Shown here piece after piece: positions 1-36,902 of a stretch of 36,902 bases of DNA; positions within the stretch are counted from its first letter, which is position 1; every line of letters begins with the position of its first letter. The notes under the pieces were generated by a model, which made no database searches, had not been told where the DNA came from, and was given only the letters and a program-made list of their open reading frames with translations. This stretch comes from a virus (lineage: Duplodnaviria > Caudoviricetes), in IMG/VR virus record IMGVR_UViG_3300032013_000004, positions 1 through 36,902 of that record; one strand, 5' to 3'. A program made the position numbers and the translations under genes.

Positions 1-127
1 GCGGCGGCAGAAGAGCCAGCGGCAGAGGAGCAGGTTGTAGAATCTACCGTCCCGCGCGGAAACGGCGCAGCCAGTCAGGATGCGGGAGCGGGGCAACCCT
101 ACGACGCGCTACACCGCGAAATATCCG
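1..127. repeat. Terminal direct repeat (circular assembly overlap), copy 1
   Basis: Identical to 36776-36902. 127 bp is a common assembler k-mer length, and the scaffold reading frame runs straight through the join. Confidence 0.95.
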
Positions 128-717
128 AACTGAAACAGACGATGCAGATGATGGCGCAGGGCCAGCTTCAGCCACAGCAGCCGCAGGGGCCGCAGCCGCC
201 AGACCCCACGCAATTTGACTTCTACGAAGCGCGAGATGTAGCCGAATACCAAAGGCAAAACAACGCATACATGCAGGCGATGGTGCAGCAGTCGGTACAA
301 GCCGCACTAGCGCCACATCAGGACGCGATGCAGTCGGCGGAATATACCCGGCAGTACAACAGCGTCCTAGCCGACTACGGTAATGACCCGAATTTCAAGC
401 CGTTTATGGATAAGGCGCTGCAAATGGTAGCGAAGTCCAACGGACGGTTTACCATTCCTGATGCCTACGAATGGGTGGCATCATCCCAAATCACCTCACC
501 TCATCAAGCGGCGCCCTCACCAAGCGCCAAACCAGCCCAACGAACCATGACAGCGCAAGAAGCGGCGCAGAAAGCAGCGCAGGCCCATAGCCTGCCTCCG
601 CGTAATGGTGTCAGTGGCGCAGCAGAACCGGCGTTACCCGCCAGCCTTATGAACGTTGGCGCGCTAGGCCGGATTATGCTCCATAACCAACAGACTGGCA
701 GGGCGCGTCCCATCTAG
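1..717 (+). CDS. Capsid scaffolding protein, C-terminal part (full gene 36593..36775 + 1..717, ~299 aa)
   Basis: Open frame continues from the ATG at 36593 across the join. Acidic, Gln/Pro/Ala-rich and helical, immediately upstream of the major capsid gene. Confidence 0.75.
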   Translation, partial: AAAEEPAAEEQVVESTVPRGNGAASQDAGAGQPYDALHREISELKQTMQMMAQGQLQPQQPQGPQPPDPTQFDFYEARDVAEYQRQNNAYMQAMVQQSVQAALAPHQDAMQSAEYTRQYNSVLADYGNDPNFKPFMDKALQMVAKSNGRFTIPDAYEWVASSQITSPHQAAPSPSAKPAQRTMTAQEAAQKAAQAHSLPPRNGVSGAAEPALPASLMNVGALGRIMLHNQQTGRARPI

Positions 718-734
718 TCTAGGAGACACTATAT

Positions 735-1814
735 ATGGCAGTACCAGGAACGATGCTTCGCACCACTTGGGCGCAAGTGGACGCGACATCTCTCACGGAC
801 TTCAGCCGCGTTCTCACTGACAACATTACAAGTAACCAGGTAGTTTTATGGATGCTTGGGCAACTTGGCGGGATAGTTACGCGGCAGGGCAAGACAATCT
901 TTGAGCCAATCATGCTGGACGATGCCGCTAGCGCCAAGTGGTATTCCGGCTATGACCCGCTCGATATGACCCGTACCGAAGTTGCGACAGGCGCGGAATA
1001 CGCTTTCAAGCAGCTTGCGGGCGTTGAGCAGATTTCAGGCTTTGAGAAATTCCAGAACAGCGGCCCCGGCCAGATTATTGACCTGTGGGACGCGATGGGC
1101 CAGCGCTTGGCCATCACCATGAAGCGCAAAGTCAATCAGGCGCTCCCCTCCGACGGTTCAGCCGACGGCGGAAAGGCTCTGATTGGCTATCAGTCGGCGC
1201 TCCCATTCGACCCGCAGACAGGGACATACGGGACGCTGGATAGCGCGCTCAACCCCACGTGGCGCAATCAATTCTTCACAACTACCGGGTTTGGCTTGAC
1301 TGGCACGGCGACGGGCGGGGCGAACATCAACGCCGCTTCTCCTGCCGGTGTCAACAACCTCTTCGCCGGACTGCGCGGCATGATTGTCGCGTGTATGGCG
1401 GGTTCTGACAGTCCGCACCTTGTGGTGATGGTTCGCCCGGCTTATCTGGTTCTACTGGATGGCCTCGAACAGAAGCAGCAGATTGTGCGCGGGCCGGACA
1501 GCACGGATGCGGCGCTCGGACAGGCCGGATTCAAGAACGTGGTGTATATGGGCGTCCCTCACGTTTGGGACGAAGATATGCAGCCCAACACGTCGGTTGC
1601 CGCTGGTTCGGTGTCGAATACCGCTGGTTTCGGCTGCGTGGCGCTCAACCTCGACTACGCCAAGATGGTTTTTGGCGAGGGCTACGAGTTCACTTTCACC
1701 GACCCGATTCAACCGGACAATCAGGACTCGGCCAGTATCAAGTGCTTAATGTACGGAAATCTGGTTCTTTCCAACCGTCGCCGTCAGGGGCGCATTAACT
1801 TTGCCGGTGCATAA
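735..1814 (+). CDS. Major capsid protein
   Basis: 359 aa with AGGAG RBS, after the scaffold. Motifs typical of podovirus coat proteins (YSGYD.L, GF.N..Y.G, C-terminal YGNL...NRR.QG). Confidence 0.85.
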   Translation: MAVPGTMLRTTWAQVDATSLTDFSRVLTDNITSNQVVLWMLGQLGGIVTRQGKTIFEPIMLDDAASAKWYSGYDPLDMTRTEVATGAEYAFKQLAGVEQISGFEKFQNSGPGQIIDLWDAMGQRLAITMKRKVNQALPSDGSADGGKALIGYQSALPFDPQTGTYGTLDSALNPTWRNQFFTTTGFGLTGTATGGANINAASPAGVNNLFAGLRGMIVACMAGSDSPHLVVMVRPAYLVLLDGLEQKQQIVRGPDSTDAALGQAGFKNVVYMGVPHVWDEDMQPNTSVAAGSVSNTAGFGCVALNLDYAKMVFGEGYEFTFTDPIQPDNQDSASIKCLMYGNLVLSNRRRQGRINFAGA

Positions 1815-1823
1815 GGAGGAAAC

Positions 1824-2321
1824 ATGGCAGACATCAGATTAGGAATAACCCCAACACAAGTAGATACCGTGGCGCAGTTTCCTCTGGGTATGATTGCTGA
1901 AGACCCACGCGGGGGAACGACGGGCACGCCCAACCGAATCAAATACTGCAAGTTTGGCGGTACTGTGACGGTAGGGCAGGCTGTCCGTCTGGACGTAACG
2001 GCGACTCTTGCCGAGCGTCACGCGACAGTCATTGCTTCCAGCGCCGCCAACCAAAAGGTGGAAGGTATTAGTCTTCCAACCACCATTGCCAGCGGGCAGT
2101 TTGGCTGGATTGCCTATTCAGGCGTGGCGACGGCGGCGACGGCGGCGACGATTGTCGCGGGCGCGCTTCTGTGGACAACCGGTACGGCGGGCACTTTGGA
2201 CGATACAGGCTTCAACGCCACCTTCGCACCGGCTGAGGCTGAGGCGGTGGTTGGCGGGCGGCAGGTAATCGCTCTCAGTACCACGTCGGGCGGGTTCGCT
2301 ACCGTGCTGATACAGAACTAA
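1824..2321 (+). CDS. Capsid decoration/cement protein
   Basis: 165 aa, Ala/Gly/Thr-rich, GQFGWI motif, directly after the MCP, AGGAGG RBS. Confidence 0.65.
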   Translation: MADIRLGITPTQVDTVAQFPLGMIAEDPRGGTTGTPNRIKYCKFGGTVTVGQAVRLDVTATLAERHATVIASSAANQKVEGISLPTTIASGQFGWIAYSGVATAATAATIVAGALLWTTGTAGTLDDTGFNATFAPAEAEAVVGGRQVIALSTTSGGFATVLIQN

Positions 2322-2328
2322 CAGGGCG

Positions 2329-2348
2329 GGGGCCGTTCATTCGGCCCC
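2329..2348 (+). terminator. GC-rich hairpin after head genes
   Basis: GGGGCCG-ttcatt-CGGCCCC. No U-tract, so a weak terminator or mRNA-stabilising stem. Confidence 0.4.
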
Positions 2349-2366
2349 TATCCACAAGGAGAATTT

Positions 2367-2561
2367 ATGCCAGTCCATAACATCAAGAAGCCGAATCTAG
2401 GCGGCAATAATCTCAAAACTGGATTCAAGCTCATGTCGCGGGGAGTATCCAGGGGCCAGTCGGTGCAGAAACCAGCCGTTAAAAGCGGAATCGCCAGCAA
2501 TCACCCGATAGCTTCTTCGCGCGCCGCGCTCAGCGGTAAGAAGAAATCCAGAATGTACTAA
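2367..2561 (+). CDS. Small basic hypothetical protein
   Basis: 64 aa, Lys/Arg-rich, AAGGAG RBS. Confidence 0.65.
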   Translation: MPVHNIKKPNLGGNNLKTGFKLMSRGVSRGQSVQKPAVKSGIASNHPIASSRAALSGKKKSRMY

Positions 2562-2570
2562 GGAGTTGAT

Positions 2571-3095
2571 ATGGCAAAGACAAGCTATACGACACTAAAA
2601 GAGCGGGCCGACGCAGAGGCGAAAGTTACCGAACTGTCGCTTGAAGAAGAACAGCAGCGGATGAAGAAGCTGATGGCCGACTATCTGCAAGGGCAGGAGG
2701 CCAAAGCCGCGCGTGAAGTTACCGTGAGCCACATTGACCGGGGCCAGATTCACCGCTCGAAAGTCGTAGACCCGCAGGAGGGACGACTTGCTACCGTTAC
2801 GCCGATTGGATGGGTGACTCTCACCCCGTCAATGTGCCAAGCCGACCCTAGATGTAGTTTCGACGGCGCTGAAGCTACCGGATGGGTGAATGGCTATGAC
2901 TCAATCCCTGAAGACTTGATTCTACCGTGGAACGGTAAAACGGCGCGGTGGCATGCAGAGAATACGCTGGCGCGACATCTAGCGGTGAAACATTCGACCA
3001 CAGGGCCATCCCATGTGCGCTCACCTGAACAAGTGAAAGTGGCGCGCGACGAGCGGCTGTTGCCTGAAACGTTCATCGAGAATCCGAGACTGTAA
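2571..3095 (+). CDS. Hypothetical protein (head/neck region)
   Basis: 174 aa, AAGGAG RBS, TAATG-coupled to the next gene. Confidence 0.75.
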   Translation: MAKTSYTTLKERADAEAKVTELSLEEEQQRMKKLMADYLQGQEAKAAREVTVSHIDRGQIHRSKVVDPQEGRLATVTPIGWVTLTPSMCQADPRCSFDGAEATGWVNGYDSIPEDLILPWNGKTARWHAENTLARHLAVKHSTTGPSHVRSPEQVKVARDERLLPETFIENPRL

Positions 3096-3802
3096 TGGCA
3101 ACGCCTAATTCAGAAGCAGTCGCAATCTTGCAACAGATGGAGAAAGCTACCGACGACGCGGGCTTTGTCCAGAGGGTTGAAAAGCGCATCAACGACGCTT
3201 TGGATGAGATTGCGGTGGCCACGAATTACAACATGTTCCGCACCCGTTCCACGTTCTCAACCGTCGCCGGGACTGCTGTATATCAGCTTCCCGTCGGCGG
3301 GCGAGAGATTGAACAACTGCGTTACACCGACACCGGGGAGCCTATCTGGCTGTGGGGAACGCAGGAGGCGGCGCGTTACATGGCGAAGCTCGAAGACGCA
3401 GGCAGGGCGCGCGTCTGGATTGAGGACGGCGTTTTGGTTTCCGGCGCTAATACTCTTTATCAATTCCGGCTTGCGCCTGTTCCTAATTCGATTCTGACGA
3501 TTGAGCGCACATTCTTCTATCACCCGTCTGAGATAGCCACATCGGCGGTGATACCGATTCAGGACCAGTATCTACCGCTGATTCGCTGCTACGTGAAGGC
3601 CGGACTTTATGAGATTGATGGGATGCTTGACCGCGCCAAAGAGCAGCGCAACATCTACAGCGGGCTACTTGACAGGCTGGTGAAGCAGGAGAAGCGCAAG
3701 GTAGCGGCGACCAGTCAGCAGAGATGGAATGATTTACCGGGCGGCGGCGGCAGAGCGCAAGCAATCTTCGACCCGTCGCATTTTAAGAACCCATTCCTTT
3801 AG
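3095..3802 (+). CDS. Head-tail adaptor (T7 gp11/P22 gp4-like)
   Basis: 235 aa with 'STVAGTAVYQLP' and 'RLAPVP' motifs, upstream of the nozzle gene. Confidence 0.7.
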   Translation: MATPNSEAVAILQQMEKATDDAGFVQRVEKRINDALDEIAVATNYNMFRTRSTFSTVAGTAVYQLPVGGREIEQLRYTDTGEPIWLWGTQEAARYMAKLEDAGRARVWIEDGVLVSGANTLYQFRLAPVPNSILTIERTFFYHPSEIATSAVIPIQDQYLPLIRCYVKAGLYEIDGMLDRAKEQRNIYSGLLDRLVKQEKRKVAATSQQRWNDLPGGGGRAQAIFDPSHFKNPFL

Positions 3803-3814
3803 TTTCTATGAACT

Positions 3815-5446
3815 ATGGCGGCATCGTCCAACTTAGACAACATCGGAATGCAACCTCTGCGCGTCAGGGATTGGCGCAAAGGAATCAACACGTCCGTCCC
3901 TCCGACGGAGATAGACGACAGTGAGGCGCAGGACTTACTAAACTTCGAGTTTGACGATAACGGCAATCTCTCAACCCGTCGCGGCGTCACTCAGCTATCA
4001 GCCGACACGTTCAGCAATCGCATCACATCCCTTCACTACTTCTCAATAGATACCGGTGAGATAGGCATCCTACTCACCGAAGGCACAACCCTACGCATCA
4101 TCGAAACCAATGGCACTGGATTGACAACCCTATCCGGCGCGCTGACTCTGCCGAATAATGTTTACTGGCAGTGGGTAACGTTCGGGGGCTTAGCCATCGG
4201 CGTCAACGGCGCAACGTCAGGAACCAACCCAGTGAAAGTGGACGGCACGAGCACGGCGGCGGCTCTGGGCGGAAGCCCCCCGCGCGCGAAATACATTGCC
4301 GTTTGGAATAGCCGGGTATGGGTGGCCCACGCTTCCAACCTGAGCCGCGTGCAAGGTTCGGCGCTCGGCAATCCCGAAGACTGGACGACAACGGGCGCGG
4401 CTGGCGCTGTGACGATTGATATAGACACGAACGACGGCGACAAGATTATGGGGCTGTTCTCGACGCGGGACGCGCTCTATATCTTCAAGCGGCGCTCGAT
4501 TCACCGGCTGGTGGCTTTCGCAGACCCGAATACCGACGCCAACAACATACGCCGTGAAGTCGTGACTAAAGACGTGGGTTGTGTCGCCGCGTACAGCATT
4601 CAGCAAGTCCCGAACGATGTCATATTTCTCTCTGAACAGGGCATAGCAAGTCTGGCGCTGGTTCAAACCGCCGAAGACTTTCGCACCGCGTTTTACAGCC
4701 GCAACATCAAAGAGATTACCAACTTTCTCAAGACTACTGAGGAAATCCCGTCAATCCTGGTGGACACCGGGGCGCAATATTGGCTCAGCATCCCGTCAAG
4801 CGTTGCGCCGAACGGCAACAAAGTTGTCTACGTCCTCGACTACCTGAAGGTTGACGAGGGTATCGTCCGATGGACGCGGTTCAACGGAATGGTCGCGGGC
4901 ACGGCTTACACCTCATTTCCCGGCGCAAGCGGTAAAACCTACGTCATCGGCGCGCTCAATTCAGGCGGCAGTAATTATCAGCTATTCACCTATGTGCCAC
5001 GGCTCACCACGGCGGCGTTCAGCGACCAGGGCAGCGCGTACACCAAGGCATTTGTGCCGAAGTCGTTCAACGGCGGCGCGCAACTGCTTCGCAAGTACTG
5101 GCACGAATGGGGCGTCGGCTTGAACCTGTTGAGCGCAAGCGTGGGCATTACCGTTCAGTATTACTTCGACCAGAACATCCTACGGACTGACTCTTACTCG
5201 TTCGGGTTGACAGGGACGGCTACAGGCGCGCTGTGGGCCGGTGGACTGTGGGGCGCGGGACTCTGGGGAACGACGTTTAGCGGACAGAACGACATTGTGC
5301 GCCCACTCAAAAGCAATCAGTACGGGCGCGAATCGCAGGACATTACTTTTAACTTTAGCAACTCTCAGGCGGGCGAGGGTTTCACGATTCAGGACTTCTC
5401 TCTTGATTACATACCGCTCAACAACAAGAGAGTCACGGACGTGTGA
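3815..5446 (+). CDS. Tail nozzle/stabilisation protein (P22 gp10/T7 gp12-like)
   Basis: 543 aa, beta-rich, N-terminal 'G.N...NFEFD..G.L..RRG', 'LYIFK..SI', 'DVGCVA..S', 'VIFLS..G'. Confidence 0.75.
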   Translation: MAASSNLDNIGMQPLRVRDWRKGINTSVPPTEIDDSEAQDLLNFEFDDNGNLSTRRGVTQLSADTFSNRITSLHYFSIDTGEIGILLTEGTTLRIIETNGTGLTTLSGALTLPNNVYWQWVTFGGLAIGVNGATSGTNPVKVDGTSTAAALGGSPPRAKYIAVWNSRVWVAHASNLSRVQGSALGNPEDWTTTGAAGAVTIDIDTNDGDKIMGLFSTRDALYIFKRRSIHRLVAFADPNTDANNIRREVVTKDVGCVAAYSIQQVPNDVIFLSEQGIASLALVQTAEDFRTAFYSRNIKEITNFLKTTEEIPSILVDTGAQYWLSIPSSVAPNGNKVVYVLDYLKVDEGIVRWTRFNGMVAGTAYTSFPGASGKTYVIGALNSGGSNYQLFTYVPRLTTAAFSDQGSAYTKAFVPKSFNGGAQLLRKYWHEWGVGLNLLSASVGITVQYYFDQNILRTDSYSFGLTGTATGALWAGGLWGAGLWGTTFSGQNDIVRPLKSNQYGRESQDITFNFSNSQAGEGFTIQDFSLDYIPLNNKRVTDV

Positions 5447-5449
5447 TTT

Positions 5450-6208
5450 ATGGCATCTTTACCAACTAGAACGACGGCCAGTTTCGACGCCATCAAGCCA
5501 GTATCCAGTCTGGTTTTGCTCGACAACGAGTTTAACCAGCTTACCGGCGCGGCTGGCGTTCTCAACGGTGGCACTACGGGCAGTAAGTTGCTCGTCAAGA
5601 CTTCGGACGGGACAGACCCGCCCGTTGACCAGGACCAGGTTGGCGCGGGACTTTTGGCGCGCTGGAAGCAGAACGGCTCAAGCAAGGCGACCATCACAAA
5701 TGACGGCTCCCTGACCGCGAATGGCCTCACCGGCGCGGCTGGCGTCTACACATTCGGCTCCATACCAGTCGGCCCTGCGGCAAGCCCCACCACTGCCAAT
5801 CAATTAGCGAGGAAGCAGTATGTTGATGATAGGGTTGTTTCGTTTTCTGTTGGATGGTCAATCGTTGACCCTGCTACCGCGAATCTTAACAGCAGAGAGT
5901 TTGGCAGTTTTATAGTTCCGGCAGGCGGTACGTACACCATTACCCAGGTGAAGGTTATGTTCCGCGAAGGCTCGCATACAGCGGGCGGGAGTCTCGTATT
6001 CAGGGTTGACCAATTCGGCGTCGGGACTATCGCTGATATGGGATTGAACGACACGTTTAACACCGTGGCCACGGTTTACCCGAATAATATCGGGGACTTT
6101 ACCGCCGCAGAGAATCAAATCTTTAGTTGTTTTCTTACAGCAAGAAGCGGAACCATCACGGAAAGAAATGTAATGGTCACTTTAGAAGGATTCAGGACGG
6201 TGTTTTAA
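5450..6208 (+). CDS. Short tail fibre/needle-like protein
   Basis: 252 aa, N-terminal 'LDNEFNQL' anchor and 'A.KQYVD' fibre motif. Confidence 0.6.
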   Translation: MASLPTRTTASFDAIKPVSSLVLLDNEFNQLTGAAGVLNGGTTGSKLLVKTSDGTDPPVDQDQVGAGLLARWKQNGSSKATITNDGSLTANGLTGAAGVYTFGSIPVGPAASPTTANQLARKQYVDDRVVSFSVGWSIVDPATANLNSREFGSFIVPAGGTYTITQVKVMFREGSHTAGGSLVFRVDQFGVGTIADMGLNDTFNTVATVYPNNIGDFTAAENQIFSCFLTARSGTITERNVMVTLEGFRTVF

Positions 6209-6774
6209 TGGCCATTCTCACGCTACAAGCGACAACTAATCAGACGCCAGACCCGGCGCTAGGCTCCGACAACGCGCTTACGACGCCGACGAATACAAGC
6301 TATGCGTCTTCGACGGTGATAGACACAGGGGTTGGCGCGGCGCAGAACAAGAGCATTCGGTGGAGCGCGTTTCCGGCTGCGCTAGGGCAAATAACGAAAG
6401 TAGTGGTGAAGTTCAATTGGAACATCACATCAGGCGGGGCCGATGCCGACAATTCGTCAGGCGGGAGCGCTGCGGCGGACGCCAGTTTTATCTCGCTATT
6501 GTCCGTAGACGGCGGCGCGACTTTTCCGACGACGTTATTGACACGCAGCGTCAGCGTTAGCGGGATTGACTCCGCAAGTTTGATTGAGAGCGGTTCTGTG
6601 TCGTTCAACGTTACGCCATTGCCGACGATAAATCAGATAGCGATTCGGAACAGGATGCACGCGAACGCTACGCAGTCAGGCGCGGGCATCGCGTCCGCAT
6701 CGGTGACGGCTACCGTCACAAGCGTTCAGCTGGAAGTGACTACGCTAAACTCGCAAACCATGGTGATGCTGTAG
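6208..6774 (+). CDS. Virion/tail beta-sandwich protein
   Basis: Likely start at the TAATG overlap (MAILTLQ...). Ser/Thr/Ala-rich beta composition. Confidence 0.6.
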   Translation: MAILTLQATTNQTPDPALGSDNALTTPTNTSYASSTVIDTGVGAAQNKSIRWSAFPAALGQITKVVVKFNWNITSGGADADNSSGGSAAADASFISLLSVDGGATFPTTLLTRSVSVSGIDSASLIESGSVSFNVTPLPTINQIAIRNRMHANATQSGAGIASASVTATVTSVQLEVTTLNSQTMVML

Positions 6775-6782
6775 GAAGTGAT

Positions 6783-7130
6783 ATGCCCCGCCCCTCAAGA
6801 AAGCGGCGTCATTGTGATGACATGAAGCATGGAGGAAACCAATCCCCCCAAGATATGACGTATACGATGAATCTTGGACAAATAATAGCAATCATTGTTA
6901 GCAACCTTGTGTTGATGGTAAGCGCCGTGTGGCGTCTAGGGGCGTCTCTTCAAAAGGTGGAAACACAACTTCAGGGCATGAACGACAAAATGGACATCGT
7001 GAACAAGTATCACGACCAGGAAATCACATCCCTGAAGGCGCAGATTGGCGGATTCAATGAAACCGCCAGAGACTTACAACAGCGAATGACAAGCGTTGAA
7101 GTGGAAATAAGAATGCTGACGAAACAATGA
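6783..7130 (+). CDS. Single-TM coiled-coil protein, possible holin-like
   Basis: Hydrophobic 'LGQIIAIIVSNLVLMVSAVW' followed by a coiled coil. True start may be a downstream ATG. Confidence 0.45.
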   Translation: MPRPSRKRRHCDDMKHGGNQSPQDMTYTMNLGQIIAIIVSNLVLMVSAVWRLGASLQKVETQLQGMNDKMDIVNKYHDQEITSLKAQIGGFNETARDLQQRMTSVEVEIRMLTKQ

Positions 7131-7759
7131 GTCTTGCGCGCGTAACAAATCCGATGGCCTCAACCATCGTTCGCAGGCTTACCGACGACGGCGGGGCGCT
7201 GACTCGTGATGTGGTTGCCGAGGTTGACAACCTTATCGCGTGGACGCGCGCAATGCCGCGCAACATTCATCGCAACTTTGCGGTAACGAATAGCGCCGGG
7301 GTTGGGCCGGACGTGCTTCACACGTTCACCCTGCCCGCGAACAGCTTGGAAACGAACGGCGATTATCTAACCGTCTGGTACGGCGGCAACTTCGCCGCCA
7401 ATGCTAGAACCAAGGCTGTAAACGCGCAGTTTGACGGGCAAACATACGAAGGCGCAGGGGTGACTGATATACAGCTAAACATAGGATGGGTGATGGCTGT
7501 CAGAATAGCGCGGCTGTCCTCGACAAGTGTCCGAGTCTCACATTTTCTACTTGAGAACGCGATGGGTATAAGCGCGGCAGCGGTAGCGGGGAGCTTCGGG
7601 ACGGGCAGCAATATGTTTTCTCGAAGCACGGACTTAGCTGGCGTGGCCAACTTAAACTCAAATGCAGTTGTTATGCGTGTCCGTTCAGTCGTCGCCGCTG
7701 GCGCTGCCGCTGCCGACGTGGTTCAGAATATGAGCATCATTGAACTGACTCAACAGTAA
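7127..7759 (+). CDS. Virion/tail-associated protein
   Basis: 210 aa, beta-rich, 'FTLPANSL' motif, ATGA-coupled to the previous gene. Confidence 0.6.
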   Translation: MSLARVTNPMASTIVRRLTDDGGALTRDVVAEVDNLIAWTRAMPRNIHRNFAVTNSAGVGPDVLHTFTLPANSLETNGDYLTVWYGGNFAANARTKAVNAQFDGQTYEGAGVTDIQLNIGWVMAVRIARLSSTSVRVSHFLLENAMGISAAAVAGSFGTGSNMFSRSTDLAGVANLNSNAVVMRVRSVVAAGAAAADVVQNMSIIELTQQ

Positions 7760-7768
7760 GGAGGCAAT

Positions 7769-8710
7769 ATGGGCCGTTCATACCTTTTCACCGGCAGAGA
7801 CACTGAGCATCTTTCGCCAACCGAGCGACAGCTTGAGGCGCTTTACGATAGGCTTGACAGGCCGGGCTATCGGCTGAGTCCTACACAGTTCTTTCAGTTG
7901 CCGGAAGCGCAACAGCTGCTTGACCAGTTGCACGGCGCGCTTACTGACCGTATACCGCCTGGGAGTCAGATAGTCAGCCAGACGCCGGGGAAGCTGACGT
8001 ATAAAGACCCTGAAGGCTACGAACATAACATCATCCGCAAACCTGACGGGCAGTTCACAGAGACAACGAACCGCCCCGCCATCGTGCCGAACGCCGCTTC
8101 GCAGGGGCAGCAGTCCACGCTTGAGGCGCTGCGCCAGAGAGTTGAGCAAGGCTATACACAGCCAGCGCAATTCGCGCAACTGCCTCCTGAGTTACAAGCG
8201 CAACTGGACGCCATCAGCGCGGCTGAACGCGGAGACATTCAAAAGCAGGCGACGGACGCGAAAGGGCAACTGGTGGCGCAGTTGTACGGACGCAATATTA
8301 ATCAGTCTTCAATCGCTGATGACCAGTCGGCCCGCTTCCTCGAAGTGTTAGGGCGGCTCAACCAGCAGCAACAGGCGGGCGCGGCGCAGCGTTCGATAGG
8401 GCTGCAACAATACTTGACGGATTTGATTCAGCGACAGGGCGAAGGGGCGGCTAGTCTCTACTCGAACCTGACGGGACAGGCCAACCAGCGCGACATCGCA
8501 AGCGCAGGGCTGGACTTGGACAAACTGAAGCTCAATGAGTCGTCACGGCAGTTCGACCTGTCAAACTATCTGGACCAACTCAAAACGCAGCAGCAGCAAG
8601 AGGCGCTAGACCAAGCCAACTCGCCATTTAATAAGTTCTTGAAGACGTTGAGCGCGGCGGGCGCGCTTGCACAAGGCGCCGGGACGGCATATAGCGCATT
8701 TAGGAGATGA
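7769..8710 (+). CDS. DNA ejection/internal virion protein 1
   Basis: 313 aa, Gln/Ala-rich helical, C-terminal 'AAGALAQGAG', GGAGG RBS. First of three in the podovirus ejection-gene position. Confidence 0.6.
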   Translation: MGRSYLFTGRDTEHLSPTERQLEALYDRLDRPGYRLSPTQFFQLPEAQQLLDQLHGALTDRIPPGSQIVSQTPGKLTYKDPEGYEHNIIRKPDGQFTETTNRPAIVPNAASQGQQSTLEALRQRVEQGYTQPAQFAQLPPELQAQLDAISAAERGDIQKQATDAKGQLVAQLYGRNINQSSIADDQSARFLEVLGRLNQQQQAGAAQRSIGLQQYLTDLIQRQGEGAASLYSNLTGQANQRDIASAGLDLDKLKLNESSRQFDLSNYLDQLKTQQQQEALDQANSPFNKFLKTLSAAGALAQGAGTAYSAFRR

Positions 8711-8711
8711 T

Positions 8712-9806
8712 ATGGCCTCGATTCTGGAATTATTGCTGGCTCTCAACCGGGGCGACCTGCCGGGACTGCCAAAGCCTGCGCCGTCAGCGCCAATCCCATA
8801 CGCGCCGGTTCCGAATCTGGGGCCACTATCGGAGGACACCTCGGCGGCTTTCGCGGCGCAGAATCCCGAACCGCTCCCGCCGCGCATCGCTGAACCTGCG
8901 GCGCCGGATATGAACTTCGTCAATCAGTACGCCGGGGCTGCGCCTACCGCTCCCGCTCCACTTTCACGCGGGCAGAGGATAGCTAACGCGCTGATGGGAT
9001 TCGGCGCTGGTGTCCAAGGGCGCGGCGGGGAGTTCTTAGACCAGCTGCGCGAACCGCAACGCGAATACCAGCGGCAACTGGAACGCTACCAGGGGCGGCG
9101 CACACAGGGCGTTGAGCTAGCCGACAGGCGCGCGGAACGTGAAGCGGCGCAGGCGAACAAGTTGGCCGAGGCGCAGTATGAGCGCGATTACAATCTGTGG
9201 CTGAAGAAGCAGGGCATACGCAAGGACGAGGCCGACACCCGCAGCAGACAGGCGTTCGAATTGCTCAAGATACGCGAACAGGAACGCATAGCCGACGAGC
9301 GGCAGGCTACGCGGGATAAGGCGCAGCAGGAGCGGGACGCGCGATTGATTGCGCGCGACTTTGGAAAAGTGGGAGCCAAGCCGGAAATCGCACATCAGTT
9401 GGGGCGCTACTACAGCGGACTAACCGACAAAATCAGCCCTGAAGCCGCGCAATTCGAGAGCGCGCAAGCGAGACTGACAGAAGTGCGATTGCGCAGGGCG
9501 GCGAGCGGCGGCGGAACCGGGGGCGGCATTAGCGCGCAGACGGCCAAACTTGTGGAAGAGTTCAACAATGCAAGGCAAAACCTCGTAACCGCTACCGCGC
9601 GCGGGGACGCGAAAGGGCAAAAGGACTTAAGGCTGCGGCTCAGCCAGCTTGTTAAACGGCTTGCGGGCAGGCCCGGCGTAGAGGCTGGATACGGCGCTGG
9701 CCAATGGCCATACGTCAAAATCAACGGCGTGCTGTCCACCGGAGAACAGGGCCAGCAGCAGGCAGCGCCACAAGCTCAAGCGGCGGACCCGTTGGGGATA
9801 AGATAA
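8712..9806 (+). CDS. DNA ejection/internal virion protein 2
   Basis: Start at the ATG after AGGAG (MASILELL). 'ANALMGFGAG' motif followed by charged coiled coil. Confidence 0.6.
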   Translation: MASILELLLALNRGDLPGLPKPAPSAPIPYAPVPNLGPLSEDTSAAFAAQNPEPLPPRIAEPAAPDMNFVNQYAGAAPTAPAPLSRGQRIANALMGFGAGVQGRGGEFLDQLREPQREYQRQLERYQGRRTQGVELADRRAEREAAQANKLAEAQYERDYNLWLKKQGIRKDEADTRSRQAFELLKIREQERIADERQATRDKAQQERDARLIARDFGKVGAKPEIAHQLGRYYSGLTDKISPEAAQFESAQARLTEVRLRRAASGGGTGGGISAQTAKLVEEFNNARQNLVTATARGDAKGQKDLRLRLSQLVKRLAGRPGVEAGYGAGQWPYVKINGVLSTGEQGQQQAAPQAQAADPLGIR

Positions 9807-12800
9807 TGCCGGACATTAAAGAACTAGGGCGCAAAGTCAAAGCCAAATATCCGGGCAAGTATGACGACTTGGCCGATGATGACCTGGGGCGCAGAGTTAA
9901 ACTCAAATATCCCGGCGCTTATGATGACTTCACCGACGCGCCGACGCGGCAACCGGAGGGCGTGTTCAGCAGTTTTCAGACAGGCGTAGCCGGGCCGCTG
10001 CTGCGTAACGTTGTCGAAACCGCCGCAGACCTTTACAACGCGCCGGGTGAGACATTGGAGCGCGCTGGCAGGGCCGGGCTTGAGTTCGTCTCCGCGTTCG
10101 ACCCTGCGGGCGCTGCATACGAGCCGACGAAGCAGGGGCAGGCCGAGCGCGTGGCCGAACTGAACCGCAGAGCCGACGAACGGCTACCCGAACCTATCCA
10201 GTCAATGAAACAGGGCATGGCGATTGAAGAAGCCAAGCCAAGAACACGCGCCGGGCGTATAGCGGGCGTCGCTGGCTCGATACTTGGTGAAGTCGCTTTC
10301 CCGACAGCCCCCGAAACAGCGGTGGCAAACATCGTCACAGCCCCATTTGCCGGGGCAGCGGCGAAAGGCGCAGGACGGGCGTTCAAAGCGGGCGTCAACG
10401 CCGTCCGTCGCACGTTCGGCAAGGGAGCCGCGCAGATAATTGAAGCCGAAGCCCTGCCGGCCGCCAGAGCGGAGGTGCAGCAGTCGCTAGAAGGGGCAGT
10501 TCCGACTACAGAACGCGCCGCCGTTCGCGCGGAAACAGGCCCTGCCGCCGTCGAACCGCCTACCCCTATATCAACCCCTGGGCCAACCGCTAAAAGCGCG
10601 CCTAGCGTCCAGCAAACCATTAAGCAATATGAAGAGGCGGTGGATAGAATCAGCCGCTCAAGCCTTAGCCCCGAAGAGAAGGGCAAGGCGCTTGAGCAGG
10701 CCATAGAGTCAATTGCGCGCAGTCGCAGGCCTGGGGTGGACTTAGGCCCGAACGAGAGCATGGTGCAGTCGCGCTACCCCAGGCAGAAGGGCGCGCCGCA
10801 GATGGTGATGCCCGACAACCCAAATCCCATCCAGCAGCGCGGCAATTTACCCGGGGAGATTGAGCCGCAAGTCGCAACACAGGCGCCAGCGCCAGCAGCG
10901 GGCCGAGTCGTCACTGTTGGCGATAAGCAGTACACGCTGACGCCGGAACAGGAGGCGCGATGGATTGCTGAGGTAGACGAGCCGCTAGCTCGCTCCGCGC
11001 AGAGAGCAAGAGACTTTGAGAGGTTCGGCCACGGAAAGCAGGAAGCGGCCAAGATGCGCAAAGGGGACGCCATGAGAGTCGCCGCGACGAAACGCGAAAT
11101 CGTTGGCGCTCTTACCGACAAGGAGAGAGCGGCGATAGCCAGGCAGGAGGCGACGAACTACAAGGGCAAGTCTGTAACGGTTGACGTAGGGGGCCAACAA
11201 GTTCCCGCAACCGTTGAAGGCATGGCGTTCGGGCGCGTTCGCGTCAAACTGCAAGACGGGCAGCGGATTACGGTTGAGCCGTCACAAATCGGCGCATCAG
11301 TGCGCGGGCCAAGCTCGACGGCGGCAATGAACGCCGACTTCCCGCCACTTCTAACTGAAGCAGAGTTCGCGCCGCAATCGTTTGGCGTCAAACGAGCGCC
11401 GGATGCGCCCTACACTGAGAGCGTGGGGCCATCGGTAGGCGAAGCCCAGGCAATGAACGTCGGCGGGCCTGGGGCGTCAGTCACCGGGCCGTCGGCTAGC
11501 GCACCGATGGACTTAAATGCGGCAATATCGCAGGCGGCGGAATCGGTTCCCAAATCAGTGGCGCAGCGCACGCTGAGCGAGCTAGCCGCCATTTACCACT
11601 TACCCAGAACGCTGTTGAGCAGTTTGGACATCTCCGCCCCGTTCAGGCAGGGTTCGCTACTCACAATTCCACCCACACAGTGGGTAAGAGCGGGCCGCGC
11701 AGGCGTTCGAATGTTCCAGGCGTTCAGCACAAAGAAGTACAACCAGATAGTTGAGGCCATAGCCGCACACGTGGACGCGCCCATAGCCGACGAAGCCGGG
11801 CTATATCTCGCCACGAAAGCCGGACAGGGGCTTGGCAAGGCCGAAGAAGCGTTCATGTCCAAGTACGCCGGGCGCATCCCATTGGTGAAACAGTCGGAAC
11901 AGGCCTACAAAACCTATCTCGACTCCCTGAGAATGGACACTTTCAGCAAATACAAGCGGGTAATTGACTCTCAGGGACTAGCCCCAGAGCAGGCACAGAA
12001 CGCCTATAAAGCCGCTGCGACGTGGATAAACTACGCCACAGGGCGCGGTAGCCTGGGACAGACGATAGATAGAGCCATGCCCGCGCTCTCTACCGTCATT
12101 TTCTCCCCGCGCTACGTCGCATCCCGGCTCAACGTTCTCAATCCGGCTTACTACGCCAAGAATGCGGCGACACCGGCAGGCCGCGCGGTTCTCAAGCAGC
12201 AGATGGGAGAACTCGTCCAATACGCGGGAATGGTTGCGGGGACCATGACGCTAGCCAAAGCGGCTGGCGCCGACGTAGGACTCAACCCCAACAGCCCTGA
12301 CTTTCTCAAAATTCGCGCTGGCAATTGGCGATACGACACGCTGGCAGGACTTCAGCAGGTAATGCGGCTCATTTACCGAACCGGCGGCGACATCAAGAAC
12401 AAGATTCGCGGCGAGAAGACGCAGGGGCCGAATGCGCTTGAAATATCCGGCAACTTCCTGCGCTCCAAGCTGGCCCCGGCCCCCGGCGCGTTCGTGGACT
12501 TCATAAAAGGCAGAACCGTCACAGGTAAAGACTTCAAAGCAGGCGAAGCGGCTATCAAGTTAGTCGCTCCCATCCAGTGGCAGGACTTCGCAGAGGCATA
12601 TCAGAAGGAAGGGTGGGGAGGCGTGGTTAAGGCGTCCCCTGGAATGGTGGGCTTTGGCGTCCAGCAGTACGACTCCAAGCCTGTGAACGCTGCCATTGAG
12701 AAGTCGCAGCCCCTCTTTACCGAACTTCAGCGGCTCAACAAGCGCGTTTCAGACTTGCGGCAGAAAGACGGCGAGAAGGATGACGCATTTAACGCGCGCG

Positions 12801-13024
12801 TCCGGCAGTTCGGCCAGAATTACACCCTGTACGGCCTGCGCCTGCTCGATAGCCCCAGGTTTAAAGCAGCGCCGGACAATGTTAAAGCTATCGCGCTGGA
12901 CAGTCTGAACAATCGCGCCAAAGCAATCACCAGCCGCGAGTTCGCGCTCCCTGAAATCGAACTGGACGCCAATACGATTATGGACGCCGCCGAATCTTCC
13001 AAGAAAAACCCGGCTAATAAATAA
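9806..13024 (+). CDS. Large internal virion/ejection protein
   Basis: Start at the TAATG overlap (MPDIKELG), ~1072 aa. N-terminal tandem 'LGR.VK.KYPG.YDD' repeat, helical C-terminal half, last gene of the structural operon. Confidence 0.7.
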   Translation: MPDIKELGRKVKAKYPGKYDDLADDDLGRRVKLKYPGAYDDFTDAPTRQPEGVFSSFQTGVAGPLLRNVVETAADLYNAPGETLERAGRAGLEFVSAFDPAGAAYEPTKQGQAERVAELNRRADERLPEPIQSMKQGMAIEEAKPRTRAGRIAGVAGSILGEVAFPTAPETAVANIVTAPFAGAAAKGAGRAFKAGVNAVRRTFGKGAAQIIEAEALPAARAEVQQSLEGAVPTTERAAVRAETGPAAVEPPTPISTPGPTAKSAPSVQQTIKQYEEAVDRISRSSLSPEEKGKALEQAIESIARSRRPGVDLGPNESMVQSRYPRQKGAPQMVMPDNPNPIQQRGNLPGEIEPQVATQAPAPAAGRVVTVGDKQYTLTPEQEARWIAEVDEPLARSAQRARDFERFGHGKQEAAKMRKGDAMRVAATKREIVGALTDKERAAIARQEATNYKGKSVTVDVGGQQVPATVEGMAFGRVRVKLQDGQRITVEPSQIGASVRGPSSTAAMNADFPPLLTEAEFAPQSFGVKRAPDAPYTESVGPSVGEAQAMNVGGPGASVTGPSASAPMDLNAAISQAAESVPKSVAQRTLSELAAIYHLPRTLLSSLDISAPFRQGSLLTIPPTQWVRAGRAGVRMFQAFSTKKYNQIVEAIAAHVDAPIADEAGLYLATKAGQGLGKAEEAFMSKYAGRIPLVKQSEQAYKTYLDSLRMDTFSKYKRVIDSQGLAPEQAQNAYKAAATWINYATGRGSLGQTIDRAMPALSTVIFSPRYVASRLNVLNPAYYAKNAATPAGRAVLKQQMGELVQYAGMVAGTMTLAKAAGADVGLNPNSPDFLKIRAGNWRYDTLAGLQQVMRLIYRTGGDIKNKIRGEKTQGPNALEISGNFLRSKLAPAPGAFVDFIKGRTVTGKDFKAGEAAIKLVAPIQWQDFAEAYQKEGWGGVVKASPGMVGFGVQQYDSKPVNAAIEKSQPLFTELQRLNKRVSDLRQKDGEKDDAFNARVRQFGQNYTLYGLRLLDSPRFKAAPDNVKAIALDSLNNRAKAITSREFALPEIELDANTIMDAAESSKKNPANK

Positions 13025-13057
13025 CCGGGTTCAACCCCGGTTGAGAAGTTGCGCTTC

Positions 13058-13086
13058 TTGACTTCTCAACCGGGCAGTTCCACAAT
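13058..13086 (+). promoter_or_regulatory. sigma70-type promoter for moron, overlapped by a 14-bp inverted repeat
   Basis: TTGACT-17 bp-CACAAT. Inverted repeat CCCGGTTGAGAAGT...ACTTCTCAACCGGG at 13036-13074. Confidence 0.55.
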
Positions 13087-13121
13087 GCGCGCGAATTGCC
13101 CTATAACCAACGGAGGTATCC

Positions 13122-13670
13122 ATGAAACAGACTATTCTCTTCGCCGCGTTGCTTCTGGCCTTATCAGCCACCGCCATTGCCCAACAGAAAGAAGCCCCGG
13201 CTTGTACTGTCCGTATCCTGCTTCAGCAACAGAACTGGGATAACCCGGAACAAACCCGCGAGCGAATGACACCCGACCAGACCAAGTGGTGGCTCGAAGA
13301 CGGCCAAAAGAAGTTCAAAAACTTCTGCTTTGTCTCCGCTTCTCAGCCCTACGACTACCGCATTGTCTGGGCCGACTCAGAGACGCACCAGGCAGGCTTT
13401 ATCCCAACCACCACTACCACCGAGGGCACCGTCACCTCCGGAAATAAAACCGGCTCCTATTCCGAAACCTCCACCACTAATAATGGCCGGGAAGTTACCT
13501 ACGTCACAACCTATGTCCAGATTCGACTGCTCAAGGCCGACGCTCAGGTAGGCTGCGCACCCCTGTTTAACGAACTCCACAAAGGCAAGTGGATATGGTC
13601 CAAGCCCGATAGAGCCGCGCTTGAGAACGCATTAAAGGCGCTTTCTAAGTTGACAAAGTCTAGCCGGTAG
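13122..13670 (+). CDS. Secreted/periplasmic protein (moron)
   Basis: 182 aa, Sec signal peptide MKQTILFAALLLALSATAIA|Q, GGAGG RBS, Thr-rich insert. Confidence 0.8.
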   Translation: MKQTILFAALLLALSATAIAQQKEAPACTVRILLQQQNWDNPEQTRERMTPDQTKWWLEDGQKKFKNFCFVSASQPYDYRIVWADSETHQAGFIPTTTTTEGTVTSGNKTGSYSETSTTNNGREVTYVTTYVQIRLLKADAQVGCAPLFNELHKGKWIWSKPDRAALENALKALSKLTKSSR

Positions 13671-14202
13671 TCGTAAAGTAAGCGCACTCAGTCACTTAAG
13701 CCAACCCCTAGAATTTTTTCAGTGCGAGAATATGAAGCATGCCCCCTCCTACCGGCCCACCCCTGGGTTCATCGGTGGCCCTTCGGCTTGGTTAGTGGCA
13801 CAGCGTATCGCGTGTTGTACGTGGAACGTTGTGCAGTGTCTAGTACGTGGCACAGTGTCACCTAATGGCTACACGTTAGTAACGGTGGCGTGGTGCGCCA
13901 GTGATACTAATGGTGTCCAGTCGTAGTGGATGGGGTTAAGCTGCGTGGTGCAGGAAAAACACACCAAGTGTCGCATTTATACAACAGAGAGAAGGTGCGT
14001 GATGATATTTTGCCAGCTTTCAGCTTGCCCTGGGGTTCTGCTGTAACCGGAGCTAACTGGGCTATCTATTGAGGTATAGGGTTAAGACTACCGGTTGTTT
14101 TGTTTCAGCAAGTAGCCGGGTAGGGGAATGTCAGAGTGACATGTTGCTAATGGGACAGAGTTTAATATATGGGACTAAAGAAGTAAAGAGATATTTCGTT
14201 CA

Positions 14203-14451
14203 CTAATGAACATTCTCCTGCTCTGGTGGCGTGATAGGGCCGTACCATTCAGCGGTGCTTATCCATCCGCGATGAATGCCGACCTCGTCGCCTACCCAGT
14301 AGACGTACTCGCGCGATTCAGGGTATGAGTCATCAACGTTGACGAGTTCAGGGCCAGGAACGAGCGCCGACTGGGACGCGGGATAGTCAATGCGGTAGTT
14401 TCTAATCCAGTAGTAGCCTGGCTGTTTTGGATATTCAGATGTCCAGTTCAT
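14203..14451 (-). CDS. Hypothetical phage protein
   Basis: 82 aa, 'W....P..PG.YW ... W.GPI.PP' family. Extended -10 (TGaTATTAT) just upstream suggests a leaderless mRNA. Confidence 0.7.
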   Translation of the reverse strand: MNWTSEYPKQPGYYWIRNYRIDYPASQSALVPGPELVNVDDSYPESREYVYWVGDEVGIHRGWISTAEWYGPITPPEQENVH

Positions 14452-14514
14452 AGCGCGCCAATAATATCACAAAACTTAGCAGTTGAATTATTCTCAGCTC
14501 TAATGATATTTCTA

Positions 14515-14543
14515 TTGACAATATCCCACTAGCGGGTTATACT
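14515..14543 (+). promoter_or_regulatory. Strong early promoter
   Basis: TTGACA-17 bp-TATACT. Spacer contains the CTAGCGG box also seen at pL. Confidence 0.85.
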
Positions 14544-14589
14544 ACGCCTGTCAGTCGGAATTGAAACCTAAACAACAACGGAGGAAGAT

Positions 14590-14787
14590 ATGGCCAAGGA
14601 TAAATGCTCAGTCTGCGACACGAAAGTTGACACCGAGAATCTTCATCCTAATTCACTTGAAATCCCGAAAGATGGCGAATATTCAGTAATGCACATGGGC
14701 TGCGCGAACGGCGAAGACCGCCACAACGGCGCGAATCCTTCTGACGAGGAATTGGAAGACGACCGCGCCTGGGTCACGGTTCGATAG
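14590..14787 (+). CDS. Small zinc-binding protein
   Basis: 65 aa, CxxC...HxxC, GAGG RBS. Confidence 0.65.
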   Translation: MAKDKCSVCDTKVDTENLHPNSLEIPKDGEYSVMHMGCANGEDRHNGANPSDEELEDDRAWVTVR

Positions 14788-14827
14788 TTAGGATACTCAC
14801 CGGGGCGGCAACGCCCCACTTAAATAT

Positions 14828-15091
14828 ATGACACCTGAAGAGCGACAACAATCACTAGCCGCCGCGCGTCGGGCCTGCGAATACCTCAGGGAGAACCTGT
14901 TCCACATACAGGGACTGCCTGAGCCGCTTCTATGGCACTTTGAGCGATTAGCCGAAGAGTTCACTCGCCTGGATGCAGGGGAAGAGAAGCGCAACGAAGC
15001 TGGACGCGAATCTGGACACCTCGGCGCGCAGTATGGACACCTCGGCGGCAGGCCACGCAAAACAGCAACCAAGAAACGGGGGAAGAAATGA
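14828..15091 (+). CDS. Small protein with GxxGGRP(R)K basic motif
   Basis: 87 aa, C-terminal 'GHLGAQYGHLGGRPRK', ATGA-coupled to the next gene. Confidence 0.65.
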   Translation: MTPEERQQSLAAARRACEYLRENLFHIQGLPEPLLWHFERLAEEFTRLDAGEEKRNEAGRESGHLGAQYGHLGGRPRKTATKKRGKK

Positions 15092-15303
15092 AAACAACAT
15101 TAGGTAAAGACTTGCAACCTGGAGACCGCGTCATCCACGTAGACGGCCAAGCCATGCGGATTGTGCGGATTACGCGCGGCATGGCTCGCAATTCTCGGAT
15201 TGCGGAGTTTACCGAGACCGACGAACACGGAAGGCTGTGGGCCTCCATCTTCGACGGGATGCGGTACGAACTGCCAGAGGAAGAGAACGGAGGGACGAAA
15301 TGA
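15088..15303 (+). CDS. Small beta-barrel hypothetical protein
   Basis: 71 aa, 'DLQPGDRV' motif, coupled overlaps on both sides. Confidence 0.65.
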   Translation: MKTTLGKDLQPGDRVIHVDGQAMRIVRITRGMARNSRIAEFTETDEHGRLWASIFDGMRYELPEEENGGTK

Positions 15304-15611
15304 CAGCTAGAGAAAGAGCGGTAGAAGCCACATGGGACACTGGCGCGGGAGACTGGACAACGGTAGACCGCGAACACCTTGAAAAGAGAGTTGAGCAAGC
15401 CATCAGCGCCGCAGTTGAAGAAGTGGAAGACCGCGTAGCCAACGAACGGGACTCCTACTTGGAGAATATAAGGGCGTTTGAACAAGAGAACGAGAGGTTG
15501 CGCGGTCTCCTGCGGGAGTCACGCCATCTCTACGGGCGCAACGGTCGGGAGTCGGTTGAGATATTCGAGCAGTGGCGCAAGAGAGTGGAAACAGCCCTGC
15601 AACGAATCTAA
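15300..15611 (+). CDS. Hypothetical coiled-coil protein
   Basis: Start at the ATGA overlap (MTARERA) after GGAGG. Confidence 0.65.
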   Translation: MTARERAVEATWDTGAGDWTTVDREHLEKRVEQAISAAVEEVEDRVANERDSYLENIRAFEQENERLRGLLRESRHLYGRNGRESVEIFEQWRKRVETALQRI

Positions 15612-15630
15612 CGGAGGGAAGAAATGACGT

Positions 15631-15647
15631 GTGCAAAATCTGCGCAA
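15631..15647 (+). promoter_or_regulatory. Integrase arm-type site (left of att core)
   Basis: GTGCAAAATCTGCGCAA, near-identical to 15875-15891. Confidence 0.6.
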
Positions 15648-15775
15648 ATAGAAATCCAAAAACCTCAACAAACATCCACAAGCCGCACACTGGACATATC
15701 GCCTAACTAGCTCGATTAGGCTAGTTATTCCAGCACTTTCCACAATTCGCCACAAATAGCAATAAAGCGGATAAT

Positions 15776-15801
15776 GGGGGTTCGAATCCCTCACTCTCCG
15801 C
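15776..15801 (+). mobile_element. attP: attP core = 3' end of tRNA-Ser
   Basis: GGGGGTTCGAATCCCTCACTCTCCGC is a T-arm plus acceptor 3' strand with discriminator G. No 5' half of a tRNA is present. Lies just downstream of the integrase stop. Confidence 0.85.
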
Positions 15802-15828
15802 TTTTCTACACTTTCTTAAACATTGCAG

Positions 15829-16932
15829 TCATTGGCTATAAGTACCGTCGGCGTCCTCAGCCATTTCTTCAGGAGTGCAAAATTTGTGCAACTTGGTTTG
15901 AAGTTCAGTAAGTCGCCGGATAGCGTCATGCGTGGAGGCTTTGACGACGTGAGTGTACTTCAGCGTCGTTGAGATGTCCTCGTGGCCGGCAAGCTCCATG
16001 ATGGTTCGCACGTCCACGCCAGCCGCCGCCAGTCTGGTGCAGAACGTATGGCGCAGGGTATGGAGAGTGACGCCTGTGAGTCCAGCTATCCTGCAGGCGG
16101 AGGCTAGTGACTTTGTTACCCTGGTGAACTTGCCACCTGAGTGCGGGGAAGTGAAGATGTACTCGGACTTGGAGACGGTGACGAGACGCGCCAGAATTGC
16201 CCGGCATTCGCCCTGCGGGTCGAGAGGCACAACGCGTGACTTACCGCCTTTACCGTCCAGCACCAGGACGACGTTTAGCAGCAAATCTACTTCTGACTTC
16301 TTCAGACTGAAGAGTTCATCCAGCCGAAGCCCGGTAGCGCAGCCCACGCAGATGATGTCATCGAGATAGGGCCAGGATTCTGCAGCGGCGTCTCTCAGGC
16401 GCTTTTCCTCTTCAACGGTGAGATAGCGTATGCGCTGGTTGTCTTCACGCAAGGTTTCAATCTTCGGCCTGTCGTCTTGCTGAATCAGCTTCAGTTCCAC
16501 GGCGCGAGTGAATATGGAGGCCAGGACTTGGAGCGTGCGGTTCACGCTGGCGGCTGACTGCGTGGCCTTGCGGATGGTGACGCGCTTGAGTTCTGCGCGC
16601 TTCAGCTTCTCAATGGCTATCTGGGACACGTCGGCTATGTCCATCTTGCCGAACGCTTCTATTAACACATCACAGCGCCACTTGTATGACTGGTAGGAGC
16701 CGGGAGACAGGTTTGTTTCAGCCCAGGGGAGGAAGGTTTCTTCTACGAATGCGCGAAAGTTCGTGGAGGTGTCGGGTTCGTCGTCGCGGCCTTCGCGTAC
16801 TTTGGTTTTGCGGGCATCCTCGGCTGCGCGCGCATCTGTCTTAGTCCTCACGCCGGGCAGGGACTTGAAATAGCTCTTGCCCTTGTGCATGAAGCGGTAG
16901 CGCCACACACCATTAAGCAGTTTGACGGACAT
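15829..16932 (-). CDS. int: Tyrosine integrase
   Basis: 367 aa with TGLRLDEL, GKGGK.R, HTLRH, GH and KY catalytic motifs and an N-terminal arm-binding domain. Confidence 0.97.
   Translation of the reverse strand: MSVKLLNGVWRYRFMHKGKSYFKSLPGVRTKTDARAAEDARKTKVREGRDDEPDTSTNFRAFVEETFLPWAETNLSPGSYQSYKWRCDVLIEAFGKMDIADVSQIAIEKLKRAELKRVTIRKATQSAASVNRTLQVLASIFTRAVELKLIQQDDRPKIETLREDNQRIRYLTVEEEKRLRDAAAESWPYLDDIICVGCATGLRLDELFSLKKSEVDLLLNVVLVLDGKGGKSRVVPLDPQGECRAILARLVTVSKSEYIFTSPHSGGKFTRVTKSLASACRIAGLTGVTLHTLRHTFCTRLAAAGVDVRTIMELAGHEDISTTLKYTHVVKASTHDAIRRLTELQTKLHKFCTPEEMAEDADGTYSQ
15875..15891 (+). promoter_or_regulatory. Integrase arm-type site (right of att core, inside int 3' end)
   Basis: GTGCAAAATTTGTGCAA. 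Confidence 0.6.
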
Positions 16933-16971
16933 GGATTATCGGGCATCTTTCGTTAGGATTCGGGCAGGAGG

Positions 16972-17001
16972 ATTATGGCTGAGGACTTCGGTCGCGGTCA
17001 A
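16972..17001 (-). promoter_or_regulatory. int promoter
   Basis: Minus strand TTGACC-18 bp-CATAAT, followed by two TGCCCGA repeats before the int start. Confidence 0.55.
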
Positions 17002-17050
17002 TCTTTCACCCGCGCGCAGGCGGGAAGGGTGGTTAGGCGGCAAGTTGGAC

Positions 17051-17251
17051 TCAGCCTCGCTGTTCGTCCTCTTCACCCGCGAGCTTGATAACTTCACCTG
17101 CCCAATCGTCCACGACGCGAATGATTGTTTTGATTTCGATAAACTCGTCGCCGAAACCATCTTTGCCGGGGATAAAATATCCGACCGGTAAATTGTCGAG
17201 TCCTCTCTCGTGATATCTGTCCATGGCTTCTTTTACTTCTTTTACTGTCAT
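17051..17251 (-). CDS. Hypothetical protein
   Basis: 66 aa, 'MTVKE' start, AGGAAA RBS. Confidence 0.6.
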   Translation of the reverse strand: MTVKEVKEAMDRYHERGLDNLPVGYFIPGKDGFGDEFIEIKTIIRVVDDWAGEVIKLAGEEDEQRG

Positions 17252-17283
17252 CTCTTTTCCTTTCTCTCCCGGCAGGCGGGAGG

Positions 17284-17553
17284 CTAGGCGGTGGTGTTCG
17301 CCTTTTGCGCGACCGTTAAACCAATCGCGTCCATGCCAATCTCCGTGGCAAAGAAGTAAACATCCTCGCCCTCGTTGATAGTGTGGCCGCGCCGGACCAG
17401 TCCCAATTCAGCCATCGCCATCAGGTCGCGCTCATCCTTGCCGCCAACCTCGGCGCAGTAGTAATTTCGATAGCCCCAGTTGGACTTTTTGACATTGGAC
17501 TCCACGCCGAGCATGTGAGTCAGATAGCCTCGTTGTTCTAGTGTAATTTGCAT
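17284..17553 (-). CDS. Hypothetical protein (winged-helix-like)
   Basis: 89 aa, 'YRNYYCA...L..LGLV...YF.AT..G' family. Confidence 0.7.
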   Translation of the reverse strand: MQITLEQRGYLTHMLGVESNVKKSNWGYRNYYCAEVGGKDERDLMAMAELGLVRRGHTINEGEDVYFFATEIGMDAIGLTVAQKANTTA

Positions 17554-17592
17554 TCTTTTCCTTTCTTCTCGCCTATAAGCCGTGACATCGGG

Positions 17593-17799
17593 TTAATCCT
17601 TTTCTCTATAAGTCACGACCCTTTGCAGTTCAAGCGCGTCAAGTATTGCCTGCCCAGGCTCGCGGCGGCGATGGAGCACATCGCTGACATATTGAGCCGA
17701 AATGCCAGCCATAGCCGCAAAGTCCTTCTGTGACCCGCATTCCTTGATTCTGCGCCTGAGAAGGGCAATGAGTTCGTCATAGTTTAGCTGCTTTTTCAT
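17593..17799 (-). CDS. Cro/XRE-like HTH protein
   Basis: 'GSQKDFAAMAGISAQYVSDVLHRRREPG' HTH. Confidence 0.85.
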   Translation of the reverse strand: MKKQLNYDELIALLRRRIKECGSQKDFAAMAGISAQYVSDVLHRRREPGQAILDALELQRVVTYREKD

Positions 17800-17806
17800 A
17801 GGTCGG

Positions 17807-17835
17807 ATTATACAGAAGAGCGGCTGAAAAGTAAA
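17807..17835 (-). promoter_or_regulatory. Promoter giving leaderless mRNA of the HTH gene
   Basis: TTTACT-17 bp-TATAAT, 7 nt before the ATG at 17799, no SD. Confidence 0.7.
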
Positions 17836-17919
17836 ACAAATAAGCGTATCCGCTGCGTCCGATAATAGTTATTATGGTAGCCAGGGAAGTTGCTGGGTAC
17901 GGAACGCCAGTTGACGTGT

Positions 17920-18192
17920 TTAACCTTTAAGCTCTCCCGCCTTCGCAATCAACATTTCGCCAAGCGCAACAGCTTGCTCTGGATTCATTCCGAGAAACGC
18001 AACAGGCTTGCCAAAGTCAATCAATACCTTCTTGTTTTTCGGGTCAGCAGCGACGGCGAAAGCAATTTCACCCTCGTCGTGCTTGCCTAGCTTGCCTTCA
18101 GGATAGCGCCCGGTTGCGCCGAGCGGGGAACGCGGCTCGAACAATTGCTTGATGTCCGGCGCTAAACTCGGATCTGAATAGTAATGTGCCAT
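17920..18192 (-). CDS. Hypothetical protein
   Basis: 90 aa, AAGGAG RBS, 'GATG.YP.G.L..DEGE..FAV' family. Confidence 0.75.
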   Translation of the reverse strand: MAHYYSDPSLAPDIKQLFEPRSPLGATGRYPEGKLGKHDEGEIAFAVAADPKNKKVLIDFGKPVAFLGMNPEQAVALGEMLIAKAGELKG

Positions 18193-18207
18193 AAATCTCC
18201 TTATCTG

Positions 18208-18630
18208 TTACAGGGCGCGCTCGTCGTCGCCCAGTGGTTCATGCTCTGCGGACATGCGTTTAATCACATCCACGATGTATGCGTCGTCTTCAGCTTGCGC
18301 TCGCTCAAGACAGACTTCTGCCGATTCTGGGATGACCTTAAAAACTGTTTCCCAGTCTTTAGAGATCCATTCCAAGCGTCTTTTCCGAGTGTTGTTGGTA
18401 GCGTCGAGGATGACGGCATGATGGCCAGCGATGAACAACGCCTTCACCATCGCTTTTGCTATTGCCCACACAAACGGCTCTGCTTCAGCAATGAAACGCT
18501 GGCCGTGAAGCGCTAAGCGAATGGCGTCGGGGCTGACAATTGGATGTCCCGCCTTCCTTGCCCATGTGCTTTTGCCGCTACGTGGTAGTCCTACCATTAC
18601 AATCAAAGTATCTTTGCGCCTTTCGCTCAT
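18208..18630 (-). CDS. P-loop kinase (AAA_33/polynucleotide-kinase-like)
   Basis: GLPRSGKST Walker A, 'S.D.IR', 'VILDATN'. Confidence 0.85.
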   Translation of the reverse strand: MSERRKDTLIVMVGLPRSGKSTWARKAGHPIVSPDAIRLALHGQRFIAEAEPFVWAIAKAMVKALFIAGHHAVILDATNNTRKRRLEWISKDWETVFKVIPESAEVCLERAQAEDDAYIVDVIKRMSAEHEPLGDDERAL

Positions 18631-18887
18631 TCCTCAACCTCCCCCTCATCCTCGAAGAATCGTTTAACCGCCTCTGGCCTGAACCTCAGAGCGCCAGTGC
18701 CACGCGGCTGTGAAAATGGGATGCCGCCTTCCTTCCCCTGCTTGCGTAGCTGCTTGGCGATTCGCACCCAGTTGTAAACCGTCCAGGGTACAACGCCGCG
18801 ATACTCGGCCACGTCGCGCACCGTCCACCAGCGCGGCGGCGACTGGACGACTACAGGCATATTCATTACCGTCAGTGTCTCCTGCAT
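18627..18887 (-). CDS. Excisionase-like HTH_17 DNA-binding protein
   Basis: 'WTVRDVAEYRGVVPWTVYNWV...G.IP...G.LRF' pattern. Confidence 0.75.
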   Translation of the reverse strand: MQETLTVMNMPVVVQSPPRWWTVRDVAEYRGVVPWTVYNWVRIAKQLRKQGKEGGIPFSQPRGTGALRFRPEAVKRFFEDEGEVEE

Positions 18888-18992
18888 GATTCCCTCCGTG
18901 CTATAATGGCCCTGCTAGCCTATTCCTTGATTGGTTAGCCTTATTCTCGATGATGATGGCCGGTGATGTTTCGATTCACCGGCCATCATCGC

Positions 18993-19283
18993 TTAAGCCT
19001 CTCCCTTTGCTTTTGCGATTGCCTTACGCGCTTCTTCGTGCCAGTCCTCCGTACACAGGTCACCGTCGCAGCCTGTCTGCTGCAAGGCAAATTCCAACGC
19101 TTCCAGCAAGTCAGGCGCGGCGGCTATCAGGTTGGCGTCCGGTTCGTCTATGTCCACATAGGGGAAGTAATCATCGGTCAGCGCCGCAGTGAATACATCG
19201 CTCCCGACTGTTGTCAGCCTCTTCCGAAGCCCATCTGAATGCTCCCAATGCCATGGCCCTTTCGTATGCTTCGATTCGCTCAT
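18993..19283 (-). CDS. Conserved phage early protein
   Basis: 'HTKGPW...DANLIAAAPDLLEAL' signature. Confidence 0.8.
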   Translation of the reverse strand: MSESKHTKGPWHWEHSDGLRKRLTTVGSDVFTAALTDDYFPYVDIDEPDANLIAAAPDLLEALEFALQQTGCDGDLCTEDWHEEARKAIAKAKGEA

Positions 19284-19999
19284 CGTTTCCCTCCGTTCCG
19301 AAACGCAGCCTTCAGCGCCACGAATATCTTTCGCTGTTCGGCCACCCCGAACGTATCAAACACCCCGGCCATATCGTCAGTTTCAATCGCGTAGTTGAAA
19401 TGCTCCTCCATCCACGTGGCAACCTTGTCCTTGCCCCACTGTAGCTCGTTGATAAGCCGCAGAATTTCGCGCGTGCCTTTGCTGCCCGTCGGCTTGGCTT
19501 CAGGTTCAGCCTCGGCGTACTTCTCGGCCTTGTAGTCTGAGTCGTACAAGTCCAGCGCGATACCGAGAAGCGAAGCGCATTTCTTCATTGCGTCAGTCGC
19601 CGCGCCCTTGTAGGCATCACCAAGCGATACCGGACTCTCGCCGCTCTTCAGCATTTCTATCGGCTGGCACCCGAATTGAGTTTTGGTGACTGCCTGCCCG
19701 TTCAGCCGGACGGTGAGAATCCCGCGCACCTTCACCTCGAAGGGCTTCCCGTTGTTCAGCAGCAACTCTTCGTTGTCGGCCACGAAATCCCAATCCCAAC
19801 CGAACGCTTGATTCAACGTGCGGATAACGTACGCGCCATCGGTGTACTTTAGCTTCATCCCGCCGCGTCCGACGCGCACGCGGATTTCGCTAGGCGGCGT
19901 GGCCTGCGTGGCAATCCGGCGCAGCGCGTCCATTTGGTCAAGTCGCCGCTGTACAGCTTCGGCTATCACTTCGGTCGGCTTCATCATTTCGCTACCCAT
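19280..19999 (-). CDS. Rad52/Sak-like single-strand annealing protein
   Basis: 'L.Y......I..LN..FG.DW' and 'AYKGAATDAMKKCA..LGI..DLY'. Confidence 0.85.
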   Translation of the reverse strand: MGSEMMKPTEVIAEAVQRRLDQMDALRRIATQATPPSEIRVRVGRGGMKLKYTDGAYVIRTLNQAFGWDWDFVADNEELLLNNGKPFEVKVRGILTVRLNGQAVTKTQFGCQPIEMLKSGESPVSLGDAYKGAATDAMKKCASLLGIALDLYDSDYKAEKYAEAEPEAKPTGSKGTREILRLINELQWGKDKVATWMEEHFNYAIETDDMAGVFDTFGVAEQRKIFVALKAAFRNGGKR

Positions 20000-20104
20000 T
20001 GTTTCCCCTTTCGTTAAGCGGGGAGCGCAGCAACCCGTGTTATCCCTGACACTAGCCGCGCTCCCCTTTTGCCCCGTCGTCCCCCAACGACGCAGGCAAA
20101 CTCG

Positions 20105-20476
20105 TTAAACTCTCCACTGCGCGCCCTCTGGCCCGTCAATCACCACGCAATGGCCGCGCGGCATAGGCGCCGCAATCACCAGCACGCCATCCTGCATCCG
20201 GTGGCACTTCGGGCACTTGCCGCCCCGCAGTTCATTGAAGTGGCAGGAATGGCCGCAGTAGCAATGCCATTGAAGCTCCGCACCGTCGCCTCCTTCGCGC
20301 TCAAGCTGCCCTTGCAAGCGCATACGTTCAGCGTGGAGGCCGTCCTCGTGTGAGCGCAGCAGTTCGACGGTTGCCAGCTTTCGCGCGATGTCCCGCTGCG
20401 CTATGGCTAGTTCCCTGTCCACCACAGCGATTCGCGCTTTCAGCTCGTCGGTTTTGTTCATTGGTTCCTCCGTCAC
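20105..20476 (-). CDS. Coiled-coil plus zinc-finger protein
   Basis: CYCGH...CPKC, GTGA overlap with the upstream gene. Confidence 0.65.
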   Translation of the reverse strand: MTEEPMNKTDELKARIAVVDRELAIAQRDIARKLATVELLRSHEDGLHAERMRLQGQLEREGGDGAELQWHCYCGHSCHFNELRGGKCPKCHRMQDGVLVIAAPMPRGHCVVIDGPEGAQWRV

Positions 20477-20748
20477 GACGGGAGTCGCATCTGACCGTCT
20501 TGACAGTACACGTCATCAAGCTCGCCACGAATAATCCATCCCCAAGTGAGGCGATTGAGCCAAGCCGCGCAGACGTGGCGAGCGGAAAAGCCGAGAGTTT
20601 TAGCAAACTCAACGGCCTGCTTCTTGCTGTCCCAGCTTTGCGCCGTGGCCAAGCTGTCGCTCCGGTAAGCCAATCCTGTGCCGACAAGCGTAATAAGGGA
20701 GCGCGTTGTATTTGATTGAGTTCGCCGTGTTTCGTATTTAAGTAGCAT
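20473..20748 (-). CDS. Hypothetical protein
   Basis: 91 aa, GGAGG RBS. Confidence 0.65.
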   Translation of the reverse strand: MLLKYETRRTQSNTTRSLITLVGTGLAYRSDSLATAQSWDSKKQAVEFAKTLGFSARHVCAAWLNRLTWGWIIRGELDDVYCQDGQMRLPS

Positions 20749-20760
20749 GGTCGTCCTCCG

Positions 20761-21096
20761 TTAAACCATCCAGCCCGTGTTTCTAGCCGTGTACATAGCC
20801 ATCTGCCCGATTGTCGGTTCGACTTCCGCTCCGCGCTCGCGGAACGACTGACACAGAATGTTTGCCTGCGCGCCAGCGGCCAGATGCTTGCAGTAGAGGC
20901 CCGCTTGTCCACCCTTGCAGTTGCATTCGCCTAGCTTGTGGCCATTGGCGACGATAAAGCGCACCGTGTAAACGTCGCCCTTGCTGCCGGTTACGCTATA
21001 TGTGCGCTCCGTCACATTAAGGACTTTGACTTTCAGGTGTTCGGCTTTCGCTCTCTGAATCGCCTTCTGCATTTTCGCGGGTTCTAATTTCAGCAT
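20761..21096 (-). CDS. SWIM zinc-finger protein
   Basis: Start MLKLEPAK after AGGAG. 'Y.V.GS.G..Y.V...C.C.........CKH'. Confidence 0.8.
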   Translation of the reverse strand: MLKLEPAKMQKAIQRAKAEHLKVKVLNVTERTYSVTGSKGDVYTVRFIVANGHKLGECNCKGGQAGLYCKHLAAGAQANILCQSFRERGAEVEPTIGQMAMYTARNTGWMV

Positions 21097-21109
21097 TTCG
21101 AGCTTCTCC

Positions 21110-21367
21110 TTAGCGAAAATAGATGCCGTTATCCACTTGACCACCGAGCGCGGGCGGCTGCATCGTCGGGGATAACCTGTCCCTGTAGTTAAGGGCTGAA
21201 AGCTCACCGCCCTGGTGGCCCCAGAACACCGCATATACGTCGTTCTTCTGGTTGACGACGCAGTAGACCGGCGTTCTATAAGCAAATCCGGCGTCGTCGT
21301 GCGTTATGCGCGTCACGAGAACGACGCGAAAAGTAAATGCCTGCTTGCTGATTTCGAGTTTTAACAT
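21110..21367 (-). CDS. Hypothetical protein, first gene of leftward operon
   Basis: 85 aa, GGAGG RBS. Confidence 0.65.
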   Translation of the reverse strand: MLKLEISKQAFTFRVVLVTRITHDDAGFAYRTPVYCVVNQKNDVYAVFWGHQGGELSALNYRDRLSPTMQPPALGGQVDNGIYFR

Positions 21368-21423
21368 ATCGGGCCTCCGTGTTTATCAATCTGCCATCGT
21401 TCCGTCATCTCTGCAATGACGGG

Positions 21424-21451
21424 ATGATAGCACACCGCTAGCGCAATGCAA
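21424..21451 (-). promoter_or_regulatory. Leftward early promoter pL with operator
   Basis: TTGCAT-16 bp-TATCAT with extended TG. Spacer contains the palindrome CGCTAGCG (21436-21443). Confidence 0.65.
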
Positions 21452-21788
21452 GAGAAAAATGCAAAAAACAATAAAATTCTCTATATGTGCGGCGGCGCAC
21501 AGATAGGGGATAAAATTCCCCCGTATGCTAAAACCTCAAAAACATTTCAAGTGGGTTGGCTGGGAAAGGAAGGACGAGAAAAGCGCTTTCGCGTGGTGTT
21601 TCGCCGCACAATATTATTGCTAAATGGTTTTACAAAGCGTATGCTCGGAAATAGGCGCGCCTCACCCGCTGCGCCATATGCCTCCACGAACACTAACGAT
21701 GGAGGCCCCCAGGTGATGCCCCATGATGTACATATCACCCCAGAAAAATAATTAACCAATAAACACGCCAGGCACAGAGCTACCCGTT

Positions 21789-22007
21789 ATGACTCCGCAA
21801 TCAACACAAGTCCATCTTTTAGCGCTTGCCGAAGTTGTCTCACTACTACTAGCCTATAGACACACCCCCGCCCGCGTGCGGCATGTTCTCCTCAATTTCA
21901 CAAAAGAATTAAAGACACTTCTCCCTGCGGAATCACTGAACGACATCGAATCCGCCGAGGCGAAGGCTATTATTAGAGCCGTTGCCTACGACGACTCAGG
22001 CGACTGA
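21789..22007 (+). CDS. Hypothetical protein convergent on repressor
   Basis: 72 aa amphipathic ORF with weak RBS. Confidence 0.4.
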   Translation: MTPQSTQVHLLALAEVVSLLLAYRHTPARVRHVLLNFTKELKTLLPAESLNDIESAEAKAIIRAVAYDDSGD

Positions 22008-22285
22008 AGCTTTCGGCGTAAATCATCGCGGTGACGATTGCGAACCTCCGCAGACTTGCGGTCTTCGTCGAGGACTGTCTCCGCGATGATGTCGCCGTAG
22101 CGATTCATCGCCTCGATAATAAATTTACTGACGCTTAAGAAACCGGCTGTCGAGCCGAGCTCGGTGAAGCGCGCCTTCTCTTCGACACTCACCCTCAGTA
22201 GGATTTGTGCCCTACCGCCTTTAGACTCTTCATTTAACTCGTCACTGAAATCTTCGGTTAGTTCTTCGGCCATGTGCTTTTTCAT
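21986..22285 (-). CDS. Ribbon-helix-helix regulator (candidate immunity repressor)
   Basis: 'AQILLRVSVEEKARFTELGSTAGFLSVSKFIIEAM' RHH pattern. Start at 22285 or 22273. Confidence 0.7.
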   Translation of the reverse strand: MKKHMAEELTEDFSDELNEESKGGRAQILLRVSVEEKARFTELGSTAGFLSVSKFIIEAMNRYGDIIAETVLDEDRKSAEVRNRHRDDLRRKLQSPESS

Positions 22286-22337
22286 GGAGCGTATCCCATC
22301 GGGCAAAGGAAATCTTATCATCGGGCAGAGATAAGTG

Positions 22338-22382
22338 TTGACAGATTGCTGATGCAATGATATCACTGCGCTAGCGATGCAA
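22338..22382 (+). promoter_or_regulatory. Rightward promoter pR with operators
   Basis: TTGACA-17 bp-TATCAC (imperfect -10). Dyad ATTGC-tgat-GCAAT in the spacer and CGCTAGCG at 22369-22376. Confidence 0.6.
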
Positions 22383-22420
22383 TAACGTATCGCATTCAAG
22401 GGCAGAAGGAGGGGGGAAGA

Positions 22421-22609
22421 ATGGCACAGAACGCCAAAAAACGCCACGTCGGCGCGAAAAAAGTTAAGCCCGTTTTTGTTAGAGGGCTAAAGCCATCCAC
22501 CGCGAAATGGCTGCGCGAACAAATTGACGATGACAATCCGAGTCTTCCAAAAGTCGTGAAGAAGATTGTCGAAGATGAGCACCGCCGCAAGACGGAGCGC
22601 AAAGACTAG
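22421..22609 (+). CDS. Arc-like RHH regulator (Cro position)
   Basis: 'PVFVRGLKPSTAKWLREQ....SLPKVVKKIVE', GGAGG RBS. Confidence 0.7.
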   Translation: MAQNAKKRHVGAKKVKPVFVRGLKPSTAKWLREQIDDDNPSLPKVVKKIVEDEHRRKTERKD

Positions 22610-22659
22610 CAATCTCAGCCCGCGCCACCCGTCATTCACCGTTCGTCGGCGCGGGGTAT

Positions 22660-22710
22660 AGCTCTGAGGGACATCGGGCAATCGTCCCTCAGAGCTTCCA
22701 TTTCTATTTA
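22660..22710 (+). terminator. tR1-like terminator
   Basis: 13-bp stem AGCTCTGAGGGAC/GTCCCTCAGAGCT followed by a T-rich tract. A second hairpin lies at 22619-22655. Confidence 0.6.
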
Positions 22711-22751
22711 TGTGAACAACAACCCCACAGAAAGCGCTTGTAAAGGCAGTA

Positions 22752-23654
22752 ATGATTATCCGCGCACCTCACAACCAGCAGAATCCGTTTTTCCAGCTAC
22801 TGCGGTCCACGGCTCAGGACACCAACCTTACAGCCCGCGCACTTGGTGTACTCGCCTACTTGCTGTCGAAACCAGACAGTTGGGAGCCGTCCGTTGATGA
22901 CATCTGCCGACGGTTCTCCGACATCAGTCGGGACTACGCCTACAAGATCATTACCGAGATCTTTATTCCGCACCGATACGCTAAGCGGAGCAACGTGCGC
23001 GAGAAAGGCAAGATTGTTCGATGGGCAGTAGAGATCTACGAGAAGCCGTTTCCTGAAAACCAGGAAGAGGACGAACCAGTTCCGTCTCAGCCAGATCTGG
23101 CTAGTACGGAAATAGAACCAGATCCGCCTGTACCAGATCTGGTGGAGCCAGATCCGTGTCAGCCAGATGTGATTCCACCAGATCTGGCTGGGCAGGAGCT
23201 ATATAATACAGATAAGTACATAATACAGAGAAGAGATACTACAGAGAGAAACAAAGACATGTCCGGCGCTATCGCGCCCATTGTTGTCGGTCCCGTAGCT
23301 GAAGTCTTCTGCTACTGGCAGACAAGATTAAACCACCAGCAAGCCAAGCTCACACCTAAACGCAAGCGAAACATCGAAGCCCGCCTGAAGGAAAAGTACA
23401 CAGTTGAACAGATTAAAACCGCGATAGACGGCTGCGCCTCTTCCCCGTTCCACATGGGCCAGAACCAGAACGGGACGGTGTACGACGACATAGAGCTTAT
23501 CTGCCGGGACGGCGGCAAGCTGGAAGGCTTCATCGCAAAGGTGGAGACGCGCGGCGGCAACGGCGTACTCGCCCAATTCTCACCCGCCGCGCAGCAGACC
23601 ATAGCCGCGCTTGACGGGTTCGTGAAACGCCACATGGCGAAGGAGAAAATATGA
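22752..23654 (+). CDS. Replication initiator (lambda O analogue)
   Basis: N-terminal wHTH 'LTARALGVLAYLLSKPD.W', iteron-encoded linker, C-terminal 'VF.YW...KLT.KR..I.ARL..YT.EQI..AIDG'. Confidence 0.85.
   Translation: MIIRAPHNQQNPFFQLLRSTAQDTNLTARALGVLAYLLSKPDSWEPSVDDICRRFSDISRDYAYKIITEIFIPHRYAKRSNVREKGKIVRWAVEIYEKPFPENQEEDEPVPSQPDLASTEIEPDPPVPDLVEPDPCQPDVIPPDLAGQELYNTDKYIIQRRDTTERNKDMSGAIAPIVVGPVAEVFCYWQTRLNHQQAKLTPKRKRNIEARLKEKYTVEQIKTAIDGCASSPFHMGQNQNGTVYDDIELICRDGGKLEGFIAKVETRGGNGVLAQFSPAAQQTIAALDGFVKRHMAKEKI
23076..23258 (+). repeat. Replication origin: iterons plus A-rich unwinding element
   Basis: CCAGATC(T/C)G-like units at 23076, 23091, 23118, 23133, 23148, 23163 and 23178 (15-bp period), then ATAATACAGA x2 and an A-rich tract. 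Confidence 0.8.
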
Positions 23655-24484
23655 CTGACAGAGACTCAGTGGAATTTGCAAAACAACTGTCGCTCCTAAG
23701 TGAGACTTACGGCAAGCCGATTAGTGACGCGTTGGGCGAAATATACTTCCGCGCCCTGAGGGAGTTCACCATTGAGCAAGTTGAGGCCGCTGTAGAACTG
23801 GCCATTGATACCAGGAAGTTCTTTCCGAAACCAGCCGAACTTCGTGAGCTAATCGAAGGCAACCCCGAAGACAGGGCCGCGAACGCCTGGGCCGCATTCC
23901 TCGAAGCCGCCGCGAATGGCGGGACAGCCTCCGTCAAGTTCAGCGACAGGGCCACAGCCGCCGCTATGGACGCCGTATTCGGTAGCTGGCTGGAAGCCTG
24001 CCGTCTTCTCTCCGCTGGTGGAACGAATGAGCGCGGCAAACAGGTGAGCGGCTGCACCGACGAAATGCTGGCCAGCTACCAGAAGTCATTCCTGCGCCAA
24101 TACGCCGCCGCGCTGAACAGCAACCGCGAAGTTGAACTCTACCGCGCTGGACTCTCGGAAATGTCAATGCGCGAACAGGGAGCTACCTGGGCCAAGCGAA
24201 TGCCGACGCTTCAACAGCCGGTGCTGTTCGTCGGGCCGGATAGGACGATTGAGCTTTCACTGACATTCAACGTGGCGCAGGGGCAGCTAGCCGAGGAATC
24301 CCGCCGACTGCTTGAAGGGGGATTCGACATGGCGCTTAGGTCGCTCGACCGTCAGCGCCGAATGATGCAGGAGGCGCGCAACCGCACTGCCCTGCCCCCG
24401 GCTGAAGAAGAAATAGCAATGCCCGAAGAAGTCAAAGAGGCCATGACCCGCCTGCGGGACTGGCAACCAACAACACGCAGCTAA
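23651..24484 (+). CDS. Helicase loader/replisome organiser partner (DUF6475-like)
   Basis: 'Y..AL..F..EQV..A.......FFPKPAELRELI...A..AW', ATGA-coupled to the initiator. Confidence 0.65.
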   Translation: MTDRDSVEFAKQLSLLSETYGKPISDALGEIYFRALREFTIEQVEAAVELAIDTRKFFPKPAELRELIEGNPEDRAANAWAAFLEAAANGGTASVKFSDRATAAAMDAVFGSWLEACRLLSAGGTNERGKQVSGCTDEMLASYQKSFLRQYAAALNSNREVELYRAGLSEMSMREQGATWAKRMPTLQQPVLFVGPDRTIELSLTFNVAQGQLAEESRRLLEGGFDMALRSLDRQRRMMQEARNRTALPPAEEEIAMPEEVKEAMTRLRDWQPTTRS

Positions 24485-24497
24485 CAACGGAGGTCTT

Positions 24498-24668
24498 ATG
24501 GAAACTGAACGGATTATGACTGAGCAGGAAGCGCGAATGCTGGACGAACTCGAACGCAGAAAAGCCCGCGCTGCGGCGATTAAAGCGCGGCTTGTGGCGC
24601 CGCTGGACAAGATGAAGCGCCAGATAGTGCGAAAGATTAAACAGCTTGAGGCGGCAAGGAATAACTGA
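24498..24668 (+). CDS. Small basic helical protein (56 aa, not in ORF track)
   Basis: GGAGG RBS, METERIMTEQEARMLDELERRK...AARNN*, fills the gap exactly. Confidence 0.7.
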   Translation: METERIMTEQEARMLDELERRKARAAAIKARLVAPLDKMKRQIVRKIKQLEAARNN

Positions 24669-24670
24669 CT

Positions 24671-25012
24671 ATGACGAAAGAGCAACTCGAAAACAACATC
24701 CTAGCCGCCGTCGAAGAACTCAGAGTCGCGCGCAGTCAGCTTGAGCCGCTGGCCACTGAATGGGCCGTCGCTGACCAGAAATACCGCAAGGCTCAAGCCG
24801 TCGCGCTTTTACAGGCCGAAGGGACTATCCCCGAAAAGAAAGCGCACGTTGACAAAGTGTGCGGCAATGAGATGTACGCCGCGCACTCAGCCGACGCGCT
24901 GCGCGAAGCGGCGAAGCTGAACGTCGGCGCAATCCAGGCGGAATTATCAGCCTATCAGACATTGGCCCGCGTGATGGTCGCTGAGATGGGCTTGGCGGGC
25001 CGGTACGAATAA
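24671..25012 (+). CDS. Coiled-coil protein (UvsY-like architecture)
   Basis: 113 aa, all helical, 'Y.KA.A..LL...GT..EK.A'. Confidence 0.6.
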   Translation: MTKEQLENNILAAVEELRVARSQLEPLATEWAVADQKYRKAQAVALLQAEGTIPEKKAHVDKVCGNEMYAAHSADALREAAKLNVGAIQAELSAYQTLARVMVAEMGLAGRYE

Positions 25013-25031
25013 AGCAGGAGAAGGAGGAGAG

Positions 25032-25340
25032 ATGCAACGCTATTTGGATTTCACCTTGTATCCCAACATCCCAGGCTCGGCGCCGATTGATACATCCGAA
25101 GAAGCCGCTGAGTCCATGCGCGCATCTGCTCGCACTTTAAGGGCGAAGGCGCTGGAAGCCCTGCGGCGATATGGCCCGCTTACGGCTGACGAAATCGCCG
25201 GGAAGATAGGCAAGACGGTCTTGGCGATTCGGCCACGCGTAACCGAATTGTTCAAGATGGGCCGCATCGAGGACACCGGGTCACGTCGCAGGAACGACAG
25301 CGGGCGCCGCGCCGTGGTGTGGAGGGTGGCTACCAAATAA
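25032..25340 (+). CDS. Winged-helix DNA-binding protein
   Basis: 'TS.EAA...GPLTADEIA......RPRVTEL...GRI.DTG.RR...SGR.A.VW'. Confidence 0.8.
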   Translation: MQRYLDFTLYPNIPGSAPIDTSEEAAESMRASARTLRAKALEALRRYGPLTADEIAGKIGKTVLAIRPRVTELFKMGRIEDTGSRRRNDSGRRAVVWRVATK

Positions 25341-25353
25341 AGGAGGTCAAGAA

Positions 25354-25728
25354 ATGGCATTAAGTGAAATAGAGGTTCAGTCGTTACGAGATCAAATAAG
25401 AGAGCTATCCGCGCAGTTAATAGCTAATGGCGACGAAGAAATTTTAGCCAGGCTGCGGTCGGGTGAACTGGACGGCGAAGATGGATTCCATGGTGAAGAC
25501 GAAGACGGGGAATGGGATATGGACGACAACGCGCCCGAGTACCGGTATGCGCATGATTTAGCAGCAGCCGATGGCGCGGGGTACGAGTCGAGTTGTAGCG
25601 GCAGCTACTACAGTCTGGCAACTCCTGACCCTATGCACTACGGCCTCCCCGACGATGTAGAAGTGGAGATGGAATGCATGGATGGCCATCGCCCCGTGCG
25701 GATATATCGCCCGAAGTTGGAAGAATAA
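25354..25728 (+). CDS. Acidic hypothetical protein
   Basis: 124 aa, very Asp/Glu-rich, AAGGAGG RBS. Confidence 0.7.
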   Translation: MALSEIEVQSLRDQIRELSAQLIANGDEEILARLRSGELDGEDGFHGEDEDGEWDMDDNAPEYRYAHDLAAADGAGYESSCSGSYYSLATPDPMHYGLPDDVEVEMECMDGHRPVRIYRPKLEE

Positions 25729-25768
25729 CCACAACATCCCGTGGGATGTGTAACCAAAGGAGAAAACA

Positions 25769-27148
25769 ATGAGAGTAGAACTTAAAAGCCTCCAGCCTAA
25801 CCCGATGCGCGATTTCACCGTTGATCCTATTGATGATGATCGCGTCAAGGAGTTGGCTGCGTCTATCAAGGAAGACGGTTTCTGGGGTGGCGTCGTTTGT
25901 CGTCGCACACATAACAACGGTATCCAGATCGCAGCCGGACATCATCGCATCAAGGCAGCGATGAAGGCAGGCATCCAAGAAGCCGATGTCTTCGCAGGTG
26001 ATCTCGACGACGCTTCGATGATCCGCATCTACGCGAGAGAGAATGCCCTTCAGCGCGGCAATACTGGAACAGCGTTGGCTGGTAGCGTCGCGGCAGCGAT
26101 TCGGTTTACAGCGAAGGCGGTTCTTACAGGGGGAGGATCTGAACAATTGTTCAGATCCTCCGATCTTGCAGAATTGCGAGGCAATCTTACCTCCGATCGA
26201 GGCTTGGGCCGCGACATCATTGTGCGCTTTCTCGATGGCGTCCCAGGTGTCACCGACCGCACTGTTCAAGAACAGCTCGCAAACCTCAAGTCATCAGGCG
26301 ACTACGCCCGCATCATCCGCGAGGTACAACAACAAATCGAGAAAGAAAACCAGGAGGCCCTGAAGGCGCTCGCTCGTGCCGAGGCCCAACAGAAAAAGCT
26401 TCAGGAGGAACGGGAGGCCGCTGAGGCGCGTCAGCGCGAGGCTGAGGAGCGTCGCAAGGAGGCAGCGAAGGCGGCACGCGCGGCCAAGGAGGAGGCCGAT
26501 AGGAAGCGTGCCGAAGCCGACGCGCAACGCGCCGAACTGGCCAGGCAAAAGGCTGAGGCCGAAGCCAAGCTTGCGGCTAAGCGCAAGGCGGAGGCCGACG
26601 AGCAAATGAAACAGTTCGATGCCCTCAAGAAAACCCGTGACACCGCCGAGAAGGCTGCGACAAAAGCCGAAGAGCGTGACAAGACTTTCGACTTTGAAGG
26701 CGTCGCCAAGTACCTCAAGAACTCCAGTCACATTGATGTCTTCCGTCAATTAGCCACAGGCGAAGGCGTCCGCCCATATCTGCCTGTTAATCAACAGGCG
26801 GCACTCGCCAAGGCGCTTGTCGATCTCGCGGGAGACGGCGAGCTAAGCGCACGGTTCATCCGTGAGAATTTCATGTCCCTAGTGATGGATGTGAAGCATA
26901 CCGAAAGGAGGTTTAACGCTGAGGAAAAGGCGGACCTGCTCAAAAAGGACTGGTCCGCCAAAGCGCGTGTTTATCAGGATGATATGGCGCGCAATGCACG
27001 AGGGTTTTTGGCTGCGGCGAGATCGCTCGCAGATCACGACAAGAACCGTCCGAGTGGAGTCACTCTGCAAGCTACCTCGGAATTTCGAACCGCAATGCAG
27101 AATATTAAACGGGCTGTGGCCCTTATCGAGAAAGCAGGTATTTTATGA
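25769..27148 (+). CDS. ParB/Srx N-terminal domain protein with long coiled coil
   Basis: 'L.PNP.R...ELAASIKEDG', GHHR box and 'EN..QR' CTP-binding motifs, putative HTH, then an Ala/Glu/Lys/Arg coiled coil of over 100 aa. Confidence 0.85.
   Translation: MRVELKSLQPNPMRDFTVDPIDDDRVKELAASIKEDGFWGGVVCRRTHNNGIQIAAGHHRIKAAMKAGIQEADVFAGDLDDASMIRIYARENALQRGNTGTALAGSVAAAIRFTAKAVLTGGGSEQLFRSSDLAELRGNLTSDRGLGRDIIVRFLDGVPGVTDRTVQEQLANLKSSGDYARIIREVQQQIEKENQEALKALARAEAQQKKLQEEREAAEARQREAEERRKEAAKAARAAKEEADRKRAEADAQRAELARQKAEAEAKLAAKRKAEADEQMKQFDALKKTRDTAEKAATKAEERDKTFDFEGVAKYLKNSSHIDVFRQLATGEGVRPYLPVNQQAALAKALVDLAGDGELSARFIRENFMSLVMDVKHTERRFNAEEKADLLKKDWSAKARVYQDDMARNARGFLAAARSLADHDKNRPSGVTLQATSEFRTAMQNIKRAVALIEKAGIL
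26132..26161. repeat. Perfect 30-bp palindrome within parB
   Basis: GGAGGATCTGAACAA|TTGTTCAGATCCTCC. Confidence 0.95.
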
Positions 27149-27858
27149 GTAACATCGCAAGATACGAGTCGGGAGCATTGGCCTTGACTCATGAAGCCAA
27201 ACCTGAGTGGGGAAAGGCGAATGATAGGCGTGGCGTAAAACGCACTCAGTTGGCAGTGGAGTTTGTTAAGGATTATCCGATTGGCACGGTCCTTAGTGCC
27301 GAGGCTTTGGATATCTGGCTACAAGACCACGGTATGCTGACGGTACCGCCTAAAGACGCCCCGAAAAATTCGGACGCCTGGCTTGGGCACCTGCAGCGGC
27401 GGCACATTATCCGCAATCAGATCAACAAGGCGGCAACTCATCCTCGCTTGTTGGAGAAAGGATCAACGCCTTTCTCCATCGATGCGCTGGCCGGTGGCTT
27501 TGAGGTGCGTGCCCCGCATCAAGCTATCAGTAAATCGGAAGTTCCCCGAAAGGTTCAATCTCTCGTTGGGACCAAGAAGAGACAGTTGGCATATTTAATG
27601 CAGAGCACGGATTTCCCGGTTCTACCGGAGGCTATACGTGAAACCGCCGAAGAGATATTCGACGCTATTCAGAACTATGCTGAAGATATCAGGACTGGCG
27701 CGAATCGTCTCGATAAACAATTCACCAAACTACAGCGGAAGATTCAGCTAAAACTTGAAGCCGGATCAATCGTTCCGACGAATGGTGGAATTAAACAATT
27801 GCTCGCTTCGCCGTCAGAAGAGTCGGAAGCGGAAAATGTTCCTGACTGTGAAGAGTAA
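27145..27858 (+). CDS. Hypothetical protein coupled to ParB-like gene
   Basis: 237 aa, ATGA overlap. Confidence 0.8.
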   Translation: MSNIARYESGALALTHEAKPEWGKANDRRGVKRTQLAVEFVKDYPIGTVLSAEALDIWLQDHGMLTVPPKDAPKNSDAWLGHLQRRHIIRNQINKAATHPRLLEKGSTPFSIDALAGGFEVRAPHQAISKSEVPRKVQSLVGTKKRQLAYLMQSTDFPVLPEAIRETAEEIFDAIQNYAEDIRTGANRLDKQFTKLQRKIQLKLEAGSIVPTNGGIKQLLASPSEESEAENVPDCEE

Positions 27859-27868
27859 GGCAACGTTG

Positions 27869-27895
27869 GGGGCAGGAAGTCCTGCCCCGCTTTTT
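27869..27895 (+). terminator. Rho-independent terminator
   Basis: GGGGCAGGA-ag-TCCTGCCCC-gc-TTTTT. Confidence 0.75.
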
Positions 27896-27900
27896 ATCCA

Positions 27901-28215
27901 ATGAATAAATACCACGCAAAACGAACCACTGTTGACGGCATCACGTTCGACTCAAAGCGTGAAGCGAAACGCTATGTCGAACTTCAAATACTCGAACGCG
28001 CAGGACGGATAACCAACCTTCAGCGTCCTAAGCCGTATCAGCTAGTCGTCAACGGCGTGAAGGTTGGCAGATACACGCCGGACTTTACCTACGTCGAAAA
28101 CGGCGTCGAAGTCGTGGAGGACGTGAAGAGTCCGGCGACGAAGAAAGCCCGCGACTATCGCTTACGCAAAATGTTAATGCTGGCTATCTACGGCATTTCA
28201 ATCAAGGAGACATAG
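27901..28215 (+). CDS. DUF1064 family PD-(D/E)xK nuclease
   Basis: 'NKY.AK.T.VDGITFDSK.EA.RY', 'Y.PDF.Y', 'VEDVKS'. Confidence 0.9.
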   Translation: MNKYHAKRTTVDGITFDSKREAKRYVELQILERAGRITNLQRPKPYQLVVNGVKVGRYTPDFTYVENGVEVVEDVKSPATKKARDYRLRKMLMLAIYGISIKET

Positions 28216-28217
28216 CC

Positions 28218-28514
28218 ATGACACTGAAAGAGGCAGTCAACGCGCTTAAAGAGCAGAGATGTTACACCGCTACCGTTGCGAAGTACGGCGTCCACTTGCG
28301 TACATGCAAAGAACTGGAAGTTGACCCCGATACTTTTGAGCATTTCGCAGAGGAAATCTTGAGTACGCCGAAAGCCATGCGCGGCAAGATGCTTGAAGTC
28401 GAAGGGCTGGAACCATACGTGCCATTTATGAGCTACCCGGCTTACGTTGAGCCGATTATGGCCGAGCAAAAGCTGGACTTTTACAGCGCGGCAATGGGGA
28501 GGAAGTTGAGATGA
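28218..28514 (+). CDS. Hypothetical protein
   Basis: 98 aa, AAGGAG RBS. Confidence 0.7.
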   Translation: MTLKEAVNALKEQRCYTATVAKYGVHLRTCKELEVDPDTFEHFAEEILSTPKAMRGKMLEVEGLEPYVPFMSYPAYVEPIMAEQKLDFYSAAMGRKLR

Positions 28515-28813
28515 ACGAAACTAAAGCGGCAATCGCTGGCGGCTGGAAGGCTGTTGCCAAGGCGCTAGAGGCGAATATGAATGCGCTGCTGGAAGAGAAT
28601 CGAAAGCTACGCGCGGCGGTAGAAGCGTATCCAGAGTGGACGGACGATGACAACGGCGACAGCATAGGAACCATGCAGCGCTTCGTAACGTGCATAGTCT
28701 GCGACGGCGGCGGCGCGTTCAACGGCGACGGTAAGCCTAGCAAGAGAATGCCGCCAACACACAAGCCTGACTGCGCCCGTCAACTCGCCCTAAAACCGGA
28801 GGGAAGGGATTAA
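28511..28813 (+). CDS. Hypothetical zinc-binding protein
   Basis: CxxC...H..DC, ATGA overlap. Confidence 0.65.
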   Translation: MNETKAAIAGGWKAVAKALEANMNALLEENRKLRAAVEAYPEWTDDDNGDSIGTMQRFVTCIVCDGGGAFNGDGKPSKRMPPTHKPDCARQLALKPEGRD

Positions 28814-28815
28814 AA

Positions 28816-28844
28816 TTGCACCCTTCCCTGATTCGTGGCATTAT
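28816..28844 (+). promoter_or_regulatory. Promoter of membrane-protein operon
   Basis: TTGCAC-17 bp-CATTAT with extended TG. The -35 overlaps the GGGAAGGG/CCCTTCCC inverted repeat. Confidence 0.5.
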
Positions 28845-28997
28845 CCGCTCTGCACTGGTAGGCGAAAGGTTAAAGCTCTCGCCTACCTTAAACCAAATCG
28901 AACTTGGTACGTGCAGAGCGGTTTGCTTATAACCTGAGCCTGTTCAGTTTAGCAACCTTCAGCGCCTACCCGGTTCCCTTGACTAAAAGGGGACGAA

Positions 28998-29675
28998 ATG
29001 CAAGCCAAAAAAGAATCCATGCTTTCACAGCGCGGCTGGATGGCTGTAATCTTCATCGGCCTTTGGGGCTTCCTCTGCGCGTGGTCGCTCTCCGCGTTCT
29101 GGCAGCACATTGACAGTCTTCAGCCGACATACCGCATTGCCGCCAAAGCGGGCGCATGCGCTGGCGAGTTCGCCGTATTGGCGCTGACAGTGCTTAAATG
29201 CTTCAGCATCCATATCAACGTCCGCAAGTGGTCACTAATTCTCGCCTGCGCACTGGCCATTGTGATTGTGTTTCACACCGGCGCGCTGCGTGGACTGGAC
29301 GAAGCGGCAGTCGTGCAGGACGACAAAGAAAAACGCCTGCGCGATTCGCTTACTCAAATGAGCAAGGAGCAGGGAGTAGGCCGGACGCAGAAAGAGCGCA
29401 TGGCGACAGCCAACAAAGCAAACTCAAACGCGCAAAAACTTCTTGCGGACACCATCAACAAGCGAGACGAAGCCATTAAGGCGACTTCGTTCTTCCCGCT
29501 CTGGTATCTCAACGGCGGCATGTACGCTCTCATCATGATTGCGTCAATTCTGTGCCTTGGATTCGTCGGAATGAAGATGCTCAACAAGGAAGACATTGAC
29601 CGGGACTTTGACGGCATAGCCGACCACCTGCAGCAGCAGACAGAGGTTAATTGGCCAAACCAAGTGGGAAAATAG
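28998..29675 (+). CDS. Four-TM membrane protein with extracytoplasmic coiled coil
   Basis: Three N-terminal hydrophobic helices, coiled coil, fourth TM, DxDxDG motif. Ends GTG GGA AAA TAG. Confidence 0.85.
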   Translation: MQAKKESMLSQRGWMAVIFIGLWGFLCAWSLSAFWQHIDSLQPTYRIAAKAGACAGEFAVLALTVLKCFSIHINVRKWSLILACALAIVIVFHTGALRGLDEAAVVQDDKEKRLRDSLTQMSKEQGVGRTQKERMATANKANSNAQKLLADTINKRDEAIKATSFFPLWYLNGGMYALIMIASILCLGFVGMKMLNKEDIDRDFDGIADHLQQQTEVNWPNQVGK

Positions 29676-29711
29676 CAGCCGCCACGCACGCACAGGGACA
29701 AGCGATGGCGG
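29666..29711 (+). other. Predicted -1 programmed ribosomal frameshift signal
   Basis: X_XXY_YYZ heptamer G_GGA_AAA (29666-29672) in frame before the stop. Stem GCCGCCA-CGC...GCG-a-TGGCGGC begins 5 nt downstream. The -1 frame is open to 30349. Confidence 0.7.
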
Positions 29712-30349
29712 CGGGACAACCCGAACAGGAGGCGCAGCATGAGAAAGCGGCCACTCGGCCTGGTGTTCTGGATAACTTGGGCGCTAATCTGTCTGGCGCT
29801 GGCGGGCGTCCTGATGGTGAAGTAGCCGGGGAGCAGGAGGGAGCAATTGCCGCCGCTCCCCGGGGAGCAGAAGCCCACAGGGAGCAGAAATTACCATCGA
29901 ACGTTATCCGATTTGCTCCCCGGGGAGCAAAGAAGGCTAAAGCCTCGAAAGCAAAGGCAAAAAAGGCGGGAGCAAAGCGTGCTGGCTCCCCAGGGAGCAG
30001 AGAAACTAACTGGCTAAAATCTTTGCTCCCTGAAGCGGCAAACGGATGGTGGGACCCAGCGGAAGACGGCAAGGGTTATGTCATTCCTTTTCGCTGGCGA
30101 GAGGCTGGAAAACAGCGTAAGCTTCAGTTTCCGCGAATCAGCGCGGAGCAGTTTAAACGGCTAAAGGAGGCCACTAATGAGCGAGCAAAATTCCTTATCG
30201 CGGACCGCGTCTACGGACACATTGAAGACCTTTGCGCCCCAGGGAGCGCCCGCGCTGACAGAGCAAGAGCGGTTGCCCAGAGGGTCGGCTTTGCTGTTGG
30301 AAACAATCTTGATGTTGGCGCGAGAGATTCAGGTGTCAGACGGGCTTGA
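29672..30349 (+). CDS. -1 frame extension: low-complexity linker plus C-terminal globular (putative DNA-binding) domain; fusion ~450 aa
   Basis: The ORF has only a TTG start without RBS. C-terminal 'NWLKSLLP...GWWD...GYVIPFRWRE.GKQRKL.FPRIS' looks like a real basic domain. Confidence 0.65.
   Translation: MAAATHAQGQAMAAGQPEQEAQHEKAATRPGVLDNLGANLSGAGGRPDGEVAGEQEGAIAAAPRGAEAHREQKLPSNVIRFAPRGAKKAKASKAKAKKAGAKRAGSPGSRETNWLKSLLPEAANGWWDPAEDGKGYVIPFRWREAGKQRKLQFPRISAEQFKRLKEATNERAKFLIADRVYGHIEDLCAPGSARADRARAVAQRVGFAVGNNLDVGARDSGVRRA
29829..30030. repeat. GGGAGC(A) motif array
   Basis: GGGAGCA at 29829, 29839, 29863, 29880, 29923, 29968 and 29993. Inverted (T)GCTCCC at 29855, 29914, 29985 and 30024. 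Perfect palindrome TTTGCTCCCCGGGGAGCAAA at 29912-29931. Confidence 0.9.
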
Positions 30350-30437
30350 AGACGCGAAGGTTAAGGCCGGGAGCATCGCGGAAATGGCCGGTGAGCTTGT
30401 GCAGAAGTACAACCGGCAAATAGGGCTGGCTGCATAG
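30177..30437 (+). CDS. Small helical protein overlapping the frameshift ORF by 173 nt
   Basis: AAGGAGG six nt before the ATG, amphipathic C-terminal helices. Confidence 0.65.
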   Translation: MSEQNSLSRTASTDTLKTFAPQGAPALTEQERLPRGSALLLETILMLAREIQVSDGLEDAKVKAGSIAEMAGELVQKYNRQIGLAA

Positions 30438-30466
30438 TTGACACCCGATAGGCGCGACAGTACTAT
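30438..30466 (+). promoter_or_regulatory. Strong promoter (pR'-like)
   Basis: TTGACA-17 bp-TACTAT. Confidence 0.75.
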
Positions 30467-30486
30467 GCGCCCGTTCAATTGTTTAG

Positions 30487-30539
30487 AAAAGCTGTGAAAG
30501 GCCGTCATCGGTAAGCGCCGGTGGCGGCTTTTCGCTTTT
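30487..30539 (+). terminator. Rho-independent terminator (+)
   Basis: GCCGTCATCGG-taagcg-CCGGTGGCGGC-TTTTcgcTTTT. Confidence 0.75.
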
Positions 30540-30543
30540 AGGC

Positions 30544-30586
30544 AAAATAAAAGCCCGTCAGTCCGGCCTAAATGGACTGACGGGCT
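30544..30586 (-). terminator. Rho-independent terminator (-)
   Basis: AAAATAAAA-GCCCGTCAGTCC-loop-GGACTGACGGGC. Confidence 0.7.
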
Positions 30587-30760
30587 GAATACACCTTAGC
30601 CCGAAGTACTAAACAACTGCCTAACAGAGGTCCGAAATCAAAGAGTTCTAAGTTCCCTGCCAGTCTACCAACCTGTACTCATTCCCGCAAGCCCACCTGA
30701 GACATTCCGATACATTGTGAGTCTATTTGACACACCGTACAGTTTATGCAATAAGGTGCC

Positions 30761-31039
30761 ATGAGCGAAACAACACCCGAAACCAGCGCTTTAACTCCGC
30801 AGTTGCCCCCAAGTGGCGCTCGCCGCACTTTCTTACTTGAGTTGGATAGGTTCCAAGAACACCTTGCGCGGCTTGCGCACGACGTGGGGAGCAAGGCGGA
30901 GCTAGGTAGACGGCTGAACGTATCCGGGCAGTTTATCGACTTACTCATTGCCGGGAAGCGGAAACCGGGAAACAAGCTACTGAAAGCCATTGGCGCGCGT
31001 CGTCGGGTAATGATTGAGATTGACGTGGAGGGTGAATGA
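30761..31039 (+). CDS. Cro/XRE-like HTH protein
   Basis: 'GSKAELGRRLNVSGQFIDLLIAGKRKPG', TTGACA at 30727, no SD. Confidence 0.75.
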   Translation: MSETTPETSALTPQLPPSGARRTFLLELDRFQEHLARLAHDVGSKAELGRRLNVSGQFIDLLIAGKRKPGNKLLKAIGARRRVMIEIDVEGE

Positions 31040-31320
31040 TGGGGCCTGAAGTTCTACCGTCGGCCATTGAGGCCATCTGCGCAAAGTTCAAGAAGGCGGC
31101 AGATGTTTATTGCCGGGAGTACCCACGGAGCATGCCACCGTCGGCCCGGTTTGACAGGGCGGTGATAGCATACGACTCACGGAAGCGAGCCTTCAATAAA
31201 GCGGTTCAACGTTGGCTAGACGACTTTAAAGAGCTACCAGAATGGGCGAAAGAGACGCTTGCCTACCAGACGGAGCGGGGCTTTTTAGACCCTCTGTGGA
31301 AGACCTGGGAGGGTAAATGA
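31036..31320 (+). CDS. Hypothetical protein
   Basis: 94 aa, GGAGG RBS, coupled overlaps. Confidence 0.7.
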   Translation: MMGPEVLPSAIEAICAKFKKAADVYCREYPRSMPPSARFDRAVIAYDSRKRAFNKAVQRWLDDFKELPEWAKETLAYQTERGFLDPLWKTWEGK

Positions 31321-31676
31321 GCGAAGCCCTTGCCATCAACGACGATGCCGCGCTGTTCAGCGACACCGACTATGCGAACGCCATACAGGAGAGAACGAAG
31401 GCGCGGGCCAAGGCGTTCTTCCACGGTCGTGGCTTTGATAGGCTTATCGAAATTGCGAACGGCGCGGACGACAAAACGGCGCTCTCAGCCATTACCACCA
31501 TCGGCAAGCTGGCAGGGGAGTTCAAAGCGCCTCGTCCAGTGGTGCTGAGCTTTGACGAGTTGAGGAAGGCGGCGGCGTCAGTTTCAGCCGGGCCGCTTGG
31601 CGGGATAACCCAGATAACCGAAAGCGCAGTGATAGAGGGAGACTTTGACGAAGACGGCGGCGATACAACCGAATAG
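31317..31676 (+). CDS. terS: Putative terminase small subunit
   Basis: 119 aa helical protein, 'L.EIA.....AL.A...IGKLAG.F', directly upstream of terL. Confidence 0.55.
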   Translation: MSEALAINDDAALFSDTDYANAIQERTKARAKAFFHGRGFDRLIEIANGADDKTALSAITTIGKLAGEFKAPRPVVLSFDELRKAAASVSAGPLGGITQITESAVIEGDFDEDGGDTTE

Positions 31677-33588
31677 CGCCGACGGACTAGCCGTAGACGC
31701 CCTCAAACTCGCCACGGCAGACCCGGCGCGAGTCGAACGGGAAGTCGCGGAGTTCGACAAGAATCCCGACGCTTACATAGCCCGGCGCTTCACTGAACTG
31801 TCTGAATGGGACTTCCCCGTTTGGGCCGCTATCAATGTCTTTATCAAAACCAAGTCCGGTAAGCGCGTCAGGTTGTTTCTCAACCGCATCCAGCGGCGCA
31901 TGTGGGATTGGGTACTTGAGGACTTAATTGCAAAGCGTCCTATCCGCTGGTTCATCCTGAAAGCCCGACAAGAAGGCGTCTCCACTTTCTGGATAGCGTT
32001 TTTCTTGTGGCTGACTTCCCTGCGCGCCAACCGCGAAGCCCTTATCTGCGCTCACGACGAACAAAGCACCTATGACTTTAACAACCGCCTGCGCGCGATG
32101 TACACGCAGCTACACCCGATGTTGCAGCCGAAGACGCACACCGACAGACGGGACCTTGTGTACTTCAGCAGCACGACGCACGAAAGGCGGCGCGGCGCGA
32201 GTGTGGGGCTGGAAAGCAAGCTGGTGTTCAGGACGGCGCAGGCCGGGCAGCTGGGACGCTCCTATAACTTCCATGCCGTATTGCTGTCGGAATTTGCTCT
32301 CTGGCCGGAATTAAAAGTGGACGTAGCTGACCAGATGGGTGGACTGCTGCAGGTGATGTCGGACGAGGCCGGAACCATCATCATCCTTGAAAGTACGGCC
32401 AAAGGCGAGAACGAAGCGACGAAATGGTGGACCGACGAGAATAACGGATATAGAAAAGTCTTCATTCCGTGGTGCGGATTCGATGAGTACAGAACCGGGC
32501 AGCTCAAGTATGACAAACTGAAAGAGCTATCCGCCGACCCTGATTCACGCTACGGCAACGAAGTTGAAACCGAGCGCATCATCCGCGACACCCTGCCTAT
32601 CTGGTATCCACAGGAAGTGGCCGAAGGTGGCGAAGAGTGGATGAAAGAGGAGTTGCGCCGCCGTCTGCACTGGCGCAGGCGCACGATTGACACGAAGTGC
32701 ATGGGCCGTCTTGAGGTGTTCAAGCACGAATACCCACTAACCCCCGCAGACTCGTTTGCCACAGGCGCTAAAAACCAGTTCAACCATGAAAGCCTGGAAG
32801 AGATGCGCGCCTATGTTCAGGCTGAGGGCTACACGCCAATCCGCTGCAAGCTGATACAGAACGAAGATGAAACGCATCCTAATCGTAAATTCCACCGGGC
32901 CGACGGCTACGGCAAAGTCTACTTCTACCGACTGCCGGGGGAGTTCGATAAACAGCATACGTCCTTCGTCATCGGCGCGGATACGTCAATGGGAATGTCG
33001 TCCGGCGCTGACCCCTCCGCTGCCGTGGTTCTTGCTGTGTCGGCTGATGAAACTGAAGAAGTAGCTAGCTTCAACGCGGTTATCCCACCGTCCGACTTTG
33101 CTGAACTGCTGAACTGGCTAGGCCGTCTCTACGACGATGCGCTGCTTGGCGTCGAACATAACGAACGCGGCGGCGCCGTAGTGAACGACTATCTGCAAAA
33201 GGTATGGCGCTATCCGCGCCTGTACTATCCGCGCGATATGTTCACCGGGAAGACGAAGCGGGATAGCGTTCCCGGCGTCAACGTCACAGCCGACGGCAAG
33301 AGCAAACTCATATCCGACTTAGCCGAAGAGATACTCAATCACTCGATTCTATTCCGGAGCATGGCCCTGATAGACCAGCTTAAAAGCTATCAGGAATTGA
33401 AGAACAAGAAGTTTGGCGGCGCGCCGGGGACGAAGGACGACTTCGTTTCAGCGGCGATGATAGCCCGCTTTCTGAAGAAACATCTCCACCGCTTTTCACC
33501 GCCGCGCGAGACGATACCGCGCGGTTCATTCGCCTGGGAAGCGCACAGGCTAGCAAGAACTAGAGGCTTACGAGTCCCAGGAATGTAA
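31645..33588 (+). CDS. terL: Terminase large subunit
   Basis: 'LN..Q', Walker A 'LKARQEGVST', Walker B 'VLLSEFA', 'ESTAKG', nuclease 'IGADTS' and 'DDFVSA'. TTG start uncertain. Confidence 0.95.
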   Translation: MTKTAAIQPNSADGLAVDALKLATADPARVEREVAEFDKNPDAYIARRFTELSEWDFPVWAAINVFIKTKSGKRVRLFLNRIQRRMWDWVLEDLIAKRPIRWFILKARQEGVSTFWIAFFLWLTSLRANREALICAHDEQSTYDFNNRLRAMYTQLHPMLQPKTHTDRRDLVYFSSTTHERRRGASVGLESKLVFRTAQAGQLGRSYNFHAVLLSEFALWPELKVDVADQMGGLLQVMSDEAGTIIILESTAKGENEATKWWTDENNGYRKVFIPWCGFDEYRTGQLKYDKLKELSADPDSRYGNEVETERIIRDTLPIWYPQEVAEGGEEWMKEELRRRLHWRRRTIDTKCMGRLEVFKHEYPLTPADSFATGAKNQFNHESLEEMRAYVQAEGYTPIRCKLIQNEDETHPNRKFHRADGYGKVYFYRLPGEFDKQHTSFVIGADTSMGMSSGADPSAAVVLAVSADETEEVASFNAVIPPSDFAELLNWLGRLYDDALLGVEHNERGGAVVNDYLQKVWRYPRLYYPRDMFTGKTKRDSVPGVNVTADGKSKLISDLAEEILNHSILFRSMALIDQLKSYQELKNKKFGGAPGTKDDFVSAAMIARFLKKHLHRFSPPRETIPRGSFAWEAHRLARTRGLRVPGM

Positions 33589-35487
33589 ATGCCACGTAAA
33601 AAGAAAGTAACAGTTCCAATTCTCTTCCCTGACGGCCCTGCAGTTACGCGCAATTCCCGCGTCCGACGCGCGCTCGTCAATCATAGAACCGAGACAGGCG
33701 ACCCGAAACTTGACGGTGAAATTTGGTTGGCGCGCATTGCGATGATGCGACGCGCACGCGCTGAACGGCGCAATGGGGAAAAGGATTGGCGTAGATACTA
33801 CCTCTGGTATGAAGGAGAACAATGGAACGACAGAGGAAGCAGCGGAGGCCAGCCCAACAGCGACAACCCGCGCGACACGGCGACCGTGAACAAAACCGGG
33901 AGCATCATCAACAGCATCGTGCCGTTTCTGATAAACGACGAGATAAAGTTTCTACTAAAGGCTCAGCGTCCAACCGATGATGACTATCTTGGCGTGAAGA
34001 TTCAGCAGGCGCTACTCAATTACGAATGGCGCGAACGGAACATGACGCGCGCTATGAAAGCCTGCGCGCGTGACCTGCTGGTTATCGGCCACTGCGTTGC
34101 CAAGAGCGGTTACACCGTCGAGGTGGACGAAAGCAAGGCCAAAGGCGAGACAATTAACTACGCCGATTACGTGAAGAAAGACGCGGCTTATATTGAGCGC
34201 GTCAACCCGCTCAATTTCCTGTTCGACCTGTCAGGCAAGGACTGTTCGCTGCATACGGCGCGCTGGTGCGCTGAAGTCTTTTTCGTCCCGTTCACCGACG
34301 TTCTGTCGAACAAGTCCTATGACCAGGAAACGCTTGGACTGATACGGAGCGGCGATGCTTCAGTCTCAACAATGGCCGCATGGCAGATGCTCGGCCTCGA
34401 CCCGCGCGCAATGAAAGCGATGCAGGGCATCACGCTGCCGGAGGACAATCTAGTTGCGCTGATAGAGATATGGGACTGGAAAACCAAGAACCACATGATT
34501 TACCCCGACGGTTGTCCGCGTCCGCTGCTCAGCGAGAAATGGCCATACGACTACTTGGATAAGTTCCCGTATGCGATGGACAACTACATTGAAGTCCCGA
34601 ATCAACCCTACGGCCTGGGGCTTCCCGCGTGGATTGAAGACCAGCAGATACAGTTAAACAGGATGGCCACGCTTGAGCAGGACGTAGCGCGCAAGAGTCG
34701 GCCACGGCTCAAAGCGAGCGAAGGGACGAATCCCGAAGAGGTGGCGAAATACTTAGCCGGTGATGACCTTATTATCGGGGACATCCAGGCGATTCAGCTT
34801 CCGAATCTGCCGCAGGACTTCCAAATCATTCAGGCCAACATTCAGCGCGCCATTGAAGAGATGACAGGGGCCGACGCGCTCTTGCAGGGCGGGCGCTTGC
34901 CGTCTCGGACTACAGCAGGGGAAATCGGCACACGCGCAAGACTCACCGGCTTGAAGCTGGACCAGCACGTTGAAGACTTTGAGGAGTTCGTGGAAGACAT
35001 CGCGCGGCAAGTCTTACACCACTTGAAGAAGCATCGCACCGTAGCCGACGCGATAGAAATCGTCGGGCCGGACGGCGCACAGTGGCAGGAGTACACCAAC
35101 GAGCAGATACAGGACGACGCCGATGTGGACGTTGAATACTTCGCGGCGCCGAAGACAGACCCCGACTTGGAGAAGCAGCAGGCGCTTCAGATATTCCAAC
35201 TTGCCGTGCAGTCACTACCAGTTTTAGCCCAAACCGGCGCGCCTGACACATTCAATATGCAGGCGCTCGTCGGTTGGGTTCTCGATAAGTTTGGAGAAAA
35301 GGACATAGGCCGATTCTTCCGCTCGTCACGCACGCCTATGCCGACGACGGAAGGCGCAGGGATGACGCCGGAGATAGGCGGGGCGTTTGCGCCGTCGCCT
35401 GTCGGCCAGACGCCGGGAGTTGGCGCGCCGGGTGAAGGACTAAGCACGGAAGACCAGATGCAGGGAATGCGCGGCTTTATGCAGTAG
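33589..35487 (+). CDS. Portal protein (P22-like)
   Basis: 632 aa after terL, 'Y.G.QW', 'PYG.GL', 'Q..LN', 'TG....QG....TA.E'. Confidence 0.9.
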   Translation: MPRKKKVTVPILFPDGPAVTRNSRVRRALVNHRTETGDPKLDGEIWLARIAMMRRARAERRNGEKDWRRYYLWYEGEQWNDRGSSGGQPNSDNPRDTATVNKTGSIINSIVPFLINDEIKFLLKAQRPTDDDYLGVKIQQALLNYEWRERNMTRAMKACARDLLVIGHCVAKSGYTVEVDESKAKGETINYADYVKKDAAYIERVNPLNFLFDLSGKDCSLHTARWCAEVFFVPFTDVLSNKSYDQETLGLIRSGDASVSTMAAWQMLGLDPRAMKAMQGITLPEDNLVALIEIWDWKTKNHMIYPDGCPRPLLSEKWPYDYLDKFPYAMDNYIEVPNQPYGLGLPAWIEDQQIQLNRMATLEQDVARKSRPRLKASEGTNPEEVAKYLAGDDLIIGDIQAIQLPNLPQDFQIIQANIQRAIEEMTGADALLQGGRLPSRTTAGEIGTRARLTGLKLDQHVEDFEEFVEDIARQVLHHLKKHRTVADAIEIVGPDGAQWQEYTNEQIQDDADVDVEYFAAPKTDPDLEKQQALQIFQLAVQSLPVLAQTGAPDTFNMQALVGWVLDKFGEKDIGRFFRSSRTPMPTTEGAGMTPEIGGAFAPSPVGQTPGVGAPGEGLSTEDQMQGMRGFMQ

Positions 35488-35512
35488 CCGCTTAACACTT
35501 AACAGGAGAAGC

Positions 35513-36091
35513 ATGAGAAAAGTAATCATCACACTCACATTCGTCGTTGCGTTCGCCGCTTCGACGTTCGCGCAGGACAAATCAAACGACAAAATCAAGC
35601 TGTCAGTCGGCTACGTCGGCAGCGAGTTTAAATTCGACCCGAACGAAGTTGCCGAATATCTGAATGGCTTTTGGATTGACGTAGACGGCAAGATTATCAG
35701 CAGGGGCGGCTTCCGTCTGGGCGGCGTCTTCAACTTTCAGCGCACTTTCGACGTGACGCAGCTTGACCCAGAGACTTACCCGGTTATGGGGCCGCTTCCC
35801 ACCGCCGCCCCGATGTTCGACGTGGTACAGCGCGATACCGACACCTATTCATTCGGCCCACGGCTCAGCTACAAGGCTGGCCCGGTTGAGCCGTTCGCTA
35901 CTGCGCTGTTTGGGTTCAGGAATCCAACCGACGTTTCCACGCGTCATTTCGTGCGCCGCTATCAATTGGGGGCCGACGTGAATCTTGGACATTTCTTTGT
36001 GCGTCCATTCTTCCTTGAGTACGAATTTACGCAGGGCTTCGCGGGTTCGTCCACTCACAAATACGGCGCGGGCGCCGGGTTTAGGTACTAG
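35513..36091 (+). CDS. Outer-membrane beta-barrel protein
   Basis: Sec signal peptide, alternating beta strands, C-terminal beta-signal 'YGAGAGFRY', AGGAG RBS. Confidence 0.8.
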   Translation: MRKVIITLTFVVAFAASTFAQDKSNDKIKLSVGYVGSEFKFDPNEVAEYLNGFWIDVDGKIISRGGFRLGGVFNFQRTFDVTQLDPETYPVMGPLPTAAPMFDVVQRDTDTYSFGPRLSYKAGPVEPFATALFGFRNPTDVSTRHFVRRYQLGADVNLGHFFVRPFFLEYEFTQGFAGSSTHKYGAGAGFRY

Positions 36092-36093
36092 CT

Positions 36094-36507
36094 ATGCCCC
36101 TATTCGAGTTTGCATGTCCGGTAGACGGCAACCACTTTGAAGAACTATTGCCGCGTCTACCAGCCGACGAACGCGCCGCATGCCCAGAGTGCGGCGCGCC
36201 GTCACCCCTTATCTGGTCGCTACCCGTCATGCGTCCCGACACGTATTGGGACGGCTATGTACACCCGAACTATGGCTACGTCACATCCAGCAGCCAGCTT
36301 AAGGCCATTATGAAGGAAAAGAACCACGTTCCCGTCGGTGACAGAAGCGACAGAGAAGCGTGGGACAAGATAGCCGACAACGCACAGAAAGCTAAAAAGG
36401 AAAAGCTTCAAAAGGATGTGCGCGGGTGGAGCGAAAAGACTTTCGGGCCATCAGGGTTGGGGCTTGGCGGCGCAGACGGCGAGAAGTTTATTAAAGAGAA
36501 TACTTAG
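36094..36507 (+). CDS. FmdB-family zinc-ribbon protein
   Basis: 'MPLFEFACPVDG.HFE...CPECG...IWS.P'. Confidence 0.85.
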   Translation: MPLFEFACPVDGNHFEELLPRLPADERAACPECGAPSPLIWSLPVMRPDTYWDGYVHPNYGYVTSSSQLKAIMKEKNHVPVGDRSDREAWDKIADNAQKAKKEKLQKDVRGWSEKTFGPSGLGLGGADGEKFIKENT

Positions 36508-36537
36508 GACGAAGTGAGTCAGAATGACACAAAGTTG

Positions 36538-36566
36538 TTGACTTTTACTCGTCCCACCGACAAAAT
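36538..36566 (+). promoter_or_regulatory. Promoter upstream of scaffold/capsid genes
   Basis: TTGACT-17 bp-CAAAAT. Confidence 0.45.
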
Positions 36567-36592
36567 GGATTTTCACAGCAGGGATTAGACTT

Positions 36593-36902
36593 ATGCAGAT
36601 TACAGTTCCAGTTGGCGGTTCGAATGTAGTTCCGGAAGGCGAAGGGCCATCACGGGACAGCGCGCCCGTTCAACGTAAATCGCTGCACACTGTTCGCATG
36701 GCGGCGCAAGTAGCGCAACCTGAGTACAAGCCGGAATGGAAAGAGAATGGCCAGCTAAGATGGGTTCCACAGGAGGCGGCGGCAGAAGAGCCAGCGGCAG
36801 AGGAGCAGGTTGTAGAATCTACCGTCCCGCGCGGAAACGGCGCAGCCAGTCAGGATGCGGGAGCGGGGCAACCCTACGACGCGCTACACCGCGAAATATC
36901 CG
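36593..36902 (+). CDS. Capsid scaffolding protein, N-terminal part (continues at window start)
   Basis: MQITVPVGGSNVV... open through the join, in frame with 142..717. Confidence 0.75.
   Translation, partial: MQITVPVGGSNVVPEGEGPSRDSAPVQRKSLHTVRMAAQVAQPEYKPEWKENGQLRWVPQEAAAEEPAAEEQVVESTVPRGNGAASQDAGAGQPYDALHREIS
36776..36902. repeat. Terminal direct repeat copy 2
   Basis: Identical to 1-127. Confidence 0.95.

Follow-up and report, generated by a model that had tools for sequence, protein, structure and literature searches.

Each ingredient of the cassette described here has a precedent, and it is the combination that appears to be new. In gpG/gpGT of phage lambda and OrfA-OrfB of IS1 and IS3, an X_XXZ_ZZN heptamer near the end of the first ORF and a 3' stimulator set the ratio of a short to a long product (PMC5009743, PMC4066793). 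SpdA2, which has an effect on segregational stability, binds a 12-bp palindrome within the sequence that encodes it (PMC4170104), and SpdA interacts with SpdB2, a four-TM oligomer that forms pores and binds DNA (PMC4447253, PMC4170104). Bacillus Noc, acting with NBS, is a site-specific DNA binder whose recruitment of DNA to the membrane itself blocks division (PMC4331003). In phi29, the phage membrane protein p16.7 organises membrane-associated DNA replication (PMC11476376), and membrane division inhibitors encoded next to lexA are also precedented (PMC6851548). No description of the present architecture was found in open-licence PMC and bioRxiv, and none of the three cassette proteins matched a known family. 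The cassette is real and conserved and is probably undescribed; its function we infer.

The window (by which we mean the whole stretch of DNA analysed) is a complete 36.9-kb virus record of 36,902 nt with direct terminal repeats at its ends. It carries genes for an integrase, a replication initiator, a ParB-like protein, a terminase, a portal and a major head protein, its head and adaptor genes being podovirus-like, and is a complete temperate phage, probably of Blastocatellia. Homologues of ORF1, the first protein of the cassette, occur in MAGs titled Blastocatellia or Blastocatellales and in 12 of 401 Blastocatellia genomes (some matches are weak, and this tally, like that for family B below, takes in the unpublished genome G245, on which nothing else here depends), and they are nearly absent from a phylum-wide sample of 301 genomes, where only the centre genome has one; the host is therefore probably a member of the Blastocatellia. 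The cassette had no match among 50,697 GenBank phages. In the window it is flanked on one side by the replication/recombination genes and on the other by the packaging genes (terminase), away from the tail genes. It resembles gpG/gpGT and IS1/IS3 in having an X_XXZ_ZZN heptamer near the end of ORF1 with a 3' stimulator, and differs from them in that the product of ORF1 sits in the membrane and what is appended is a putative DNA-binding domain that can be swapped. A tail-assembly chaperone of the G/GT type was rejected because the cassette is not between major tail and tape-measure genes and because ORF1 is a membrane protein. Phi29 p16.7, which has a single anchor and binds DNA non-specifically, is unlike the cassette in having no frameshift, array or swappable module.

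The window's genes and signals given below, the palindromes apart, are on the plus strand. The first-pass annotation had credited the cassette with its own promoter. A possible sigma70-type promoter at 28816-28844 (3/6 and 4/6 matches, a weak -35, a 17-nt spacer and an extended TG/-10) is plausible by eye, but a consensus scan gave no call there. The structured leader of about 150 nt proposed to follow it was recovered: it occupies 28845-28997, the fold of 28846-29000 has a z of -4.6, and in the fold a hairpin at 28973-28994 lies over the Shine-Dalgarno (SD) sequence. The leader may repress translation, although by a weak statistic the SD sequestration of the window's ORF1 (0.46 unpaired) is mid-range among 28 window genes. 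It has no Rfam match. SD hairpins like that of the window were seen by eye in many relatives.

ORF1 (28998-29675, by ORF call) is, as had been claimed, a 225-aa four-TM membrane protein, with hydrophobic segments at about residues 16-34, 53-71, 79-97 and 177-195; we term its family A. A helical hairpin separates TM3 from TM4, which is followed by a conserved DxDx[ND]xDG motif. The charge distribution would place the C-terminus in the cytoplasm. ORF1 had no significant Pfam, PHROG or PDB match, a fold search with the membrane model gave no clear result, and in the ESM Atlas it met unnamed viral clusters only.

The frameshift signal lies in the last codons of ORF1, where the annotation had put a canonical slippery heptamer with a hairpin 5 nt downstream, and both are present. 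The heptamer GGGAAAA (29666-29672) has the X_XXZ_ZZN register (G_GGA_AAA), with the TAG stop directly after it, and the presumptive stimulatory hairpin at 29678-29712, 5 nt 3' of the heptamer, has a folding energy of -21.7 kcal/mol (z -3.6). The -1 frame, here ORF2 (29672-30349), is open for the 225 codons reported earlier and encodes a low-complexity linker and a folded domain. Over the domain-coding part dN/dS is 0.15-0.21 in the -1 frame vs 0.96 and 1.84 in the other frames, and by this comparative measure the -1 frame is under purifying selection.

Is the signal kept in relatives? The family-A comparison set comprised 36 loci, one being the window's own contig; nine duplicates and five loci without an ORF1 stop in the sequence were left out. 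An in-register heptamer was found 0-12 codons before the ORF1 stop in 32 of the 36 (18 GGGAAAA, 10 CCCAAAA and 4 GGGAAAC); when the loci are clustered at 70% identity, 16 of 19 clusters have it. Control ORFs had a heptamer in 4 cases of 179, two of these being family members that had slipped through the filter; this leaves 2/177, and neither has a long -1 ORF. The -1 ORF is complete and at least 130 aa long in 27 of the 32 heptamer loci and runs off the contig in the other five. Of 31 family-A loci, 23 have a stem of at least 7 bp that starts within 8 nt, where shuffles give 3.95; twelve slip regions submitted to RNAalifold were too divergent to align and returned no consensus fold. Seven further family-A loci from MAGs have the heptamer in five cases and a +1 type in two, and the heptamer is also found on a third membrane family.

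Some loci depart from this design. The heptamer-lacking family-A locus L017 is an in-frame fusion; in L022 and L051, ORF1 ends in Ser-His-stop and a related domain follows in the +1 frame; L025 has no canonical heptamer but retains the -1 frame. In-frame fusions, envisaged in the annotation as an alternative form among homologues, do occur among database proteins (they include P0016, P0036, P0038, P0040, P0054, P0106, P0109 and P0114). The P0114 domain matches the -1 ORF of L050 (E 4e-25), and in L129 the window's own domain stands in frame behind membrane helices. A search for longer proteins gave one mis-started copy of the L022 protein and nothing else.

One earlier claim, that the -1 frame has no credible independent start, did not survive, for ATG 29705 and TTG 29651 are both possible starts and the database protein P0024 (214 aa) begins at 29705. 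ORF2 could then be a separate gene, or the split an assembly error, and the heptamer incidental. The two starts are weak, however: their anti-SD pairing is -4.8 for the ATG and -6.4 for the TTG vs -7.8 for ORF1 and -11.6 for ORF3, and the ATG sits inside the hairpin. As for an error, contigs of runs X1, X3 and X6, from three studies, bridge 29666-29672 intact, with no sign of the indel that had been raised as a danger. Set against the heptamers in family A, in a third membrane family and in 23 of 25 chromosomal loci (see below), and against the in-frame fusions, a separate gene or an error is scarcely credible. We consider it very probable, on strong comparative support, that programmed -1 frameshifting occurs at the cassette. 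G_GG.A_AA.A was inefficient in earlier E. coli work, yet it is listed in IS elements, and V_VV.A_AA.R is among the efficient class of heptamers (PMC4066793). Run X19 spans 29667-29843 only and may be DNA; no RNA dataset with the locus is listed. The cassette would add to the frameshifted genes of bacteria and phages a class other than tail chaperones, capsid proteins and transposases, and one that host chromosomes also conserve.

The C-terminal domain (29996-30301, placed by alignment and an AlphaFold model of mean pLDDT 83) is modelled as a helix, a three-to-four-stranded sheet and further helices. It is basic and Trp-rich, with a net charge of +9 for 29972-30346. In the model its topology fits the arm-type integrase/AP2-like three-stranded sheet on a helix, although the structural matches are insignificant: Foldseek gave none at E 0.001 or better, with arm-type integrase rows 3rmp, 3jtz and 3ju0 at E 0.4-0.8, and a VIA search with the same model gave a best Z of 3.9. 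The domain met nothing above 0.81 in the ESM Atlas, neither ORF2 nor ORF3 has a significant Pfam or PHROG family, and iterative profiles join the window's domain to only 7 of 37 domains. MUG113/T5orf172 domains pair with DNA-binding modules, and in L134 the domain sits behind one. This fusion and the basic beta-sheet/helix model indirectly support the prediction that the domain binds DNA. The end of the -1 frame at 30349 is overlapped by a third gene, as the annotation had it: ORF3 (30177-30437, 86 aa) has a strong SD, and both its position and its own SD are conserved in most loci. ORF3 is likely to be the domain's cognate partner or regulator.

The DNA of the linker was said to hold about 11 GGGAGC(A) motifs. 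The repeats are there, whereas the count was approximate, the cassette containing eight GGGAGCA, one further GGGAGC and four reverse GCTCCC. These motifs prove to be half-sites of 14-20 bp palindromes. The array spans 29829-30030, with full sites at 29855-29868, 29912-29931 (perfect, 20 bp) and 29985-29998 and half-sites at 29829, 29839, 29880, 29968 and 30024; a fourth, degenerate palindrome (30234-30247) is inside the ORF2/ORF3 overlap. The window's palindromes fall in two reading frames and are in excess over synonymous-codon shuffles (3 vs 0.5, p 0.015). Such an excess, at p<0.05, was found in 17 of 30 loci and was not significant in 13, which include a domain group whose repeats are direct. 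In most loci the linker carries a repeated site peculiar to that locus, as a rule a palindrome of 12-20 bp, and the flanks hardly contain it; arrays are absent from several MAG loci.

Other explanations for these sites were considered. That they mark scattered host targets was not supported, the window's and L008's sites being nearly absent from genomes: among five host genomes the window's site was present in one, and there only in one cassette, and the L008 site had 0-3 imperfect copies in the genomes scanned. The proposal that the array is the parS of the phage ParB is weakened, since the window's ParB-like gene was not detected in either of two records (both incomplete) that carry its array, and membership of the Noc/ParB-parS systems was rejected as ORF1-3 have no ParB match.

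The window's palindrome is like SpdA/sps in lying inside its own coding region. Unlike the Streptomyces plasmids, which share one conserved 12-mer and a stand-alone protein of 117-163 aa, the sites here differ per locus; and whereas SpdA and SpdB2 are separate genes, with no frameshift reported in the cited passages, here anchor and binder would be one transframe protein. Membership of SpdA/sps was rejected on the differing sequence of the window's site, on the domain's being part of a transframe extension and on the probable host class, Blastocatellia. With SpdB2/DUF2637, ORF1 shares four TM helices and a coiled coil, although the order of parts differs from SpdB2, whose coiled coil is N-terminal. 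Could the cassette be a DNA-transfer or spreading apparatus of this kind, in which a four-TM oligomer would form a pore and bring its own adaptor for the DNA of the element? Four-TM, oligomeric, pore-forming SpdB2 and the binding of SpdA to a palindrome in its own gene (PMC4447253, PMC4170104) are in its favour, as is the integrase that adjoins the cassette in four MAG or metagenome loci. Against this, 23 members had no DUF2637/SpdB2 Pfam match at E up to 0.5, nor was there any other Spd-related Pfam match, and no FtsK/TraB-like neighbour was found among 51 flanking ORFs scanned. The host is not known to be mycelial, and we hold a DNA-transfer role to be highly improbable.

The palindromes might instead be RNA elements, the domain binding its own mRNA with feedback on frameshifting, decay or ORF3 translation. 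The helix-sheet-helix order is like that of RNA-binding folds, and dsRBD, Pur-alpha and Whirly types are among very weak Foldseek rows. These rows are insignificant, however, the first palindrome is some 180 nt from the slip site, and the palindromes are loopless and 12-20 bp long, which is the usual form of dimer DNA sites; we take RNA elements to be a very unlikely reading.

Array, domain and ORF3 form a swappable module (29827-30435) that is replaced by an unrelated one in near-identical phages. As far as 29826, L003 and the window are 98% identical; L003 then departs, with a different array, domain and ORF3, until it meets the window's sequence again at 30436. Runs X3 and X6 show the swap at the junctions seen in L003, and X3 contains both alleles. 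The block is also found on unrelated membrane families. For instance, in L070 the domain is 64% and ORF3 56% identical to those of the window, with the same palindrome and heptamer, and the membrane protein belongs to an unrelated four-TM family (B); L006/L072 and L003/L066 are two more cross-family pairs with a shared site and domain. The leader of L070 has a site-like insert, noted by eye. The membrane-protein tree does not unite the loci that share a domain type into a clade (p-AU 6e-7), and in many relatives the array tracks the C-terminal domain, not the membrane protein.

Repeat and C-terminal domain do co-vary, as had been expected: among the 12 loci that have at least three sites, those with related domains agree pairwise in 4.5 of 6 half-site bases vs 2.6 (p 0.0014). 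As array and domain are physically linked, this co-variation could arise by descent alone; selection on the DNA is argued because the symmetry of the sites and their uniformity within a locus are kept up. The domain probably binds the palindrome array. If so, about a dozen natural domain-palindrome pairs with an unclassified fold are at hand, with which rules of DNA recognition and orthogonal membrane tethers might be tested.

A constant N-terminus with a variable C-terminus and an overlapping cognate small gene swapped jointly also suggests a polymorphic exclusion or toxin-immunity module, in which a constant membrane carrier would present a variable effector against competing elements and ORF3 would be the immunity protein. 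The two alleles in run X3 and a leader that may repress translation fit this, but no significant toxin or exclusion family was matched in Pfam or PHROGs, the chromosomal copies described below are highly conserved and not diversifying, and the arrays are left unexplained. We consider such a module quite unlikely.

Somewhat less unlikely, though still improbable, is a membrane-anchored transcription regulator for which the array is an operator or roadblock acting on its own operon, on ORF3 or on the promoter at 30438, tethering being incidental. The array is inside the operon, and a strong promoter-like site (30438-30466, 10/12 in a consensus scan, just outside the swapped module) follows it at a distance of about 450 nt; one copy of the site in G003 is some 500 nt from the other two, and the insert in the L070 leader would also suit an operator. 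However, the sites are mid-gene and not over a promoter, the neighbourhoods of the cassettes vary with no fixed downstream target, and the array is absent from chromosomal copies.

We accord about even chances to the reading of the cassette as a frameshift-rationed membrane tether for DNA, with the long isoform on its own array. Most ribosomes would stop at TAG, giving a four-helix inner-membrane protein; slippage at G_GGA_AAA by a minority would append, on the cytoplasmic side, a flexible linker and the basic beta-sheet/helix domain. Oligomers in the membrane would display paired domains to sites of two-fold symmetry, so that the rarer long form would grip the array within its own gene and fasten the phage DNA to the membrane; exchange of array, domain and ORF3 as a block would give each element a private address. 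That tethering would be in cis is about as likely as otherwise. If true, this may be an undescribed way to fasten DNA to the cell membrane. As to its purpose, a Noc-like one is favoured, in which the membrane-DNA complex would hold DNA and delay host division; a host-division role is possible but tentative. Noc, a ParB-like protein, uses an amphipathic helix and scattered chromosomal sites, unlike the integral anchor here and the window's site, which is not scattered in the five host genomes. The tether and division model should not be over-read, given host copies that lack an array, a domain with no significant fold match, and phage cassettes at which no LexA-box-like repeat was found.

The host copies belong to family B, a membrane family unrelated to the window's family A, which is present in 52 of 401 Blastocatellia genomes (42 strong), mostly in single copy. 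Among the best 25 family-B loci, a canonical heptamer is present in 23 and the -1 frame is open for over 100 codons in all 25; in 23 it has a conserved domain at its end, together with a conserved overlapping ORF3. Arrays are mostly absent from these chromosomal cassettes, and the cis array is thus not essential to the design. The chromosomal domain profile has no PDB sequence match. The domain matches the -1 ORFs of the family-A phage loci L008, L048, L040, L049 and L028 (E 2e-10 to 3e-4) and gave no link to the window's domain (HMM E 2.5, hhalign probability 4.7%); so the design, judged by sequence comparison, is common to host and phage cassettes, homology of the chromosomal and window domains being unproven.

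The chromosomal counterpart beside lexA points to a cell-cycle or DNA-damage role. lexA is within the 1.5-kb flank, upstream of the cassette, in 13 of the 25 loci, a link established for family B and not for the window's family A, and a DinB-family gene is downstream in 15. A conserved element between lexA and family B had no Rfam match. The cassette is like YneA, SosA, ChiZ, DivS and SidA in encoding a membrane protein and, in its family-B form, in adjoining lexA. It is unlike them in that they are small and mostly single-pass, have an extracellular C-terminus and have no reported frameshift or DNA-binding extension. A bolder proposal, which we advance as speculative, is that Blastocatellia and their phages share a lineage-wide system in which frameshifting rations an exchangeable address module onto unrelated anchors: the array-less host copy behind lexA would be a DNA-damage division checkpoint, and the phages would pin their own genome, stall division and swap addresses against cross-talk with co-resident elements. 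Family B is in this sense a candidate DNA-damage division checkpoint in a major soil lineage. Housekeeping synteny marks the wider family-B regions: of the seven scanned, three contain glmM and cdaA and four contain lexA.

Short linear motifs of the NVIxF and LRVV-like types occur in 27 of the 54 ORF2 linkers, against 3.6 in shuffles; an example lies at 29905-29920 in the window. These motifs may resemble the tails of ClpX-binding adaptors. ORF1 carries an invariant DxDx[ND]xDG motif 3' of its fourth hydrophobic segment, TM4 (window 29590-29625), on the predicted cytoplasmic side, and this motif resembles a Ca-binding loop.

A second class of ORF1 genes lacks the heptamer and ends in Ser/Pro-His-stop, and its domain is encoded in frame +1 (-2). 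To this class belong loci L022 (at 2126), L051 (at 4817), L055 and L057, and the database proteins P0033, P0059, P0073, P0086, P0091 and P0102. The stop codon is TGA in the four loci read, and the class possibly uses a non-canonical recoding signal with a period-2 C pattern. The L051 record (genome G003) is titled Heliobacteriaceae yet was drawn from the Blastocatellia class sample; the title is probably wrong.

The design of a slip plus a domain is also found on further, distant membrane families (loci L066, L068, L127, L130, L132 and L135). At locus L134 (1066-1785) a MUG113/T5orf172 domain is followed by, and fused to, a domain of the window type, and the membrane anchor is absent. At locus L062 (genome G186) a perfect palindrome of 68 bp lies 50 nt 3' of the matched ORF, an in-frame membrane-domain fusion. 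Within the window, a perfect 30-bp palindrome (26132-26161) lies in the ParB-like gene, and the replication initiator gene contains a pair of palindromes centred on AGATCT (23089, 23132).

In the structured leader 5' of ORF1, one stem arm has two alternative partners. Inspection by eye, of the window (28850-28960, minus strand) and of the leaders of L007, L021, L032 and L034, points to a possible antisense promoter within the leader and a possible reverse-strand terminator upstream; this arrangement suggests antisense-RNA control. An inverted repeat at 28800-28829 overlaps the upstream gene at its end as well as the possible -35 box.

The chromosomal gene of family B, the unrelated four-TM family, is preceded by a conserved, structured non-coding element in L084 (1150-1260), with equivalents in L073-L077, L081, L088-L090, L092, L094 and L095; Rfam gave no match for it. 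Upstream of lexA in L116-L121, a TTTCGGT direct repeat with an 11-nt period lies over the promoter and is a candidate Blastocatellia LexA box.
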